64,000 nt of DNA from an uncultured Solirubrobacterales bacterium (GTDB lineage Bacteria; Actinomycetota; Thermoleophilia; Solirubrobacterales; 70-9). Shown in pieces: positions 1 through 64,000 of the stretch (position 1 is its first letter; each line of letters opens with the position of its first letter). The stretch covers positions 162,787 to 226,786 of the forward strand of contig CAVUXZ010000014.1 of NCBI GenBank assembly GCA_963745625.1. Reading direction: 5' to 3'. The notes below the pieces were generated by a model. The model ran no database searches, was not told the DNA's origin, and saw only the letters and a program-made list of their open reading frames with translations. The position numbers and the translations under genes are program-made.

Positions 1-385
1 TCTTCAGGAACAGGTCGTGGATCCGGTAAAGCTCGAAGACGGCGGCGAGTGGCGTCCTCCCGGCCAGGTCGCGGAGGCCCGGGATCATGCGAACCACGCC
101 GGCGATCCGCAGGATGATGCCCGTTAGCCAGGGTGGCGCGGCGATCCCTGCCCGCTGCACGCTCGCCAGGATCTCGCCGACGTCGTAGTGGGTGATGTAG
201 AGATCGTCGGGCTTGCCGGTGATCACCACGGCGCCGACCGAGTCGTCGCCATCCACCCAGCGGACGACTTCCTGGAGCTCGCGCACCATCTCGGCTGTCA
301 TGAAGTTGTGAGGCGGGTGGTCGATCCGAACGACAAGGACGCGGCCACGCCGCTCGGTGTCGAAGGTGCGGGCGATGGTCGAAAC
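1..385 (-). CDS. enoyl-CoA hydratase/isomerase (crotonase) family protein, partial (C-terminus lies beyond window edge)
   Basis: Own translation of the minus strand from ~385 to 1 reads STIARTFDTERRGRVLVVRIDHPPHNFMTAEMVRELQEVVRWVDGDDSVGAVVITGKP..., a typical crotonase N-terminus. It is absent from the ORF track because it runs off the window. No ATG/GTG/TTG at the expected start, so the 5' end is uncertain. Confidence 0.5.
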
Positions 386-386
386 C

Positions 387-1142
387 CTATGGCTCGCGGC
401 GCGCCACCTGGATCTCGCAGCGGTAGCGCAGCGCCAATGGCCCGTCCGCAGCGAGGCCGCGGACCCTCTGCAGCAGGCCTTCCCGCTCGGCCGGGTCGAG
501 CGCCGCGATCGCGCTTGTGGAGCCGACGCGGTCGGCGAGACCGTCGGCGTCCAGGCGCTGCTGATTGGGGAAGCTCCGCTCCTCGAGCGGGCCGAAGAGC
601 TCTGTGGCCTCGATCGGGCCGCGCCACTCCCCGGAGCGGTGGCGCGGGATCCCCCCCGTGTACGGAGCGATCAGCTCCTCGACCGCGGCCTGCCCCGGGT
701 CCTCGAGAAGCCGCACGTTCCAGACCAGGGCGAGGCGCCCGGCGGGTCGCAGGACGCGGTGGATCTCGGCGAGTGCCGTCTCTCCGTCGAACCAATGAAA
801 GGCCTGGGCGACAGTCACCGCGTCCGCCGAGCCATCAGGCAGCGGGATTCGCTCGGCGCTCCCCTCCAGGGTATGGATCGGAGGCTCGATCAGCTCTCGT
901 ATCCTCGCCAGCGGCTCGACCGCGATCACCTCGGCGCCTGAGGCGCGGAACTCCCTGCTCAGCTTGCCGGTCCCGGCCGCGAGGTCCAGGACATTCGCAC
1001 TCGTGTCGAGGCCGAGCCTCTCAACCAGCCAGGCGATCGCTTCGGGCGGGTAGCCGGGGCGACCGCGCTCATACGCCTGCGCGCCCTCGCTGAATCCCTT
1101 GGCCGCGATCCTGTGAACCACGACCGGACATGTTGCCGTCAA
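387..1142 (-). CDS. class I SAM-dependent methyltransferase
   Basis: 251-aa ORF with the SAM-binding motif VLDLAAGTGKL and a later acidic-loop pattern (AVEP, DAVTVAQAFHWF) typical of the Methyltransf_11/25 type. Confidence 0.8.
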   Translation of the reverse strand: MTATCPVVVHRIAAKGFSEGAQAYERGRPGYPPEAIAWLVERLGLDTSANVLDLAAGTGKLSREFRASGAEVIAVEPLARIRELIEPPIHTLEGSAERIPLPDGSADAVTVAQAFHWFDGETALAEIHRVLRPAGRLALVWNVRLLEDPGQAAVEELIAPYTGGIPRHRSGEWRGPIEATELFGPLEERSFPNQQRLDADGLADRVGSTSAIAALDPAEREGLLQRVRGLAADGPLALRYRCEIQVARREP

Positions 1143-1197
1143 GCGGGCCCGCTACCTGCAGGGATTGAACGTGCCGAAGGGATCGAGGTCGCGGACC

Positions 1198-2823
1198 CTA
1201 GGCGTCGAAGCCGACGTGCACGTGGTTGCAGTGGTCGGCCTGCGCAAAGCCATTGGGGTTGGCAGGGCCGTCGGGATCGAAGCAGTAGATGAGCTCGGTC
1301 GGCTCCTGGCCGGCGGGCAGGGCGCCGAGCTGGCGGGCGATCGTGCCACAGGGCCCGTCCGGTGACACGTCCGTGCAGGGCACGCCGTCGATGGCCGCGA
1401 TGTCCATGGCGCGGCCGTAGTAGTGGTTCGAGACGTTGCCGCTCGAGGTGAGCTTTGAGTGGTCGGAGCGCAGTGCGGAGATCGTGATCTGATGCTGCTG
1501 GCTGATGGCGCCGAGGATGTTGAGGATCCGCGGGTCGATCGCGCCCGATTGGATGTCGACCATCTCGAGCTGGTTGGAGAGCTCGACGTTGGCCCAGTTG
1601 ATCGGGGCGTTCGTCGGCCCCGGAAGCGCCACCGAGTACGCGACAGTCTTGACCTGGCAGCTGCCGGCCATCGCCTCCGCGTCCTTGAGGACGGCGTCCA
1701 CGTACCACTCGGCGTGGTTGTGCTGGAAGAGCCCGGCTCGCAGATCGCCCGCCGCCCAGATCATCCGGGCGAGCGTCGCCGCCGAGTCCGCGGGACTCGA
1801 GTGCTTGACCTTGCCGTCGCCGTCCCCATCGACGGCGTAGCGCTTCCAGTTGTCCTCGCTGATGCCGAGCGGGCCGGTCGAGGCGAGCTGCTCGGCGCTC
1901 ATCCCCTTGCCGAAGTTCGACTCGACGCGGGCGACGGCGGCGAGAGCCCAGACACCGGTTTGCCCGAGCTCATAGTGCCCGGCTGCGTCCTGGAAGGCCT
2001 TCATGTAGTCGTCGGGGATCGACTCGCGGGCGCCGGCCGCCGGTGCGCAGACCAGCTCCTGGCGCTTCGGGATCAGCGAGAGGCCGCCGACCGCGCCGTT
2101 CCCGATCCCGTTGAAGCAGGCCGCTCGTGCCATCACCTCGGCGACGTACCAGTCGGCATGGTTGTAGGCGAACACGGCGCCCTCGGGGTCCTCCGGCATT
2201 CCGGCGGCACGGAGGTACCGGGCGGCGGCAAAGATCGCGTCGTTCGGATCGTTGGGGTCCTCGGTGCCGTCGTGGTCGGCGTCCACGCCGTAGGTCGCCC
2301 AGGTGGAGGGCATGAACTGCATCCAGCCCTCCGCGCCGGCGGAGGAGGGACCGAGGTTCTGGCCGAAACCGCTCTCGATCTCGTTGATCGCGGCGAGGAT
2401 CGACGGCCCGGCGGGCCCGAGGTCATAGGCCTGTGCGGCGGCCTGGTAGATCGGGCCGAGGAAGGCTGGGACGGCGACCGGCCCGCACGCGGTGGGCATC
2501 AGCGGAGCGGGTGGCGTCGGAGCGCTGCCGCCCACCTTCGCGGCGCCCTTCTCCTTCTCGCCGCCCTTCGGCTTCGCTCCCCCGTTCGCCGGGGGCGTCT
2601 GCGGCGCCTTGTGCTGTGGCTCGACCTGCTTCTTGGGCGTCTTAGTCGCGGGTGGCAGCATCGGCGCCGGCGGCGCCGGCGGCGCCGGCTGGACAGGCGG
2701 CCCCGTGTCCGTGGTCGTCGTGGTGGGGTCGGGCTCGGTGGTGGTCGTCTGCGCCGCGGCCACGGGCGCGGCGATCGCCGCGCCCACGACCGTCGCTGCG
2801 ATGACCCTCTTGACCCGTCCCAT
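1198..2823 (-). CDS. secreted multidomain peptidoglycan hydrolase (2 x SLT-like lytic transglycosylase modules + C-terminal LAS/M15-type zinc peptidase)
   Basis: Internal ATG at 2823 (MGRVKRVIAATVVGAAIAAPVAAA signal peptide), then a Pro/Thr/Lys-rich linker. Two E-S...MQF-type modules (NEIESGFGQN...GWMQFMPSTW; VARVESNFGKG). C-terminal SDHS...H..GRAMD...HCNHVHV zinc motif. The 788-aa track ORF is a composite. Confidence 0.75.
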   Translation of the reverse strand: MGRVKRVIAATVVGAAIAAPVAAAQTTTTEPDPTTTTTDTGPPVQPAPPAPPAPMLPPATKTPKKQVEPQHKAPQTPPANGGAKPKGGEKEKGAAKVGGSAPTPPAPLMPTACGPVAVPAFLGPIYQAAAQAYDLGPAGPSILAAINEIESGFGQNLGPSSAGAEGWMQFMPSTWATYGVDADHDGTEDPNDPNDAIFAAARYLRAAGMPEDPEGAVFAYNHADWYVAEVMARAACFNGIGNGAVGGLSLIPKRQELVCAPAAGARESIPDDYMKAFQDAAGHYELGQTGVWALAAVARVESNFGKGMSAEQLASTGPLGISEDNWKRYAVDGDGDGKVKHSSPADSAATLARMIWAAGDLRAGLFQHNHAEWYVDAVLKDAEAMAGSCQVKTVAYSVALPGPTNAPINWANVELSNQLEMVDIQSGAIDPRILNILGAISQQHQITISALRSDHSKLTSSGNVSNHYYGRAMDIAAIDGVPCTDVSPDGPCGTIARQLGALPAGQEPTELIYCFDPDGPANPNGFAQADHCNHVHVGFDA

Positions 2824-3450
2824 CAGCCCAGGACCTGGGCGACCCGCCACTCGTCGCCCGTCTTCGTCAGGGTGAGGCGAACCTCGCTGATCGCCCGCAG
2901 CCGGACGAGCGAGACGCTGGCGGTCACCTGCTCCTTGCCGGCACCGCCGAGCACGACATTCAGGACCCGGGCCCGCGGGACCTTGCCGCTGGCAGGGAGC
3001 CGCGGCGGATCTTTGGCGAGCGTCCTGGCAAGCGGCTTCGTCGCGGTCGCGTTCGACGGCGGTCTCCGTCTTCTTGCTCGACTGTCCGACCTCGTAGCCG
3101 ACGAAGGCCTGGGCGAACTGCCAGGCGACCTGGGCCGGAGGCGCCGTGGCCTTGGTGGGAGGCTGCGCCGGCGCCGCCGCCGCATGCCCGGCCTGGAACT
3201 GGGGAGTGACCCCCTGCAGAGCGACCGCGTCGGAGCGGGCGGGCGCCGCCGTCACGGAGGCGGCCGGAAGCGTGTGGTGGGCGGCCGGATGATGATTCGA
3301 GGCGCTGATCGCCCCACCAGCCACCGCGGCGACCGCCAGAGTCGCCGCCCCGCCAGCGATCGCCGCGCGCGTCATTCCGCCCCGCCTTCGGAGCGCGTCG
3401 CCGACCGGCCAGGTGAGCCTGGTCTGGATCAGCCTCTGGAGCGGCTCCAT
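2823..3450 (-). pseudogene. membrane-anchored hypothetical protein with an apparent frameshift near 3040-3075
   Basis: Protein-like sequence in frame A (MEPLQ... or MTRAAIAGGAATLAVAAVAGGAISA TM helix ...QVAWQFAQAFVGYEVGQSSKKTE) continues in frame B (ATATKPLARTLAKDPPRLPASGKVPRARVLNVVLGGAGKEQVTASVSLVRLRAISEVRLTLTKTGDEWRVAQVLG*). The stop overlaps the downstream ATG in ATGA at 2821-2825. Confidence 0.45.
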
Positions 3451-3669
3451 GGCCCTACCCGTGCGCTCGATCGCGTCACGGGAGGCGTCGCTGCCGCGCC
3501 ACAGAACCCTCTCCTCGAAGCCCCATGCGGCCTCGCGGATTCCCGTTGGATGAAGCCTCATCATTGACCTATTCGTCCAGTCAGGGAGCTAGCCCGATAC
3601 CGAGAAGTTGGTCGATTGATCGGCTGAACCGCTACCGGATGCTGGCCGGAACGCGAACTGCAGGGAGGC

Positions 3670-6282
<2,613 letters not shown>

Positions 6283-6318
6283 CTCGGGTCATGGTAGCTG
6301 CTTTAGTCAAGAAAGCCA

Positions 6319-6346
6319 AAGAAATCTATGTCAGTGTGACTTAGAT
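6319..6346. promoter_or_regulatory. candidate heat-shock operator/promoter element upstream of clpB
   Basis: AT-rich island 37-64 nt upstream of the clpB ATG. The 21-nt block aagaaatctatgtcagtgtga (6319-6339) matches 17/21 with a block upstream of dnaK. It overlaps an imperfect 23-bp palindrome atctatgtcagtgtgacttagat (6324-6346). Confidence 0.35.
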
Positions 6347-6454
6347 ATGTGGAAGGCTCGGGCGCCGGTGTCGGGCTTCCGAATTTAGGGTGGCGACGCC
6401 TGACCTGCCCGTCTAGGATGGGCCATGGAGCGGATGGGGTCAAGGAAGACTGTG

Positions 6455-6874
6455 ATGACCAACGTCGAGATCTTTCAACGCGTAATCGAGGCGTTCAATC
6501 GCGACGGGGTGGACGGGGTCCTCCCGTACTACTGGGACGACGCCGAGGTCTACGACCCCGATCTTCCGCCGGGGACCTATCGGGGTCGCGAGGCGGTAAG
6601 CCTGGTGATCGAAATGCTGATCAGCGGTTTCGAGGACGTCGAGATCCGGGACTTCCGCCTGCTCCCCGCGGGCGATCGCGTCGTCGCCCTGTTGCGCACG
6701 CGCAGCAGGGGCGAGCGGGACGACCTGGAGGTGGAGACTCGCGACGCCCACACGATCACCTTCCGCGACGGCAAGATCACCTACTGGCGGATCTATCTGG
6801 ATCAGGCAGAGGCCCTCCAGGACGCCGGCCTCGATCCCCAGCTCGCCCGCAACGGCACCCGGTCGGCCTCCTAG
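6455..6874 (+). CDS. SnoaL-like / NTF2-fold protein
   Basis: MTNVEIFQRVIEAFNRDGVDG...ITFRDGKITYWRIYLDQAEAL pattern. AAGGAAG RBS 6 nt before the ATG at 6455. Paralogous in pattern to 44959-45354. Confidence 0.6.
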   Translation: MTNVEIFQRVIEAFNRDGVDGVLPYYWDDAEVYDPDLPPGTYRGREAVSLVIEMLISGFEDVEIRDFRLLPAGDRVVALLRTRSRGERDDLEVETRDAHTITFRDGKITYWRIYLDQAEALQDAGLDPQLARNGTRSAS

Positions 6875-6912
6875 CCCGTCCCTACGCTGAGCGCGTCGGG
6901 ATTCCCGCGGCG

Positions 6913-7158
6913 ATGCTCCGAAAGATTCGCGTCGTGCTCTTCGCCGTGGTGTTGTTCGCGCCCATGGCGGCGGGCGGTCGCTCCGCGGCCGATCAGCATC
7001 AGACGAACGGTCAGCCCGGTTCGGCGAGGCAGGGCTGGCCGCGGATCGACTACCCGGCGCCGAGGGCCATCCGTCGCGCCCAGGAATTCGCCGCCTCGCG
7101 CGGCGACGTCTCCTTCGCGGTGATGGATGATTCGATCGGCCTAGGCGAAGCCGGTTAA
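6913..7158 (+). CDS. short secreted protein, possibly the N-terminal remnant of a serine-hydrolase/beta-lactamase-like gene
   Basis: MLRKIRVVLFAVVLFAPMAAG signal peptide, then ...AIRRAQEFAASRGDVSFAVMDD, which resembles the start of larger actinobacterial serine hydrolases. It ends after 81 aa, overlapping the hspR 3' end. Confidence 0.3.
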   Translation: MLRKIRVVLFAVVLFAPMAAGGRSAADQHQTNGQPGSARQGWPRIDYPAPRAIRRAQEFAASRGDVSFAVMDDSIGLGEAG

Positions 7159-7631
7159 CCGCTGCGCCTACGTATCGGTATCCGGGTGGACTCGCGGGAC
7201 CCGGCCAGCCTCTCGGGCTCGTAGGCGCCGTAGGGGACGAGCTCGCCACCGAGCGATCGGCGCAGCTTCTCAAGCTCCTGGGTCATCCGGTTCTCCATCT
7301 CGGTCGCTTGCTTGCGCATCCTCGCAATCTCGGCACGCATCCGCTCCAGGCGCCGCTCGAGCTCGAGCACCGTTTCGACGCCGGCCAGGTTGAGGCCCTC
7401 CTGGCTGGTCATCTGCTGGATCCGCCGCAGCCGCTCGACGTCGGCCTGCGAGTAGAGGCGGGTGTTCTTCGGGGAGCGCTTGGGGGTGATCAGGCCACGC
7501 GCCTCATACATCCGCAGGGTCTGCGGGTGCATCTCGGCGAGCTCGGCGGCGACCGAGATCATGAAGACGCCGCGCTCCTGGTCGATCCGCTCGCCCTCGC
7601 TCGGCTTCCTTCTGCTCGAGCCGCTAGCCAT
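7155..7631 (-). CDS. hspR: MerR-family heat-shock repressor HspR
   Basis: [51 protein letters not shown] region. It is the last gene of the dnaK operon, as in Streptomyces and Mycobacterium. Confidence 0.9.
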
Positions 7632-8778
7632 CAGCCTTCACTTTCCCCTCCGCGCCGGACCGAGCCGTCTGCCCGAGCAGCGAGGCGCGCGGATTCTGGC
7701 CGTTCAGGGCCTCGGCGAGCTTCTCGACCGCCTCCCGCTGTTCCTCGTTGAGCTCTTCCGGTACGTCGATCCGGATGCGGTAGTAGATGTCGCCGCGGCC
7801 CTTGCCCTTTGGGCGCGGAGGCCCCTCTCCACGCAGGCGCTGCACCGACCCATGCTGGGTGCCGGGCGCGACCCGGATGGTCTTGGTGCCGTCGAGGGTC
7901 GGGACCTCGATCTCCGCTCCCTGGATCGCCTCCGCGACGGTCACCGGCAGATCGACCTCGAGGTTGCCGTCCGGACGCTGCTTGAAGACGGGTGACGGCG
8001 CGACTCGGGTGGTGACATAGAGATCGCCCCGCGGCCCGCCCCGGTATCCGGATTCACCCTTGCCGGCGAGTCTGATCCGGCTGCCGTCATGGACGCCGGC
8101 CGGGATGTTGACCCGGTAGCGCTTGGTCTCTTCGGTGATGCCGCTGCCCTGGCAGGTAGGGCATGGGTCGTCGATGATCTCGCCCTGACCGCCACATTCG
8201 GGGCAGGGCTGTGAGATCGAGAAGAGCCCCTGGCTCTGGGCGTCGATGCCGGTCCCCTCGCACCGTGGGCAGACCCGCGGCGAGGTCCCCGGCTTGGCGC
8301 CGCTGCCGTGGCAGGTCGGGCACGACCCGGTGGTCGGAATCGAGACGGCGATCTGCGTGCCATGCATCGCCTGATCGAAGGAGAGGCGCACCTCGGTCTC
8401 CAGGTCTCGCCCGCGCTGCTCGCGCGGCCCCTCCTGACCGCGACCTCGGAAGAACGAGGAGAAGATGTCCCCGAGATCGGAGGCGAAGCCACCGCCGGGG
8501 ACGTTCCCTCCACCCTGGAAACCGCCACCCGGGAACCCTCCGGCGCCGAAGCCGGCGAATCGGCCGCCCGCGTCGTACTGCTTCCGCTTCTCCGGATCGG
8601 ACAGGGCGTCGTAGGCCTGCTGGATCTCCTTGAAGCGCTCCTCGGCCTCCGCATCGTCCGGGTTGCGATCGGGGTGCCATTTGCGGGCGAGCTCCCGGTA
8701 GGCCTTCTTGATCTCGTCCTGCGAGGCGGACTTGGAGACACCCAGCACTTCGTAGAAGTCGCGCGGAGCCGAGGCCAC
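7624..8778 (-). CDS. dnaJ: molecular chaperone DnaJ
   Basis: J-domain (DFYEVLGV...HPDRNP), G/F-rich region and four CxxCxGxG zinc-finger repeats. Confidence 0.95.
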
Positions 8779-9379
8779 TACCTGCTCACCACCACGCGCG
8801 CGGGGCGCAGCACCTGGCCGTTGAGCCGGTAGCCCTTCTCCACGGTCTCCAGGACGACGCCGGATTCGGTGCCATCGGCGGGTTGCGCAGAGAGCGCCTC
8901 GTGCAGCTTCGGGTCGAACTTCTCGCCGGTCGGATCGAAGGCCTCGACGCCGGCGTTGCCGAGCTTGGCGCGGAGCTCCTCGAGCACGAGCTCCACTCCT
9001 CGGACCAGTCCCTCGCGCGCCGAGGGATCGCTGCCGCTCTGCAGCGCCCGCTCCAGGTTGTCGATCACCGGCAGCAGCTCGCGGGCGAGCTCTGCCTTGC
9101 CGCGGGCGAGGGCGTCGGAGGTCTCCTTCGCCACCCGCTTGCGGTAGTTCTCGAAATCCGCCCGCGTTCGCTGGGCCAGCTCGAGGTACTCGTCGCGCTC
9201 GCGCTTGGCTGCACTGAGCTCGTCGAGATCACGCTCGACCTGATCCGCGGCGCCGTTTCCGTCGGACTCCTCGGGGGTGGAGGGTGGTCGACGACCTCCG
9301 CGTCGACGACCTCCTCATCACCCTTCACATCACGGGTCGCGCCTTCGCGCGCCCTGGCATCGCGCTGATCGTCAGTCAT
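8778..9379 (-). CDS. grpE: nucleotide exchange factor GrpE, reading frame interrupted by an apparent 1-nt indel at a C5/G5 run (9273-9277)
   Basis: The conserved GrpE helix ...[50 protein letters not shown]... has no usable start codon in its own frame (stop TGA upstream). An ATG ORF ([36 protein letters not shown]) in another frame meets it at CCACCCCCGAGG. Confidence 0.85.
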
Positions 9380-9388
9380 GCGCGCTCC

Positions 9389-11293
9389 CTACGAGGTCTT
9401 CTCGTCGTCGACGACCTCCGCATCCACGACCTCCTCCTCGTCGCCGGCGCCGTTCTGCGAGGCGCCGTCCGTCGAGGAGGCCTCCTGCTGCTCGGCCGCC
9501 TGCGCGTAGATCTGTTCGGAGACCTTCTGGAAGGCCGCCTGCAGCGCATCCGAGCGGGACCGGATCTCGCCCACGTCCTCGGAGGCGAGGGAGTCCCTCA
9601 CGTCCTTGATCGCAGTCTCGATCTCGTCCTTGGCGCTCGCGTCGACCTTGTCGCCCAGCTCGCCGAGCTGCTTCTCCGCCTGGTAGGCGGCGTTCTCGGC
9701 AACGTTGCGGGCCTCGGCCAGCTCGCGCTGGCGGCGGTCCTCGTCGGCGTGCGACTCGGCGTCCTTGATCATCTGCTCGACCTCGGACTCATCGAGCCCG
9801 GATCCGCCCTTGATCTCGATCTTCTGCTCCTTGCCGGTGCCGAGATCCTTGGCGGAGACGTTGAGGATGCCGTTCGCGTCGATGTCGAAGGTCACCTCGA
9901 CTTGAGGCACGCCCCGCGGCGCGGGCGGAATGCCCGTGAGCTGGAACTTGCCCAGGCTCTTGTTGCCGGAGGCCATCTCGCGCTCACCCTGGAGCACGTG
10001 GACCTCGACCGACGGCTGGTTGTCCTCCGCCGTCGAGAAGATCTCCGACTTCTTCGTCGGGATCGTGGTGTTGCGCTCGATCAGCTTGGTCATCACGCCG
10101 CCCTTGGTCTCGATGCCGAGGGTGAGCGGGGTGACGTCGAGCAGCAGTACGTCCTTGACGTCGCCGGCCAATACGCCCGCCTGGATGGCGGCGCCGATCG
10201 CGACGACCTCGTCCGGGTTGACGCCCTTGTGCGGGTCCTTGCCGGTCAGCTCCTTGACCTTCTCCTGGACCGAGGGCATGCGGGTCATGCCGCCCACCAG
10301 GACGACGTGGTCGATGTCCGTGCCGGCGTCGGAGAGGGCCTGCTTAACCGGGCCGACCACCCGCTCGAGCAGATCCGAGGTGAGCTCGGAGAGCTTCGCC
10401 CGGGTCAGCTTGATGTCGAGGTGCTTCGGACCGGCGTCGGTCGCGGTGATGAACGGCAGGTTGATCTGCGTCTCCTGCGTGGTGGAGAGCTCGATCTTCG
10501 CCTTCTCCGCGGCCTCGTAGAGGCGCTGCAGGGAGTTCTTGTCCGCAGACAGGTCGACGCCCTGGTCGCGCTTGAACTCGGCGACCAGCCACTCGACGAT
10601 CGCCTTGTCCCAGTTGTCGCCGCCGAGGTGGTTGTCACCCGCGGTCGACTTCACCTCAAAAACGCCGTCGCCGATCTCCAGGACGGAGACGTCGAAGGTG
10701 CCGCCGCCGAGGTCGAAGACCAGGATCTTCTGGTCGGCGGCCTCCTTGTCGAGCCCGTAGGCCAGAGCGGCCGCCGTCGGCTCGTTGATGATGCGCTTGA
10801 CGTCGAGGCCGGCGACCTTGCCGGCGTCCTTGGTCGCCTGGCGCTGATCGTCGTTGAAGTAGGCCGGGACGGTGATCACGGCCGAGTCGACGGGCTCGCC
10901 GAGCTTCGACTCTGCGTCCGCCTTGAGCTTCTGCAGGATCATCGCCGAGATCTCCGGCGGGGAGTACTGCTTGCCGTCCACGTCGATGCGGACGTCGCCG
11001 TTGGGGCCGGCGACGACCTTGTACGGGACGATCGTCTCCTCCTCCTTGACCTCTGACTCCTTCCGCCCCATGAAGCGCTTGATCGAGAAGATCGTCTTCT
11101 CGGGGTTCATCACGGCCTGCCGCTTGGCGACCGTGCCGACCAGGCGCTCGCCCGAGTCGGTGAAGGCGACGACCGACGGAGTCGTCCTGCCGCCCTCTGC
11201 GTTCTCGATGATTTCCGGCTCGCCACCCTCCATGGCCGCCATGGCCGAGTTGGTGGTGCCGAGATCGATTCCGATCGTCTTCGCCACTTTCAT
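9389..11293 (-). CDS. dnaK: molecular chaperone DnaK (Hsp70)
   Basis: [18 protein letters not shown] and other Hsp70 signatures. The likely true start is GTG 11287 (GGAGG 7 nt upstream) or ATG 11293. The track ORF start at 11347 is a TTG extension. Confidence 0.97.
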
Positions 11294-11345
11294 TCCTCCA
11301 AAGCTTCGGATTGGCCTTCGAGCGTAGCCTTCAGGTGCGCCGCTC

Positions 11346-11366
11346 AAGAAATCTAAGTGAGAGTGT
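11346..11366. promoter_or_regulatory. candidate heat-shock operator/promoter element upstream of dnaK
   Basis: aagaaatctaagtgagagtgt shares 17/21 positions, including the 10-nt core aagaaatcta, with 6319-6339 upstream of clpB. In gene orientation TAGATTTCTT abuts a TTGAGC -35-like hexamer, followed by TACGCT. Confidence 0.35.
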
Positions 11367-11411
11367 GGCAGATGTATGCGGGGATGTAAACCCCCGTGGA
11401 CGTGAATCCGG

Positions 11412-11443
11412 AAAAGAGAGGCCGGGCGCGGGCCCGGCCTCTC
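11412..11443 (-). terminator. intrinsic terminator after the EEP-family gene
   Basis: Perfect 12-bp stem gagaggccgggc/gcccggcctctc with a 4-nt loop, followed on the minus strand by TTTT, 25 nt after the stop at 11468. Confidence 0.75.
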
Positions 11444-11467
11444 TCAGCTCGTGCTTCGGCCCTGGCC

Positions 11468-12721
11468 CTACTTGACCTGGAGACGACTCCAGAGGCCGAA
11501 GTGGTCCGATGACCACAGACCGTTCGCGTAGGTGGTCGTCAGACCGCCCTTCTTGAACTTGATCTTCTTGCTGTTGGACATGATGTGGTCCACCCGGTGA
11601 GTGATCCCGGCGGTGCTCGGATCGCTCAGGTTCGGGTCCTGCAGGCAACATCCGAACGGAGGGGGCGTGAACGCCCGCTCGCTCCAGCCGCCGGCGAGCA
11701 GAGCCCGGTACGCGAGTGCGTCGCCGGGGTCCACCTGGTCGCCGTGCACCGGTGAATCGGAGTTGAAGTCGCCGACCAGGAGCGTCGGCAGCCTCGAGGT
11801 GGTCGGACCCCCCGGGGCGATCAGCTGCTTGGCCTGAGCCTCGCGGATCCCGCCCTTCGGGTAGGTCTTGCCGTCACTGCCGGTGTTGTTGGCGGCGCTG
11901 TCGAACGCCTCCAGATGGCTGTCGACGACGTGCACCTTCTTGCCGTTGACCTTGGCGTCGACCGCGGCCCAGCCGCGAGTCACGTCGACGTTGAGGACAC
12001 CTCCCACCTTGACGCGCAGCAGGGTGTTGAAAGTGCCGCTGCTCGCGTTGCTGATCTTGACGCCCTTGCGGACCAGGATCGCGTCGCGCATGGTGAGGCG
12101 CTCGTTATGGCAAACACCCGGTGTGGCGCAGGCACCAAGACCGCCTGTGCCCTGGTTGACCGGCAGCTCGTAGTCGAACTCGGTCTTGACGACCGCGATC
12201 TTGTACTGCAGCGGCTTGCTCTGCTTCTTCGCAGCACTTGCGCTGCCCTTCTTGCCGCTCTTCTTGTTGAGCTGGGTGAGCAGGTCGGTGAGGAAGTCAC
12301 CGCCCTGCGGGTCGGTCTGCGTGGCCTTGGGGGAGCCGGTGATCGCGCTCGGGTCATACGGGCCCGTCCGCCACCAGGCGCCTTCCTGGAGGCCGACGAT
12401 GTCGGGCTTCTGCTTGCGGATCTCATTGGCAAGCAGCGCCGCGCGCACCGAGGGGAACTTCGTTCGGTGCACCTGCTGCTCGATCTGGTACGCGGCATTG
12501 ACGGCGCCGTCCACCGTGGTGGCGTTGAGCGCTGGGCTCAGGTCCGCCCCTAGATACAGGTTCCGGGTCATCACGGTGAGCTGATGACCGCCCTTGTTGC
12601 CTTTGCCCTTCGCGTCGGCGGCGCCCGGGAGCAGCGTCAGGCTGAGGGCCATAACCAGCCCTGCCGTCAACGCCAGTCCGATGCGCCCCCGCGCCCGCGG
12701 GCGCCGATGTGCGTGACTCAA
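11468..12721 (-). CDS. secreted endonuclease/exonuclease/phosphatase (EEP) family protein
   Basis: Signal peptide, then EEP motifs VMTRNLYLG, DIVGLQE, LVGDFNS, SDHFGLW. TTG start with an AAGGAG RBS. Confidence 0.8.
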   Translation of the reverse strand: MSHAHRRPRARGRIGLALTAGLVMALSLTLLPGAADAKGKGNKGGHQLTVMTRNLYLGADLSPALNATTVDGAVNAAYQIEQQVHRTKFPSVRAALLANEIRKQKPDIVGLQEGAWWRTGPYDPSAITGSPKATQTDPQGGDFLTDLLTQLNKKSGKKGSASAAKKQSKPLQYKIAVVKTEFDYELPVNQGTGGLGACATPGVCHNERLTMRDAILVRKGVKISNASSGTFNTLLRVKVGGVLNVDVTRGWAAVDAKVNGKKVHVVDSHLEAFDSAANNTGSDGKTYPKGGIREAQAKQLIAPGGPTTSRLPTLLVGDFNSDSPVHGDQVDPGDALAYRALLAGGWSERAFTPPPFGCCLQDPNLSDPSTAGITHRVDHIMSNSKKIKFKKGGLTTTYANGLWSSDHFGLWSRLQVK

Positions 12722-12860
12722 AGAAACTCCTTTCCGTCGGGGCCCTTGCCCACGCGTCGGTGCGTGCGGACCCTCGAGTCCTTCCTCTCTGCCCTGCTAA
12801 CAACCCTATTTCAGTCGGAGTTGCGGGTGAATCCGCAATCCAGCTCAGAACTCGTAGGTA

Positions 12861-13253
12861 CTACTGACCCGTGCCGGCGACCTGGGAGACGAATGTGGCG
12901 ACCTCGTCGGCCTGCTGACCGCTGAGCACGCCCTTGGGCATGCGGCCATTGACCCCGTTGTTGATGGCGCTGAGCACTCGCGGCTTGATCGTCGCCGGCG
13001 CAGGGGCGCTGGCGCTCGGCGGGGCCAGCAGCTCATCCAGGTTAGGCCCGACGACGCCGTCGGTGCCCGCCTTGGCCAGGGTGTGACAGGCGCCGCAGTT
13101 GGTCACGAACAGGTCCTTGCCCGGTTGCAGGCTGGCCGCGACCTCCTCTGGCGAGGAGCTCTGCGAGCCCTGGTGGGTGAACGCCCAGGCCGGGACGCCG
13201 ACCCCCAGAAGCAGCACGACCAGCCCGAACATGACGAAGGTGCTCCGCTTCAT
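12861..13253 (-). CDS. membrane-anchored class I c-type cytochrome
   Basis: MKRSTFVMFGLVVLLLGVGVPAWA anchor or signal, CGACH haem-binding motif and a distal NGRMPKG Met. The start overlaps the nth stop in ATGA. Confidence 0.8.
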   Translation of the reverse strand: MKRSTFVMFGLVVLLLGVGVPAWAFTHQGSQSSSPEEVAASLQPGKDLFVTNCGACHTLAKAGTDGVVGPNLDELLAPPSASAPAPATIKPRVLSAINNGVNGRMPKGVLSGQQADEVATFVSQVAGTGQ

Positions 13254-14029
13254 TTCGCGCGGGGAACCATATAGGCGTCCGCCGCGCCGCTCTTGAAGAA
13301 GGGGCACATCCGGCGCAGCCCGCACTCGCCGCAGCGGGGGCGGGGGCGGCAGATTGCCCGCCCGTGCCGGATCAGGTTGACGTGGAGCTCGTAGGCGTCC
13401 TCCGGCGGGGTGATGGCGAGCATCTCGTTGTGCGCCTCCTCGAAGGGAGCGCCGAGCCGGAAGAGTCCGAGGCGCCCTCCGACCCGGTGCACGTGGGTGT
13501 CGACCGGGATCTCGGGGCGGCCGAAGGCGAAGATCATCACGCAGGCCGCCGTCTTGCGACCGACGCCCGGGAGGTCGTCGAGGTAGGAGAGCGCCTCCTC
13601 GCGCGGCGCCTCCGCCAGCCAGTCCAGGTCCGGATGGTCGCCCAGCCGCTCCAGGATCTCCTGGATCCGAGGGGCCTTGGTCACGCTCAGGCCGCCGGGT
13701 TTGATGGCCTCCTCCACTTCCTCGGCGGGCGCGTCGCGAACCTCCTCCCAGGTGGGGAACCGCTCGCGGAGGCGGGCGTAGGCAACGTCCCGGTTCCGGT
13801 CGTTGGTGTTCTGGGAGAGCACGGTTCGCACCAGCTCGGCGATCGGGTGCCCGTGTGGCTCATTGACGGGTTGCCCGTAGATCTCGCGGAGCCGGTCGCG
13901 GATCGCCAGCACGCGCCGTCGCGGCGGTCGCCTCCAGTCCGGGTCGCGCTTCGGCACGCGCGGCGGAGTTCCCGGAGGGAGCGTGGCGGCCCTGCCGTCC
14001 GCGAGTACGACCTTGGTGGGTAGCGGCAT
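13250..14029 (-). CDS. nth: endonuclease III (DNA glycosylase/AP lyase, 4Fe-4S)
   Basis: HhH-GPD pattern LPGVGRKTAACV...DTHVHRV and a C-terminal Cx6Cx2Cx5C cluster (CRPRPRCGECGLRRMC). Internal ATG at 14029. Confidence 0.9.
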   Translation of the reverse strand: MPLPTKVVLADGRAATLPPGTPPRVPKRDPDWRRPPRRRVLAIRDRLREIYGQPVNEPHGHPIAELVRTVLSQNTNDRNRDVAYARLRERFPTWEEVRDAPAEEVEEAIKPGGLSVTKAPRIQEILERLGDHPDLDWLAEAPREEALSYLDDLPGVGRKTAACVMIFAFGRPEIPVDTHVHRVGGRLGLFRLGAPFEEAHNEMLAITPPEDAYELHVNLIRHGRAICRPRPRCGECGLRRMCPFFKSGAADAYMVPRAK

Positions 14030-14924
14030 GACGCGAGGATATTCGTGGCGACCGGCGTGGATATCGTCCGCGCCCACCGTGGCCGAGATCGAGACGGGGA
14101 CCGTGCTGGTGGATGGCGTCTCCACCTTCTTCCGCAGCGTGAGCGGAGACGGTCCGCCCGCCGTCTTCGTCCACGGGAACCCCAGCCACTCGGCGGACTG
14201 GCAGCCCTTCCTCGAGCGCATCGACGGCCCCGCCCTGGCATTCGACCTCCCCGGCTGGGGGCACACGGCACGGCCCTCGCCGGCGGAGTTCGATTACTCG
14301 ATGTACGGGCTCGCCAGGTTCACGAGCCGCTTCCTGCAGCGGATGGCGGTGGACGAGTACTCGCTCGTCGTGCACGATTGGGGGACGGTCGGGCTGATCG
14401 CCGCCCAGGATGAGCCTGAGCGAGTGAGGCGCCTCGTGATCATCAATGCCGTGGCCTTGCTGCCGGGCTACCGCTGGCACCGGACCGCGCGGATCTGGAG
14501 GACGCGAGGCCTCGGCGAGCTTTCGCGTCGCCTGGCGACGAGACGGCTGGTCGACCTCGGTCTCCGCGAGTCACGTGCGGACTGGAGCCGGCACGAGGCC
14601 GCGTTCGTGGACGAGGTGCTCGCACAGCTGCGAGACCCCGCCGGTGTCCGGGCGATCCTGCGGCTCTACCGCTCCGCGGACCCCGAGCGTCTGGCGGCGG
14701 CAGGGGCGAGCCTTGGGTCGCTGGGCTGCCCGGCGCTGGTTGTCTGGGGCATGAAGGACCGCTACCTTTCCAGTCGCTTCGGCGCCGCCTACGCGGCCGC
14801 CCTGCCGGACTCGGAGCTGATCGAGCTCCCCGAAGCCGGGCACTGGCCCTGGATCGACGCCCCCGAGGTCGTCGATCGGGTGATCTGGTGGCTCGAGGGC
14901 GACGAAGAGTTCCGGCCCGCGTGA
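14028..14924 (+). CDS. alpha/beta-fold hydrolase (haloalkane dehalogenase/epoxide hydrolase-like)
   Basis: FVHGNPSHSADW, nucleophile-elbow-like VVHDWGT and a C-terminal GHWPW. The start is uncertain (ATG 14028 or GTG 14079). Confidence 0.75.
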   Translation: MTRGYSWRPAWISSAPTVAEIETGTVLVDGVSTFFRSVSGDGPPAVFVHGNPSHSADWQPFLERIDGPALAFDLPGWGHTARPSPAEFDYSMYGLARFTSRFLQRMAVDEYSLVVHDWGTVGLIAAQDEPERVRRLVIINAVALLPGYRWHRTARIWRTRGLGELSRRLATRRLVDLGLRESRADWSRHEAAFVDEVLAQLRDPAGVRAILRLYRSADPERLAAAGASLGSLGCPALVVWGMKDRYLSSRFGAAYAAALPDSELIELPEAGHWPWIDAPEVVDRVIWWLEGDEEFRPA

Positions 14925-14961
14925 CGAAGTGTCCTCAGCGGGTTACTAGAATCTTCCGGTC

Positions 14962-15720
14962 ATGCGTGCGGCGATCGACAAAACCGGCAGTTGGCTACCG
15001 CAGGGTTACGGCGACGCGGCCCGGCAGCTCAGCCTGTTCGTGGTCGCGGAGCTCTGCTACGAGGCCGTGCGTGGCGTCGCCGACGGCCAGCGGGCGACCG
15101 CCATCGCCAACGGGCAGCACGTGATCTCGTTCGAGAAGAGCATCCACGCCTTCTTCGAGCCGAACCTGCAGAAGGTGTTCATCGATCACCGCTGGATCAT
15201 CGACTTCGCCAACTTCATGTACATGAACAGCCACTTCGTGGTGACGACCGCGTTCCTGGTCTGGCTCTACATCTTCAGGAACCAGAACTTCTACTTCGTC
15301 CGGAACATGTTCATGGTCGCGATGGGGTTGGCGGTGATCGGCTATGCGCTCCTGCCCACGGCGCCCCCGCGGTTGTTCGACGAGTTCACCGACACGGTCA
15401 CGAAGTACGCCCAGGTCAATCACGACTCCGGCCTGGTGAAGCTGTTCATCAATCCGTATGCGGCGATCCCCAGCATGCACGTGGCCTTCTCCACCATGAT
15501 CGGCGTCACCGGCGCCCTGATCTCGAGGCACACCATCAGCAAGATCTTCTGGTGCGCCTATCCGGTGCTCGTCTTCTGGGTCGTCATCGTCACCGCGAAC
15601 CACTTCTGGGTTGACGGCGCCTTCGGCCTGCTCGTCGCAGTGCTGTCGGCCGTCACTGCGAGGCTCATCCTGGCCCGCGTCCGGCCCGCCGCATGGTCCT
15701 GGCGGCCGGCAACAGCTTGA
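14962..15720 (+). CDS. PAP2-superfamily membrane protein, Aur1/Ipt1-like (phosphoinositol/phospholipid head-group transferase-like), paralog 1
   Basis: Polytopic, with motifs LLPTAPPR, NPYAAIPSMHVAFS and NHFWVD (HxxxD) in the PAP2 C2/C3 arrangement. Paralogous to 17357-18166. Confidence 0.65.
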   Translation: MRAAIDKTGSWLPQGYGDAARQLSLFVVAELCYEAVRGVADGQRATAIANGQHVISFEKSIHAFFEPNLQKVFIDHRWIIDFANFMYMNSHFVVTTAFLVWLYIFRNQNFYFVRNMFMVAMGLAVIGYALLPTAPPRLFDEFTDTVTKYAQVNHDSGLVKLFINPYAAIPSMHVAFSTMIGVTGALISRHTISKIFWCAYPVLVFWVVIVTANHFWVDGAFGLLVAVLSAVTARLILARVRPAAWSWRPATA

Positions 15721-17360
15721 GCGCACGAGACATGCTTCGCCGCTACGGCGAGCCGGGCCTCGTGGCCGCTGCCCTCGGCGTGGCCTACCTGATCATCCAG
15801 CCGGACAGCGCCGATCACGCCGCCCAGATCTACCGGTCGGACCTGTTCGCGAACCAGGGGCTGGTGACCTGGGACAACGGCTGGTTCGGCGGCCACCATC
15901 TCCCTGGCTACGGGGTTCTGCTACCCGTGCTCGGGGGTCTGATCGGGCCGCGGCTGGTCGGAGTGGCGGCGGCCATCGTTGCGGCGCTGCTCTTCTCGTC
16001 GATCGCGTACGACCGCTTCGACGAGCGTGCCCGCCTCGGCGTGATCTGGTTCGCGACCGCGACGGCGATCAGCCTGTTCACCGGGCGCCTCACCTTCGCT
16101 CTCGGCGTGGCGGTCGCGCTCTGCGCGGTGCTCGCGGCCCAGCGGGGTCACCGCTGGCTGGCGATCCTGTTCGCCGCGGCGACTCCCCTGGCGAGCCCGG
16201 TCGCCTCGCTGTTCCTGGCCTGCGGAGTGGTCGCGTACGCGATCGCGGAACGCAGCCGCAGGGGGCTCGAGCTCGCCGTCGTCAGCGTCGGCGTCGCGCT
16301 GCTGATCTCCGCGGCCTTCCCCGAGGGAGGCACCGAGCCCTTCGACTTCTCGAGCTACGAGCCGGCAATCCTGGTGGCGATTGCCGTCTTCGTCGCGCTC
16401 CCGCCCGAGGAGCGGCTGCTCCGTTACGGCGTCGCCGCCTATGGGGCCGCGCTGACGGCGGCTTTCCTGATCCAGACCCCGATGGGCGGAAACGCCACCC
16501 GAATGGGATCGCTGCTGCTCGGGCCGGTCCTCGCCTTCGGCCTCTGGCGCCGCCAGCGTTTCGCGCTGATCCTGCTCGTGCCGGTCCTGATCTACTGGCA
16601 GTGGTCGCCGGTGGTGCGGGACCTGGAGGAGGTGAGCGCGCAGCCCTCGGTGAGCGCCGGCTACTACGCACCACTCATCGACTTCCTGCGCGGTCAGCCG
16701 CATCGCGATTCCCAGCGGGTGGAGGTTCTCCCGGAGGAGCATCACTGGGAGTCGGCCTACGTGCCCAACGGGATCTACATAGCAAGAGGCTGGGAGCGCC
16801 AGCTCGACCGCAAGCTCAATCCGCTCTTCTACCAGTCAGCCCCGCTGACCGGGGCGGAGTACCGCAGCTGGCTCGACGACCTCGGGGTCGGCTATGTGGC
16901 GGTCCCTCGGGCGCCGCTCGACTACGCGGCCCTGGGCGAGAAGCGGCTGATCAAGAAGGGCCCGCCCTCCTACCTGGAGCAGGTCTTCCACAGCAAGAAC
17001 TGGACCGTCTACGCGGTGCGGCATCCGTCGCCGCTCGCCATCGGCGGAACGATGGTGAAGCTGACGCCCCAGGGCTTCGTGGTTGACGCGAGCCAGCCGG
17101 GCACCGTGCTCGTCCGGGTGCACTGGACGCCCTACTGGTCGATCGAGCACGGCAGCGGCTGCGTCGAGCAGGCGCCGGGCGGCTACACGATGATCGACGT
17201 CACCACGCCGGGTCGCTTCCGCGTCGGCATTGACTTCACGCCCTGGCGGGCCGTCAGCTCGGGCCCGCGCTGTCACCAGGACCCGGTGATCCAGTACGGG
17301 ACGGCGCAGTCCTCGGCGGGGCGGGCGGCCGCCATCGCCCGCATGGGCGGGGCCCGGTGA
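15693..17360 (+). CDS. polytopic membrane protein with a ~200-aa C-terminal soluble domain, GT-C-like glycosyltransferase candidate
   Basis: About 12 hydrophobic segments, then a globular tail. An acidic first loop (QPDSADHAAQIYRSDLF...WDNGWFGGHH) recalls GT-C enzymes. Alternative start ATG 15732. The stop overlaps the next gene's start (GTGA). Confidence 0.45.
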   Translation: MVLAAGNSLSARDMLRRYGEPGLVAAALGVAYLIIQPDSADHAAQIYRSDLFANQGLVTWDNGWFGGHHLPGYGVLLPVLGGLIGPRLVGVAAAIVAALLFSSIAYDRFDERARLGVIWFATATAISLFTGRLTFALGVAVALCAVLAAQRGHRWLAILFAAATPLASPVASLFLACGVVAYAIAERSRRGLELAVVSVGVALLISAAFPEGGTEPFDFSSYEPAILVAIAVFVALPPEERLLRYGVAAYGAALTAAFLIQTPMGGNATRMGSLLLGPVLAFGLWRRQRFALILLVPVLIYWQWSPVVRDLEEVSAQPSVSAGYYAPLIDFLRGQPHRDSQRVEVLPEEHHWESAYVPNGIYIARGWERQLDRKLNPLFYQSAPLTGAEYRSWLDDLGVGYVAVPRAPLDYAALGEKRLIKKGPPSYLEQVFHSKNWTVYAVRHPSPLAIGGTMVKLTPQGFVVDASQPGTVLVRVHWTPYWSIEHGSGCVEQAPGGYTMIDVTTPGRFRVGIDFTPWRAVSSGPRCHQDPVIQYGTAQSSAGRAAAIARMGGAR

Positions 17361-18166
17361 CCATCGCCGAGCTGCGTCGACGTTTCCTCCCCCGCGGGCC
17401 GCTGGACCTCGCGATCCAGCTGGTGCTGCTCGCCGCCGCCTATTGGGCCTGGCGCCACGCCCGCGGCGCGGTCGACGGCAGCATGGGGCTCTCGTTCTCC
17501 CACGCCCGTGACCTGGTCAGCACGGAGCGCTCGCTCGGCCTGCTGATCGAGCCGAGCGTCCAGCACTGGGCGGTGCACGCGGGCTGGCCGGCCGACGTAG
17601 CCCGCTGGGGCTACGCCAACCTCCACTTCAAGGGGAGCTGCCTGATGCTCGCCGTCCTCTACTTCGGCTACCGCGGCAGCTTCGGCTTCGTCCGGAATGC
17701 GGTCTTCGCCGCGATGGCCATCTCCGTCATCGGCTATGCGCTTTTCCCGACCGCGCCGCCGCGGTTCCTCCCCGAGCTCGGACTCGATCCCTCGACCCAC
17801 ATAACCGGCAACAACCCGCTGCTCTCGAGCCCGGGTGATCCTCTCTTCAATCCGTTCGCGGCCGTGCCCTCGATGCACGTCGGCCTCTCGGTGATCCTGG
17901 CCTGGTCGCTGGCGATGCTGGTACGCCCACCGGTGATTCGCGGGCTGCTCTTCGCCTATCCACTGCTGATGACCTTCGTCGTGGTCGCCAGCGGCAACCA
18001 TTTCTGGCTCGACGTCGTCTTCGGCCTGCTCACGGCCGCGGTCGCGACAGGCGTCGCTATCCTCCTGGCCCGGCTCAATCCGGACTGGTCGTTCGGCGGC
18101 TTCCAGCGCCGTTCACCGTCTGGAGAAGTGGAACCCCAGCCGGAGCCCGAGGCAGCGCCCGCGTAG
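17357..18166 (+). CDS. PAP2-superfamily membrane protein, Aur1/Ipt1-like, paralog 2
   Basis: ALFPTAPPR, NPFAAVPSMHVGLS, GNHFWLD: the same motif set and spacing as 14962-15720. Confidence 0.65.
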   Translation: MTIAELRRRFLPRGPLDLAIQLVLLAAAYWAWRHARGAVDGSMGLSFSHARDLVSTERSLGLLIEPSVQHWAVHAGWPADVARWGYANLHFKGSCLMLAVLYFGYRGSFGFVRNAVFAAMAISVIGYALFPTAPPRFLPELGLDPSTHITGNNPLLSSPGDPLFNPFAAVPSMHVGLSVILAWSLAMLVRPPVIRGLLFAYPLLMTFVVVASGNHFWLDVVFGLLTAAVATGVAILLARLNPDWSFGGFQRRSPSGEVEPQPEPEAAPA

Positions 18167-18178
18167 GGCCAATCCCCG

Positions 18179-18880
18179 ATGAGCATCGACCAGCGAGACC
18201 CTCCCCGCAACGGGTCAGCCGCGCCCGCGGCTCGACCGACCGCCGCGGCGGAGCTCTCAGCCACGGTCCGCGACCGCCTGATCGAGTCGCGCCTCACCCC
18301 GAACGCGATCTCGATGGTCGGCCTGATCGGCAACCTGGCCGCCGCCGTGCTGATCTGGCAGGGCTTTTATTTCCTCGGTGGCGTCGCCTTCATCATCGGC
18401 TCGGTGATGGATACGCTCGACGGGCGCTATGCGCGCGCCTCGGGCAAGGGAACGCTCTTCGGCGCTTTTCTCGACTCGACGCTCGACCGGGTTGAGGAGG
18501 GGCTGGTGCTCACCGCCGTCGCCTATCGATTCGCCCTCTCCGGCGACGAGTTCGCCGCCGCGATGTGCGTGGTCGTGGTGCTGGGCTCGCTGATGGTCTC
18601 GTACACGCGGGCGCGGGCCGAGGCGCTTGGCGTCGAGTGCAAGGTCGGGTTGGCCACGCGCCCGGTCCGGGTAGTCATACTCTCGATCGGCCTCGTTTTT
18701 GCGAAGGGAGCCGGAGTGTTCGATGCAGATCTGCTCGCCCCGGCCATCTACGCTATGGCGGCGCTGACGGCTGTCACCGTGGTACAGCGTGTATGGCACG
18801 TGAGGAACGAGCTCAAGATGCGCGGCGCGGATGTCCAGCAGGCGCCCGTCGAGAACTCCGTTCCCGCCGACGACGTGTAA
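18179..18880 (+). CDS. CDP-alcohol phosphatidyltransferase, PgsA1-like (phosphatidylinositol-phosphate synthase-like)
   Basis: [30 protein letters not shown] fits D-x2-DG-x2-AR-x8-G-x3-D-x3-[12 protein letters not shown] and a TVVQRVWHV tail resemble mycobacterial PgsA1 as I recall it. Confidence 0.85.
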
Positions 18881-18942
18881 CCAGGCGGCAGCGCAAGTGT
18901 GATTTCAAAGCTGAGTCTCGTTACCTAGGAGGATTCCCAGAG

Positions 18943-20127
18943 ATGAGCACCGTGAATGGAAGAGCCAACGGCGCCAGCCGCAATGGCGGCCAGGACGAGA
19001 AGGTCCGGGTCGCGATCGTCGGCGTAGGCAACTGCGCGAGCTCTTTCGTGCAGGGCGTCCAGTACTACCAGGACGCCGATCCCGCCGAGCAGGTTCCGGG
19101 CCTCATGCATGTGGATCTGGGCGGCTACCACATCAGCGACATCGAGTTCACAGCCGCATTCGACATCGATGCCGACAAGGTCGGGAAGGACCTCTCGGAG
19201 GCGATCTTCTCCGGCCAGAACAACACCTATGTGTTCTCCGAGGTGCCGAACCTGGGGGTAAAGGTCCATCGCGGCATGACCCACGACGGCCTCGGCAAGT
19301 ACCTGAAGGAGAAGATCACCAAGGCCCCGGGCCAGACCGCAGACATCGTCGGGATCCTCCAGGACACCCTGACGGACGTGCTCGTCTGCTACCTGCCGGT
19401 CGGCTCCGAGCAGGCGACCAAGTGGTACGTCGAGCAGGCGCTCGCCGCCGGCGTGGGCTTCGTCAACTGTCTGCCCGTCTTCATCGCCCGCGAGGACTAC
19501 TGGGATCGGCGCTTCGAGGAGGCCGGCCTGCCGATCATCGGCGATGACATCAAGTCCCAGGTCGGCGCGACGATCGTTCACCGCCAGCTGGCCAGGCTGT
19601 TTGCCGACCGCGGCGTGCGCATGGAGCGCACCAGTCAGCTCAACGTCGGCGGGAACATGGACTTCTACAACATGCTCGAGCGCGAGCGGCTCGAGTCAAA
19701 GAAGATCTCGAAGACCAACGCGGTCACCTCGATAATGGACCACGAGCTGCCCGCCGAGGACGTCTACATCGGCCCCTCGGACTACGTGCCGTGGCTGACC
19801 GACCGCAAGTGGGCTCACATCAGGGTCGAGGGCAGGTCGTTCGGCGATGTCCCTCTCAACCTCGAGCTCAAGCTGGAGGTCTGGGACTCCCCGAACTCAG
19901 CCGGCATCGTCATCGACGCAGTCCGGATCGTGAAGCTGGCGCTGAACCACGGCCTCACGGGCCAGCTGGATGGCCCCTCGAGCTACCTGATGAAGTCGCC
20001 GCACAACCAGCGGCCCGATCCGGTGGCGCGCGAGATGACCGAGGAGTTCATCGGCGAGTACGCCCGGCAGCGCGGCGCGCCTGCGGGCAGGGCGAACAAC
20101 AAGACCAAGGCCAAATCGAAGTCCTAG
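18943..20127 (+). CDS. ino1: myo-inositol-1-phosphate synthase
   Basis: [22 protein letters not shown] Rossmann start and later [23 protein letters not shown] motifs typical of actinobacterial Ino1. AGGAGG RBS 10 nt before the ATG at 18943. Confidence 0.92.
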
Positions 20128-20143
20128 GCGTCGCGGTACTCAA

Positions 20144-20229
20144 GGGCCGGCGGCGGTGGCCGTCGTGCGAGGCTGCGTCCGCAGCAGCGAGCAGTAGGCG
20201 GCTGCCGCCGTCGGCCCTGCGTCCCGCCG
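20144..20229. repeat. GC-rich dispersed repeat, copy A
   Basis: gggccggcg..gtgcgaggctgcgtccgcagcagcgagcagtaggcggctgccgccgtcggccc recurs at 57255-57339 and 57346-57404 with few mismatches. It lies in the intergenic gap between ino1 and the GT4-PHP gene. Confidence 0.7.
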
Positions 20230-20246
20230 TCCCCTAAGCTCGGCTG

Positions 20247-22175
20247 GTGGGCGGCGAGTCCCTCTCCATCGCTCAGGTGAGCCCTCATCCTTGGGGGGCG
20301 CGGCATGAGATCAACGAGTTCGTCAGGCGGACCTCCGAGGAGCTCGCTGCGCGAGGACATCGGGTGCTGATCGTGGCGCCGTCCGAGTCGCGGACCGCCA
20401 TCCGCGAGAGCCGGCGGCTGATCCGTGAGGCGGGGAAAGACCCCGGCGCGCTGCTCAGCGGGGAGAACCCGAGGGTGGTGGCGATCGGCCAGAGCATCCC
20501 GCTTCCGAGCGGCCCGCGCCGCCGGCCCGCGCCGCTGCCGCTCGACATCAGCGGGGCGCTCGAGCGCCTGCTGGGCGCCGTGCCGCTCGACCTGGTGCAC
20601 GTCCACGAGCCCTTCGCCCCCAGCACCGGATCCGCGGCGCTGCGGCATTCGCAATCGCTCAACGTGGCGAGCTTCCACGATCCAGTAGAGCGCGTCCTCT
20701 CCACGCAGGTGGCGCGGATGCTGGTGGAGGTGTTCTTCGGGCGCATCGACGAGCGGTTGGCCAGCAACGACGCGACCGGCGAGCTCCTGCAGCGCTTCTT
20801 CCCGGGCCGGTACCAGCTGGTCAGGCCGGGGGCCGACGCCGCCGAGCCGGCGCTCGGGCCGCCTCCGGCGGGGCGGGTGCGAATCACGTACTGCGCCGAG
20901 GAGGAGCGAGGCGCTCTGCGGCTGCTGCTGCGCGCCCTGCGCAAGCTCCCGGACGACCTCGACTGGGAGGGCGTGATCTGGTTCGACGGCCCGACGGATC
21001 CGCTCGTCCGTGTCAGCAGGCGACTGAGGGAGCGTCTCCGCCTCGTCAGGCCGGGGGACGGCGAGCCGGGCGAGTTCCTGGCCGGGGCGGACATCGCCGT
21101 TCTCGCATCCGGCGGCGTGCGCGTGGCGCCGGGCGTCGTCCGGAAGGCATTCGCCGCGGGCGCGGTGCCTGTCGTCTCGGATCTCGAGCTCTATCGCGAG
21201 CTGGTCGGCGAGGGCGAGCGCGGATTGCTCTTCCCATTCGGCGACGTGCTCACGCTCAGTGCCCAGCTGGAGAGGCTATGTCGCGACGCGGCCTTGCGCG
21301 AGCGTTTCCGTGCCACCGCCCGGGAGTCCGGCGAGGCCCGGCCCTGGGCCGAGGTGACCGACGATCTCGAGGCCGTCTACCGCCGGCTCACCGGGAGGCG
21401 CCAGGATCCGGACGGGAACGCGGCGATCCGTACCCGTCTGCGGTCTCGCGACCACATCCACTGTGACCTGCACATGCATACGGATCACTCGCCGGACTGC
21501 GCGACCCCCGCCCAGCTGCTGCTCGAGACCGCAAAGGAGCAGGGGCTCGGCGCGATCGCGATCACAGACCACAACGAGATCTCCGGCGCGCTGGAGGCCC
21601 GCGAGATCGCCGAGCGGATCGGCGGGATCAAGGTGATCCTGGCGGAGGAGGTGAAGACAGCGCACCAGGGGGAGGTGATCGGCCTGTTCCTGACCGAGCG
21701 GATCGAGCGCGGGATGTCGATGGCGGAGACGATCGCCGAGATCCGCCGGCAGGGAGGACTCGTCTACGTCCCGCATCCGTTCGACCGGCTGCACTCGGTG
21801 CCCGACTACGAGCACCTGCTCGAGATCGTCGACGAGATCGACATCCTCGAGGTCTTCAACCCGCGCGTCGCCTTCTCGGCCTTCAATGAGGAGGCGGTGC
21901 GCTTCGCCCGCAAGTACTCGATCGTCCCCGGCGCCGGCTCGGACAGCCATGTCGCCCAGGGACTCGGCAGCGTCAAGATCCGTCTACGGGATTTCGATGG
22001 CCCGCAGGAGTTCCTCGAGTCGATGCGGGACGCGGACATCGTCCGCAAGCACAAGAACCTCGTCTACGTCCAGGCGCTCAAGTTCCTCCAGACGAGCGGC
22101 GGGCGGGGTGGGCGGTCCCTGGCGGAACGTGACGGTCGTCGCAAGCCGCGCCGCCGTGCCGCGAGCAAGAGTTGA
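20247..22175 (+). CDS. fusion protein: PimA-like GT4 (GT-B) glycosyltransferase domain + C-terminal PHP-family phosphoesterase domain
   Basis: The N-terminal ~390 aa are colinear with PimA-type GT4 (LDLVHVHEPFAPS, ...VVSDLELYRELV...). The C-terminal ~240 aa carry PHP metal motifs HCDLHMHTDHS, ITDHNE, VPHPFD, GSDSH. Confidence 0.8.
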   Translation: MGGESLSIAQVSPHPWGARHEINEFVRRTSEELAARGHRVLIVAPSESRTAIRESRRLIREAGKDPGALLSGENPRVVAIGQSIPLPSGPRRRPAPLPLDISGALERLLGAVPLDLVHVHEPFAPSTGSAALRHSQSLNVASFHDPVERVLSTQVARMLVEVFFGRIDERLASNDATGELLQRFFPGRYQLVRPGADAAEPALGPPPAGRVRITYCAEEERGALRLLLRALRKLPDDLDWEGVIWFDGPTDPLVRVSRRLRERLRLVRPGDGEPGEFLAGADIAVLASGGVRVAPGVVRKAFAAGAVPVVSDLELYRELVGEGERGLLFPFGDVLTLSAQLERLCRDAALRERFRATARESGEARPWAEVTDDLEAVYRRLTGRRQDPDGNAAIRTRLRSRDHIHCDLHMHTDHSPDCATPAQLLLETAKEQGLGAIAITDHNEISGALEAREIAERIGGIKVILAEEVKTAHQGEVIGLFLTERIERGMSMAETIAEIRRQGGLVYVPHPFDRLHSVPDYEHLLEIVDEIDILEVFNPRVAFSAFNEEAVRFARKYSIVPGAGSDSHVAQGLGSVKIRLRDFDGPQEFLESMRDADIVRKHKNLVYVQALKFLQTSGGRGGRSLAERDGRRKPRRRAASKS

Positions 22176-22831
22176 TGCATGCCCAAGGGGCCGGGGCCGG
22201 GCCGAAGAAAAGGCAAGGGGCCGTGTCATCCATCACCGACGATGAGATCCGCGAGAAGTACCTGGAACGCGCGATCCGGGAGCTGAACGACCTGGGCAGG
22301 GATCTGGCCACCTGCGAGGACTGCCCCCGGGGCAACGTGATGCCGGTGCAGGGCTCCGGCCATCCCCAGGCCGACATCCTCATGCTGAAGCGCGCCGCGA
22401 CCCCCTCGGAGATCGAGGAGGGGGTTGCCTTCTACGGCCGGGCGGGCAACGCCCTGATGAAGAGCTTCAAGCGGCTCGCGATCGACCCGATCGTTGTGTT
22501 CGGAACGCTCTGCGTGAAGTGCCCGCTCACCGACCCGACCCATGCATCGGAGGCCTGCATCGCCAGAGTCGCCGAGGAGATCCCGATCGTTCAGCCGCGG
22601 ATCGTGGTGGTGATGGGAGCCGAGGCGCTCGAGGTGCTGAACGATCTCGAGCTGCCCCTCGCCGACCGGATTGAGTCGCTCGAGGGTGACGTGCAGCGCC
22701 TCACCCCGACGATCGACGCGCTCTATGTGCCGGACATCGACGAGTCTCTCGATACCGACGACTCCAAGCAGCGCTTCTGGTCGGCGTTCCGGGTGCTCGG
22801 CGAGTGGTACGACAAGCTGCCGCCGTATTAG
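22175..22831 (+). CDS. uracil-DNA glycosylase superfamily protein (family 4/5-like, non-canonical motif A)
   Basis: CEDCPRG...VQGSGHPQADILMLKRAATPSEIEEGVAFYGRAGNAL follows the UDG family-4 layout, but the GEGP position reads GSGH. The ATG overlaps the upstream stop (TGATG). Confidence 0.55.
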   Translation: MHAQGAGAGPKKRQGAVSSITDDEIREKYLERAIRELNDLGRDLATCEDCPRGNVMPVQGSGHPQADILMLKRAATPSEIEEGVAFYGRAGNALMKSFKRLAIDPIVVFGTLCVKCPLTDPTHASEACIARVAEEIPIVQPRIVVVMGAEALEVLNDLELPLADRIESLEGDVQRLTPTIDALYVPDIDESLDTDDSKQRFWSAFRVLGEWYDKLPPY

Positions 22832-22862
22832 ACGCGCTCGTTCGGGGAATAGACTCAGCCCC

Positions 22863-23048
22863 GTGGAGCTGGAGGAGCGAACGATCGAGCAGTTGCCGGA
22901 TCGCTGCCAGAACTGTGGCGCGAAGCTCACCGATGCCGAGAAGCAGACGGCTCTGACCGAGGGACCCCCCAGCGGGCTCGTGCTCTGCACGACCTGCGCG
23001 GCGGAGGTCGTTCCGGTCGAGGAGGCTGAAGAAGCAGACGGCGCCTAG
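22863..23048 (+). CDS. small zinc-ribbon protein (hypothetical)
   Basis: 61-aa GTG-initiated ORF with CQNCGAKL...CTTCAAEV (CxxC-x26-CxxC) and an acidic tail. The upstream part of the track ORF overlaps the UDG-like gene and is discounted. Confidence 0.35.
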   Translation: MELEERTIEQLPDRCQNCGAKLTDAEKQTALTEGPPSGLVLCTTCAAEVVPVEEAEEADGA

Positions 23049-23830
23049 ACGCCGGGTGCTGCGGCCTCGGCAAGCGCGCTCATGTCCTCGAGGGTGGCGC
23101 TGGCCAGAGCTCGGACGACGACGGTGTCAAGGGCGCGGTAGCGGGAGAGCTCCTGTTGCGCGACGCCGGCGTTCTCGGCGGCGATACCTACGGTTCCCTC
23201 CGGAGCGCCCTGCCGGTCGAAGTGGCTGCGATAGCCCTGGTGCATGTCGCGATAGGACGCCTCGTCCTTGGCCAGCCTGCCCTCTGCGTCGGGCCCATCG
23301 GCCGTCCGCACGTAGCCGAAGATGGGCGGGGTGTCCCGATCGGCTTCCCGGGCGCCCTCCTCGACTCGCTCCCGCGTCCGTGCCGCGAACTCGGGGGTCA
23401 TCCAGTTGAAGAAGACGCCGTCCCACTGGGCCCCGCCGAAGGCCGACATCTTCGGCCCCATCGCTGCCAGCACGAGCCGCACGCCGGGCAGTGCCTCGCG
23501 CAGGCCGGGGAGCGCCTCTCGCATCGTGGTCAGCGGTTTCTCGGTGAAGCCAGCGCCGAGGCCGAGCCAGAGGCGGCCGCGGTCGATGCCGAGGCGATCG
23601 ATATCGGACGCGATCTGATCCGGCGATTGGCGGTCGAGAGCGATCACGGCCACTCCGAGGTCGATGCGGTCGGCTCCCTTCGCGTACTCGGCGAGCGTCT
23701 CGAGGCCCCTCGCGCCGGGATGGTCATTCGACCACATTGAGCTGTAGCCGAGCTCCTGGCAGCGCGCCGCCAGGGGGCCGGCGATCTCGGGGTCAAGCCC
23801 GGCAGTGACTCCGAACCCTCGGCTGCTCAC
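23045..23830 (-). CDS. LLM-class (luciferase-like) F420/flavin-dependent oxidoreductase
   Basis: GYSSMWSNDHPG...IDLGVAVIAL...LWLGLGAGF pattern. The likely GTG start at 23830 forms a GTGA overlap with the upstream gene's stop. Confidence 0.7.
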   Translation of the reverse strand: MSSRGFGVTAGLDPEIAGPLAARCQELGYSSMWSNDHPGARGLETLAEYAKGADRIDLGVAVIALDRQSPDQIASDIDRLGIDRGRLWLGLGAGFTEKPLTTMREALPGLREALPGVRLVLAAMGPKMSAFGGAQWDGVFFNWMTPEFAARTRERVEEGAREADRDTPPIFGYVRTADGPDAEGRLAKDEASYRDMHQGYRSHFDRQGAPEGTVGIAAENAGVAQQELSRYRALDTVVVRALASATLEDMSALAEAAAPGV

Positions 23831-25167
23831 GCCTTCTCCAGCAACGCGACGCACTCGATGTGCGGAGTCTGGGGAAACATGTCGACCGGCTTCACGCGGC
23901 GCAGCCTATATCCGGCCTCTGTGAGCTGAGCTGCGTTGGGGGCGAGGGTGGTCGGGTTGCAGGAGACGTAGACGATCCGCGGGGCGTCGCACTCGATCAG
24001 GCGACGCACCACCTTCTTGGAGAGGCCCGCGCGGGGCGGATCGACGACCACGACGTCCGGGCTGCCGGCCTCGGCGAGCAGCGGCCGGATCTCCTTGCGC
24101 GCGTCTCCGGTGCGAAAGCGGGCGATCTTGATCCCATTGAGACGTGCGTTCTCCTCCGCGTCCACGATCGCCTCGGGAACCATCTCGATGCCCCAGATCT
24201 CACCGACTTGTCCCGCCAGAGCGAGGCCCAGGGTGCCGATCCCGCAGAAGAGGTCGAAGACCCGCTCGGAGCCCGTCAGCCCGGCCATCTCCCGGGCGAT
24301 TGCGTAGAGGCGGTCCGCCATCTCGGTGTTGGTCTGGAAGAAGGCGCGGTGGGAGACCCGGAAGCGCATGCCGCAGAGCTCCTCCTCGAGGTACTCGGCG
24401 CCGAGCGCACCGGTGGGGCCGTCGGTGCCGCTGCCAGGCCCTTCGACGATCGTGTGGAGGTCCACTGGAGGCCGGGGGATCTCGGCGGGAGACGTGACCA
24501 GGCGACTCTGCAGCTGGCCCGTGCGGCGGCCCTCGCGGATGACCAGGTTCCGGAGCACGCCCTCGCGGGTGCGCTTGTCGTAGGCGGGAAGCCCGGCGGA
24601 CCGGGCCCAGTCGCGAAGCTCGTTGCGGCGGGCGTTGTTGCGCTCCGAGGCGAGCTGACAGTCCTCGGCGTCGACGATCTCATTCCAGCGGCCGCGGGCG
24701 TGGAAGCCGAGGACGAGCTCGCCGTCGCGCTCGCCGAAGGAGTACTCGAGCTTGTTGCGGTAGCGCCAGCGCTCAACGGCGGGCTCGATCGGCTCCAGCT
24801 CGAAGCCCTCGAGGCCGCCCAGCCTGACCAGCGCCTCCCCCACCTGGGACTGTTTCTGGCGGAGCTGCTCCTCGTAGGCAAGGCCCTGCCAGGGGGCGCC
24901 AGGACAGGGCTCGCCGCCGTGGTCGCATCGCGGTGGCACGCGGTCGGCCGATGGGCGGACGATCTCCGTCGTCGAGGCCTCGGCATAGCCCCGCTTGGCC
25001 CGGGTGACCTCGGCGGTGACCCGGTCGCCGGGAAGCGCTCCCGCGACGAAGACGACGTAGCCGTTGAGCCGCGCCACGCCCTTGCCGCCGTACGCCAGCG
25101 ATTCGATGTCGAGGGTGAGCACTTCACCGCGGGCGGGGCGCTCCTGGGTTGCAGTCTCACCGGCCAT
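23827..25167 (-). CDS. TRAM-domain 23S rRNA (uracil-5)-methyltransferase, RumA/RlmD family
   Basis: Start MAGETATQERPARGEVLTLDIESLAYGGKGVARL (TRAM), a Cys cluster, SAM motif DLFCGIGTLGL and a catalytic YVSCNP. Confidence 0.85.
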   Translation of the reverse strand: MAGETATQERPARGEVLTLDIESLAYGGKGVARLNGYVVFVAGALPGDRVTAEVTRAKRGYAEASTTEIVRPSADRVPPRCDHGGEPCPGAPWQGLAYEEQLRQKQSQVGEALVRLGGLEGFELEPIEPAVERWRYRNKLEYSFGERDGELVLGFHARGRWNEIVDAEDCQLASERNNARRNELRDWARSAGLPAYDKRTREGVLRNLVIREGRRTGQLQSRLVTSPAEIPRPPVDLHTIVEGPGSGTDGPTGALGAEYLEEELCGMRFRVSHRAFFQTNTEMADRLYAIAREMAGLTGSERVFDLFCGIGTLGLALAGQVGEIWGIEMVPEAIVDAEENARLNGIKIARFRTGDARKEIRPLLAEAGSPDVVVVDPPRAGLSKKVVRRLIECDAPRIVYVSCNPTTLAPNAAQLTEAGYRLRRVKPVDMFPQTPHIECVALLEKA

Positions 25168-25190
25168 GCGGCCTATCGTTGCAGCCGCGC

Positions 25191-26708
25191 GTGGCCTGGG
25201 ATCTCGACGAATACCGGCGGGAGGCGGAGGTCTTCCTCGAGGAGATCGGCCGCGAGTACTACCTGCAGGGAGCCGGCCACAAGCCCGATCTCGCCGTCGA
25301 GCCGATCTACGAGAGGCACGCCGGGCTCTTCGAGCGGGAGGCGGTCGACCGGGTCGGCGAGGCGCGCCGTAGATGCGAGGGCGTGCCCCAGCGCGATCCG
25401 TCTGACGGCAATGACGAGGAGACACGGCTTCGCTACCTGCACCAGTTCGCCCTCGACGGGCATCTCGGTGCGATCACTCGCGACCTCGAGGCCCGTACGG
25501 CGGATCTCGAGGCGTCCCTCGAGGTCGAGGTGGAAGGGGAGACCATCCCCTATCGAATGGCCCCGGTGGTTCAGGCGAACGAGCCCGATGCAGACCGCCG
25601 CGCCCAGATCGAGGAGATGCGGAACGCGGTGCTGGTCGATCAGCTCAATCCGCTGCATCTGGAGGGGCTCGAGAGATCGCATGCCGCCTGTGCGGAGCTC
25701 GGCTGGCCGTCGTACCTCGACGCATACTCGGACGTGCGCGCCCTCGATCTCAGAGAGCTGGCCGGGAGACTCGACCGGTTCGCTTCGGTGACGGAGGACG
25801 GCTACGCGCGCACGGTCGATCCTGAGTTGGAGCGAACGGTGGGACGGCGCCTGGGCGAGTTGAGGCGGCCTGACCTGGTCCGCTTCTTTCGGGCCTCCCA
25901 CCTCGATTCGCTCTTCCCAGCCGAGCGGATGGTCCCGGCGCTACGGGGCACACTGGCGGGGCTCGGGATCGACATGGATGCCCAGTCGAACGTCAAGCTG
26001 GACACCGAGATGCGACCGACGAAGAGCCCGCGCGCCTTCTGCTCGACGCCGCGGGTGCCGGAGGAGGTCTACCTCGTGCTGCCGCCGATCGGCGGGCGGG
26101 AGGACTACGCGGCGCTCTTCCACGAGGCCGGTCATGCGGAGCACTACGGATGCACCGATGCGGAGCTCGCGTTCGAGTACCGGCATCTCGGCGACAACGC
26201 TGTCACCGAGTCGTTCGCCTTCCTGTTCGAGGGTCTGACGGCGAGCGGGGAATGGCTCGCCGGCACGATCGGGATCGATGAGGTGGAGGCCGCGATCGAG
26301 CACGCTCTGGCGGCGCGGCTGGTGATGCTGCGCCGCTACTCGGCGAAGATCGCCTACGAGGTCGAGCTGCACTCACCGGGAACCGATCTGGCCGCGATGC
26401 CGGAGCGCTATTCGGCCCTGCTCGGCGAGCGGATCGGGGTGCCGTGGCCGCGCGAGACCTGGCTCTCGGACGTCGATTCGAGCTTCTACGTTGCCTGCTA
26501 TCTGCGGGCATGGGCTCTGGAGGTGAATTGGCGCGCCACGCTGACGGAGCGCTTTGGGGAGGCGTGGTTCGAGGATCGCGAGGCGGGGGATTGGCTGCGG
26601 GGTCTCTGGTCGCAGGGCCAGCGGCTCGAGGCGGAGCCGCTGCTCGCCGAGGCGACTGCCGAATCGCTTGATTTCGACCGGCTCGCCTCGGAGCTGGTCG
26701 GCGTATAG
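25191..26708 (+). CDS. HExxH zinc metallopeptidase, M3/oligoendopeptidase-F-like
   Basis: ALFHEAGHAEHY motif in a ~500-aa helical protein. The start is uncertain: GTG 25191 was chosen to avoid overlap with the divergent rumA-like start. Confidence 0.55.
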   Translation: MAWDLDEYRREAEVFLEEIGREYYLQGAGHKPDLAVEPIYERHAGLFEREAVDRVGEARRRCEGVPQRDPSDGNDEETRLRYLHQFALDGHLGAITRDLEARTADLEASLEVEVEGETIPYRMAPVVQANEPDADRRAQIEEMRNAVLVDQLNPLHLEGLERSHAACAELGWPSYLDAYSDVRALDLRELAGRLDRFASVTEDGYARTVDPELERTVGRRLGELRRPDLVRFFRASHLDSLFPAERMVPALRGTLAGLGIDMDAQSNVKLDTEMRPTKSPRAFCSTPRVPEEVYLVLPPIGGREDYAALFHEAGHAEHYGCTDAELAFEYRHLGDNAVTESFAFLFEGLTASGEWLAGTIGIDEVEAAIEHALAARLVMLRRYSAKIAYEVELHSPGTDLAAMPERYSALLGERIGVPWPRETWLSDVDSSFYVACYLRAWALEVNWRATLTERFGEAWFEDREAGDWLRGLWSQGQRLEAEPLLAEATAESLDFDRLASELVGV

Positions 26709-26753
26709 GCTTGCGCGGAATTTGCGGGAAAACCCCCGAGCAGGAGGTCCAAG

Positions 26754-27068
26754 ATGGAATCAAGCGAAAGTAGTGGCGTCAGGGACCAGGTCCAGAAGGC
26801 GATCGACGATCTGCGCGCAGCCGGCGAGAAGGCGACCGGGGACGTGCGGTCCAGGATCGACTCCGCTGTGGCGCAGCTGCGCGACGTCTCCGGCGACGCC
26901 AGCTCGAAGGCACAGGACCAGATCTCAGGGTGGCGCGACACACTCGACAAGGCGACCGAGGACGTCCGGAAGGAGCTCGCCAAGCTCGCGGTTCGGGCGC
27001 AGACGTCGCCGGAGGCGCTCGATGAGATCGCCAAGGAGGTCGACGAGCGGCGCACGGCGCTGAAGTAG
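26754..27068 (+). CDS. small hydrophilic helical-repeat protein (hypothetical, apolipoprotein/LEA-like)
   Basis: AGGAGG RBS and good GC3 codon pattern. Repeated D/E-K/R heptad-like segments (DDLRAAGEKATGDVRSRIDSAVAQLRDVSGD...). Confidence 0.55.
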   Translation: MESSESSGVRDQVQKAIDDLRAAGEKATGDVRSRIDSAVAQLRDVSGDASSKAQDQISGWRDTLDKATEDVRKELAKLAVRAQTSPEALDEIAKEVDERRTALK

Positions 27069-27074
27069 TCGCTT

Positions 27075-27614
27075 CTACGTCTGAAGCTTGCGGTCTAGAG
27101 CGCGGAGGACACCCTTGCGGGCTTTGTTCTTGCGCTCATAGTCGCGGACCTTGCGGAGTTCCCGCGGGCTGAGGTCCTGGAGGCGCCGGTTGATCTGACG
27201 GACCGAGAGCTGGTCATAGGCGGTGATCGGGAAGCCCGGGACGCGGGCCGCCCGGCGCACCCGGTCGGCGCTCGCGAGCGGCCGCTCGACGGCGGCGACG
27301 GTTCGCTTGCGCGCCTTCTTCGCTCGCCCTGAGACCTCCTGCCGGGCCCGGTCGGGGGCCTCGCGCACTTGTGAGAGGACGCGCTCGAGCTGGGCGAGCA
27401 GGTCCTCGGCCTGCTCGCGTCCGCGCGTGGCCAGGCGACTGACCATCTCCTCGGCGTCGCCGCGGGTCATCCGGCCGCGTTTCACGGCGTCGTCCAAGAC
27501 CTCCTGGAGGCGATCGCGCGAGATCGTGATGGTCTTATCCAGCGCGTCGCGGAACGCCTGCACGCTCTGCTCGGCGCGGGTGTTCTCCTCCTTGCCCTTG
27601 GGAGAGCTGGCCAT
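27075..27614 (-). CDS. phasin-like (COG3937-type) protein with a basic C-terminal SAP/Rho_N-like tail
   Basis: Internal ATG at 27614. FRDALDKTITISRDRLQEVLDDAVKRGRMTRGDAEEMVSRL resembles PHA-granule regulator phasins. C-terminal ITAYDQLSVRQINRRLQDLSPRELRKVRDYE. Confidence 0.5.
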   Translation of the reverse strand: MASSPKGKEENTRAEQSVQAFRDALDKTITISRDRLQEVLDDAVKRGRMTRGDAEEMVSRLATRGREQAEDLLAQLERVLSQVREAPDRARQEVSGRAKKARKRTVAAVERPLASADRVRRAARVPGFPITAYDQLSVRQINRRLQDLSPRELRKVRDYERKNKARKGVLRALDRKLQT

Positions 27615-27622
27615 CGTCCGCA

Positions 27623-28441
27623 CTATCCCACAGTCGCGAACTTTCCAACCACGGGGTTGTGGTCGGCCAGGCGGATCTTGAGGCCCGTGTCGGGGTCGAC
27701 GACGTCGCGCGCATCGGGTGGCCAGGCGGCGGGATGCTCGACCACCTCGAGCCCGCGCACAAGCAGGTGGCTGAGGCGGTCGGGGGCGGTACAAGGCGCG
27801 AGACCGAAGCGCTCCTCGAGCTGATCGAAGACCTTGCTCGCCTTTGGCCTGACGTTGAAGTCGCCACCGAAGATCAGCGGGTCAGAGCCGGCGAACTCCG
27901 TTGCGTGGCGGGCGGCATCGAGCAACTCGCGCTCCGCGGAGGAGGGTTTGGTGCTGACGTGGAGGTTGGCGACGCAGGGGCCCGCACCGAGCCGGGTGAG
28001 GGCCATCACGCGGAGCTCGGGTCTCCGGGTGAGGACCACGCGTCGGCGCTCGGCGATGCCACCCGCTGCGGGGCGGATCAGGGTCGTGTCCGATCCGCCC
28101 TCCCAGGCGCCGATCAGGTCCGGTCGCCAGCGGCCGATGATCGAGGTGAGGGGCTGCAGCCAGTTCCGCCCGCTGAAGGCGCGGTGCGCCTCGGCGCCGC
28201 AGGCGCGGCCGAGCTTGGCCTTCCAGCTGGGTGGAAATTCCTGGAAAAGGGCGACGTCCCAGTCGGTACCGGAGATCAGTGAGGCGAACTGGTCGAACAG
28301 GTCCCAGTTCGTCTGCTCGTAGGCCTTGCCGCGTCGGGGCCCGCGACGGAAGCTGCCCTTGTGCGCGCGCACCTGGAGCTCCGGCTCGGGCGGCCAGTCC
28401 CTGCCGTGGAACAAGTTCCATGTCAATGCGGTGAGCTGCAC
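27623..28441 (-). CDS. endonuclease/exonuclease/phosphatase (EEP) family protein
   Basis: LTALTWNLFHG, ALFQE, GGDFN and a C-terminal LADHNPV. Start is GTG 28441 or ATG 28483. The rest of the 568-aa track ORF is antisense to argF. Confidence 0.7.
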   Translation of the reverse strand: MQLTALTWNLFHGRDWPPEPELQVRAHKGSFRRGPRRGKAYEQTNWDLFDQFASLISGTDWDVALFQEFPPSWKAKLGRACGAEAHRAFSGRNWLQPLTSIIGRWRPDLIGAWEGGSDTTLIRPAAGGIAERRRVVLTRRPELRVMALTRLGAGPCVANLHVSTKPSSAERELLDAARHATEFAGSDPLIFGGDFNVRPKASKVFDQLEERFGLAPCTAPDRLSHLLVRGLEVVEHPAAWPPDARDVVDPDTGLKIRLADHNPVVGKFATVG

Positions 28442-28462
28442 GGCCCTAGTATCGGCGGCTCG

Positions 28463-29365
28463 ATGAATCCGCCGACGGCACATCTTCCAGCCAACCACTT
28501 CCTGACGGGTGAGGAGCTCGACCGTACCGAGCTGCTGGCGCTGCTCGAGCGCGCCGAGGAGCTCAAGCAGGGGCGTGATCGTGGCGAGGGCGCCGAGGCG
28601 CTGGCGGGGCGTTCGGTCGGACTCGTCTTCGAGAAGCCGTCGACCCGGACACGGGTCTCGTTCGAGGTCGGGGTCGCCGAACTGGGGGCGACGCCGCTGG
28701 TGCTGCGTGGCGACGAGCTGCAGCTGTCGCGCGGCGAATCGTTCGCGGACACCGGCCGGATCCTCTCCCGGTACCTGCACGGGATCGTGATCCGATCCGG
28801 ATCCGACGAGCGGGTCCGCGAGCTCGCCGACGGGTCGAGCGTCCCGGTGATCAACGCCCTCACGCCGAGGCACCATCCATGCCAGGCGCTGGCCGACCTG
28901 CTCACGCTGAGGGAGCGCTTCGGCGACCTCGACGGCCTGCGCCTCGCCTACGTCGGGGACGGAAACAACATGGCGCGGTCGCTGGCGATCCTCGGCGGGA
29001 CCGCCGGCGTCGATGTGGTGATTGCGAGCCCCGGGGGATATGGCCTTGACGACGCGCTGGCCGAAGCCACCGACGATCCCAAGGCCGCCGCTGCCGATGC
29101 CGATGCGATCTACACCGACGTCTGGGTGAGCATGGGGGACGAGGCGGAGGCCGACCGGCGCCGGGCGGACCTGGCCCCGTACCAGGTGAACGAGGAGCTG
29201 CTCGCCGCTGCCTCGGATCGCGCCGTGGCGCTCCACTGCCTGCCCGCCCACCCCGGCGAGGAGATCACTGCCGAGGTCCTCTACGGCGAACGCTCTGCGG
29301 TCTGGGACCAGGCGGAGAACCGCCTGCACGCGCAGAAGGCCCTGCTCGAGCGGCTGCTGGCCTGA
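28463..29365 (+). CDS. argF: ornithine carbamoyltransferase
   Basis: STRTR, HPCQALADL, DVWVSMG and HCLPAHPGEE motifs. ATG at 28463. Confidence 0.9.
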   Translation: MNPPTAHLPANHFLTGEELDRTELLALLERAEELKQGRDRGEGAEALAGRSVGLVFEKPSTRTRVSFEVGVAELGATPLVLRGDELQLSRGESFADTGRILSRYLHGIVIRSGSDERVRELADGSSVPVINALTPRHHPCQALADLLTLRERFGDLDGLRLAYVGDGNNMARSLAILGGTAGVDVVIASPGGYGLDDALAEATDDPKAAAADADAIYTDVWVSMGDEAEADRRRADLAPYQVNEELLAAASDRAVALHCLPAHPGEEITAEVLYGERSAVWDQAENRLHAQKALLERLLA

Positions 29366-29394
29366 ATACCGACGTTTCTACAATTCCCGCCGAC

Positions 29395-29466
29395 GGCCCC
29401 GTCGTCCAATGGCTAGGACATCAGGTTTTCAACCTGGGAACGCGGGTTCAATTCCCGCCGGGGCTA
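29395..29466 (+). tRNA. tRNA-Glu (anticodon UUC)
   Basis: Hand-folded cloverleaf: acceptor GGCCCCG/CGGGGCT, D stem GTCC/GGAC, anticodon stem TCAGG/CCTGG with loop TTTTCAA, T arm GCGGG-TTCAATT-CCCGC. No encoded CCA. Confidence 0.88.
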
Positions 29467-29494
29467 TTTACAGCGCTCGACTAGCCTCCCGTCG

Positions 29495-30250
29495 ATGCTC
29501 CCTCAGATCCACCTCGGACCGGTCACGCTGCAGACCTTTGGGATCTGCTTCGCCGTCGCGTTCATCTCCGCGGGGGCGCTGGTCTGGAAGAGATTCGGGG
29601 AGATCGGCAAGCCGGTCGACTGGGCTTATGAGATGGGCTTCGCCGCGCTGCTCGGCGGGCTCGTCGGCTCCCGCCTCGACTTCATCATCGAGAACTACAG
29701 CGACGTCAAGCACGATCTGCTCGCCAACATCTTCTCCGGCTCCGGCCTGGTCTGGTACGGCGGCGCGATCGGGGGTGCGATCGGCGTCTTCCTCTGGGCC
29801 TGGTGGCGCGGGTTCCTCACGCTCGCTCTGCTCGACGTCGCCGCGCCGGCCCTTGCCCTGGGCTACGCGATCGGCCGCTGCGGCTGCCAGCTCTCCGGCG
29901 ACGGTGACTACGGCAAGGCCTGGAGCGGTCCATGGGCGATGGCCTATCCGGACGGGACCAAGCCGACCGACCAGACCGTTCATCCCACCCCCGTCTACGA
30001 GACCCTGACGATGGGGCTCGTCGCCCTGGTCCTCTGGCGCCTCCGCGACCGCTTCACCAACGGCACGCTCTTCGCCCTCTATCTGCTGCTGGCCGGCACG
30101 GAGCGCTTCCTGGTGGAGTTCATCCGGCGCAACAGCGACGTCGCCCTAGGCCTGACCCAGGCTCAGCTGATCAGCCTGGCGATGATGGTCGCCGGGGGCG
30201 TCTGGCTGCTGCTGGCGTTCCGGCGGGCGCCGCGGGCCGCTCCCGCCTGA
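29495..30250 (+). CDS. lgt: prolipoprotein diacylglyceryl transferase
   Basis: Lgt pattern: GSRLDFI, GLVWYGGAIGG, GRCGCQLSGDGDYG, PTPVYETL, ERFLVEFIRRN. Confidence 0.9.
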   Translation: MLPQIHLGPVTLQTFGICFAVAFISAGALVWKRFGEIGKPVDWAYEMGFAALLGGLVGSRLDFIIENYSDVKHDLLANIFSGSGLVWYGGAIGGAIGVFLWAWWRGFLTLALLDVAAPALALGYAIGRCGCQLSGDGDYGKAWSGPWAMAYPDGTKPTDQTVHPTPVYETLTMGLVALVLWRLRDRFTNGTLFALYLLLAGTERFLVEFIRRNSDVALGLTQAQLISLAMMVAGGVWLLLAFRRAPRAAPA

Positions 30251-30274
30251 GGCTCGAGGCGAACGAGGCCTGAG

Positions 30275-31027
30275 CTACACCGAGCGGAGCAAGCCGCCGT
30301 CGAGCGGGATCACCGCTCCGGTGAGATAGGCGGACCGCTCCGAGCAGAGGAACGCCACCAGGTCCCCGTATTCCTCCGGCCGCCCGAGCCGTTTCGCCGG
30401 GACTCGGTGTCGCGCTCCCTCCTCCGCCCCCTCCAGCGATCCATGTCGGTCGGCGAGCCGCTCCGTCGCGAACATCCCCGTCGCGACCGTGTTGACGGTG
30501 ATCCCGTCGCCCGCCACCTCGTCCGCGAGGGTCTCGAGCAGCCCCAGGGCCGCCAGCCGGTTCGCGTTGGAGAGCGTCAGCCCGGCGATCGGCTCGCGGA
30601 TCGAGCTGGAGGAGACGTTCACGATCCTGCCCCAGCTCCGCTCCCGCATCCCGGGCACCACCGTCTCCGTCAGGACCCGCGCCGCCAGGACAAGCGAGCG
30701 GAAGGCCGCCTCCCACTCCTCCAGGGAGTTGTCGAGCGCCCCACCGGGCGGCGGGCCGCCGGTGTTGAGCACCAGAATCTCGACCGGACCGAACGCCTGG
30801 GACACCTCTCCGGGCAACACGCGCAGCCGATCCAGATCATCCGTGTCCGCCGGGAAGACCTGCACCTCCCCGCCGATCTCCTCAGCTACGTCCCGCAGTG
30901 AGTCCTCCGACCGGCTCGAGATGGCAACGCGGGCGCCCTCGCGCGCCAGCGCTCCTGCGATGCCGCGCCCAATGCCCTTGCTGGCGGCCATGACGAGGGC
31001 GGTCCGTCCCTTGATCCCTAGGTCCAC
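30275..31027 (-). CDS. SDR-family oxidoreductase (3-oxoacyl-ACP reductase-like)
   Basis: GTG start at 31027. TALVMAASKGIGRGIA glycine motif, NVSS...(active-site region)...GITVNTVATG, PLDGG tail. Confidence 0.85.
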   Translation of the reverse strand: MDLGIKGRTALVMAASKGIGRGIAGALAREGARVAISSRSEDSLRDVAEEIGGEVQVFPADTDDLDRLRVLPGEVSQAFGPVEILVLNTGGPPPGGALDNSLEEWEAAFRSLVLAARVLTETVVPGMRERSWGRIVNVSSSSIREPIAGLTLSNANRLAALGLLETLADEVAGDGITVNTVATGMFATERLADRHGSLEGAEEGARHRVPAKRLGRPEEYGDLVAFLCSERSAYLTGAVIPLDGGLLRSV

Positions 31028-31353
31028 ACCGCCCCTCCCGGCCGCCGGGCCAGCCAGGCGCACCAGGCGGCGAAGGCCGCCACCGCGATCGCGACTCCCA
31101 GCCAGTGGACTCCCGCCACCACCGCGATCGCACTGGGGATCCCGGCCAGGACCGCGCCCAGGAGCACGCCAGGGACATTCAGGTGAAGCGCCCAGGCAGT
31201 CAGCGCAGCGCAGACGAGCCACGCGACCGGACCGGTGATCCACCCCCAGTCGTCGAAGAAGGAGTGGGGAAGGCTGACGGCCAGGATCAGGGAGACTGCC
31301 GCGACGGCCACCAGCTGAGCGGCGGCCGCCCTCCAGAGGATCGAGCGGTCCAT
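31018..31353 (-). CDS. small integral membrane protein (hypothetical)
   Basis: 111 aa with 3-4 hydrophobic helices. It occupies a frame where the 801-aa composite ORF reads as junk, and it overlaps the SDR start by 10 nt. Confidence 0.5.
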   Translation of the reverse strand: MDRSILWRAAAAQLVAVAAVSLILAVSLPHSFFDDWGWITGPVAWLVCAALTAWALHLNVPGVLLGAVLAGIPSAIAVVAGVHWLGVAIAVAAFAAWCAWLARRPGGAVWT

Positions 31354-31422
31354 CGCCGTCCATTCTGGCAGCGCGGCTAGATTCGGCGGCGGTTTTTGTG
31401 GCCGCCGTTGAGAGCGAAGCCG

Positions 31423-32602
31423 TCAGCCGGTCAGCCGGTGGAGATACGCGGCGTCGTCCGCCGGCAGGCCGGGAATCGCCTGGCCGTCCCAGGTGATCCC
31501 ATCGGCCATGGCGACGAAGAGCTGCTCGCGATCCCGGAGGCTGAGGCGCTCGAAGCGCCCCAGGGCGAGGAACGAGTAGAGCTTCGGCAGCGCGTCTCGC
31601 CAGCCCTTGTCGGTCCCGGGGATCTTCGCCAGGTCGTGGATCGTCTTCGGTGCCTCGCGCAGCGGCTCCATGAAGATCTGCGCGAAGACCGCGAAGTCGA
31701 GCTGTTGCTCGCGTCCTGCGGGGACCAACAGGGTCCTGTCCTGCGGCGAGAGCAGGCCCCGCTCGAGCTCCCCGGCTTCCATCAGCAGCACGCCGTCCGT
31801 CGGGCGCGGGTTGCACTCGATCATCACCAGACCCTCGCTGGTCTCGATGAAGTCGAGGGACATCTGGCCGCTCCAGCCCAGCTCCGAGCCGAGCCGCTCG
31901 ACGGTGGGAAGCGTGTCCTCGGGTTCGACCGAGAGGAACTGGATCCCGGTCGAGTGCTCCCACTGCCGCGGCGCCCGGTAGGACATGTGTGAGGCGACCT
32001 TCCCGTCGTGCAGCGCCGAGTAGGTGCAGTGCATCGGCCCGCCGACGAATTCCTGGACCAGCCAGGGATTCGCCTCCGTCGGGCGGCAATCGTCGGGGCT
32101 CAGATGGCCTGCGAGTGGCCCGGTGTTGGTGAGCAGTCCGACCCCACCCCTCGAAAAGGCCGCCCGGGCGAAATACTCGGGGAACCGCCCGATCGCGTCG
32201 TCGAGCTCCCTGCGTGTGTGTGCCAGGACGGCCGAGGCGGTCGCAGAGCTCCTGGAAAGTCCCCTTGTCGTGAACCTGGGCGAGGGTGCGGAAGGACGGT
32301 GCGTAGAGCCGGGTCACCTTGGAGAGCCGCACGTGCTGGGCGGCCAGGTAGAAGACCTCCTCGAACATCGGCACCACGACGTCGATCTGGTTCACGTCGG
32401 CGATGCGCTCCACGTCGGACGCGAACTGCTCCGGGTCGGCCGAGGCCGAGGCCGTCGTGAAGTGATCCATCAGGTATCGGGAGTGGCTGCCCGGCGAGGC
32501 CGCGTAGCTGTCGCAGGCGAACACCTCGTGTCCCGTCTCGCCCAGCTTGCGGATCGCGTCGAGCGCGAACGGCATCCGCGAGCTGGTGATCAGCACCCTC
32601 AC
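31423..32602 (-). pseudogene. ATP-grasp domain protein disrupted by a frameshift inside a (GT)4.5 / (CA)n microsatellite
   Basis: The N-terminal half (VRVLITSSRMPFALDAIRKLGETGHEVFACD...KGTFQELCDRLGRPGTH) and the C-terminal half (..TRRELDDAIGRFPEYFARAAFSRGGVGLL...WLVQEFVGGPMHCTYSALHDGKV...MIECNPRPTDG) are in frames offset by 1. The junction is at gtgtgtgtg 32214-32222, and adding one CA unit restores the frame. Confidence 0.7.
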
Positions 32603-32695
32603 GATCCGAACCCTATGACGCCACGCGGCTAGCGCCCTGCGCCGGTCCACCGCTCCCGGCCGAATACGGCGCAGCCGCAATAATCGTGCCTTCCA

Positions 32696-32768
32696 GGGCG
32701 GTTAGCTCAGCTGGGAGAGCGCCTGCCTTACAAGCAGGAGGTCGCCGGTTCGAGCCCGGCACCGCCCA
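32696..32768 (+). tRNA. tRNA-Val (anticodon UAC)
   Basis: Hand-folded: acceptor GGGCGGT/ACCGCCC, D arm GCTC..GAGC, anticodon stem CCTGC/GCAGG with loop CTTACAA, T arm GCCGG-TTCGAGC-CCGGC. Confidence 0.88.
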
Positions 32769-32869
32769 TCTCTTGCCTCCTCCTGGCTGGTCAGCCAGAC
32801 CAGATTGCGCCGCGGCGCTCCGGGTATACGTGCTCGGGAGCAAGTCAGGCCAAGGAAGGAGGAGAGCTC

Positions 32870-33007
32870 ATGCTGTGGTTAATCGCAGGCATCGTCCTGT
32901 TGGTCATCGCGATCGCTGGTGGGGCCATCATTCACCCGGTCCTGTTCGCGCTGGCGATCGTCGCGCTGCTGATTTTCTTCATGGGACGGGGAACCCGCAC
33001 CGTCTGA
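32870..33007 (+). CDS. 45-aa hydrophobic small protein (two predicted TM helices)
   Basis: Below the ORF-track size cutoff. ATG preceded by GGAAGGAGGAGAGCTC (strong SD). MLWLIAGIVLLVIAIAGGAIIHPVLFALAIVALLIFFMGRGTRTV. Confidence 0.4.
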   Translation: MLWLIAGIVLLVIAIAGGAIIHPVLFALAIVALLIFFMGRGTRTV

Positions 33008-33038
33008 ACACTCCGCCTTGGACCGCGCCTGGGCTCGA

Positions 33039-34646
33039 CTACGCGGAATCGTCCGGATCGGGCCGGGTGTGCTGCGGCATCAGCGCACCGGTCGAGCGGG
33101 CGCGGTCCTTGGCGATCAGCTTGCGCGCCTCGGACTGCTCGCCCTTGGGCAGCAGCGTCCGGCGCAGATCGTGGGCGTCGAAGATCTCGTCGAGGTCCTC
33201 GCGGGTGAGGGTCTCGCGCTCGAGCGCGTTACTGGCGAGGTCGTCGAGGCAGTCTCGGTTCACCTGCATGAGCTGCCGGGCGCGCGCGTAGGCCATGTGG
33301 GCGAGCTCCTGGGCGTTCTCGTCGACCTCCCGGCGCGTTCGGTCAGAGAGGGCATAGTCGCTGGTCGGCTGGGCGAGTGGCGCACTGTCGGGCGGGCCAT
33401 GGGCGAGGGTCATCCCGAACTCGGTGACCATCTGCACGCAGATCTTCTGGACTCGGGCCAGGTCGTCGGCGGCGCCGGAGTAGGCCTCGTCGAAGACCTC
33501 CTCCTCCGCAGCCCGGCCACCGAGCAGGATCACTATCTCGTCCATCAGCTGCTTGTGCGAGCGCAGGTAGCGGTCCTCGCTGGGCGAATGCCCGACGAAG
33601 CCGAGCGCCGGCCCGCGGGGAACGATGCTGAGGATCTCCGGCGGATCGAGTCCGCAGAGCCGGCGGCAGAGGGCGTGTCCCGCCTCGTGATAGGCGACGA
33701 TCCGCCGCTCCACCTCCGTCAGCCGGCGTGATTGCTGGGAGCCGACCGACTGGCGCAGCAGGGCCTCGTCGAGGTCCTCGCGGGCGATTGCCATCCGTCC
33801 GGCACGGCCCGCGATGATCGCGGCCTCATTCAACGCGTTGGCGAGCTGCGCACCGGTCAGGCCGGTGGTCTTGCGAGCGACGTCCATGAGGTCGACGGTG
33901 TCGGCAAGGGTCTTGTCTTTCGCGTGCGCGCGCAGGATGGCCTGGCGCCCGTCGCGATCCGGTGGGGCGACCAGCACCTGGCGGTCGAAGCGCCCGGGCC
34001 GGAGCAGCGCCTTGTCGAGCTTGTCGATCTGGTTCGACGCCGCCAAAACGATCACCGTGCCAGGGTCGCGTTCGAAGCCGTCCAGCTCGACGAGCAACTG
34101 GTTGAGGGCCTGCTCGCGCTCCGAGGTGCCACCGTCGCCGGCGCCCGAGCCGCGATGGCCACCCACCGCATCGAGCTCGTCGATGAAGACCACGGCGCGT
34201 CCGGAGCGGCGCGCCTCCTTGAAGAGGCGACGGATGCGCGCCGCGCCCCGCCCGACGAACATCTCGACGAAGCTCGATCCCGACGCGGCGAAGAAATCGA
34301 CACCGGCGTGCGAGGCAACGGCGCGGGCCAGCATCGTCTTGCCGGTTCCGGGCGGCCCGTAGAGCAGCACTCCGCGCGGCGCCCTCGCGCCGAGCGCCTC
34401 GAACCGCTGGGGATCCTTGAGCCATTCGGCGACGTCGACCAACTCCTCCTTGGCGGCGTCGACCCCCTGCACGTCCTCCCACCGGACGGTCCCCGTCTTG
34501 CTGGCCTTGACCGACTCGGGACGCGTCGACCCCATCGTGTTGCGGAGCAGGATGACGAAGACCGCCAGGATGCCAGCGGAGAAGAAGACCCCGAAGACCG
34601 GGTACCACTCGAAGAAGAAGTCTTGGATGGATGCGAGCAGGGGCAT
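33039..34646 (-). CDS. FtsH-like AAA+ zinc metalloprotease with a short single-TM N-terminus
   Basis: GPPGTGKT, VVFIDELDAV, pore loop FVEMFVG, SRH LRPGRFDRQV and HEAGHAL. There are only ~35 N-terminal residues with one hydrophobic helix before the AAA module, and no periplasmic domain. Confidence 0.9.
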   Translation of the reverse strand: MPLLASIQDFFFEWYPVFGVFFSAGILAVFVILLRNTMGSTRPESVKASKTGTVRWEDVQGVDAAKEELVDVAEWLKDPQRFEALGARAPRGVLLYGPPGTGKTMLARAVASHAGVDFFAASGSSFVEMFVGRGAARIRRLFKEARRSGRAVVFIDELDAVGGHRGSGAGDGGTSEREQALNQLLVELDGFERDPGTVIVLAASNQIDKLDKALLRPGRFDRQVLVAPPDRDGRQAILRAHAKDKTLADTVDLMDVARKTTGLTGAQLANALNEAAIIAGRAGRMAIAREDLDEALLRQSVGSQQSRRLTEVERRIVAYHEAGHALCRRLCGLDPPEILSIVPRGPALGFVGHSPSEDRYLRSHKQLMDEIVILLGGRAAEEEVFDEAYSGAADDLARVQKICVQMVTEFGMTLAHGPPDSAPLAQPTSDYALSDRTRREVDENAQELAHMAYARARQLMQVNRDCLDDLASNALERETLTREDLDEIFDAHDLRRTLLPKGEQSEARKLIAKDRARSTGALMPQHTRPDPDDSA

Positions 34647-34663
34647 TTCAGACGCCTAGTCAC

Positions 34664-34915
34664 CTATCGGCAGGCGACGAGCGTGCCTGGAGCCATTTTT
34701 CGGCTCAGAGACGGTTTCACGACCATGTCGAAGATCACCGCGATCAGCAGGATCAGCCCGATCCTCGAGATCAACAGGATCCGCGCGGCTCGCCGCAGGA
34801 CCTCGGGATCGGCGGTCCCCTTCTCCTCTCCGATCACCGCGATCCGGCGCTCGACCCAGGTCTGCGAGAACTCCCAGGCGGGACTGTTGAGTACCTCGGA
34901 GAGCGTCACCGTCAA
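34664..34915 (-). CDS. small membrane protein (hypothetical)
   Basis: 83-aa ORF with one clear TM (ARILLISRIGLILLIAVIFDMVV), directly upstream of the FtsH-like gene. The competing overlapping ORFs look like GC junk. Confidence 0.4.
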   Translation of the reverse strand: MTVTLSEVLNSPAWEFSQTWVERRIAVIGEEKGTADPEVLRRAARILLISRIGLILLIAVIFDMVVKPSLSRKMAPGTLVACR

Positions 34916-34951
34916 GTTGCCTAACCGGCGCCCACAAACACGGCCGCCGAA

Positions 34952-35326
34952 TTAGGCCTGCCCGTAGAGCATCACCTTGCTGGTGTCGTCCGGGTCGGCC
35001 TTGATCTGGAACTTGCCGCCGGGCTGATACGCGTTGACCGCATCCTGGGTCAGGTACTGATGGACGGTGGTGTCGTAGCTCTGGCCGTTCTCCAGATCGA
35101 CGCTGATGCCGATGTCATAGGCCTTGTTGACCGGGTCGGACCCCTCGCCTGACTCGGTGATCGAGTTGATCGTGGCGACTCCCGGAAGCCCGTTCTGGTT
35201 CAGTTTCATCGCCAGGTTGGCGTACTCGACATCCCCGGCGGAGGGGTTCATCTGGCCGGCTCCCCCTTGCTGCGCAGCCTGCTGCGCCATCTCCTGAGCC
35301 TTCTTGATGTTGTCCATCAACCCCAT
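34952..35326 (-). CDS. hypothetical soluble protein
   Basis: Probable start MGLMDNIKKAQEMAQQAAQQ at 35326. Balanced composition and no recognisable motif. Confidence 0.5.
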   Translation of the reverse strand: MGLMDNIKKAQEMAQQAAQQGGAGQMNPSAGDVEYANLAMKLNQNGLPGVATINSITESGEGSDPVNKAYDIGISVDLENGQSYDTTVHQYLTQDAVNAYQPGGKFQIKADPDDTSKVMLYGQA

Positions 35327-35408
35327 CCGATGTCTCCTCTTCCCCATTCTGTGGTGGGCGGCCCAACTCTATCCATGACATTTCGGATATTTCGGATACG
35401 TTGGCGGC

Positions 35409-35792
35409 GTGGACGCAAGTCAGTTGAAGCGGATCCCGCTGTTTTCGGACGCCTCGGACGAGGAGCTCAAGCAGGTCGCCGCCTTCGCACAATCGAAGGA
35501 GATCCCGGAGGGCGAGGTGGTGGTCTCCGAGGGCGGCTTCTCACGTGAGCTGCTTGCGATCGAGGACGGAACCGCGGAGGTGACCCGCGACAGCGAGCAC
35601 ATCGCCGACCTGGGCCCCGGCGATGTCTTCGGCGAGGCGGGGATGCTCGACGACTCGATGCGCAGCGCCACCGTCACGGCCACCTCGAGGATGCGGCTGA
35701 TCAGCCTGGGCCACTTCGAGGTGCAGAGGCTGAAGAAGGACGCGCCCGGGGTCTACCGCTCCATCGAGAAGCTGGTCGAGGAACGTTCCTGA
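35409..35792 (+). CDS. stand-alone cyclic-nucleotide-binding domain protein
   Basis: LKRIPLFSDASDEEL...GDVFGEAGMLDDSMRSATVTA matches the cNMP-binding fold signature (FGE...R[ST]A). At 127 aa it has no output domain. Confidence 0.8.
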   Translation: MDASQLKRIPLFSDASDEELKQVAAFAQSKEIPEGEVVVSEGGFSRELLAIEDGTAEVTRDSEHIADLGPGDVFGEAGMLDDSMRSATVTATSRMRLISLGHFEVQRLKKDAPGVYRSIEKLVEERS

Positions 35793-35795
35793 TCG

Positions 35796-36644
35796 CTAGG
35801 CGATGGTGGTGCGCAGCTCGCCCAGAGTTGGCGAGGAGATCGCGATCTCGTCGCCGGGCTTGAGCCAGACGCGCGGCTCGCGAATGCTGCCCACCCCTGA
35901 GGGGGTGCCGGTGGAGACGATGTCCCCGGGTTCGAGGGTCATCCACCGCGAGAGCCTCGCCACGAGCTCCGGGACGGAGAAGACCAGGTCGGAGGTCGAG
36001 GCCTCCTGCATGCGCTCGCCGTTCAGATCGAGCGCAAAGGAGATCTCATCCGGGGAACCGGCCTCGTCGGGCGTGACGAGGGCGGGCCCGCAGGGCGCGG
36101 AGCCGTCGAAGACCTTGCCGGGCATCCACTGCGGCGTGGCGAACTGGAGATCGCGGGCGGAGAGGTCGTTGAGCAGCATGTAGCCGGCGATCGCGTCCAG
36201 GGAATCAGCGGCGTCGACCTCCCTGCAGCGCGTCCCGACCACGAAGGCGACCTCGGCCTCGTAGTCGACCTTCTCGCTCGCCGCCGGCAGCTCGACCGTG
36301 GCGCCGGGCGGGGCGAGCGCGTTCCGGAACTTGGCGAAGAAGGTGGGTTGCTCCGGTGGGTCGATCCCAGCCTCGGCTGCGTGCGAGCGGTAGTTGAGGC
36401 CGATGCAGACGATCTTGTCCGGGTCGGGGAGCGGAGGAAGCAGCTCGGCTCCGGAGACCGGCGATGCGTCGGTTCCGTCCAGGCCCTTCGCCAGATCCTC
36501 GACGAGTGCGTCGGCGATCAGCTCCCTGACGCTGGCCGCATCGACGCCGAGGACCTCAGCTGCATCGAGCACACCGTCCCCGGTCAGCACCCCTGCGCGC
36601 GGGCCGCCGTCTCCCCGATAGCTCACCAGTCGCATGCGGGCCAC
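35796..36644 (-). CDS. fumarylacetoacetate hydrolase (FAH) family protein
   Basis: KIVCIGLNYRSHAAE, DYEAEVAFVVG, GDIVSTGTPSGVG motifs. Confidence 0.85.
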   Translation of the reverse strand: MARMRLVSYRGDGGPRAGVLTGDGVLDAAEVLGVDAASVRELIADALVEDLAKGLDGTDASPVSGAELLPPLPDPDKIVCIGLNYRSHAAEAGIDPPEQPTFFAKFRNALAPPGATVELPAASEKVDYEAEVAFVVGTRCREVDAADSLDAIAGYMLLNDLSARDLQFATPQWMPGKVFDGSAPCGPALVTPDEAGSPDEISFALDLNGERMQEASTSDLVFSVPELVARLSRWMTLEPGDIVSTGTPSGVGSIREPRVWLKPGDEIAISSPTLGELRTTIA

Positions 36645-36742
36645 CCTAGTCCGTCATGGCGTCATCCCACCCCCGCGTTCGCTAGGTTCCCGCGCCAGCA
36701 GAGGGGGGTCAATCCCCGGATCAAAGACACGCGGAGGCATCG

Positions 36743-36952
36743 ATGGCTGAAGGTACGGTCAAGTGGTTCAGCAACGAGAAGGGATACGGCTTCATCACTC
36801 CGGACGACGGCGGGAAGGACCTGTTCGTCCACTTCTCGAGCATCGGGGGCGACGGGTATCGCTCGCTGGACGACGGCGCGCGGGTCAGCTACGAGTCGGA
36901 GGAGGGCCCCAAGGGTCCCGTCGCCACCGACGTCTCCGAGCTGAGCGGCTAG
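36743..36952 (+). CDS. cspA: cold-shock protein (CspA family)
   Basis: [15 protein letters not shown] (RNP1) and DLFVHFS (RNP2). Confidence 0.95.
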
Positions 36953-36991
36953 CCTGCGTTACCGGTGGCGGAGGTTCCGCCACCAGCCCTC

Positions 36992-37065
<74 letters not shown>

Positions 37066-37071
37066 TTCTCG

Positions 37072-38328
37072 TCACTGGTTGGGCAGGGATGACCCGGCGA
37101 GGAAGAAGAACCACACCTCGAACGCGAGTACGCCCACGACGACGCTGGCCGCGACGATTCTCTCGGGGGCACTCAGTGAGTAGCGGGTTCGCAGGTGCTC
37201 GTCCAGCTCGCCGCGCATGCGGCGTTGCCACGGGGAGGTGCGAGCAAGGGTCGGCGGCCTGCCGACCAGCTCGTCGTACTTCGCGCTCAACCAGGAGAGC
37301 GCCCAGCCGACGAGGAACGCAAGCACGGCAAGGACTGCCAGGACTGTGACGACGCCGGTCAGGCTGAGCACCCGCCCGCCCTGAGCCTGGGACCCGACCC
37401 AGATCGCGAGCAGGGGCGCACCCGTCCAGAGATTCACGGCTGCCAGGGCGGTGGCGATCACGATGGCGACTCTCTTCGCCTTGAGACGGGACGCCGGCGC
37501 CTGCCCGCCGCGCTCGGCGGAGGCGGGCCGAGCGCGCTCCGGGACTGCCGTCAGGGCCGCGAGCTCCTCCTCCGCATCCACGCTCATCCCGGGCGGCAGG
37601 TCCAGCTCGAGGGCGTTGACGCCGCCTGGGACTCCATCAGCGAGCGCCAGCATCTGGTCGGGCGTAACCCATGGGGTATGCACCGCTACCGCGTTCTTCT
37701 TGCCGTCCTGATGCGCCCGGAGCACAGCGATGCAGTCGCGCTTGACGAGCGCAGTGCCCGCAGCGGCAACCTGTGGGGCGGCTAGATCGAGTCCGTAGAC
37801 GGCCTCCGAGCGACGGTAGAGCCCGACGTCGGGGGACGTGATCCAGAGCGCCCAGGAGGGCCCCACGTGGGTGCCAAACCCGGCGAAGCCAAGGATGTGT
37901 CCGTCGGCATCCTTGACGGGAAACATCAGCCGGGATCGGAAGTGGGCGTGGGCACGCCCCCGCACAGACAGGGTCGCGAGTCCGGACGCCACCACTTCTC
38001 GGGTGGAGTAACCGAGATCGCGAAGATGGGTCATCAACTGATCGGGACCAACCGGCGCGTAGCCGACGCCGAAGGCGCGAATGACCTTCTCGTCGAGGCC
38101 CTCATTGGCGAGCACCTCGCGGGCGACCGCGCTGGTTTCGGACTCCCAGAGACAATCCTCAAAGAAGTCGCCGGCATCCGTGAGCAGCGCCTCCAGGCGC
38201 TCCTCCGCCAGCCCGGTGATCCGCGTGTCCTGCCTCGTGGCGATGTACTGATCCTCCCAGACCGGCTTAACGGCCGCGAAAGACCCACGGCCGCTTGACG
38301 ATTTAGACTGCGCGCGGGAGGCGCCCAT
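37072..38328 (-). CDS. DnaG-primase-like protein lacking the zinc finger and TOPRIM catalytic residues, fused to a C-terminal multi-TM domain
   Basis: Colinear with the DnaG catalytic core (AREVLANEGLDEKVIRAFGVGYAP...FRSRLMFPVKDADGHILGFAGF...SPDVGLYRRSEAVYGL). The TOPRIM VEGY position reads VKRD and the DGD position reads LDL. About 3 hydrophobic helices at the C-terminus. Start at 38328 inferred. Confidence 0.6.
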   Translation of the reverse strand: MGASRAQSKSSSGRGSFAAVKPVWEDQYIATRQDTRITGLAEERLEALLTDAGDFFEDCLWESETSAVAREVLANEGLDEKVIRAFGVGYAPVGPDQLMTHLRDLGYSTREVVASGLATLSVRGRAHAHFRSRLMFPVKDADGHILGFAGFGTHVGPSWALWITSPDVGLYRRSEAVYGLDLAAPQVAAAGTALVKRDCIAVLRAHQDGKKNAVAVHTPWVTPDQMLALADGVPGGVNALELDLPPGMSVDAEEELAALTAVPERARPASAERGGQAPASRLKAKRVAIVIATALAAVNLWTGAPLLAIWVGSQAQGGRVLSLTGVVTVLAVLAVLAFLVGWALSWLSAKYDELVGRPPTLARTSPWQRRMRGELDEHLRTRYSLSAPERIVAASVVVGVLAFEVWFFFLAGSSLPNQ

Positions 38329-38343
38329 AGAGGGGAGGCTTCT

Positions 38344-39681
38344 GTGAGTCGAGCAGCGGTTCTGAGAGGGCGGCGGGGGATCGTCACGGGTGTTGCGCTC
38401 GTAGCCCTGGCCCTGCCCGCCCAGTCGCTCGCGACCCGCTACGCCGCCCCGAGCGGCAGCTCTGCCGACGACTGCCACTCGGTTGCGACGGCGTGCGACC
38501 TGAAGACCGCGATCCAGGGAAACGGTCCGAACCTGCCCAGCGCCGGGGAGGAGGTGATCGTCGAGCCGGGGAACTACTCCTTCTCGGATTTCGTCATGCA
38601 GGGTGCTCCGAACCTGAACATTCACGGGGTGCTCACCCAGCCCCGGCCGGTGGTCAACCAGTCCGATCCGTTGGCCCAGCTGCAGATCTCGAGTGGCTCG
38701 ATCAGCTACCTCGACTTCGAGGCGGGGACCACGAACCTCGTGAACCTGAGCGGGGGATTGATGGAGCGAGTCGTGATGCACTCCGCCTCGAATGGGAACT
38801 TCGGCTGTCAGTGCTACGGCGGTTTGATACGCGACAGCGTTTTCGTCTCCAGCGGTCCGACCGCAGCCCTGGGTGTCACCTCAAACGGCGGTACGTCCGC
38901 GTTGACCCTCAGGGATGTCACGGCCATCGCGACGAACCCGGCCGCCGCCGCGATCACGGTCAGCCACCAGGCGCCCGGCTCCGTGACGTTTGACGCCTAC
39001 AACGCGATCGCACGGAACACCGCGGGGGGAAGCGACGTATCAGCATTCGGGCCGAGCGCGACGATCACCTTTCACCACTCGAACTATGCGACCTCGACTC
39101 AGACGAGCGGAGGTGTGATCCAGGATGCTCCAGGCGACCCGCACCAAGGCACAGCCCCGCAATTCGCCAACGGCGCGGGCGGGGACTTCAGCGAGAGCGC
39201 CGGATCGCCGACCATCGACGCGGGCCTCTCTGACCCTCTCAACGGACCACTCGATTTCGCCGGCAACCCACGGGCGTTTGGGGGAGGAACCGACATCGGC
39301 GCCTACGAGTTCATGCCGCCGACCACGTTCAGCCTCGGCGCAACCAGGGTGAAGATCAAGCACTCGGGCAACGGTCAGCTGCCGCTCTCCTGCACGACGC
39401 CGGCACCCGATCGGTGTGTGGCCGCCGGTGTCGTAACTGCCAGCAGCTCGAAGAAGAATGCGCGATCCTCGAAGACGGTCACCATCGGGCAGGTCGCCGG
39501 GACAGTCGTCAGCGGAGCCACCGGAGCATTGACGGTCCAGCTCTCCAAGAAGGGGCGAAAGGCGCTGTTCGCCAGGGGCAAGATGGCGGCGACCCTCTCC
39601 GGCATCGTCGCGAACTCGATCGGGACCACGGCGCCGCTCAGCGCCCCGCTGGTCCTGAAGCCAAAGGCGCGCAGGAACTAA
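38344..39681 (+). CDS. secreted right-handed beta-helix protein (choice-of-anchor-Q-like)
   Basis: Signal peptide. RYAAPSGSSADDCHSVATACDLKTAI start typical of parallel beta-helix proteins, GGTDIGAYEF motif and a basic Ig-like tail. Confidence 0.6.
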   Translation: MSRAAVLRGRRGIVTGVALVALALPAQSLATRYAAPSGSSADDCHSVATACDLKTAIQGNGPNLPSAGEEVIVEPGNYSFSDFVMQGAPNLNIHGVLTQPRPVVNQSDPLAQLQISSGSISYLDFEAGTTNLVNLSGGLMERVVMHSASNGNFGCQCYGGLIRDSVFVSSGPTAALGVTSNGGTSALTLRDVTAIATNPAAAAITVSHQAPGSVTFDAYNAIARNTAGGSDVSAFGPSATITFHHSNYATSTQTSGGVIQDAPGDPHQGTAPQFANGAGGDFSESAGSPTIDAGLSDPLNGPLDFAGNPRAFGGGTDIGAYEFMPPTTFSLGATRVKIKHSGNGQLPLSCTTPAPDRCVAAGVVTASSSKKNARSSKTVTIGQVAGTVVSGATGALTVQLSKKGRKALFARGKMAATLSGIVANSIGTTAPLSAPLVLKPKARRN

Positions 39682-39694
39682 TTGGGTTTCGCCG

Positions 39695-40819
39695 ATGCTT
39701 CCTGTCGGCGATCCTGAGTACATCACCGACGACGTCGACATCACGGTCCTGACTCCCCCATCGGAGAACCTGCCGCAGGAGTTCCAGTCGAGCAACCTGC
39801 GACGGCGCGCCCTGCAGGCGATCGCGGCACTTGTGGTGCTGGTCGCGATCTTCCTGCTCGCTCCCGGGCTCGGGGAGGTGCGGGATCTGTTGGTCAGGGC
39901 CAAACCGGGATGGCTGCTGGCGGCGCTCGCGCTCGAGGCGCTCTCGTTCGTCTCCTACTTCGTCATGTTCGGGCCTGTCTTCTGCACCGGGCTGAGCCGG
40001 CGACGCAGTTGGCAGATCGCCGGTTCCGAGCTCGCCATGGGCTCGCTGGTCCCGGCGAGCGGAGCCGGCGGGTTGGCCCTCGGCGCCTGGGTGCTCCACC
40101 GCGGCGGCATGGATGGGAAGCGGATCGCGCGGCGCTCCGTCGCCTTCTTCCTGATCAAGAGCGGGGTGAACTTCCTCGCGGTCGCCCTACTCGGCGCGGT
40201 GCTTGCGGCCGGTCTGCTCGGCCCGGACCTGTCGCTCTGGCTCACCGCCCTCCCCGCCGCCCTGGCGGCGCTCAGCATCGTTGCAGTGGCGGTTCTTCCC
40301 CGCTTGGGGCCGGGCGAGTTGCCCGAGGCGGACGCCTCGCGTACGCGCCGGGGAATCAGCGCCACGCGGGTGGCGATCGTCGACGGAGTGGCCGAGGCTC
40401 GGCAGATACTGCGGTCAGGGCATCCGGGCGTCATCGCCGGATCGGTCGGCTACTGGGCCTTCGACAACGCCGTCCTCTGGGCGACGTTCCACGCCTTCGG
40501 CGCTTCGCCCCCGATCACCGTGATCCTGATGGGCTACCTGATCGGCCAGCTCGGGGGCGCGTTGCCCGTCCCGGGCGGAATCGGCGGCATCGACCTCGGG
40601 CTGATCGGGGCGCTGATCGTCTACGGGGCGGCGGCGGCCCCAACCGCGGCGGCCGTCCTCGCCTACCGGATCATCCTGTTCTGGCTGCCACTGATCGTCG
40701 GCGGCATCGCCTTCGAGGGGCTGCGTCGCGACATGCCGAGCGGCGACGAGTTCTCGGCGTGTGCGCCCGCGATCGCATTGCAGTCGGTTCGGCTCCCGGC
40801 TTCAGCCGCGTCGCGCTAG
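39695..40819 (+). CDS. flippase-like membrane protein (LPG-synthase TM domain / UPF0104 family)
   Basis: Eight or more TM helices with the family pattern ...LLAALALEALSFVSYFVMF...GSLVPASGAGGLALG.... Confidence 0.65.
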   Translation: MLPVGDPEYITDDVDITVLTPPSENLPQEFQSSNLRRRALQAIAALVVLVAIFLLAPGLGEVRDLLVRAKPGWLLAALALEALSFVSYFVMFGPVFCTGLSRRRSWQIAGSELAMGSLVPASGAGGLALGAWVLHRGGMDGKRIARRSVAFFLIKSGVNFLAVALLGAVLAAGLLGPDLSLWLTALPAALAALSIVAVAVLPRLGPGELPEADASRTRRGISATRVAIVDGVAEARQILRSGHPGVIAGSVGYWAFDNAVLWATFHAFGASPPITVILMGYLIGQLGGALPVPGGIGGIDLGLIGALIVYGAAAAPTAAAVLAYRIILFWLPLIVGGIAFEGLRRDMPSGDEFSACAPAIALQSVRLPASAASR

Positions 40820-41000
40820 ACGGGCAGCTTCTTCGCCTTGGCCTTGCAGTTCTTGCGGGCCTTGGCAGACTTCTTCTTGCACTTCTTGAGGGCTGCGGCG
40901 CCCTGGCCCGTGGGGCCTGCGACCGGGAACTTCACGCGTCGATGGTGGCGCCCTCCGCTGGGCCGGATGTGAAGGTGACGGAGGGGCCCGTCGCGTCCAC
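40816..41000 (-). pseudogene. relic of a secreted-protein gene (Ig-like fragment + Lys/Cys-rich tail) with a frame break at 40932-40935
   Basis: VDATGPSVTFTSGPAEGATIDA* in one frame, immediately followed in another by VKFPVAGPTGQGAAALKKCKKKSAKARKNCKAKAKKLPV*. No plausible N-terminus, because upstream it runs antisense into the next gene. Confidence 0.3.
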
Positions 41001-41030
41001 CGTGAATGAATGGGAGAAACTGCGCCGGTC

Positions 41031-42695
41031 ATGCGTCCAGTGCTCCTCGCCCTGATCGCCGCCGCCCTGCTCGTGGCGGCCCCGGCGGCGCGGGCCTGTG
41101 ACTCCGGCTCCTTCGATCCCGCCGATCAGCCTCCCTTCGGGGGGCAGACGATGACGCTGTCGCGGTCGCTCGCCCCCGGCGCCCGGGTTCCAGGTTTCCG
41201 GCTCACCTCCGGTCAGGCGACGGCGATCGCCACCGAGGCTCTCACCCCGCGCGGATCCGTCCGCCGCTTCGAGACGCGCACGCGCACGGGCCCCGGCCTT
41301 CCGCGGCAGTGGCAGGTCGACTACTTCGACGGGGAGGGAAACGACATCGGCCAGGTGGTCATCGGCGACGCGGGCCGCTGCGTACTCGAGAGGTGGACCG
41401 GGACGCAGGTCGACACCAAGCTCGCCCGCGGGTATCGGGGTGCCGTCTCCGGCAAGGCGAGCAGCTGGTGGATCTGGCTGCCCCTCTGCGCCCTCTTCCT
41501 CGTTCCGTTCGTCGATCCGAGGCGGCCGCTCCGGCTGATCCATCTGGACCTGCTGGCGTTGCTCGGCTTCAGCGTCTCCCTCGCCTTCTTCAACCACGCG
41601 AAGATCGGCGCCTCGGTGGCGCTGATCTACCCGGTGCTGGCCTACGTCTTCCTGCGGATGCTCGTCGCCGGCATGCGGCCCACCGAGAAGCGCGAGCGAC
41701 TGCTGCCGCTCGCGCCTCGGAGCTGGCTTGTGGCGGGCATCGTCACGCTCGTCGCTTTCCACACCACCTACATCGCCACCGAGGGCAAGGTCATCGACGT
41801 CGGCCTCGCCGGGGTGATCGGCGCTGACCGGTTGGTGAAGGGCGACGACGTCTACGGCCAAGGCGCGTCCTCCGGGATGCCGATCCGGGGCGACGTCTAC
41901 GGCCCGGTCAATTACCTGGCCTATGTGCCCTTCGAGCAGGCGTTTCCGTGGAGCGGCCGCTGGGACGAGGTCTCGGCTGCGCGGGCGGCTGCCCTCGGTT
42001 TCGAGCTGCTCACCGCCCTGGCCCTGTTCGCGCTCGGGCGCCGGATCCGAGTCGGGCCGGAGGGGCAGACCCTGGGCATCGCACTCGCCTACGCCTGGCT
42101 CGCCTTCCCGTTCACGCTCTACACGCTCGCGTCGAGCTTCAACGACGGCCTGGTCGCGTTTCTGGTCGTCTGCTGCCTGCTTGTGCTCGCCTCGCCGCCG
42201 GCCCGTGGCGCGATGTCAGCGTTGGCGGGGCTCACCAAGTTCGGCCCGCTCATCCTGACGCCCCTGTTCGCCGCCGGTCACGGGGAGCGGAGGGCCCGGC
42301 CGCTGATCGCTTTCGCTGTCGGGTTCCTGGCAACCGCCGTGATCGTCACCATCCCGCTGCTGCCCGATGGCGGGTTCCGCGAGCTCTATGACCGCTCGCT
42401 CGGCTACCAGGCCTCGCGCGGTTCGCCGTTCAGCGTCTGGGGGCAGGCGCCGTCGCTCCACTTCCTGCAGACGGTCAGCAAGGTGTTCGCCGTCGGCCTG
42501 GCGGCCCTGTTCTTCTTCGTCCCCGAGCGGCGCAGCACCGTCCAGGTCGCGGCGCTCGCCGCGGCGCTCCTGATCGCGGTCCAGGTGACGGCGAACCACT
42601 GGTTCTACCCCTACGTGATCTGGTTCGCCCCGCTCGTCCTGGTGGTCGTGTTCGCACGCCAGCGCGGCCCGGAGCCGTCGATCCGGAGGCGCTGA
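41031..42695 (+). CDS. membrane protein with an N-terminal PepSY-like domain and a DUF2029/GT-C-like polytopic domain
   Basis: Signal/anchor MRPVLLALIAAALLVAAPAARA, PepSY-like QWQVDYFDGEGNDIGQVVIGDAGRCVLERW, then ~10 TM helices with a loop VIDVGLAGVIGADRLVKGDDVYG. Function is inferred only. Confidence 0.45.
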   Translation: MRPVLLALIAAALLVAAPAARACDSGSFDPADQPPFGGQTMTLSRSLAPGARVPGFRLTSGQATAIATEALTPRGSVRRFETRTRTGPGLPRQWQVDYFDGEGNDIGQVVIGDAGRCVLERWTGTQVDTKLARGYRGAVSGKASSWWIWLPLCALFLVPFVDPRRPLRLIHLDLLALLGFSVSLAFFNHAKIGASVALIYPVLAYVFLRMLVAGMRPTEKRERLLPLAPRSWLVAGIVTLVAFHTTYIATEGKVIDVGLAGVIGADRLVKGDDVYGQGASSGMPIRGDVYGPVNYLAYVPFEQAFPWSGRWDEVSAARAAALGFELLTALALFALGRRIRVGPEGQTLGIALAYAWLAFPFTLYTLASSFNDGLVAFLVVCCLLVLASPPARGAMSALAGLTKFGPLILTPLFAAGHGERRARPLIAFAVGFLATAVIVTIPLLPDGGFRELYDRSLGYQASRGSPFSVWGQAPSLHFLQTVSKVFAVGLAALFFFVPERRSTVQVAALAAALLIAVQVTANHWFYPYVIWFAPLVLVVVFARQRGPEPSIRRR

Positions 42696-42728
42696 GGCCG
42701 AGGCGATGCGCCGTGAATGGCCAGGCGC

Positions 42729-43262
42729 CTAGAGGGCGCCGCCGGCGGTCGGCGGCATGGCGGGGTCGTCGCCCTGGTCGCCGATCTGCTCACGTACCAG
42801 GAAATCCTCGATCAGCAACGGGCTCTCCTTGGCCTGCTCGCAGACGTTGAGCAGGTCCATCATCGAAGAGACCTCCTCGACCTGCTCCTTGACGAACCAG
42901 GCGAGGAACTGCTCACCGCGGAAGTCGCCCTGGTCGCGCGCGAGCTTGAAGAGATCGTTGATCTCGTCGCTGACCCGCTTCTCCTGCTCGAGCGCCATCT
43001 TGACCGGCCCTGAGACGTCGTCGTAACGCGTCTGTTGCGACTTGATGTCCGGGATCCGCACCTCCTCGTCGGTGTCGAGCAGGTACTGGACCATGCTCAT
43101 GGCGTGGTTCCGCTCCTCGACGGCCTGGCGGTAGAAGAAGGCGGCGAGGCGAGGAAGGGTCTCGGAGTCGTAGTAGACCGCGGCCCCGATGTACTGCTGC
43201 GAGGCGGCGAACTCGTTCGAGACTTGCGCGTTGAGTGCGTCGGCGAAGCTCTGATCAGCCAT
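42729..43262 (-). CDS. ferritin (non-haem, Ftn/BfrB-like)
   Basis: NAQVSNEFAASQQY...EERNHAMSMVQYL...EQEKRVS...FLAWFVKEQVEE ferroxidase-centre pattern. Confidence 0.9.
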   Translation of the reverse strand: MADQSFADALNAQVSNEFAASQQYIGAAVYYDSETLPRLAAFFYRQAVEERNHAMSMVQYLLDTDEEVRIPDIKSQQTRYDDVSGPVKMALEQEKRVSDEINDLFKLARDQGDFRGEQFLAWFVKEQVEEVSSMMDLLNVCEQAKESPLLIEDFLVREQIGDQGDDPAMPPTAGGAL

Positions 43263-43377
43263 GGCTGGAGCCTATCCGGCAATGCCTCTCGAGGTAGCTC
43301 CCCCGCACAGCGCGAGGGGGTTGACCGGGTCCATCCCCTGATTGAGAATTGATGGCGGAACCGGAGAGAGGAGAGAG

Positions 43378-43731
43378 ATGGGGACCGCCAAGGACGTGTA
43401 CGTGGTCGATCGCGTCGATACGGACGGCTATGAGCCGGACATGATCGATGGGATCCAGGTGGGAGAGTTTCACCAGATCGAGTCCGCCGGCGGCGAGCGG
43501 GCCGACAAGCTCGATGCGAGCATCTGGCGCTCGGATCCCGCCACCTACGACTACCTGTTCGAGGCAGACGAGGCGTTCCATGTCGTCGAAGGCGCGGCCA
43601 CAGTCGAGCTCTTGGACAGTGGAGAATCGATCGAACTGCGGGCCGGAGACGTCGCCTACTTCAACGCGGGCACGCGATCGGTCTGGAAGATCACGCAGCC
43701 CTTCAAGAAGTTCACCGTCATAGCCAACTGA
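43378..43731 (+). CDS. cupin domain protein (cupin_3 / DUF861-like)
   Basis: IWRSDPATYDYLFEADEAFHVVEGAATVEL..GDVAYFNAGTRSVWKI. GGAGAGAGGAGAGAG RBS before the ATG at 43378. Confidence 0.7.
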   Translation: MGTAKDVYVVDRVDTDGYEPDMIDGIQVGEFHQIESAGGERADKLDASIWRSDPATYDYLFEADEAFHVVEGAATVELLDSGESIELRAGDVAYFNAGTRSVWKITQPFKKFTVIAN

Positions 43732-43768
43732 GCAATCTCCGCCACGGGCAGCAGGCTTTCTGGCTCAA

Positions 43769-44929
43769 CTACTTGCCCCAGCGGAATCCGGTCTCCGAGG
43801 GCATCGCCTCCAGCGGGCTCGACGGGAGACCGGGCTCGGTGCCGGCGGTGTTGTAGCCGGAGGGGGCCACGTCGTTGGGCGTGTCCGGATGGAAGAGGGA
43901 GGCGAGATACTGGATGTGCCCGCGGCCCGGGCCGAGCTCCCACTGCCCGCCACCGTAGGCGCCGATCCCCTCCTCGTCGCAGTAGTCGTAGGCCGCGAAC
44001 AGGGCGCTGAGCGGGCCGAAGCGCGACGGTTTGATGTTGACCATCTTCGGGGGCCACGGCTGGGAGCGGATGTCGTCGACGGAGTGGATCGGCGCGTCCC
44101 AGGTGATGCGGCCGGCGACCGGGTCGAGGATCGGCTTGGTCTCGTCATTGACATCCGGATCCTCGAGCCAGGCCTTCGGGAACGCCTCGATCAGCTTCCG
44201 GTAGAGCTCGGGATCGGTGTCGACGTCGACCGGGGTGCCCTTGTACTGACCCTTCAGGTCGAGCGAGTCGACAGCGCCGGTGTCGACCAGCTGCTCGATC
44301 AGCTTGCCGCTCCAGTCGTTGGTCGGATCGAGCTTGAAGCGCAGGTTGGGATAGATCTCGAGCCGCCGGCGGACGGGCTCGATGGTGGAAACCTCGTCAG
44401 AGCCCGGCGGGGTCAGCCGCATCGAGACGACGAAGGTGACCGACCGAGGCTCCCGCCCGACCACCTCGTGGAGGGACTTACCGGCCTGGCGCAGCGCGAG
44501 GTCCAGGGCGGCGCTCTCGAATGCCCAGCGGCGGTAGTTGACCGAGACCTCGCGCTCCGGAGGGCTCGGGAACAGGTCCAACCCCTCGAGCAGCTCCGAG
44601 AAGGAGGCGATCGTGTGCTGACCGGCGACCTCGAGGGACTGCCCCGCGTCCTGGAAGGCGATGTGATCGAGTGAGTCGTAGACGACGTCCTCGCCCAGCC
44701 CCTCCTGGTTGCCGCCCTTCAGGTGGATGATCGTCGTCAGCCGGTCGAAGTCCGTGCCGGGCGGGTGGAACTCGAGGCCCTGGAGCTCGTAGGAGTCGAT
44801 CTGGAGCGGCAGGTCCTTGATCTGGTCGTAGCTGGCCACGGCGGCGGACACTACCGACCGCTTGATCCCAGCTCGCCCGAGTCCGTAACGATTGAGCCAC
44901 CGCCAGACGAAGGCGTTCTGCGCTCGCAC
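43769..44929 (-). CDS. enolase-superfamily-like (MR/MLE barrel) protein, divergent
   Basis: Spacing of RFKLDPT, SLDLKG, WLEDPD, NIKPSRFG is reminiscent of MLE/OSBS-type barrels. The assignment is weak and the start uncertain. Confidence 0.4.
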   Translation of the reverse strand: MRAQNAFVWRWLNRYGLGRAGIKRSVVSAAVASYDQIKDLPLQIDSYELQGLEFHPPGTDFDRLTTIIHLKGGNQEGLGEDVVYDSLDHIAFQDAGQSLEVAGQHTIASFSELLEGLDLFPSPPEREVSVNYRRWAFESAALDLALRQAGKSLHEVVGREPRSVTFVVSMRLTPPGSDEVSTIEPVRRRLEIYPNLRFKLDPTNDWSGKLIEQLVDTGAVDSLDLKGQYKGTPVDVDTDPELYRKLIEAFPKAWLEDPDVNDETKPILDPVAGRITWDAPIHSVDDIRSQPWPPKMVNIKPSRFGPLSALFAAYDYCDEEGIGAYGGGQWELGPGRGHIQYLASLFHPDTPNDVAPSGYNTAGTEPGLPSSPLEAMPSETGFRWGK

Positions 44930-44958
44930 CCTCCCTCCCGCGAGATACTGCGTGGGCG

Positions 44959-45354
44959 ATGTCGGAGGAGAACGTCGACCGGATGCGTCAGTCGCAGGCC
45001 GCCTTCGAACGCGGCGATAAGGACGCCTGGTGCGCCCTCGTTCATCCCGACGTCGAGGTCGTGCCCATAGGCGACTGGCCGGAAGGAGACATCCAGGGAC
45101 GCGATGCGGTGTGGGACTTCTTCGTGACCGTCGATGAGCAATGGGAGCCCGGTACCTATGAGCTTGACGAGGTCAGTGATGGCGGCGACCGGATCGCAGC
45201 TCGCATGCGCCGACACCTGCGTGGCAAGTCCAGCGGCGTCGAGGTTGAATACGACTACTGGGTTGTCTTCACCTTCCGAGACGGGATGTTCGCTCGGGCT
45301 GAGTGGTTCGACGATCGCCAGGAAGCCCTCGAAGCCGCCGGGCTGTCGGAGTAG
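44959..45354 (+). CDS. SnoaL-like / NTF2-fold protein
   Basis: VDRMRQSQAAFERGDKDAW...VVFTFRDGMFARAEWFDDRQEALEAAGL. Same fold pattern as 6455-6874. Confidence 0.7.
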   Translation: MSEENVDRMRQSQAAFERGDKDAWCALVHPDVEVVPIGDWPEGDIQGRDAVWDFFVTVDEQWEPGTYELDEVSDGGDRIAARMRRHLRGKSSGVEVEYDYWVVFTFRDGMFARAEWFDDRQEALEAAGLSE

Positions 45355-45435
45355 GGCCGCGCCCATCAGCCCACCTCAATGCGCTTGACGGTGACGGGCG
45401 GTTGCGCCCAGAACGTCCAACGAGAGGAGGAGGAA

Positions 45436-45854
45436 ATGGCTGAGTCACTCGGCGCCGACGCTGGCGTCGGCCTGAAGGCGCTTGGCATCGACTGCACGCT
45501 GAAGAAGTCGCCCGAGGAATCCGAACACGGAAGCGCTGATGAACCGCGTCCTCGGGATCCTGGCCGAGCACGGCGTCGAGGCCGAGCTGCTGCGGCCGGT
45601 CGACTACGACGTCAAGTTCGGCGTCAGCTCCGGATGAGGGCGATGGCGACGAGTGGCCGCAGATCTTGGAGAGGGTGAAGGCCGCGGACATCCTCCTGAT
45701 CGGCATGTCGATCTGGTTCGGGGTTCGCTCCTCGGTCTGCCAGATGGTGATCGAGCGGCTCGACGGGACCTACAACGAGCGCAACGAGCTCGGCCAGTAC
45801 CCGCTATAGGACAAGGTTGCGGGCGTGGTCGTGACCGGGAATGAGGACGGCGCC
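45436..45854 (+). pseudogene. decayed flavodoxin-like / NADPH-dependent FMN reductase family gene
   Basis: The family-like sequence is spread over three frames: MAESLG..KALGIDCTLKKSPEES | NTEALMNRVLGILAEHGVEAELLRPVDYDVKFGVSS | DEGDGDEWPQILERVKAADILLIGMSIWFGVRSSVCQMVIERLDG...QYPL*DKVAGVVVTGNEDGA. Extra G near 45523 and 45632-45637, in-frame TAG at 45807-45809, and the 3' half is missing. Confidence 0.7.
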
Positions 45855-45948
45855 CCGTGCACACGGGGTAGGGACGTCAAGCCGCCGAGCGCTCCTCCTC
45901 AATATGCTTTGCGGTCCCCAGGGACCTAGGCCAAGGAGAGGCGAGGGA

Positions 45949-48174
45949 ATGAGCAGGGCGGGGAGAGAGAGGATCCCGAAGCGGATCGGCGCGCCGGTTC
46001 TGGCCGCGCTCGCCCTCGTCCTGCTGGTGCCCTCGGCGGCGTCCGCCGCGAACTCCCTGGCCGTCCACGGCAGTGTCAACCAGGTCTACGTCACCGGCGC
46101 CCAGCCCGGGACCAGCCTGCGCCTGGTGCGCAAGGGCAAGACGGTTTCCAAGAAACCCGTCGGCAGTCTCGGTGGCGTCCTCTTCCGCCGGGTCGCGGCC
46201 GGGAAGGGCTACCGCGTCCGTGCCGCCGACGGTTCGCTCTCCGTGCCCGTCGGAGTGATGAGCGACCGCTCCGCGCCGAAGGACCCGTCGATCTACAACC
46301 AGACGCTGCCCGCCGGAGGCTACGGATACCTGACCACGAGGGATGGAACCAGCCTGGCGGTCGACGTGAGGCTGCCGGGCCCCGCCTCTGCCGGCCCCTA
46401 CCCGACCCTGGTCGAGTACTCGGGCTACGGCTACGCCAACCCGGCCGGCGCCGAGAGCGGCATCAGCCAGATCCTCAACCTGCTCGGATTCGCCGTGGTG
46501 GACGTGAACATGCGCGGCACCGGCTGCTCCGGCGGCGCCTTCGACTTCTTCGAGAAGCTGCAGAGCCTGGACGGCTACGACGTCGTCGAGACCGTTGCCC
46601 GCCAGCCCTGGGTCCTGAATGGCCGGGTCGGCATGGCGGGCATCTCCTTCGGCGGGATCAGCCAGCTATTCGTCGGCGCGACCAGGCCGCCCCATCTCGC
46701 CGCGATCACGCCGCTCTCGGTGATCGACAACTCCGCGACCACGCTGTACCCGGGCGGGCTGCTCAACACCGGGTTCACCGTCAAGTGGGTCCAGGACCGC
46801 GTGGACGACGCGAAGCCGGCGACGGCCACGGATGGTCAGGGCTGGGCGTACAAGCGGATCCAGGAGAGCGACCAGATCTGCAAGGCGAATCAGACGCTCC
46901 ACACCGCCCACGCGGACCTGATCAACAAAATCCCCCGCAACCAGGTCTATCGGCCCAAGGTCGCCGATCCGATCAATCCATCCACATTCGTGAACCGCAT
47001 CAACGTCCCGGTATTCCTCGCCTGCCAGTTCAACGACGAGCAGACCGGCGCGCACTGTCCGTACCTCGCGGAACGCTTCACCGGGACCCGCCGGAAGTGG
47101 TTCACCTTCACCAACGGCTTCCACATCGACTCGATCGATCCCGAGACCTTCAACCGCTTGTTCGACTTCCTCGAGCTCTACGTGGCCCAGCGAAGACCGG
47201 AGTACCCTCCGGGCACGGCCGCCCTCGCGCCGCTGATCTACCAGACGGCGATGGGAGTGCCCGGCGTGACCCTGCCCCATGACCCGATCCAGGACCAGCC
47301 CACCTACCAGGCGGCCCTGGACGCGTTCCAGGCGCAGCCGTCCATCCGCGTGATGTTCGACAACGGGGCAGGCGGCTCGACCGGGTCCCCGTACCCCGCC
47401 TTCGAGCGCGACTTCAGCCGCTTCCCGATCCCCGGCACGCGGGCGCGATCCTGGTTCTTCGGTGCCGACGGCTCGCTCACCGGCAAGCCACCGAAGAAGG
47501 GGCGCAAGGGCGGCGGCCAGGCCTTCATCTGGAACAAGGGCGCGCGACCGGCCAACGACTTCGCCGGCACGGACACCGGGGGCGGGGATCTCTGGACCGC
47601 CCATCCGAACTTCGACTGGCGCCAGCCGCCGGCCGGGACCGCCGCTTCCTTCATCACGCCGCCGTTGGCGCACGACGCCGGCATCATCGGCGGCGGCGCC
47701 GTCCATGCCTGGATTCGCACCTCGGTCCCGGTAGTGGACCTCCAGGTCACGGTCTCCGAGGTGCGCCCGGACGGCAAGGAGACCTACGTCCAGAGCGGCT
47801 ATCTACGGAGCAGCTTCCGCAAACTCAACCCCAAGCTCAGCTCGCCGGTCGAGCCGGTGTTGAAGCAGGGCCCTGGAGACACCGCGAAGGTCCCCAAGGG
47901 CAAGCTGACGAAGCTGATCATCCCGCTCTACTACGAGGGCCACGTCTATCGGGCGGGCTCGCGGATTCGCGTCACCGTGAGCGCTCCGGTCGGCGACCAA
48001 CCGATCTGGGCCTTCGACGAGGCGGTCCCAACCCATGACGCGAAGGTCACCGTCGCCTTCTCGCACAAGCACCCGTCCCGTCTCATTCTCCCGCTGGTGC
48101 CGGGAGTCTCGGCGCCCACCCCGCTGCCTCCGTGCCCCGGGCTGCGCGGCGAGCCCTGCCGGAACTACCCGTAG
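45949..48174 (+). CDS. secreted CocE/NonD-family (S15, Xaa-Pro dipeptidyl-peptidase-like) hydrolase
   Basis: Signal peptide from the ATG at 45949. [23 protein letters not shown], nucleophile GISFGG. Confidence 0.85.
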
Positions 48175-48211
48175 GCGTCGTTCCCAGAACTTCGAAGGGG
48201 AGTACAACGCG

Positions 48212-48709
48212 ATGAGCGACAACGCCGAGACCGCGATCCTCGCCGGAGGCTGCTTCTGGCCGGCGCAGGAACTGCTGCGCCACCGCGACGGAGTCATTTC
48301 GACCCGGGTCGGATACACCGGCGGGGAGAACGACAACCCGACCGACGTGAACCATCCGGGTCACGCCGAGGCGGTCGAGATCGTCTTCGACCCCGAGCGC
48401 ATCTCCTACCGGGACCTTCTCGAGTTCTTCTTCCAGATCCACCGACCCGACCTTGGCGAACGCCTTGTCGGCTCCGACTACCGCTCCGAGATCTTCTGTA
48501 CGAGCGACGAGCAGCGCCAGGTCGCCGAGGAGACGATCGCCGACGCCGACGCCTCAGGCATCTGGCCCGGCAAGGTGGTGACCGAGGTCAGCGAGGCCGG
48601 CCCCTTCTGGGAGTCCGAGGCCGAGGATCAGGACTACCTCCAGCGCTACCCCGACGACGGCACCTCTTACTTCCCGCGGCCGGTCCGGAAGCCGGCAGAC
48701 CGCGCCTGA
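48212..48709 (+). CDS. msrA: peptide-methionine (S)-S-oxide reductase
   Basis: [15 protein letters not shown] and GYTGG...[11 protein letters not shown] motifs. ATG at 48212. Confidence 0.92.
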
Positions 48710-49171
48710 CTAGGCGGCGACCTTGACGCCGGGGCCCGGGAAGGCCTCGGCGTCACGCGCGCCGACATGTTCGCCGCACTTCGAGCAGCGCAGATCGAGG
48801 GTCGGCTCTCCACCGCAGCCACGGTGGCGCACCTCGAGGGGCGGACCGTCTTCGGCCAAATAGCGGTCGCCCCACTCGCGAAGCGCCATCAGCACGGGGT
48901 AGAGGTCGAGCCCCATCTGGGTGAGGCGGTAGCGGTCGCGGGTGCGCACCTCGTCCTTGTAGGGCTCGCGGCGCAGGACGCCGGCCTCGACCAGGCGGCC
49001 CAAGCGCTCGGAAAGCAGCGAGCGGGAGATGCCGAGGGCGCCCTGGAAGTCCTCGAAGCGCTTGGTGCCGTTGAAGGCCTGGCGAAGGATCACCAAGGTC
49101 CAGCGGTCGCCCAGCAGGGCGGCGGGACGGGCGATCGAGCAGTTCTGTTCGGCGAGGTCGGCGGCGCGCAT
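48710..49171 (-). CDS. HxlR-family transcriptional regulator with a C-terminal Cys4 extension
   Basis: CSIARPAALLGDRWTLVILRQAF.GTKRFEDF...LSERLGRLVEAGVL. Tail HRGCGGEP...CSKCGEH. Confidence 0.85.
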   Translation of the reverse strand: MRAADLAEQNCSIARPAALLGDRWTLVILRQAFNGTKRFEDFQGALGISRSLLSERLGRLVEAGVLRREPYKDEVRTRDRYRLTQMGLDLYPVLMALREWGDRYLAEDGPPLEVRHRGCGGEPTLDLRCSKCGEHVGARDAEAFPGPGVKVAA

Positions 49172-49228
49172 CCCGGCCCAGCATAGCGAGGCTACGTTCG
49201 GAATCCGAACCCTATAGCCTTGCGTCCA

Positions 49229-49312
49229 GCTTCTGAACCCAAAACCCGTGTCGCCGCGGCTCGCGGCGCGGCTTCTGAACCCAAAACCCGTGTCGCCGCG
49301 GCTCGCGGCGCG
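49229..49312. repeat. perfect 42-bp tandem duplication (2 copies), each carrying a 7-bp-stem hairpin
   Basis: gcttctgaacccaaaacccgtgtcgccgcggctcgcggcgcg occurs at 49229-49270 and again at 49271-49312 with no mismatch. Each unit contains CGCCGCG-GCT-CGCGGCG. Confidence 0.95.
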
Positions 49313-49329
49313 GCCCTGAGGAGCACACG

Positions 49330-49821
49330 ATGCCGAAGCTCGACCTGACCATCACCGCCGAAGCCCTCTCCAACGACGACCAGCAGGAGCTGGCGCGCGA
49401 GTTGGGCGCCACCCTGCTCCACTGGGAGGGAGCACCGGACACCGAGTTCTTCCGCTCGATCACCTGGGCGCACGTGCATGCCCTGCCGGCCGACTCGATC
49501 CAGACCCCCGACGGCGTCGCCGAGCCGCACGCGGTCGTCGAGATCACCGTGCCGAGCGGCGCTCTCAGCGATCGGCGTAAGGCGGGCCTGGTCGAGGACG
49601 TCACGAAGGTTGTCCTCGAGAAGACAGGCTGGGGAGCCGACGCCGGTCTCCGGGTCTGGACCCTGATCCACGAGGTGCCGGATGGGAACTGGGGCGCCGC
49701 GGGCCAGGTGGTCCGCTTCCAACAGCTCGTGGAGGCCGCCAAGGCCGAGCGGGATCAAGAGGGCTCCGGCAAGGAGAAGGTGCCGGCCGCCGCGGAGGCG
49801 GGTGAGGAGATTCCCGCGTGA
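49330..49821 (+). CDS. tautomerase-superfamily-like protein (Pro-1)
   Basis: Starts MPKLDLTI (Pro after Met) with two beta-alpha-beta-like halves. The assignment is tentative. Confidence 0.45.
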   Translation: MPKLDLTITAEALSNDDQQELARELGATLLHWEGAPDTEFFRSITWAHVHALPADSIQTPDGVAEPHAVVEITVPSGALSDRRKAGLVEDVTKVVLEKTGWGADAGLRVWTLIHEVPDGNWGAAGQVVRFQQLVEAAKAERDQEGSGKEKVPAAAEAGEEIPA

Positions 49822-50840
49822 GGCAGCTCGAGTTCATCGAGAGGGGAAGGCTCGAATGGCGCGAGGCCCCTGACCCGAAGCTCGAGGGCGACGGCGAGGC
49901 AATCGTCAGTCCCGTCGCCCTCGCCACCTGCGACCTCGATGCGGCCTTCGTCAGGGGAATCGCGCCGGTCGCCAATCCCTTCCCGTTCGGGCACGAGTGC
50001 GTCGGCGAGGTCACCGACGTCGGCGACGGTGTCGGTTCGGTGGAGCCCGGCGACCTGGTCAGCGTTCCCTTCCAGGTCTCGTGTGGAGAGTGCGCGGCCT
50101 GTCTCGACGGGCGCTCCGGGAACTGCGAGTCGGTCCCTCGTCTCTCGATGTACGGGCTGCCGGTCGGACCCCAGTCCTACGGTGGCTTCGCGAGCGATGC
50201 GGTCAAGGTGCCCTACGCGGACGCGATGCTCGTCCCGATTCCCGAGGGCGTTGCACCCACAGCGGTGGCGAGCCTCTCCGACAACATCCCCGACGCCTGG
50301 CGGACGGTCGCAGGTCCGCTCGAGCGGGCACCCGGATCACCCGTCCTGATCGCGATGGGTGCCGGCTCGATTGCGCTCTATGCGATCGCGATTGCGCTGG
50401 CGCTCGGGGCCGAGCGCGTCGACGTGGTCGGCGGCCGAGAGCGCGACCGCGGACTGGCCGAGAAGCTCGGCGCGAACGTCCTCGACGATCAGTTCCCGGA
50501 TCGCGCCGGGTTCTATCCGGTCACGGTCGATGCGAGCGCCGACGCCGCCGGCATCGCTTGCGCCCTGCGGTCGACCGACGCGGACGGGATCTGCACCAGC
50601 ATCGGGATCTACTTCCAGCCGACGCCACTGCCCCTGCTCGACATGTTCACCCAGGGGATCACCTTCGTGACCGGGCGGCCGCACGTCCGCCCCCTGATGC
50701 CGGAAGTGCTCGAGCTGGTCCGCCAGGGCAGGTTCGATCCCGACCCGATGACCGTCACCAAGGTCCCCTGGGGCGACGCGGCAGAAGCCCTTTCGGACCT
50801 GCGCGCGAAGACGGTCGTGTTACGCGAGGGTGTCGCGTAA
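49818..50840 (+). CDS. zinc-dependent alcohol dehydrogenase (MDR) family oxidoreductase
   Basis: GHECVGEV, structural zinc CGECAACLDGRSGNC, Rossmann IAMGAGSIALYA. GTGA overlap with the upstream gene. Confidence 0.85.
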   Translation: MRQLEFIERGRLEWREAPDPKLEGDGEAIVSPVALATCDLDAAFVRGIAPVANPFPFGHECVGEVTDVGDGVGSVEPGDLVSVPFQVSCGECAACLDGRSGNCESVPRLSMYGLPVGPQSYGGFASDAVKVPYADAMLVPIPEGVAPTAVASLSDNIPDAWRTVAGPLERAPGSPVLIAMGAGSIALYAIAIALALGAERVDVVGGRERDRGLAEKLGANVLDDQFPDRAGFYPVTVDASADAAGIACALRSTDADGICTSIGIYFQPTPLPLLDMFTQGITFVTGRPHVRPLMPEVLELVRQGRFDPDPMTVTKVPWGDAAEALSDLRAKTVVLREGVA

Positions 50841-50863
50841 GCGGCAACCCGATTCATGCTGGT

Positions 50864-52075
50864 CTAGCCCGGGCTGCCGACACCGCCGGTGCCACCCGAC
50901 GATGAGGTGGCGCCGATCGGCGCCCGCAAGGGCGCGATCGTGGGCTGCAGGAAGAAGAGGCGCATCGCGTCCTCGGCGGCGAAGAGGAAGAACGCTCCGA
51001 CTCCCTGCTTGAGCCCAGGCCGGACACATGCCGCGGCCTGGGCGGGCGACGTGCTCAGGATCGCCTGCCTCGCGCTCGCCTGGGGGCTGTCGGTGAAGGA
51101 GATCTCCATCGCCAGGTTGCTCAGCACCGGCTTCGCCTTCTTCTTCAGTGGCAGCCGGATCGTCTTCTTCCGTTTCTTCTTCTTGCCTGGGACCTTGATC
51201 TTCTTGGTGATGAACTTGAAGTTGTATTGGAGGCGGAGCGCCTTGGCCCGGGCCCCGAATCCGGCGGCGCCGCCCTCGGCGCAGGCGTCCTGGGTCTGCA
51301 CGCTCTGGGGCCCGAGCTTGCGGGAGCCGAGTCGCAGGTTCTTCTTGTTGAGGTCCTGCGCGATCTGGCCGTAGTTCCAGTCTGCGAAGTCCTGCGGTGC
51401 CAGGCCCGTGCGCTTGCCCACGCCGACCGGGTTGGCGGCAGTGGTCGATGCCAGGCCGAGATTCCACCCCTTGGTCCTCGGGAAGGTCATTGCGAACTTG
51501 TTCGCCCACGGCGGCCGCGCGGGGTCGGTCACCCGCCCGCTGTTCCAGTCGTCCTGCTCGAAGTCGGTCATCAGCGCGAAGACGTTCGGGTCGTCGATCC
51601 CGGTGAACGCGTAGCCGGCCTGGGTGGGATCGAAGCTCAATCCGTTCAGGTCGATGATCCGATTGCACGGGAAGGTGGCTCGCAGTGAGGACGCGAGGCC
51701 GACGGCGACGGATGGAGTCATCGGCGGAAACTGGCCGCTGCCCGTGAACCGTGCGTTGAGAACGAAGATGTCCTGCGGGCGGACGAACGGCGCAAGGCCC
51801 TCATGGTTCGGGTCCGTGTTGAACTGCGTCCAGGTGTTGACGTTGCCCTGTGTGTTGATCCGGATCAACATCGTGAAACGGTTGGCAGCGGACCCGGTGG
51901 GTGCGAGGCCGTAGGGAGGGGCCGGGCATCCCGCGGCTGTCTTCGCGGCCGAGGCGGGCGCGGCGTCGGCGCCGGCGAACGCAAGTGCGAGCACGGCAGC
52001 CGCCGCGACCAGCAAGATCGCGCGACGAGCGCGGCGTGATGCGCTCCCAGGCGGGTTTGTGGCGACTCCTGCCAT
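50864..52075 (-). CDS. secreted hypothetical protein with an internal poly-Lys segment
   Basis: Signal peptide (RRARRAILLVAAAAVLALAFAGADA) and a 403-aa ORF with good codon bias. KKIKVPGKKKKRKKTIRLPLKKKAKP insert. No family recognised. Confidence 0.6.
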   Translation of the reverse strand: MAGVATNPPGSASRRARRAILLVAAAAVLALAFAGADAAPASAAKTAAGCPAPPYGLAPTGSAANRFTMLIRINTQGNVNTWTQFNTDPNHEGLAPFVRPQDIFVLNARFTGSGQFPPMTPSVAVGLASSLRATFPCNRIIDLNGLSFDPTQAGYAFTGIDDPNVFALMTDFEQDDWNSGRVTDPARPPWANKFAMTFPRTKGWNLGLASTTAANPVGVGKRTGLAPQDFADWNYGQIAQDLNKKNLRLGSRKLGPQSVQTQDACAEGGAAGFGARAKALRLQYNFKFITKKIKVPGKKKKRKKTIRLPLKKKAKPVLSNLAMEISFTDSPQASARQAILSTSPAQAAACVRPGLKQGVGAFFLFAAEDAMRLFFLQPTIAPLRAPIGATSSSGGTGGVGSPG

Positions 52076-52086
52076 ATCGGACGAGT

Positions 52087-52107
52087 GACGCCGAAGCTAA
52101 CGGCGTC
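52087..52107 (-). terminator. candidate stem-loop after the M20 hydrolase gene
   Basis: GACGCCG-aagctaa-CGGCGTC (7-bp stem) 43 nt after the stop at 52150. No U-tract, so weak. Confidence 0.3.
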
Positions 52108-52149
52108 CTACCCACCAACACGCGAGCCTTCTTGCAGTTGTGCAGGGGT

Positions 52150-53379
52150 TTAGGAGAGCCGGGAGTTCACGAGGACCCCGAACACCTCAATCGCTGCCCG
52201 CAGGTCGTCCTCATCGGTGTCCTCCTCGCGCGCATGGCTGACGCCGCCGATCGACGGCGAGAAGATCATCGCGGCGGGCATCCGCCCCGCCATCGAGGCA
52301 GCGTCGTGCAGCGCTCCGCTGGGGAGCGCGAAGGCCGTTCCCGTGACCTGTTCGCAGGCGTCCCGCGCCGAGGCGACCAGGGCGGGGTCGAAGGCGATCG
52401 GCTCGATGCTCCAGATCGGCTCCTCACTGGTCTCGCATCCCCGCAGCTCTGCGCTCTCGGCCACCGCCTCGCGAGTCTTGGCGAGCATTCGCGACAGGGC
52501 TTCAGCGTCGGGGTGGCGGAGGTCCACCTGCATCGAGGCGACCCCTGCGATTGCCGTGACTATCCCCGGCTCATAGTCGACCACGCCCACCGTGCCGACG
52601 CCGCTCTCCTGCCGGGCGATCTCCTCGATGCGCAGCGCCGCCGCCGCTGCGGCGAGCCCGGCATCGTGGCGGGCATCCATCGGCGTCGTGCCGGCATGAG
52701 CGGCGCGACCCCGCACCACGAAGCGGTGGCGCTCGACCCCGGCACACCCGGTCACCGCCGCGGCCCTGATCCCCTCCGCCTCCAGGGTCGGTCCCTGCTC
52801 GATGTGGAGCTCGAGGTAGGCGCTGAGCCTCTCCAGCCGGGAACCGCATTCGAGCACCCGCTCGAGGTGGACGCCGTTCTCGGCCAGAACGCCCGGGGCG
52901 CGCAGGCCCTCGGCGTCCCGGGCGTTCGCGAGCGCGGCCGGATCCAGGGTGCCCGCCGCCGCCGAGCTGCCGAACAGGCTCCGCCCGAAGCGGGCCCCCT
53001 CCTCGTCGGCCCAATCGACCAGCGCGAGAGTCCGCGGCGGCTTGTCCTCCGCGCCCACCCAGGCCCGCAGCACACCGAGCCCCCCCATCACGCCGAGGGC
53101 GCCGTCGAGCCAGCCGCCGTCCGGAACGGAGTCGACGTGGGAACCGACGGCGAGCGCCGCTTCGGCCTCGCCCGGGAGGTACACCCAGGCGTTTCCCGCC
53201 TCGTCGACCTCGGGCTCGAGCCCGATCTCGCCGAGCAGCTCGCGCACGTACTCGCGTGCCCGCCGCCACCCGTCGCCCCAGCAGAGCCGCTGCGCGCCAT
53301 TCCCATCTCCCGTCCGGCTTTGCAGCTCGCGCAGGTCGGCGATCACGCGCTCCGCGTCGATCGCCGGTCCATCGCTCAC
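52150..53379 (-). CDS. M20-family amidohydrolase (N-carbamoyl-amino-acid / allantoate / ureido-compound hydrolase type)
   Basis: RLCWGDGW...AGNAWVYLPG...VGSHVDSVPDGGWLDGALGV pattern of AmaB/AllC-type carbamoylases. The GTG start at 53379 overlaps the upstream stop (GTGA). Confidence 0.85.
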   Translation of the reverse strand: MSDGPAIDAERVIADLRELQSRTGDGNGAQRLCWGDGWRRAREYVRELLGEIGLEPEVDEAGNAWVYLPGEAEAALAVGSHVDSVPDGGWLDGALGVMGGLGVLRAWVGAEDKPPRTLALVDWADEEGARFGRSLFGSSAAAGTLDPAALANARDAEGLRAPGVLAENGVHLERVLECGSRLERLSAYLELHIEQGPTLEAEGIRAAAVTGCAGVERHRFVVRGRAAHAGTTPMDARHDAGLAAAAAALRIEEIARQESGVGTVGVVDYEPGIVTAIAGVASMQVDLRHPDAEALSRMLAKTREAVAESAELRGCETSEEPIWSIEPIAFDPALVASARDACEQVTGTAFALPSGALHDAASMAGRMPAAMIFSPSIGGVSHAREEDTDEDDLRAAIEVFGVLVNSRLS

Positions 53380-54248
53380 CCCACGCGCTCCCTTCGGAGC
53401 GCCTGGCTCAGGCAGTGGGGGCCACCGCCGCCCAACGTGAACATCGAGAGGTCGAGCTCGATCACCTCCAGCCCGCGGGAGCGCAGTGCGGCGTTGAGCT
53501 CTACGGCCCCGGCGGCCGAGATGACCCGCTCGCCGCCGAGCGAGATCGCGTTCACGCCGAGGGTGAAGGCCTGCTCCTCGCTGATGTGGATCAGGTCGAA
53601 GTCCTTGGCGCGCAGCCACTCGACCGCATCATTCGGGAGCACGTCGGAGCAGACCGCGGCCAGCTTCTCCGCCAGCACCGCGACCAGCACGTCGATGTGG
53701 ACGTAGCGCTCGGGGAACGGCTGGACGCGGGCCTCCCAACCGTCCTCGCTGTACCAGGCCGCCAGCTGGGTTGCCGCGACCTCCTGGGTCCGGCCCTCTC
53801 CGGTGCCGATCAGCACCGCGCCGGGCTCGACGATCATCACGTCACCGCCCTCGAGCGATCCGGCCGTGATCATGCCGCGGATCGGGATGCCGGCCCGCTG
53901 GTAGAAACGGATCGCCGGCGCGTACTCGCCGCGGCGCCACCACTGAGCCGGCTGGGTGATCACCGCTCCCTTCGGTCCCATCGTGCTCGAATCGCGCGTG
54001 AACACCTCATACGGCAGAGCCGGCTCGGAATCGAGGAAGTGGCAGCGGACTCCCCCCTCCTCGTAGGCGGCGACCAGGCCGGCGTGTTGCTTGGCGACGA
54101 CCTCCGGGTCGAAGCGATGACCCTCCTCGAGGGTGGCCCGGGTGATTGCGCTCGTCTCGCGCCAGCGGAAGCTGTCCGGCGGGCAGACCAGGACGTCGAG
54201 CAGCCGCCCGTGCTCGGAGTCGACACCCCAGGCCGGCTCCTCGCTCAT
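53376..54248 (-). CDS. amidinotransferase-fold guanidino-group-modifying enzyme (DDAH / arginine-deiminase-like)
   Basis: 290 aa. ..VFTRDSS.., ..LEGGDV.. and C-terminal GGGPHCLSQ (catalytic Cys). ATGA overlap with the upstream gene. Confidence 0.8.
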   Translation of the reverse strand: MSEEPAWGVDSEHGRLLDVLVCPPDSFRWRETSAITRATLEEGHRFDPEVVAKQHAGLVAAYEEGGVRCHFLDSEPALPYEVFTRDSSTMGPKGAVITQPAQWWRRGEYAPAIRFYQRAGIPIRGMITAGSLEGGDVMIVEPGAVLIGTGEGRTQEVAATQLAAWYSEDGWEARVQPFPERYVHIDVLVAVLAEKLAAVCSDVLPNDAVEWLRAKDFDLIHISEEQAFTLGVNAISLGGERVISAAGAVELNAALRSRGLEVIELDLSMFTLGGGGPHCLSQALRRERVG

Positions 54249-55738
54249 TCGGTCACCACCCGAATCGTCCGCAGAGTGCGGTCGCTCGCGCCGCGGACCA
54301 GGCCTCCGTGCGCAAGGGAATCGGCGATGTAGGCGATGGTCGGGCCAGTCAGGCGCTCGCCGGGAAGGACGTTGGGGACGCCGGGCGGGTAGGCGGCGAG
54401 GGACTCGGCCGCGATCCTGCCCTCGGCCCGGTCGAACGGCACCACCTCCTGCGGCCCCAGGAACGCGTCGCGCGGGGCCAGGTCGAGCGGCCCCCATGGA
54501 GGAGGCTCGGCGAACGCGCGCCGCCTCTCGACATCGGCCGGCCCGATCTGCTCGACCGCGTGCCGAAGCCCCTCGACCAGGCGCTCCAACGGCGCGGTCG
54601 GTGTCTCGCCGATCCCGGAGACGGCGACGATCACGTTCTCGGAGTAGAGCTCCACGATGATGTCGTCCTTCTCCCGCATCAGCTGGGCGATGCGATGGCC
54701 GGTGACGCCAGTCCCCCTGACGTCGATCGAGAGCCGCAGCGGATCCCAGGCGGCGACGCTGGTGCGACCGGCGAGCCGCTCGTCGAGAACCTTCAAGCCG
54801 GGGATCTTGCGGATCTCCTCGCGGGTCCTCGCCAAGGACTCAAGCGTCCCTGAGAGCAGCTCCTGTCCCCGGGTCGCGGCGAATCGCCGAGCGGCGTCCA
54901 GGGAGGCCGTCAGCAGCGCGTTGGGGCTGGTGGACTCGACGAGCGTCACCGATCGGTCGATCAGGTCCTCGTCGACCTTGCCGCCCTTCCCGAGGTGGAG
55001 GATGGCCGACTGGGTCAGGCTGCCGACGATCTTGTGGGTGCTTGAGAGAACCAGGTCCGCTCCGTTGCGAAGGGCGCCGGTCGGCAGCGCCGGGTGGAAG
55101 TAGAGGTGTGATCCCCAGGCCTCGTCGACGACGAGCGGGACATCCCGGGCGTGCGCGACGGCGGCGAGATCTTCGATTCGGGCGACGGCCCCAAAGTAGG
55201 TGGGCGAGACCAGCATCGCGGCCTTCGCCTCGGGATCGGACTCGAGCGCCGCGTCGAGTGCCTCAGGTGTGACGCAGTGCGCGATGCCGAGCTGATTGTC
55301 GATCTCCGGGGCCACGAACGTCGGGCGCAGGCCGGAGAGCACCAGTCCGTCGATGATCGAGGAGTGGACGTTCCGCTGGACCACCACCCTCCCTCGGTGC
55401 GGCGGCCCGGTGGCGAGCTCGCCGGTCGCGTGAGCGAGGGTCATGCAGATCGCGTGGTTTCCGCCCGACGCTCCGTTGACCAGGAACCAGCTGCGCTGGG
55501 CGCCCCAGGCGTCGGCCGCGAGCTGCTGCGCGCGCTGGAAGGGCGTCGGCTCGGGCCCGACGTCGATCCCCTCGATGCTCGGCGGAACGTCGTGGAGGAT
55601 CGCCGCCTCTCCCAGTGCCTCGATCAGCTCGGGGTCGGCGCCGGTCCCCTTGTGGCCGGGGATGTGGAAGCGCCCCGGATCGCGCGCCACGTATTCGACG
55701 ACCGCGTCGAGGTAGGGGGCCTCGGTCTGGTCGGCCAC
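54245..55738 (-). CDS. PLP-dependent Orn/Lys/Arg decarboxylase (OKR_DC_1, Bacillus SpeA-like)
   Basis: FHIPGHKG, STHKIVGSLTQSAILH (PLP lysine). The GTG start lies 2 nt after the ALDH stop. Confidence 0.85.
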   Translation of the reverse strand: MADQTEAPYLDAVVEYVARDPGRFHIPGHKGTGADPELIEALGEAAILHDVPPSIEGIDVGPEPTPFQRAQQLAADAWGAQRSWFLVNGASGGNHAICMTLAHATGELATGPPHRGRVVVQRNVHSSIIDGLVLSGLRPTFVAPEIDNQLGIAHCVTPEALDAALESDPEAKAAMLVSPTYFGAVARIEDLAAVAHARDVPLVVDEAWGSHLYFHPALPTGALRNGADLVLSSTHKIVGSLTQSAILHLGKGGKVDEDLIDRSVTLVESTSPNALLTASLDAARRFAATRGQELLSGTLESLARTREEIRKIPGLKVLDERLAGRTSVAAWDPLRLSIDVRGTGVTGHRIAQLMREKDDIIVELYSENVIVAVSGIGETPTAPLERLVEGLRHAVEQIGPADVERRRAFAEPPPWGPLDLAPRDAFLGPQEVVPFDRAEGRIAAESLAAYPPGVPNVLPGERLTGPTIAYIADSLAHGGLVRGASDRTLRTIRVVTE

Positions 55739-55740
55739 CC

Positions 55741-57240
55741 CTACGCCCCATGCGGCGGCTCGCCGCCGGTGTAGCTCGAGTACGGGTACCACCACTCCTT
55801 CGGAGCGACCTCGCTCTCGATGTGGACGTGCTTGGTCTCCTGGAAAGCCTCGAGCCCCTCGCGGCCAAGCTCCCTGCCGAGCCCCGACTGCTTGAAGCCT
55901 CCGAAGGGACCGGCGTCGTTGTCGGTCAGAGGATCGTTGAACCAGACCGTCCCCGCCTTCACCTCGCGCATGCAGCGCAGGATCGTCTTGAAGTCCTCCG
56001 TGTAGATGTTGGCACCGAGCCCATAGGGGGTGGAGTTCGCCAGCTCGATCGCCTCGTCCAAGCTGCCGACCCGGACCAGCGGCGCGACTGGCCCGAAGGT
56101 CTCCTCCCGGAGCAGATCGGTCTCGGCCGGCGCACCGGTGACGACCGCCGGAGAGAAGAAGTGGCCACGCTCGTGCCCCGCGTCGTCGCCGCCCACCACG
56201 AGATCGGCGCCGGCGCCGACCGCGGCCTCCACCTGATCGGCCACCTTCTGGCGCTGGGCGGCTGAGACCATCGGCCCGATGTCGGTGTCGCTCTGCATCG
56301 GGTCACCGATCACGAGGCTCCTGGTGTAGTCGACGAGCGCCGACAGGTAGTCGTCGTAGACGTCATCCAGCACGTAGAAACGCTCTGCCGATGTGCAGAC
56401 CTGGCCGGAGTTGAGGAAGGCCGCCCAGGCGCCGCCCTTGGCGGCGACGTCGATCCGCTCGGCGACGTCAGAGCAGACGATGAAGGGGTCCTTTCCTCCC
56501 ATCTCGAGGTTGACGCGGGCCATCCGGTCGACGCAGGCCCGAGCGACCTCCTTGCCGGTCGCCACCGAGCCGGTGAAGGCGACGCCGTCGACCCTGGGGT
56601 CGCCCGTGATCGCCGCGCCGACCGGCGGCCCGCCGGCGATCAGGTTGACGACGCCCGGTGGCAGGTGGTCCAGGCACGGGGACAACATCAGCGTCGAGAT
56701 CGGCGTCAGCTCGGAGGGCTTGCAGACCAGCGTGTTACCGGCCGCCAGCGCCGGCGCCATCTTCCAGGCGAGGAGCAGCAGCGGATAGTTCCAGGGCACG
56801 ATGCAGCCGATCACGCCGAGCGGCTCCTTCACCACCAGCGAGAGCTGGCTCGACTCGATCGAGGGGATCACCCGGCCCGCGGAATCCCGTCCGATCTCGG
56901 CGTAGTAGTCGAAGCACGCGGCGGTCCAGCCGATCTCGTCGGAGTTCTCGACCAGCGGCTTGCCGCCCTCGAGCGTCATCACCTCGGCCAGCTCGTCGAT
57001 CCGCGCCCGCAGCCGATTTGCGACCTCACGCAGAAGCTCACCGCGATCAACCGCCGGAGTCCTGGCCCAGTCGAGCGCCGCCTCGCGGGCGGCTGAGATC
57101 GCAGCATCGACCTGCTCATCACCGGCACCCCCCACCGAAGCAATCACCTCCTCGGTGTAGGGATTCTCGACCTCGAGAACCAGACCATCGCCTGAGACCT
57201 GCTCACCGTGAATCAGCAGTCGGGTCTCGAAATCGGCCAC
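55741..57240 (-). CDS. NAD(P)+-dependent aldehyde dehydrogenase (aminobutyraldehyde/betaine-aldehyde DH-like)
   Basis: VPWNYPL, FTGSVATGK, LEMGGKDP, NSGQVCTSAER, EETFGPV motifs. Confidence 0.92.
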   Translation of the reverse strand: MADFETRLLIHGEQVSGDGLVLEVENPYTEEVIASVGGAGDEQVDAAISAAREAALDWARTPAVDRGELLREVANRLRARIDELAEVMTLEGGKPLVENSDEIGWTAACFDYYAEIGRDSAGRVIPSIESSQLSLVVKEPLGVIGCIVPWNYPLLLLAWKMAPALAAGNTLVCKPSELTPISTLMLSPCLDHLPPGVVNLIAGGPPVGAAITGDPRVDGVAFTGSVATGKEVARACVDRMARVNLEMGGKDPFIVCSDVAERIDVAAKGGAWAAFLNSGQVCTSAERFYVLDDVYDDYLSALVDYTRSLVIGDPMQSDTDIGPMVSAAQRQKVADQVEAAVGAGADLVVGGDDAGHERGHFFSPAVVTGAPAETDLLREETFGPVAPLVRVGSLDEAIELANSTPYGLGANIYTEDFKTILRCMREVKAGTVWFNDPLTDNDAGPFGGFKQSGLGRELGREGLEAFQETKHVHIESEVAPKEWWYPYSSYTGGEPPHGA

Positions 57241-57254
57241 GAGCCGATGCTATT

Positions 57255-57404
57255 GGGCCGGCGACGGTGGTCGCCGTGCGAGGCTGCCTCCGCAGCAGCG
57301 AGCAGTAGGCGACTGCCGGCGTCGGCCCAATGTCCCGGCGAGGCGGCGAGGCTGCGTCCGCAGCAGCGAGCAGTAGGCGGCTACCGGCGTCGGACCCGCG
57401 TCCC
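57255..57404. repeat. GC-rich dispersed repeat, copies B (57255-57339) and C (57346-57404) in tandem
   Basis: The core gcgaggctgc(c/g)tccgcagcagcgagcagtaggcg(a/g)ct(g/a)ccggcgtcgg is shared with 20144-20229. These copies generate spurious ORFs on both strands. Confidence 0.7.
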
Positions 57405-57514
57405 TGAGAGCAAGGCGGGGTCAGGACGGCCAGGGGGAGAAGGAAACCGGCCGCCCTATCCGCCCGCCTGCGCCGAGGCTGAAACCCGGCGGAGGCGAGG
57501 CAACTGACATATGT

Positions 57515-57553
57515 GGGCGGGCGCCGGAGTAGGGGGTCTCCGAACGCCCGCCC
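57515..57553 (-). terminator. candidate terminator hairpin after the basic-protein gene
   Basis: GGGCGGGCG ... CGCCCGCCC 9-bp stem, extended by inner CGGAG/CTCCG pairing, ~60 nt after the stop at 57615. No clear U-tract. Confidence 0.45.
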
Positions 57554-57614
57554 GCTGCCTCGACTCAAACAGCGCGTACCCCTGCCTCCAGCTACCTAAA
57601 CCCGGGGAACCAGA

Positions 57615-57959
57615 TCAGCGATTTTTCGCGGCGACCGCTCGTTGCAACTGGCTCTTGTTCATGCTCGAGCGACCGTCGATTCGCAGGCGCTTCGCCTGGT
57701 TGTAGAGCTGCTCCTTGGTCTGGCCCTTCTGCCGGTTGGTGCCCGATTTCCGCCCACCGCGGCTCTGCGGCGAGGATCCCTTGGTCGAGCTGCGCGACCG
57801 CGTTCGTGACTCGCCGGAGCGCGCCCGGTTCTTGTTGACGGTGCGAGCGGCCATCTCCTCGGCGCGTGAGGCCGAGGCGCCGCGGCCGCGCGCACTCTTC
57901 TTGATCTTCTCGTACTGCCTGGCACGTTTGGTGTCCTTCTTGACGCCGCGGGGTGGCAT
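57615..57959 (-). CDS. highly basic small protein with a C-terminal Rho_N/SAP-like motif
   Basis: GAAGGAG RBS. MPPRGVKKDTKRARQYEKIKKSARGRGAS..AEEMAARTVNK and a tail TKEQLYNQAKRLRIDGRSSMNKSQLQRAV. Confidence 0.6.
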   Translation of the reverse strand: MPPRGVKKDTKRARQYEKIKKSARGRGASASRAEEMAARTVNKNRARSGESRTRSRSSTKGSSPQSRGGRKSGTNRQKGQTKEQLYNQAKRLRIDGRSSMNKSQLQRAVAAKNR

Positions 57960-58118
57960 TCGAAATCACTCCTTCGCGTTTGCCTGGATCAACTCCTGCG
58001 CTACCCGCGCTGTCCGGAGTGAAACCGACGTTTTCAATCGCACCGAACCTGGGTAGCTACGCTTGGTGGGCGGCTGCACCCGCGCCCCCCAGGGGCGACA
58101 GAGGCCACGGGCGACGAG

Positions 58119-58937
58119 GTGCCACCGCTGAACGAGTTTGCCTTGGCGGACATCGAAATGAGTCAGACCCCGTCTCCTGGGCCACAGGAGCAGCTGGTCG
58201 ACGAGCGCCAACTGCTCGTGCGCTACGCGCAGGACCATTCACCGACGGTCCGCGAGGAGCTCGTCGATCGGTTCATGCCGCTGGCCAGGCGGCTCGCCGC
58301 GCGGTACTCCGGCGGCGCCGAGCCCTTCGACGACCTCGTCCAGGTGGCGAGCGTCGGGCTCGTCAAGGCCATCGAACGCTTCGACCCCGAGCGCGGCACC
58401 GCCTTCTCGACATTCGCCGTGCCGACGATCCTCGGCGAGCTCAAGAGGCACTTCCGGGACCGCGGCTGGTCGGTCCACGTTCCCCGCGACGTCCAGGAGC
58501 GGATCCTGAAGGTGGAGCGGGCGATGTCAGAGCTGCCGGCGAAGCTCGGTCACTCACCGACGGTCCAGGAGATCGGGCAGCGCATCGAGGCAACCGACGA
58601 GGAGGTGCTGGAAGCGATGCACGCCTCTCAAGGGCATCACGCGATCTCACTCGACGCCACCTCCACGATGGGCGACGGCGACGAGCCGGGCCCTCTCCGC
58701 GACCGGATCGGCGCCGAAGACCTCTCCTTCGAGACGGTCGAATACGGCGAGGCGATCGGGCCGGTGCTCGAGGAGATCTCCGAGCGCGACCGGAAGGTTC
58801 TCCACCTTCGTTTCGTGGAAGACCTGACGCAGAGCGAGATCGCCGAGCAGGTCGGCGTCTCCCAGATGCACGTCTCGCGGATCCTGCGCGCCACCGTCGA
58901 GAAGCTGCGCCAGCGGATCCCCGAGGAAGAGCTGTAG
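58119..58937 (+). CDS. group-3 sigma-70 factor (SigB/SigF-type)
   Basis: Region 2 DDLVQVASVGLVKAIERFDPERGTAFSTFAVPTILGELKRHFRD and region 4 LTQSEIAEQVGVSQMHVSRIL. Alternative start ATG 58158. Confidence 0.9.
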   Translation: MPPLNEFALADIEMSQTPSPGPQEQLVDERQLLVRYAQDHSPTVREELVDRFMPLARRLAARYSGGAEPFDDLVQVASVGLVKAIERFDPERGTAFSTFAVPTILGELKRHFRDRGWSVHVPRDVQERILKVERAMSELPAKLGHSPTVQEIGQRIEATDEEVLEAMHASQGHHAISLDATSTMGDGDEPGPLRDRIGAEDLSFETVEYGEAIGPVLEEISERDRKVLHLRFVEDLTQSEIAEQVGVSQMHVSRILRATVEKLRQRIPEEEL

Positions 58938-58976
58938 CGGCGTCGCTCGTCGCCGCGACCCACTGGCGAAGCCGGG

Positions 58977-59786
58977 CTACCGACTGACTTCGAAGACGAG
59001 GAACTCCGCCTCTTCGCCCTCGGGCGTCTCCTCGGTGGAGACCTTCATGTTGCTCGCCAGGTTGCTGAGCGAGCCGGCCCCGGGAACCTCCATCGCGGAC
59101 ATCAGGCGCTCGCCGGCACCGTCGACCAGTGGGCCGACCCGGACGTCGAGGCTGCCGTCGCCGTCCTTGACGAAGATGCCCATGCGGCCCTCGGAGAAGT
59201 TCCCCTCGGCCGACGCCGAGACCGCGTCGCCGAGGAGCACGGTGTCCGCGAGGCGGTCCACGGAGAGCTCGGCACGTGCCGCCAAGGCGCCCATCACCCG
59301 AGCGAGCACCGGCCTCACGGTCACACCCGGCGTCAGCTCCATCGCCAGCTCCGTGGGCGCCTCGGTGGACTTTCCGTTGTTGGCGAGCTCCGGAGGCGCG
59401 TAGCCGAAGCGGATCCTGGTGCTGCTGCCGTGGCCCGTCCCACGGCTGATCTCGAAGCCGTCCGAGAGGGCCGCGATCAGGGGGAGGCCGAGCCCAAGAG
59501 ATGCGTCGCCCTCGTTCGCCCGCGGGCGAAAGCCATGGCCCTCGTCTGACACCTTGACCTCCAGCTCGGTGTCTTGCGGCTCGGCGCTCACGTGGAGCGG
59601 CCCCGGCACGTCGTCGTAGGCGTGCAGGACGACGTTGTTGCAGGCCTCGGTGACCACGGTCTTCAGGTCGGCCACTCGGGACGCGGGCATATCGAGGGCC
59701 TCACCCAACCCGGCGATCGCCTGCCGGACCACCATCACGTTCTCCGCGGTAGCCGGCAGCGTGAGCTCGAACCCGCCCTTGCTCAT
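58977..59786 (-). CDS. anti-sigma factor / serine kinase (RsbW/SpoIIAB-like HATPase domain) with an extra ~130-aa C-terminal domain
   Basis: VVTEACNNVVLHAY (N-box), VSDEGHGF, LGLGLPLI. About 269 aa against ~140 for typical RsbW. Confidence 0.8.
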   Translation of the reverse strand: MSKGGFELTLPATAENVMVVRQAIAGLGEALDMPASRVADLKTVVTEACNNVVLHAYDDVPGPLHVSAEPQDTELEVKVSDEGHGFRPRANEGDASLGLGLPLIAALSDGFEISRGTGHGSSTRIRFGYAPPELANNGKSTEAPTELAMELTPGVTVRPVLARVMGALAARAELSVDRLADTVLLGDAVSASAEGNFSEGRMGIFVKDGDGSLDVRVGPLVDGAGERLMSAMEVPGAGSLSNLASNMKVSTEETPEGEEAEFLVFEVSR

Positions 59787-60187
59787 GCCGGCGACTTCCC
59801 GGAGGCCGTGGCAACCTCCGAGAAGGCCTCCTCCCTGTGGGCGTGAACGGGCAGCTCGGCCCGCAGGCCGGTCACCTCGAGCACGCGGTCCACCGCGTCG
59901 GCACCGTTTGCGTGGACGACCGCGAAGCCGATTCCCGCGTCGCGGGCCCGGCGGCGTCCGTCGAGAATCACCCCGAGAATGGACGAGTCGATGAACGTGG
60001 CGGGCGAGAGGTCGACGACGGTGGCCGTGCCCTCGTCAAGCAGACCATCGAGTCTGCGCCGAAGGATCGGCGCGGTACTCAAGTCATGCTCGCCAGAGAT
60101 GGTCAGCACTGCCACTCCTGCATCGGTTAGCTCGATCGCGAGCTCCCCCGTCCGCACACTGGCGAAACTACCTCGATCGGAGGTCAC
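59783..60187 (-). CDS. STAS-domain anti-sigma-factor antagonist (RsbV/SpoIIAA-like)
   Basis: LTISGEHDLSTAPILRRRL...VVDLSPATFIDSSILGVIL with the conserved DSS phospho-site context. GGAGG RBS. 4-nt overlap with the kinase gene. Confidence 0.85.
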   Translation of the reverse strand: MTSDRGSFASVRTGELAIELTDAGVAVLTISGEHDLSTAPILRRRLDGLLDEGTATVVDLSPATFIDSSILGVILDGRRRARDAGIGFAVVHANGADAVDRVLEVTGLRAELPVHAHREEAFSEVATASGKSPA

Positions 60188-60216
60188 TCAAACCTCCTGC
60201 ACGCAGGCAAACGCCG

Positions 60217-60630
60217 CTAGGCGCGAACCACCAGCACCGGCCTGTCGGAAAGCTGCACGAGCTTGTAAGGGGTCTCGCCGAGGATCGCACCCTTGATCGG
60301 ACTGTCTCCGTGGCTTCCCACCACGATCATGCGCGCGTCGTGCTTGTCGGCGATCGTGATCAACGCCTCGTAAGAGTGCTCGTTGATCATCTCGACTGTG
60401 CAGTCCACCTTCGTGGCCTTCGCGGCCTCAACCGCCTCAGCCGTGACCTTCCTGCCGAACTCCTCGACGGCGCGCCTCTGCTCCGGAACCTCGCCCCCGC
60501 CATATCCGCCGGGCGCAGCGCCGAAGACCACCACGATGCTGTCGCCGAGCGCCTTGGCGAAGTCCAAGGCCTGGGCAAGCGCCGACTTCGAGGAATCGGA
60601 GCCGTCGTAACCAATCACTATCTCGCTCAT
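60217..60630 (-). CDS. universal stress protein (UspA family)
   Basis: IVIGYDGSDSS...IVVGSHGDSPIKGAILGETPYKLVQLSDRPVLVV. Confidence 0.9.
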   Translation of the reverse strand: MSEIVIGYDGSDSSKSALAQALDFAKALGDSIVVVFGAAPGGYGGGEVPEQRRAVEEFGRKVTAEAVEAAKATKVDCTVEMINEHSYEALITIADKHDARMIVVGSHGDSPIKGAILGETPYKLVQLSDRPVLVVRA

Positions 60631-60643
60631 TCGACTTCTCCCC

Positions 60644-62176
60644 TCAGTCCGACATCACGGACGCTTCGCCTTTGACAGTTCCCTCGAGAATCCCGGGGTC
60701 GGCGGTCTCCGGCTTCCGTCTGAAGAAGCTGGGATAGACGACGTTCGCAATGAACATCACCACGACTCCGACGAGGAGCATGCCAATGCCGATTGCGACC
60801 GGGACGCCGAACCCGAGGAACTTGCCCGCGTACGTATTCTCCACCTTGTTGTAGTCGATGGCCGCCTTGATGAAGATGCCCGTCAGCATCAGGCCTCCGA
60901 CGAACGGAACGAGACCGGCCATGAAGAAGTTGCGGAAGCTACGCGCGAGCTGCTTGCGATAGAAGATCGCGCACGCGAAGCCGGTGATCCCGTAGTAGAA
61001 GGCAATCTGGAAGCCCAGGGCGCTGATCGAGTCCCCGAGCACGTTCTGGCTGACATTGATGATGAACAACGTCCAGATCAGGGAAACGGCACCCATCACG
61101 ATCGTCGAGACGTCAGGTGTGAGATGACTGGGATGGATGCGCCCGAACGCCTTGGGGATCGCGCCGAAGCGCGCCATCGAGAGCGTTGTCCTCGCCGTTG
61201 GCAGGATCGTCGTCTGGGTTGACGCCGATGCCGAGGTGAGCACGGCGATGATCAGCAGCTTGTCCCATGGCGTTCCGAAGACGTCTCCGCCCAGTGCGCT
61301 GAGCACGTCGTCACCGTGGTGCTTCAGGAAGATCGTGCCGGCGAACGACTGAGCGGACGCCGAAACCGCGACGTAGATGAGGACCAGCAGCAGCGTGCTC
61401 ATGACGGCCGCCTTCCCGGGGCCGCTGGCGCTGTCCCGGGATTCCTCGTTCACGCAGACGCCGCTGTCCCAGCCCCAGTAGATGAAGACGCCGAGCAGGA
61501 CGCCGTCGACCAGCGCACTCCAGCCGCCTGGCAGCCCAAATGGTGAGAACCAGAAGAGCTCGACCGGGGTTCCCTGATGTCCGATGTAGACATGACCCAG
61601 GGCGATGGCACAGAAGACGCCCAGAATCACTATCTCCGCAGTCAGGAGCACGTACTGGATCCGGGCCGAGAGCTCAATGCCCACGTAGCAGATCCAGGTC
61701 ATCACTCCGATCCAGACTGCGGCTGCGATGCTCACGTCCAGCAGGCTGTTGGCCGCTGCGTCCAAGCCGAAGAGGAGGAAGGTGTACTTACCCGCGATGT
61801 AGGCCAGGGCGGCCATCACCACTACGTCGGAGACGATGATCGCCCAGCCGGTGAGCCAGCCGAGCCGGGGGCCCATCGCCCTTGTAACCCAGGTGAAGCT
61901 GGTGCCGCAGTCCGGGTCCGCTCTGTTGAGCCAGTAGTAACCCGCAGCGATCAAAAGCATCGGTATGAAGGAGACGATCATGACCGCGGGCGCGTGGGCG
62001 CCCATGCCCCCTACCGCGACGATGAACCCGAGGGTCGCCGCCAGGCTGTACGCCGGCGCCACCGAAGCGGTGGAGATGACGAGGTTCGAGAGGTAGCCCA
62101 GGGCTCCGGTCTTCAGACCCTTGTCGCCCTCCTTGGCATGACTCGGTCCGCCGGCTGCGACTGAAGCGCTCTCCAT
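60644..62176 (-). CDS. APC-superfamily amino acid/polyamine permease
   Basis: About 12 TM helices. AAGGAG RBS 6 nt before the ATG at 62176 (MESASVAAGG...). The earlier ATG at 62221 is less likely. Confidence 0.85.
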   Translation of the reverse strand: MESASVAAGGPSHAKEGDKGLKTGALGYLSNLVISTASVAPAYSLAATLGFIVAVGGMGAHAPAVMIVSFIPMLLIAAGYYWLNRADPDCGTSFTWVTRAMGPRLGWLTGWAIIVSDVVVMAALAYIAGKYTFLLFGLDAAANSLLDVSIAAAVWIGVMTWICYVGIELSARIQYVLLTAEIVILGVFCAIALGHVYIGHQGTPVELFWFSPFGLPGGWSALVDGVLLGVFIYWGWDSGVCVNEESRDSASGPGKAAVMSTLLLVLIYVAVSASAQSFAGTIFLKHHGDDVLSALGGDVFGTPWDKLLIIAVLTSASASTQTTILPTARTTLSMARFGAIPKAFGRIHPSHLTPDVSTIVMGAVSLIWTLFIINVSQNVLGDSISALGFQIAFYYGITGFACAIFYRKQLARSFRNFFMAGLVPFVGGLMLTGIFIKAAIDYNKVENTYAGKFLGFGVPVAIGIGMLLVGVVVMFIANVVYPSFFRRKPETADPGILEGTVKGEASVMSD

Positions 62177-62292
62177 CCACTTCTCCTTCCCTAGCGGGCC
62201 CGTTCGAGCCCGATTGGCCACCGCGGTGGCGCGAGGCTATGGAACACGCCAGATCGTCGCAAGTGGCGAAAGCCCCAAAAGCGGGGTCGCCC

Positions 62293-62311
62293 GTTGTACG
62301 GCTTGTACAAC
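62293..62311. promoter_or_regulatory. candidate operator: inverted repeat GTTGTAC-N5-GTACAAC in a divergent promoter region
   Basis: Perfect 7-bp arms, with further TTGTA(C/G) half-sites at ~62342-62347 and ~62370-62375, in the AT-richer gap between the permease and aminotransferase genes. Confidence 0.4.
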
Positions 62312-62403
62312 CGGACTGGTGCTTATTTCACACATTTCCGCTTGTAGGGCCGAGCAGCTGGGGGTAGCTTTGTACGGTGAGGCTAGATAGAGAGGAGGAG
62401 TGA

Positions 62404-63831
62404 ATGGCAGTTACGAGCGCCCCGCAACAGGCCAAGGCCGAGGCGAAGACACTTCAGGAGCAGGCGCAACGCCACCTCTGGATGCACTTCACTCGGATGG
62501 GAGGCTTCGGTCCTGAGCACGAGGTGCCGATCATCGTCCGCGGTGAGGGCTGCTATGTGTGGGACGACCACGGCAATCGCTACCTCGACGGCCTCTCCGC
62601 CCTCTTCTGCGTCAACTCGGGCCATGGCCGGAGCGAGCTCGGCGACGCGATGGCCGCTCAGGTCCGCGAGCTCGACTTCATCACGGTCTGGAGCTACGCG
62701 CACCCGCGCGCGATCGAGCTGGCGACGCGGATCGCCTCGCTCGCCCCGGGCGACCTGAACCGGGCCTTCTTCACCAACAGCGGCTCCGAGGCGGTGGAGT
62801 CTGCGATGAAGCTCGTCCGCAGCTACCACCGCGCCAGGGGCAACGGCCAGAAGGCGAAGCTGATCGCCCGGGAGATCGCCTACCACGGCACCACGCTCGG
62901 GGCATTGAGCGCGACGGGCATCCCGGCGCTCCGCAGCAACTTCGAGCCACTCGCCCCAGGCAGCGTTCACGTTCCCAACACCAACAGCTACCGCTGGCCC
63001 GCCGATCGCGACCCGCTCTGGGCGGCGGACCAGATCGAGGAGGCGATCCTCTTCGAGGAACCGGAGACGGTGGGCGCAGTGATCCTCGAGCCGCTCCAGA
63101 ACGCCGGCGGCTGCATCCCGCCGCAGCCCGGCTACTTTCAGCGGGTTCGCGAGATCTGCGACCGCTACGACGTGCTCTTGATCTCCGATGAGGTGATCTG
63201 CGCCTGGGGGCGTCTCGGTCACTACTTCGGCTGCCAGCGCTACGGCTACCAGCCCGACATCGTCACGGTCGCCAAGGCCCTCACCTCCGCCTACGTGCCC
63301 ATGGGCGGAATGATCGTCAGCGACGAGGTGTTCGAGCCGTTCGCGGAGGAGACCGCGATGTTCGCGCACGGCTCGACCTTCGGGGGGCACCCGGTGGCCG
63401 CCGCGACGGCGATGGCGAACCTCGACGTCTTCGAGCGCGAGGACCTCTGCGGCCATGTCCTGGAGAAGGAGCCCGAGTTCAGGGCGGCGCTGGAGACCCT
63501 CTATGACATCCCGATCGTCGGAGACATACGTGGAGACGGGTACTTCTTCGCGATCGAGCTGGTCAGGGACAAGGAGACCAAGGAGTCGCTGGAGGACGGG
63601 GAGTCGGAAGCCCTGCTCCGCGGCTATATGTCCGGCGAGCTCTACAGGCGCGGCCTGATCTGCCGCGCTGACGATCGCGGGGACCCGGTCATCCAGCTCT
63701 CCCCGCCACTGATCGCCGACACCGAGCAATTCCAGGAGATCGTCGACGTTCTTCGTCCAGTCCTGGAAGAGTCATCCCGCCGTGTAGGTCACGGAGGCGG
63801 ACCGCGTTCAGGTCGACGCCTCCGGAGCTAG
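62404..63831 (+). CDS. class-III (omega) aminotransferase, putrescine/GABA/beta-alanine-pyruvate type
   Basis: NSGSEAVESAMK, DEVICAWGRLG, AKALTSAY (PLP lysine context). AGGAGG RBS. Confidence 0.9.
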   Translation: MAVTSAPQQAKAEAKTLQEQAQRHLWMHFTRMGGFGPEHEVPIIVRGEGCYVWDDHGNRYLDGLSALFCVNSGHGRSELGDAMAAQVRELDFITVWSYAHPRAIELATRIASLAPGDLNRAFFTNSGSEAVESAMKLVRSYHRARGNGQKAKLIAREIAYHGTTLGALSATGIPALRSNFEPLAPGSVHVPNTNSYRWPADRDPLWAADQIEEAILFEEPETVGAVILEPLQNAGGCIPPQPGYFQRVREICDRYDVLLISDEVICAWGRLGHYFGCQRYGYQPDIVTVAKALTSAYVPMGGMIVSDEVFEPFAEETAMFAHGSTFGGHPVAAATAMANLDVFEREDLCGHVLEKEPEFRAALETLYDIPIVGDIRGDGYFFAIELVRDKETKESLEDGESEALLRGYMSGELYRRGLICRADDRGDPVIQLSPPLIADTEQFQEIVDVLRPVLEESSRRVGHGGGPRSGRRLRS

Positions 63832-64000
63832 ATGCTCACCGTCGAGAGCCTCACCTCCGAGCTAGGCCTCAAGGTCCTGGCGGGAGAGGACGGCGCGGCT
63901 GAGGGGGAGATTCGCTGGGTCCACATCACTGAGCTGCTCGACCCGACGCCGTGGCTCTCCGGCGGCGAGCTCCTGATGACCACCGGAATCAGGCTCGAGA
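63832..64000 (+). CDS. PucR-family transcriptional regulator, N-terminal fragment (continues beyond window)
   Basis: MLTVESLTSELGLKVLAGEDGAAEGEIRWVHITELLDPTPWLSGGELLMTTG is the typical PucR N-domain opening. The start abuts the aminotransferase stop. Confidence 0.75.
   Translation, partial: MLTVESLTSELGLKVLAGEDGAAEGEIRWVHITELLDPTPWLSGGELLMTTGIRLE

Follow-up and report, generated by a model that had tools for sequence, protein, structure and literature searches.

Bacterial synthesis of phosphatidylinositol (PI) passes through PIP, and PimA then mannosylates PI, a lipid acceptor. The pathway was reportedly revised in 2010, and the actinobacterial enzyme that removes the phosphate is said to have been called unidentified since. 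The locus analysed here, a 64,000-nucleotide stretch of DNA from an uncultured Solirubrobacterales bacterium (the window), raises the question of what a phosphoesterase does when it is fused to a PimA-like module and encoded next to genes of PIP synthesis. The initial annotation had proposed a PIP phosphatase and had stated that the gene for this activity was not firmly assigned in Actinobacteria; the literature agrees, describing the actinobacterial enzyme as unidentified (PMC6506517; bioRxiv 10.64898/2026.07.15.738315, July 2026). So far, two enzymes have been proposed: in Bacteroides, one of the PgpA type (2022), and in mycobacteria, an alpha/beta hydrolase as a candidate (2026 preprint). 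The functional explanation that we develop here, based on comparative genomics only, points to the fusion as a strong candidate for the missing enzyme converting PIP to PI in one class of Actinobacteria.

The fusion gene and its neighbourhood

A single, uninterrupted open reading frame, opened by GTG and closed by TGA, encodes the fusion. Pfam matches, all above the gathering score, place Glyco_transf_4 at aa 25–198 and Glycos_transf_1/Glyco_trans_1_4 at aa 220–360, followed by PHP at aa 407–491 and PHP_C at aa 547–595. No transmembrane segment was predicted in the protein, and an AlphaFold2 model of its full length reached a pLDDT of 85.3 and a pTM of 0.84. The gene and its parts are as follows:

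20247–22175, + strand: fusion gene, PimA-derived GT-B module plus PHP phosphoesterase, 642 aa (ORF, Pfam, PimA match, AlphaFold2)
20247–20831, + strand: GT-B N-terminal Rossmann subdomain, aa 1–195, the acceptor and membrane side in PimA (alignment, model)
20832–21401, + strand: GT-B C-terminal subdomain, aa 196–385, degenerate, the nucleotide-sugar side in PimA (alignment; roles from PMC9883506)
21120–21146, + strand: EX7E remnant, R292 ... K300 in GGVRVAPGVVRKAFAAG, against GGESFGIVLVEAMAAG in PimA (alignment)
21444–22106, + strand: compact PHP/PHP_C phosphoesterase domain, aa 400–620, with the full metal-ligand set (Pfam, ligands, model)

How widespread the fusion is had been left as a question by the initial annotation, which also considered that the two domains might have been joined artificially. 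Relatives of the fusion are encoded in 566 genome stretches, and the same GT4–PHP fusion, at 84–92% identity, is present in more than 120 protein clusters, spread over hundreds of Thermoleophilia genomes (Solirubrobacterales, Thermoleophilaceae and Gaiellales). The continuous reading frame and the hundreds of independent assemblies carrying the same fusion rule out an assembly artefact or a frameshift between the domains.

The fusion gene lies in a run of genes on the same strand:

13983–14924, + strand: alpha/beta hydrolase of the haloalkane-dehalogenase/epoxide-hydrolase type (HGNP ... HDWG), which heads the cluster in many loci
14962–15720, + strand: PAP2_3 membrane protein, paralogue 1
15693–17360, + strand: multi-pass membrane protein of 555 aa between the two PAP2_3 genes, found in 39 of 71 related loci
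17357–18166, + strand: second PAP2_3 membrane protein (paralogue 2), resembling IPC synthase and keeping its place in most, though not all, loci
18179–18880, + strand: CDP-alcohol phosphatidyltransferase (PIP synthase, PIPS), conserved core (best NCBIfam matches)
about 18943–20127, + strand: myo-inositol-phosphate synthase (MIPS), conserved core (PF01658; TIGR03450, 543 bits)
22175–22831, + strand: UDG-superfamily protein, the start of which overlaps the fusion stop codon (TGATG)

The best NCBIfam matches of the phosphatidyltransferase, archaetidylinositol-phosphate synthase (140 bits) and PIP synthase (134 bits), are both below their cut-offs of 180 and 170, respectively. The start of MIPS was set at the Met of MSTVNG, inside a longer mechanical ORF (18565–20127). 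The PAP2_3 proteins weakly match the NCBIfam model for phosphoinositol-ceramide synthase, and the 555-aa membrane protein had no Pfam match even at E ≤ 10.

PIPS, MIPS and the fusion form a conserved same-strand core in 68 of the 71 loci with enough flanking sequence, with a median gap of 158 nt between MIPS and the fusion gene; the position right after pgsA1-like and ino1 genes, to which the initial annotation had attached weight, recurs across these loci. In 76 of 78 loci, the UDG-like gene lies downstream of the fusion. In the clade of P0281, P0288 and P0322, the triad occurs in three unrelated neighbourhoods, with the PAP2_3 and UDG-like genes missing. Because all of the loci come from one class, some of this synteny reflects inheritance rather than selection. 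The UDG-like protein has a non-canonical motif A and has lost the GEAPG catalytic motif, and whether this protein or the alpha/beta hydrolase at 13983–14924 belongs to the system is uncertain.

A decayed transferase half joined to an intact phosphoesterase

Among solved structures, Mycobacterium smegmatis PimA (2gej/4n9w) was the best match by sequence (E 7e-18, aa 56–384), at about 24–28% identity, and PimA (2gej) was also the top Foldseek match of the AlphaFold2 model (TM 0.79 on the target). The related transferase MshA appeared among the fold matches of the model and was absent from the solved-structure sequence search with the window protein at E ≤ 0.01. Judged from these comparisons, the N-terminal module descends from PimA. 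An MshA/MshA2-type fusion serving mycothiol, in which a GlcNAc-inositol-phosphate synthase with an intact UDP-GlcNAc site would be joined to its phosphatase, is ruled out by the PimA-like character of the module, by the absence of MshA at that threshold and by the loss of the donor site described below.

In PimA, the Gly-rich loop (G16) together with R196 and K202 holds the donor pyrophosphate, E274 contacts mannose and E282 contacts ribose (PMC9883506). In the homologue ManT, alanine at the equivalents of E282 or K202 abolishes activity and alanine at the equivalent of E274 drastically lowers it (PMC9883506). HMMER and MAFFT alignments agree that both glutamates of the EX7E motif have been replaced in the window protein, E274 by R292 (nt 21120–21122) and E282 by K300 (nt 21144–21146). 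By MAFFT, the Gly-rich loop is gone (G15G16 is aligned with H20/E21), and C216 and G222 stand in place of R196 and K202, so that five of the five donor-contact residues (G16, R196, K202, E274 and E282) are replaced, by E, C, G, R and K, respectively; R201 (R221) and H118 (H144) are retained. These alignments bear out what the initial annotation had read from the letters: a PimA-like N-terminal module, a diverged GG loop near its start, and substitution of both EX7E glutamates, which it had located within 21108–21161.

Across the family, glutamate occupies PimA position 274 in only 5 of 349 sequences. The replacements differ between clades: Gaiellales have a deletion of the loop, and in other clades position 274 holds R, A or S, a variation more in keeping with decay than with the rise of a new conserved site. 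The N-terminal subdomain retains the PimA-like motifs DxxHVHEPxxPS and VA(S/T)FH, and a basic helix (aa 49–64) with an invariant R56 is inserted relative to PimA; in the comparison with PimA, this insertion after strand 2 comprises 24 residues. In comparisons with close relatives, dN/dS was 0.07–0.14 in both GT subdomains, and none of the loci was seen to carry a frameshifted copy. The decayed glycosyltransferase half therefore remains under purifying selection and is functional in some way.

A sister clade bears on the origin of this state. In the P0290 clade, which comprises at least 120 protein clusters, the same fusion occurs with the PimA residues intact: G16, H118, R201, K202, E274 and E282 are retained in most members, with variation at G15/G16, and P0290 matched PimA at E 1.4e-66 and MshA at 1e-16. 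The gene order is also the same (PAP2_3–PIPS–MIPS–fusion–UDG), and the PHP domain of the window protein is 52% identical to that of the P0290 clade. By architecture and synteny the two groups of fusions are orthologous, but the P0290 clade keeps the donor-contact residues whereas the window protein lacks a donor site. The window gene is thus a PimA–PHP fusion in which the transferase half has decayed. The fusion originally joined two enzymes, and the death of the transferase is a later, lineage-specific change; the module did not originate as a dedicated recognition domain. The sister clade also means that the phosphoesterase is physically joined to an enzyme that consumes PI. In the literature that we searched, we found no description of fusions with an intact PimA from uncultured Thermoleophilia or Actinomycetota.

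The PHP half presents a different picture. PF02811 (49.6 bits; cut-off 26.4) and PF13263 (38.5 bits; cut-off 21.3) both matched, and the ligand pattern is complete (HxH, D, DH, E, H, H, DxH). Among 20–62 diverse homologues, H409, H411, D417, D441/H442, E468, H510, D566 and H568 are invariant, and H516 shows at most slight variation. The PHP domain shares 51–56% identity with distant clades, versus 23–35% for the GT halves; the PHP half thus bears the constraint in the fusion. A model of the PHP domain only (pLDDT 90.2) matched the PHP barrels of TM0559 (2anu; TM-score 0.72) and RNase AM (7ug9; Foldseek E 8e-13). The intact metal set that the initial annotation had listed, and for which it had suggested a structural check, is borne out by the alignment, with H516 the one ligand that may vary slightly. 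On these sequence and structural grounds, the module is best described as an intact, strongly conserved metal-dependent phosphoesterase.

The nearest PHP structures were RNase AM, the uncharacterised TM0559, a pAp phosphatase, polymerase PHP domains and EndoQ; the fold search returned no lipid-directed PHP relative, and we know of no PHP enzyme that acts on a lipid head group. NCBIfam searches gave no full-length match to the TrpH, RNase AM or 3′,5′-bisphosphate nucleotidase families, with NF041577 reaching 36.5 bits against a cut-off of 400 and NF047791 36 bits against 375, over aa 405–478 only, and the domain has no TrpH insertion. Neither Pfam nor NCBIfam matched a PgpA family to the fusion, so that the fusion, if it is a PIP phosphatase, would be a non-homologous one. 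Among the best 80 of the 566 loci, the PHP subfamily had no members from outside Thermoleophilia. A search of representative sequences for stand-alone PHP orthologues in other taxa returned mostly fragments of fusions; the only short protein that looked complete, P0238 (226 aa), differs little from the PHP half of a fusion clade.

A candidate step from PIP to PI

Because PimA consumes PI, a phosphoesterase fused to PimA would be best placed one step upstream or downstream of it. The mechanism that we favour is one in which the fusion protein would be soluble and membrane-peripheral, with two modules, and would be co-transcribed with inositol-3-phosphate synthase and PIP synthase. The PHP module would take the 3-phosphate off PIP to give PI, thereby supplying the missing second step by which bacteria make PI. 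In an ancestral form that would survive in the sister clade, PI may have been passed straight to the fused active PimA to yield PIM1. In the lineage of the window, the PimA half would no longer transfer mannose and may act as a non-catalytic module with one or both of two tasks, keeping the phosphatase membrane-bound and orienting the inositol-phosphate head group. We put the chance that the PHP domain dephosphorylates PIP to PI while the dead PimA module serves to dock it on the membrane or head group at about even. We counted in favour of PIP phosphatase activity the PimA fusion partner, the PIPS–MIPS context, the constraint on the PHP domain, the selection on the GT module, the hole in the pathway and the PI reported in Solirubrobacter (PMC10722151). 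The sister clade with an intact PimA and the survival of the triad in unrelated neighbourhoods are independent support beyond what the initial annotation had to go on. Counted against it were the substrates of the nearest characterised PHP enzymes, which act on nucleotides, RNA or DNA, the linkage to the UDG-like gene (76 of 78 loci), which is as tight as that to MIPS upstream except in one clade, the share of the synteny that is due to common inheritance, the PAP2_3 proteins as possible phosphatases, and the PIMs reported for a Solirubrobacter strain, which call for PimA activity from some gene of that genome.

Other products of the cluster were considered for the same reaction. The PAP2_3 superfamily includes lipid phosphate phosphatases, so the PAP2_3 proteins could in principle dephosphorylate PIP; this is unlikely, as they show PSMH and HxxxD but lack the K...RP motif of PAP2 phosphatases, and they are absent from around the triad in one clade. 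The alpha/beta hydrolase was rejected as an EphE-like phosphatase without a nucleophile, because it keeps the nucleophile Asp of HDWG and has the look of an ordinary dehalogenase or epoxide hydrolase.

The gene context would also be explained if the PHP domain acted on another inositol phosphate, namely soluble inositol-3-phosphate, in an IMPase-like route to free inositol, or a phosphorylated inositol lipid or glycolipid made later by the PAP2_3 or multi-pass proteins, with the PimA remnant binding that head group. The presence among the fold matches of MshA, a GT4 relative that binds soluble inositol phosphate, is in keeping with such a role, and two PAP2_3 proteins and an unannotated membrane protein in the cluster suggest further inositol-lipid chemistry. 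However, the fusion partner is PimA-like and not MshA-like in both the window protein and P0290, PimA uses a lipid as its acceptor, hydrolysis of inositol-3-phosphate beside PIP synthase would take away the substrate of the synthase, and loci without PAP2_3 genes still have the core triad; we regard another inositol phosphate as an unlikely substrate. We hold it to be more doubtful still, and indeed improbable, that the PHP domain is a nucleotide or nucleic-acid phosphoesterase, clearing GDP/GMP or pAp or taking part in DNA repair with the UDG-like protein, and that its link to PI genes is historical. Such a role would fit the characterised relatives (RNase AM, 3′,5′-bisphosphate nucleotidase, polymerase PHP domains and EndoQ), the UDG-like gene that overlaps the fusion stop codon and the Nudix-domain protein gene with which the mycobacterial pimA operon ends (bioRxiv 10.64898/2026.07.15.738315). 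Yet the NCBIfam matches, at 36 bits, fall well short of the cut-offs of 375–400 and cover only the first ~70 residues of the domain, which resembles the compact TM0559 type without the TrpH insertion. Moreover, a PHP domain serving the nucleotide chemistry of PimA should relax once the GDP-mannose site decays, whereas it is the most conserved part of the protein; the P0281 clade lost the UDG-like gene and kept PIPS–MIPS–fusion; and the UDG-like protein is without its GEAPG motif.

The remaining alternative concerns the GT4 module, which might be an active glycosyltransferase with a remodelled donor site, in which R292 and K300 hold a sugar phosphate or another anionic donor, the protein being bifunctional as in the intact clade. 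The purifying selection on the module, the retained H118 and N-domain cleft motifs, and the lack of any other PimA-like ORF within the 64-kb window are compatible with this possibility, as are the PIMs reported by TLC for a Solirubrobacter strain (PMC10722151), which imply that PimA activity is needed somewhere in the genome. Set against these points, all donor contacts and the Gly-rich loop have been lost, the equivalent ManT alanine variants are inactive or drastically impaired (PMC9883506), the replacements differ between clades in a manner fitting decay, and the window is a small part of a genome in which a separate PimA may lie elsewhere. We consider continued glycosyl transfer very unlikely.

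Comparison with known systems

M. smegmatis PimA and the fusion have the GT-B fold and the motifs HxHEPxxPS and ATFH in common; both are without a transmembrane segment, and both genes are linked to that of PIP synthase, as in the mycobacterial pgsA–patA–pimA operon (bioRxiv 10.64898/2026.07.15.738315). The fusion differs from it in the five replaced donor residues, the basic-helix insertion and the C-terminal PHP domain. The closest parallel in proposed reaction is BT_1525 of Bacteroides thetaiotaomicron, a PgpA-family enzyme and the only characterised bacterial PIP phosphatase, whose gene likewise clusters with those of PIP synthase, inositol-phosphate synthase and an inositol-lipid enzyme of the PAP2 type (PMC9246714). 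The PgpA and PHP folds are unrelated, and the role of BT_1525 is backed by genetics, as PIP accumulates in the deletion mutant (PMC9246714), whereas the fusion is a candidate. EphE (Rv3670), the candidate mycobacterial PIP phosphatase, resembles the fusion in that a hydrolase would be physically held with PimA at the membrane and is proposed to supply PI, in a complex that is predicted (bioRxiv 10.64898/2026.07.15.738315). EphE is, however, a nucleophile-less alpha/beta hydrolase associated non-covalently through a scaffold, whereas the partner in the fusion is a covalently linked PHP metalloenzyme, and both are candidates.

We think it possible, though somewhat short of an even chance, that the PHP domain is the Thermoleophilia PIP 3-phosphatase, a third independent solution with a fold unlike those of the PgpA-type enzymes and EphE, and that the PimA remnant is a pseudo-glycosyltransferase reused as a docking domain for lipid head groups and the membrane, its former donor pocket having gained an anion site made up of the basic residues R292 and K300. 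If so, the PHP superfamily would gain a lipid head-group activity, and the module would be a clear case of a glycosyltransferase fold kept after loss of catalysis. The fusion alone would not solve the mycobacterial question; the PHP subfamily was found only in Thermoleophilia among the best 80 of 566 loci. It does provide a concrete, testable protein, a PimA-fused phosphoesterase encoded with PIPS and MIPS, for which the natural versions with active and dead PimA serve as built-in controls.

For the PHP half, TM0559 (2anu), RNase AM (7ug9) and the pAp phosphatase Cv1693 (2yb1) share the barrel and the metal-ligand pattern at 16–26% identity, and the substrates of RNase AM and Cv1693 are nucleotides or RNA. 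In overall design, the fusion recalls sucrose-phosphate synthase, in which a GT4 module and a C-terminal SPP-like domain correspond to consecutive steps and one module is often non-catalytic. In that enzyme, transfer precedes dephosphorylation and it is usually the phosphatase-like half that is inactive; in the fusion, the order would be reversed, and the inactive half is the transferase.

A PimA-like module that has lost its donor contacts

The gene running from 20247 (GTG) to 22175 (TGA) on the + strand is a single uninterrupted ORF of 642 codons, in whose product Pfam recognized four regions, each above its gathering score; transmembrane prediction returned no segment in the fusion protein. 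On base composition (about 69% G+C) and closest homologues, we assign the window to the Solirubrobacterales (class Thermoleophilia, Actinomycetota).

Pfam regions of the fusion protein
aa 25-198, Glyco_transf_4
aa 220-360, Glycos_transf_1 / Glyco_trans_1_4
aa 407-491, PHP
aa 547-595, PHP_C

Among all PDB sequences, M. smegmatis PimA, the GDP-mannose:phosphatidylinositol (PI) mannosyltransferase, was the sole glycosyltransferase matched at E≤0.01 (E 7e-18, aa 56-384), with no match to MshA or other GT4 enzymes at that threshold. PimA was also the best structural match (2gej, TM 0.79 normalized to the target) of an AlphaFold2 model built with 62 homologues (mean pLDDT 85.3, pTM 0.84), with BshA and MshA behind. 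In PimA, G16, R196 and K202 grip the GDP-mannose pyrophosphate, E274 touches mannose and E282 binds ribose; in the homologue ManT, alanine at the equivalent of E282 or K202 abolished activity and at that of E274 drastically reduced it (PMC9883506). HMMER and MAFFT alignments concurred at the EX7E positions (E274 and E282), and the remaining rows below are from MAFFT, those for R196 and K202 being backed by HMMER and G15/G16 preceding the start of the HMMER alignment.

PimA residues and their counterparts in the fusion protein
G15 G16, H20 E21 (MAFFT)
R196, C216 (MAFFT, supported by HMMER)
K202, G222 (MAFFT, supported by HMMER)
E274, R292 (HMMER and MAFFT)
E282, K300 (HMMER and MAFFT)
R201, retained as R221 (MAFFT)
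H118, retained as H144 (MAFFT)

The initial annotation had described a PimA-like N-terminal module with both EX7E glutamates replaced and a diverged N-terminal GG loop, and the residue table, together with the retained PimA-like N-domain motifs DLVHVHEPFAPS and VASFH, proves it correct in every particular. The PHP metal-binding set, which it had read as intact, is conserved throughout the family: in alignments of 20 and 62 diverse homologues, H409, H411, D417, D441/H442, E468, H510, D566 and H568 were invariant, and H516 invariant or nearly so. A model of the PHP domain alone reached pLDDT 90.2, and its nearest structures included the RNase AM PHP domain (7ug9) and the compact uncharacterized PHP protein TM0559 (2anu, TM 0.72), with PsfC, BAD_1165, the pAp phosphatase Cv1693, polymerase PHP domains and EndoQ as further neighbours. 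We consider the predicted PHP fold and metal site established by alignment and model. All nearest structures shared 16-26% identity with the domain, and NCBIfam matches to named PHP enzymes fell far under their cut-offs and spanned just its first ~70 residues, so that the substrate is not readable from homology.

Spread of the fusion and decay of its PimA half

Over the whole protein, more than 120 protein clusters matched at 84-92% identity, which, with the continuous ORF, answers the earlier concern that the fusion might be an artefact. A search of 1.84 billion representatives recovered full-length fusions down to ~33% identity, and a scan in which each species was represented by one genome located 566 stretches encoding relatives, the best 80 of which were all from Thermoleophilia (Solirubrobacterales, Thermoleophilaceae, Paraconexibacteraceae and unclassified MAGs); as seen in these 80, the fusion is confined to that class. 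A profile of distant members further recovered another Thermoleophilia clade and a 577-aa relative from Gaiellaceae, of which Pfam recognizes only the N-terminal GT subdomain. One 596-aa sequence from the representative library (P0256) showed the reverse decay, its PHP HxH and other ligands being gone (DLRLRPTADADPV) while the GT half aligned normally; pseudogenization or an error in sequencing might explain this lone case.

A table of the PimA donor positions in 349 members of the family brought out one protein, P0290, which reads GGHGRKEE where PimA reads GGHRRKEE. It matched PimA with E 1.4e-66 (next GT4 enzyme, 3e-24; MshA, ~1e-16) and, as a query, retrieved 120 or more additional clusters with 59-85% identity and an unchanged architecture, in which E274, E282 and R201 were retained almost without exception and K202, H118 and G16 in the majority. 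Megabase contigs show that this clade has the gene order PAP2_3 - PIPS - MIPS - fusion - UDG-like ... TrmA, as in the window. Shared architecture and gene order make the window gene orthologous to a PimA-PHP fusion whose PimA half is intact. On the sequences the intact state must be ancestral, because re-evolution of five PimA-identical residues is implausible. Decay took several forms: in Gaiellales the E274 loop is deleted and E282 retained, in Solirubrobacterales position 274 holds R, A or S and position 282 K or R, and both K202 and E282 survive in the P0281 clade. The donor-side subdomain is 48% identical to its PimA counterpart in the intact clade versus 28-30% in the decayed ones. The intact clade also encodes a separate 216-221-aa PHP_C-only protein ~5 kb downstream of the fusion, beside a YjbQ gene (17133-17798, - strand, in locus L086; 17166-17816, - strand, in L087); the window showed no such paralogue.

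Against the six closest orthologues, dN/dS was 0.07-0.12 for the GT N-subdomain, 0.08-0.14 for the GT C-subdomain and 0.06-0.10 for the PHP domain, with dS nearing saturation past the closest relatives. The dead GT remnant is thus under purifying selection close in strength to that on the PHP half over short distances, and does not drift. Over long distances the PHP half is far better conserved (51-56% versus 23-35% identity). Residues conserved across decayed clades lie mostly in the N-subdomain, which in PimA is the acceptor and membrane side; among them are P13, W16, N23, R56, D115, H118, E121, P122, R133, R149, R166 and D168. R56 belongs to an inserted basic helix (aa 49-64), which PimA lacks and all fusion clades share.

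A conserved gene triad and a candidate PIP phosphatase

Genes of the cluster
13983-14924 (+), alpha/beta hydrolase of haloalkane-dehalogenase/epoxide-hydrolase type (HGNP ... HDWG ... GHW)
14962-15720 (+), PAP2_3 paralogue
15693-17360 (+), 555-aa membrane protein with six or more hydrophobic segments, C-terminal part soluble
17357-18166 (+), PAP2_3 paralogue
18179-18880 (+), predicted phosphatidylinositol phosphate (PIP) synthase, PIPS
18943-20127 (+), myo-inositol-phosphate synthase, MIPS
20247-22175 (+), fusion
22175-22831 (+), UDG-superfamily protein, family-4-like, N-terminal CxxC retained, KRAAT where catalytic motif A (GEAPG) would stand; its start overlaps the fusion stop (TGATG)

The position after pgsA1-like and ino1 genes that the initial annotation had remarked on is conserved: PIPS and MIPS lie upstream on the same strand in 68 of 71 loci with at least 3.5 kb of flank. 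PAP2_3 genes (58 of 71) and the 555-aa protein (39 of 71) also occur upstream, and a UDG-like gene downstream (76 of 78). The MIPS-to-fusion distance has a median of 158 nt and is larger in 22 of 68 loci, owing to genes inserted between the two in several lineages; extra genes without a Pfam match encode 456 aa (L001, 8583-9953, +), 220 aa (L082, 9311-9973, +) and 160 aa (L089, 7364-7846, +). Synteny by itself is weak evidence, since all these genomes come from one class. Three P0281-clade members, however, have wholly different flanks (two lie by a pknB/ftsW/PBP cluster and one by TetR/MFS genes), with neither PAP2_3 nor UDG-like gene, yet PIPS-MIPS-fusion is intact; because it persists among unrelated flanks, the triad is the conserved unit.

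MIPS produces inositol-3-phosphate, and PIPS forms PIP from it and CDP-diacylglycerol; PIP next needs a phosphatase to become PI, which PimA mannosylates. Sharing a gene cluster with the first two enzymes and a polypeptide with the fourth, the PHP module would most simply be the third, with the PimA remnant as a membrane and head-group docking module, a role we infer from known PimA biology, the better-conserved acceptor-side subdomain and purifying selection. This is the best-supported hypothesis, at about an even chance, and fusion of PHP to an intact PimA in the orthologous clade now backs it by a Rosetta-stone argument that the initial annotation, which had proposed such a phosphatase, did not have. 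Its view that the actinobacterial enzyme lacked a firm assignment agrees with the literature, where the PIP phosphatase was 'yet-unidentified' in 2019 (PMC6506517) and a preprint of July 2026 called it 'as-yet unidentified' and 'long-sought' (bioRxiv 10.64898/2026.07.15.738315). Bacteroides uses for this step a PgpA-family protein whose gene accompanies those of PIPS and MIPS (PMC9246714), whereas the window protein has no PgpA similarity in Pfam or NCBIfam. The union of a PHP phosphoesterase with a PimA glycosyltransferase is an undescribed fusion, and our literature search found no paper tying a PHP domain to PI synthesis or PimA. The proposed activity would be new to the PHP superfamily, and the long-open question becomes directly testable, at least for Thermoleophilia.

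Gene context would also fit action on another inositol phosphate, be it inositol-3-phosphate in soluble form or a phospho-inositol lipid made further along, but the fusion partner is PimA, not MshA, and the triad survives without PAP2_3 genes, which makes this alternative, a rather unlikely one, less parsimonious. The idea that PHP acts on nucleotides or nucleic acids, perhaps together with the product of the UDG-like gene, draws on which structures lie nearest to the domain and on the tight downstream linkage of that gene; we regard it as improbable, given that the PHP family matches are sub-threshold and partial, that one clade has lost the UDG-like gene and that its product carries the GEAPG-to-KRAAT change. 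Moreover, the PHP domain stays the most constrained part and the PIPS-MIPS link persists after PimA decay, which argues that PHP serves the PIPS/MIPS side and not the nucleotide chemistry of PimA. Purifying selection on the GT4 module, and the PI mannosides reported for a Solirubrobacter strain (PMC10722151), could indicate that the transferase is still active and that its donor site has been remodelled; this, too, is improbable, since all five donor contacts are gone and their replacements vary inconsistently between clades.

Other genes of the window

The two PAP2_3 paralogues, 34-40% identical, flank the 555-aa protein, whose gene ends overlap both of theirs, suggesting translational coupling. 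Both carry PSMH and H-x3-D motifs, with PTAPPR at the place of K-x6-RP, a motif of PAP2 phosphatases, and for one of them the NCBIfam phosphoinositol-dihydroceramide synthase model gives a weak hit (E 4e-4). They resemble phosphatases less than inositol-phosphate transferases (IPC-synthase type), whose chemistry would be unexpected for an actinobacterium. For the 555-aa protein Pfam returned nothing, even with the threshold relaxed to E≤10; it may act in the inositol-lipid pathway as a GT-C-like glycosyltransferase.

The alpha/beta hydrolase gene stands at the cluster head in many Thermoleophilia loci. As candidate for the mycobacterial PIP phosphatase, the July 2026 preprint puts forward EphE, an epoxide-hydrolase-like alpha/beta hydrolase for which association with PimA is predicted (bioRxiv 10.64898/2026.07.15.738315); the window's hydrolase retains the nucleophile Asp, whereas EphE does not.

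An ORF at 9284-11056 (+), in a region that also contains DnaJ and ClpB, matches Pfam PF10712 (NAD-GH) very strongly and lies antisense to a 652-aa ORF (9389-11347, -). A shadow ORF, with a chaperone gene (probably dnaK) on the other strand, seems likelier than a real glutamate dehydrogenase.

Follow-up and report, generated by a model that had tools for sequence, protein, structure and literature searches.

A conserved operon of a decarboxylase, an ADI/DDAH-fold deiminase and an M20 amidase in Solirubrobacterales probably removes the guanidino group without urea in arginine breakdown

Fungi convert agmatine to GABA via 4-guanidinobutyrate. A Pseudomonas aeruginosa route, consisting of the aldehyde dehydrogenase (ALDH) KauB and the guanidino-acid hydrolase GbuA, also ends in GABA. 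Three agmatine-to-putrescine routes and two non-homologous N-carbamoylputrescine amidohydrolases were counted by Li et al. 2025 (PMC12283126). The AguA+AguB and AguA+AguY systems turn the guanidino group into a ureido group plus NH3 and the ureido group into an amine plus CO2 and NH3, using a PAD_porph deiminase and either a nitrilase (AguB) or an amidase-signature enzyme (AguY). The SpeA-SpeB pair consists of a decarboxylase and one urea-forming Mn enzyme. Urea-free hydrolysis of the guanidino group is also carried out by ADI with RocB in B. subtilis (PMC10404663) and by ArgZ/AgrE, ArgZ alone doing both steps.

An operon of an uncultured Solirubrobacterales, a soil actinobacterium, probably encodes an undescribed urea-free removal of the guanidino group in arginine breakdown, by a GME-fold deiminase and an M20 amidase. 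The proposed chemistry is that of AguA+AguB and AguA+AguY, the place after an arginine decarboxylase would be the same, and the pair is likewise interchangeable with a one-step ureohydrolase. However, the deiminase is of the ADI/DDAH type and not PAD_porph, the amidohydrolase is of the M20 metallo-type, and both enzymes keep carboxylate-binding arginines that are needless for an agmatine route. As in SpeA-SpeB, a decarboxylase comes with a deguanidinating enzyme, and the exact two-gene layout is found in one congener (G016) and in a sister family. Unlike SpeA-SpeB, the operon uses two ammonia-releasing hydrolases and a short AAT-fold decarboxylase, and the ureohydrolase that replaces the pair is nearer to GbuA than to SpeB. 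An ALDH is present as in GbuA + KauB but is inconsistently linked, and the literature searched gave no deiminase/ureidohydrolase version of the guanidinobutyrase step. This deiminase has the ADI motifs, and the N-domain of ArgZ is among the closest folds to its predicted model (TM-score 0.81-0.83); the 290-aa protein is without the helical domain of ADI. The M20 protein belongs to the TIGR01879 carbamoylase family and is probably not of the RocB type, and the operon has no OTC or carbamate kinase context.

The window analysed is a 64,000-nucleotide stretch of this genome with the following features.

52150-53379, minus strand: M20 protein (P0004), hydantoinase/carbamoylase family, 409 aa, GTG start
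53376-54248, minus strand: GME-fold protein (P0003), ADI/DDAH fold, 290 aa, ATG start
54245-55738, minus strand: decarboxylase (DC), 497 aa, GTG start
55741-57240, minus strand: NAD(P)-dependent ALDH (P0001), 499 aa, GTG start
60644-62221, minus strand: APC-family amino-acid/amine permease (PF13520, 86.1 bits), loosely linked to the operon
62404-63831, plus strand: class-III amine transaminase (NF005102, 725 bits, cut-off 574)
63832-64000, plus strand: start of a gene for a PucR/PmfR-like regulator that continues beyond the window (full product in the genome, 516 aa)

Translation of the window gave the first four as coupled minus-strand ORFs, with a GC3 of 0.89-0.91. Read directly, the ALDH and DC genes are separated by 2 nt (...GCG TAG GG GTG GCC), the DC and GME genes share an ATGA overlap (ACCGAATGAGC) and the GME and M20 genes a GTGA overlap (GCGTGGGGTGAGCG). 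These junctions agree with an earlier note on this DNA, whose family calls also match Pfam and NCBIfam (Aldedh; OKR_DC_1 + OKR_DC_1_C; DDAH_eukar/ADI; Peptidase_M20 with TIGR01879). All four proteins score under every NCBIfam equivalog cut-off.

The ALDH-DC-GME-M20 order is kept in 14 of the 15 congeners examined, and DC-GME-M20 in three further genera of the family, a second family and a 48%-identical metagenomic relative; thus the arrangement is not due to chance. The conserved core is the decarboxylase, the deiminase and the M20 protein. A genuine DC-GME fusion has a 19-aa linker (P0274), and GME and M20 are fused in frame in G043. The G043 fusion, which is distant, adjoins an NCS1 (allantoin/hydantoin-type) permease. 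No hydantoinase or dihydropyrimidinase was linked in ~30 loci, and the hydantoin or pyrimidine context that the earlier note had named as contrary to its reading was not seen. The ALDH, which that note had put in the unit, opens the operon in this genus, is accessory to the core and is largely confined to the genus. G005 (92% complete) has the operon without it, ALDH orthologues occur both with and without the GME/M20 pair and are unlinked in other genera, and the triad-carrying genomes G005, G027 and G162 (99% complete) have no detected orthologue.

The locus of G016, a genome of the same genus, reads ADH - secreted protein - ureohydrolase - DC (82% identical) - ALDH (86%) - sigma module. It is syntenic with the window, with one arginase-fold ureohydrolase in the GME+M20 slot. 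Four sister-family genera have the DC orthologue (61-65% identical) followed by the same ureohydrolase family with a 4-nt overlap. The same-slot swap indicates that the pair performs, by two successive hydrolyses (2 NH3 + CO2), the job that the ureohydrolase does in one (urea), and it bears out the earlier proposal that the GME-fold and M20 proteins are non-orthologous replacements. The swapped ureohydrolase exceeds the cut-off of the agmatinase model TIGR01230 (211-224 bits, cut-off 174), falls below that of the arginase model (79-87 bits, cut-off 228) and does not reach that of PRK02190 (282-291 bits, cut-off 302). Among solved structures its nearest is P. aeruginosa guanidinobutyrase GbuA (260 bits), with guanidinopropionase GpuA at 256 and E. 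coli agmatinase SpeB at 175. It has Ser at the position of Trp68, which in E. coli agmatinase holds the amine of agmatine. The stretch S-x-x-x-R-P-Y is common to it and GbuA, and "agmatinase" labels are unreliable in its clade (PMC9772407).

The decarboxylase is a short AAT-fold Orn/Lys/Arg decarboxylase of the SpeA/YaaO type, with PF01276 (184.7 bits, residues 8-377) and PF03711 (39 bits, residues 428-472) in its 497 aa and no N-terminal receiver-like wing. It is the sole OKR_DC_1 gene per genome. Orthologues with 54-65% identity are found across the order whether the pair is present or absent, and in several genomes the gene is solitary. The DC tree showed no separation by partner type; ureohydrolase-linked DCs nest within GME/M20-linked DCs on short branches, which argues for one function throughout. 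Two complete relatives carry canonical aguA-aguB together with one OKR_DC_1 gene, the DC orthologue, and one AR-fold decarboxylase, and pyruvoyl ADC was not found in these two. Because its orthologue is the only ADC candidate there, DC is probably an arginine decarboxylase. The AguA-AguB of those relatives could act on imported agmatine, which counts against this argument.

The deiminase matches PF19420 (70.7 bits) and PF02274 (69.5 bits) and no other Pfam family. Aligned to PaDDAH it keeps Cys279, His184, Glu133, Asp86, Arg105 and Arg153. With roles assigned after PMC11659421, these include the triad C279/H184/E133 and the carboxylate-binding R105 and R153 of ADI, accompanied by the motifs FTRD (F83-T-R-D86), EGGD (E133-G-G-D136) and H-I-D (H184-I-D186). 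R105 and R153, whose ADI and DDAH counterparts bind the carboxylate of the substrate (PMC11659421), are invariant across 50 family members. Tyr80 stands where the alpha-amine-binding Asp/Asn would be, and the two arginines of the distal pocket have triad-clade-specific neighbours, Q102 and W104 by R105 and E151 by R153. The distal pocket thus appears remodelled, which was counted for agmatine as the substrate. The AF2 model (pLDDT 96.7) has NnhA, DDAH, ArgZ/AgrE and ADI as Foldseek neighbours, and the matches span just 0.57-0.59 of ADI chains. The protein differs in size and score from ArcA-type ADI, which runs to ~410 aa and carries an inserted helical domain (TIGR01078, 55.9 bits against 489; NF002381, 61.6 against 414). 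DDAH was rejected on scores (NF045659, 75.7 against 300; NF045660, 73.4 against 340; NF045658, 58.7 against 450 bits) and on H-I-D in place of H-x-K, whose Lys makes room for N-methyl groups; H-x-D suits an unsubstituted guanidino group (PMC11659421). The PAD_porph agmatine deiminase AguA was rejected for want of a PF04371 match. A search found no PF04371 in 36 congeners, six sister-family genomes and two g10 genomes, so that no rival enzyme for the deiminase step was found there and the earlier view that the classical deiminase is replaced is supported. Canonical AguA is carried by g3 relatives.

The M20 protein scores 299.5 bits against TIGR01879 hydantoinase/carbamoylase (cut-off 204) and stays below the narrower models for allantoate amidohydrolase (NF006771, 344.8 against 399) and ErtE (296.7 against 520). 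Its nearest solved structures are N-carbamoyl-L-amino-acid hydrolases and an N-carbamoyl-beta-alanine amidohydrolase. E126/E127, H192, Q195, H228, R288 and H382 do not vary among 23 orthologues; the counterpart of R288 binds the substrate carboxylate in M20 relatives, which take N-carbamoyl gamma-amino acids via this Arg (PMC10952681). With their catalytic residues intact, both the deiminase and the M20 amidase look active. As a Peptidase_M20 the protein has neither the CN_hydrolase fold of AguB nor the amidase-signature fold of AguY, and it could be an N-carbamoylputrescine amidohydrolase by function. Compared by model names only, none of its 20 NCBIfam matches bears the name RocB, and it has 409 aa against ~566 aa.

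The operon ALDH (Pfam Aldedh, 521.7 bits) is best matched in NCBIfam by aminobutyraldehyde and betaine-aldehyde dehydrogenases, none reaching cut-off; for gamma-aminobutyraldehyde dehydrogenase the scores are 425.8 against 615 (NF010000) and 319.8 against 909 (TIGR03374). A paralogue 3.7 kb past the window end scores 710.4 bits against 615. Because this better aminobutyraldehyde dehydrogenase sits just past the window, the operon ALDH may serve another role. The APC permease, class-III aminotransferase and PucR regulator noted earlier are all present. The permease gene is directly beside the ALDH gene in G033, without the sigma module between, and in G430 and G291 APC permeases lie after or beside DC-GME-M20. 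Among solved structures the transaminase is nearest to Sbv333-ATA, an amine transaminase from Streptomyces (604 bits; PMC12343752). The transaminase gene is followed, past the window, by genes for the PucR/PmfR-like regulator (L121:619-2169; NF045769 PmfR, 118.9 bits, under cut-off), alanine dehydrogenase and the aminobutyraldehyde dehydrogenase. This adjoining cluster fits onward flow to GABA, as the earlier note had suggested.

We tentatively favour, at a little short of an even chance, a route in which the short AAT-fold decarboxylase would convert arginine to agmatine, the 290-aa Cys hydrolase would take one guanidino nitrogen off as NH3 to leave the ureido group of N-carbamoylputrescine, and the M20 amidase would hydrolyse this to putrescine, CO2 and NH3. 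Putrescine would then go on to GABA in this genus through the nearby amine transaminase and an aldehyde dehydrogenase. The physical linkage (ATGA and GTGA overlaps, DC-GME fusion, GME-M20 fusion) was counted for one coupled module, and the earlier view that the genes work as a single unit on a guanidino compound derived from arginine is supported. We infer the substrates, the step order and the role, catabolic or biosynthetic, from the sequences.

Retention of the carboxylate-binding R105 and R153 in the deiminase and R288 in the M20 protein weighs against the agmatine route; agmatine and N-carbamoylputrescine have an ammonium at the end where a carboxylate would bind. So does the swapped ureohydrolase, nearer to GbuA and GpuA than to SpeB and without Trp68. 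As all three hydrolases keep carboxylate-binding features, room is left for two other routes. One, rather unlikely in our estimate, runs urea-free from arginine through agmatine, 4-guanidinobutanal, 4-guanidinobutyrate and 4-ureidobutyrate to GABA + CO2 + NH3. An amine transaminase or oxidase would make the aldehyde, the operon ALDH would oxidise it, and the deiminase and M20 amidase would finish, GME+M20 replacing guanidinobutyrase and not agmatinase. The likeness of the ureohydrolase to GbuA and GpuA and its S-x-x-x-R-P-Y stretch suit this route, as do the two arginines with Tyr80 in the deiminase, the kept R288 with the gamma-amino substrates of M20 relatives, and the broad amine transaminase alongside. 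The ALDH lies within the operon, also in the G016 version, its top family matches are cationic-aldehyde dehydrogenases, and the separate bona fide aminobutyraldehyde dehydrogenase frees it for another aldehyde. But the conserved unit, decarboxylase plus deguanidinase, would catalyse non-consecutive steps, the ALDH orthologue is unlinked in other genera and undetected in several triad genomes, and the literature searched gave neither an agmatine transaminase nor a guanidinobutyrate deiminase.

The second route, which we regard as improbable, has a minimal ADI make citrulline from arginine, an M20 citrullinase yield ornithine + CO2 + NH3, and DC act as an ODC to give putrescine. The ADI motifs and both arginines agree with it, and relatives are labelled "arginine deiminase family" in NCBI. 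Short AAT-fold ODCs are known (PMC8503589), and the solitary DC orthologues are as a self-sufficient ODC could be. RocB is a precedent for an M20 citrullinase (PMC10404663), so that this step is better defined genetically than the earlier note had it, yet no RocB-type model was matched by the M20 protein. The swapped ureohydrolase would need to be an arginase, against its score; DC comes first in the gene order, the aguA-aguB genomes offer no ADC candidate but its orthologue, the DC-GME fusion would join non-consecutive steps, and Tyr replaces the alpha-amine-binding residue. There is also a low probability that the substrate is a guanidino or ureido compound outside arginine-to-polyamine metabolism (homoarginine/lysine, canavanine, a hydantoin- or pyrimidine-derived ureido acid, or methylarginines). 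The sub-cut-off equivalog scores, the NCS1 permease in G043 and the unknown function of actinobacterial SpeA homologues according to Li et al. 2021 (PMC8503589) would allow this; the arginine-family swap partner, the lack of linked hydantoinase or dihydropyrimidinase genes in ~30 loci and, for methylarginines, H-x-D speak against it. The earlier interpretation is thus partly supported, for the functional unit, the non-orthologous replacement and the GABA cluster, and is revised for the ALDH role and the undefined citrullinase; its two step orders are not separated by sequence alone, and the third, via 4-guanidinobutyrate, fits the carboxylate-binding residues at least equally.

If the favoured agmatine route is true, each of the two known steps would gain a new fold, ADI/DDAH for the deiminase and M20 for the amidase; alternatively, a new guanidino-acid route would be defined. 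The short actinobacterial SpeA homologues would gain a testable function. Should the route through 4-guanidinobutyrate apply, which we think unlikely, the pair would be a previously undescribed 4-guanidinobutyrate deiminase and 4-ureidobutyrate amidohydrolase. It would then supply a catabolic role for the actinobacterial SpeA homologues and an enzymatic origin for 4-ureidobutyrate, a compound listed in metabolomics papers for which the literature searched gave no pathway. The 37 genomes of the genus gave no urease; direct ammonia release would recover nitrogen that a urea-forming enzyme would leave locked in urea. Relatives number in the thousands, and the best 120 (at least 79% identical) come mostly from metagenome collections (JGI, ENA and Logan), so that the route may be common in the turnover of arginine in the environment.

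The operon consists of four genes on the minus strand of contig C14, in a source genome that is 76% complete and about 70% G+C:

55741-57240, minus strand, aldehyde dehydrogenase (ALDH; Aldedh family)
54245-55738, minus strand, decarboxylase (DC; OKR_DC_1 and its C-domain, without the receiver-like wing)
53376-54248, minus strand, 290-aa predicted deiminase of the guanidino-modifying-enzyme fold (GME; DDAH_eukar/ADI)
52150-53379, minus strand, 409-aa carbamoylase-family amidase (M20; Peptidase_M20, above the TIGR01879 hydantoinase/carbamoylase cut-off)

Counting from ALDH, the first junction is a 2-nt gap, the second an ATGA overlap and the third a GTGA overlap. The coordinates and junctions confirm the tight coupling described in the earlier note, and family searches bore out its family calls for all four proteins. 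None of the four reached an equivalog cut-off in these searches.

The order ALDH-DC-GME-M20 is retained in 14 of the 15 loci within the genus; the exception, genome G005, is without ALDH. Three other genera of the same family retain DC-GME-M20 with no ALDH nearby. The second family with these genes is represented by two genomes. In one of them DC and GME-M20 converge; in the second, DC converges with GME only, the M20 gene being on a separate contig. ALDH in this family is about 4.7 kb off, behind housekeeping genes. DC-GME-M20 is also present in a metagenomic relative, 48% identical. ALDH orthologues are found in genomes that do not have GME and M20 and are missing from some that do, and ALDH was rejected as an integral part because of this independent distribution. 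From this conservation pattern, the core of the module is DC, GME and M20, and ALDH is accessory. Two fusions back the linkage of the module genes: a genuine DC-GME fusion with a 19-residue linker (12 member sequences) and an in-frame GME-M20 fusion in a distant relative, G043. Two other candidate GME-M20 fusions, P0276 and P0279, are frameshifted GME C-termini and were excluded from the evidence. GME relatives at 40-48% identity either lie on short contigs or have unrelated neighborhoods. The unpublished genome G147, which a phylum-wide search covered, underlies none of the claims.

The G043 fusion (L071:9290-11563) is a single 757-aa frame made up of homologues of GME (30% identical) and M20 (43% identical), and it is divergent from an NCS1 (allantoin/hydantoin-type) permease. 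G043 also carries canonical aguA-aguB, the genes of the canonical agmatine deiminase route, so the substrate of the fusion is probably another guanidino compound.

The key to the function of GME and M20 is an in-place swap. Across the order, DC orthologues (54-65% identity) occur much more widely than GME and M20 do. Four genera of a sister family have an arginase-fold ureohydrolase directly behind DC, the two genes overlapping by 4 nt. The clearest swap is found in G016, which belongs to the same genus as the window. The genes there run in the order ADH, secreted protein, ureohydrolase, DC, ALDH and sigma module, which is the synteny of the window with GME and M20 exchanged for a ureohydrolase that is 65% identical to that of the sister family. 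A maximum-likelihood tree places the ureohydrolase-linked DCs on short branches among the GME/M20-linked ones, which argues that DC has the same function in both settings. Together with the swap, this predicts that the deguanidination done by the ureohydrolase in a single step is split by GME and M20 into two hydrolyses.

Other neighbors of DC were also seen. At two loci of the sister family, the DC-ureohydrolase pair is followed by a translationally coupled gene for a hexapeptide-repeat acyltransferase (L106:4856-5458 and its counterpart in L105). At L109:7557-8075 in G060, a gene of the LOG/SLOG-cluster-4 family and the DC orthologue overlap; ureohydrolase, PAD_porph, GME and M20 were looked for in this one-contig genome (95% complete) and none was found.

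The two predicted hydrolases both look active. Alignment to P. aeruginosa DDAH showed that Cys249, His162, Glu114, Asp66, Arg85 and Arg132 are kept in the deiminase as C279, H184, E133, D86, R105 and R153, and the FTRD, EGGD and H-I-D motifs are present. In ADIs the Asp after the His stabilizes an unsubstituted guanidino group, the position being a Lys in DDAHs; in both families two arginines hold the substrate carboxylate and an Asp holds the alpha-amine (PMC11659421). The deiminase family has Tyr80 at the alpha-amine-binding position. The AF2 model of the window's deiminase is of high confidence (pLDDT 96.7) and has NnhA, DDAH, the ArgZ/AgrE arginine dihydrolase domain and ADI as fold neighbors. 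The requirement for an M20 partner would fit a one-step deiminase over a dihydrolase. Three residues specific to the clade with all three core genes, Q102, W104 and E151, cluster beside R105 and R153. This suggests a remodelled distal pocket, which does not in itself indicate the bound ligand. In M20 the catalytic Glu pair, the metal histidines, Gln195 and R288 are invariant among 23 orthologues; the Arg equivalent to R288 binds carboxylate in relatives (PMC10952681).

The same chemistry can be arranged in three substrate orders. In the leading one, to which we give a little less than an even chance, arginine would be converted to agmatine, N-carbamoylputrescine and then putrescine. Such a route parallels the classical exchange between SpeB and the pair AguA and AguB, and both fusions and the order of the genes agree with it. 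The swapped ureohydrolase scores above the TIGR01230 agmatinase model cut-off and below that of the arginase model. In two complete relatives with canonical aguA-aguB, the DC orthologue is the sole arginine decarboxylase candidate, and a search for PAD_porph in the window's genus found none. However, the deiminase and M20 both retain carboxylate-binding arginines, and the ureohydrolase is closer to guanidinobutyrase (260 bits) than to E. coli agmatinase (175 bits), whose Trp68 it lacks. Agmatinase labels in its clade are unreliable (PMC9772407).

All the residue evidence would be reconciled if agmatine were instead converted through 4-guanidinobutanal, 4-guanidinobutyrate and 4-ureidobutyrate to GABA, which would also give the operon ALDH a role separate from the true aminobutyraldehyde dehydrogenase just beyond the window. 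But this order relies on the inconsistently present ALDH, and the conserved pairing of DC with a deguanidinase would then join non-consecutive steps; we consider it unlikely. Conversion of arginine through citrulline and ornithine to putrescine fits the ADI-like motifs of the deiminase and the RocB precedent (PMC10404663), but it requires the ureohydrolase to be an arginase and DC an ODC; we consider it improbable. There is a similarly small chance that the substrates follow none of these orders.

Three routes from agmatine to putrescine were listed by Li et al. 2025 (PMC12283126), and short SpeA homologues from actinobacteria are of unknown function according to Li et al. 2021 (PMC8503589). 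In the literature searched, no M20 NCPAH, no agmatine or guanidinobutyrate deiminase with the ADI/DDAH fold and no DC-GME-M20 gene trio was described. The module follows familiar chemistry and pathway logic with unfamiliar enzymes, each substrate assignment being one that we infer.

An Rfam search for riboswitches upstream of the operon gave nothing that reached a gathering score (best, CcsR1, 24.5 bits vs 65.3), and a scan for consensus promoters and terminators gave nothing useful. A block of about 165 nt (57408-57570, minus strand) lies in the interval that separates the operon from a small basic-protein gene. Across 15 genomes of the genus its sequence is almost 100% identical while the flanks vary, and it was not found in other genera. 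The block has three predicted hairpins (MFE -99 kcal/mol, z = -6.3), two of them C-rich in the loop, and looks like a 6C/CcsR-type small RNA, with only the weak Rfam match to CcsR1. The small ORF upstream of it (57615-57959, minus strand) encodes a very basic, Lys/Arg/Ser-rich protein of 114 aa. At 57278-57410 is a tandem direct repeat of two 65-68-nt copies, 86% identical, overlapping an inverted repeat with 24-nt arms. Similar copies at about 20144-20229 of the window and at contig C3:43553-43628 make this a small dispersed repeat.

The surroundings of the operon bear on its role. The class-III transaminase has a Streptomyces amine transaminase as its closest solved structure (PMC12343752). 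After it, beyond the window, come a PucR/PmfR-like regulator and two dehydrogenases:

G000:C14:229280-231896 (L121:3281-5897), 2.5-5.1 kb past the window end, alanine dehydrogenase (TIGR00518, 500 bits vs 392) and a genuine aminobutyraldehyde dehydrogenase (NF010000, 710 bits vs 615)

These complete a putrescine-to-GABA cluster of the amine:pyruvate-transaminase type; transaminase, regulator, both dehydrogenases and the APC permease form an amine-to-GABA cluster. In G033, of the same genus, the transaminase and permease genes adjoin ALDH, so the sigma/anti-sigma module between them in the window is incidental. APC permeases also flank or follow DC-GME-M20 in two other genera. Urease was found in none of 37 genomes of the window's genus, nor in the sister family carrying the ureohydrolase, and was rejected as a discriminator since it does not tell the two deguanidination systems apart. 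Spermidine synthesis as a sink was also rejected, with only weak Spermine_synth matches in 2 of 5 genomes. Elsewhere, DC is set among housekeeping genes (leuS, comEA, comEC, holA), which makes it plausible that the module originated in biosynthesis, and in the window's genus the amine-to-GABA surroundings favor a catabolic role.
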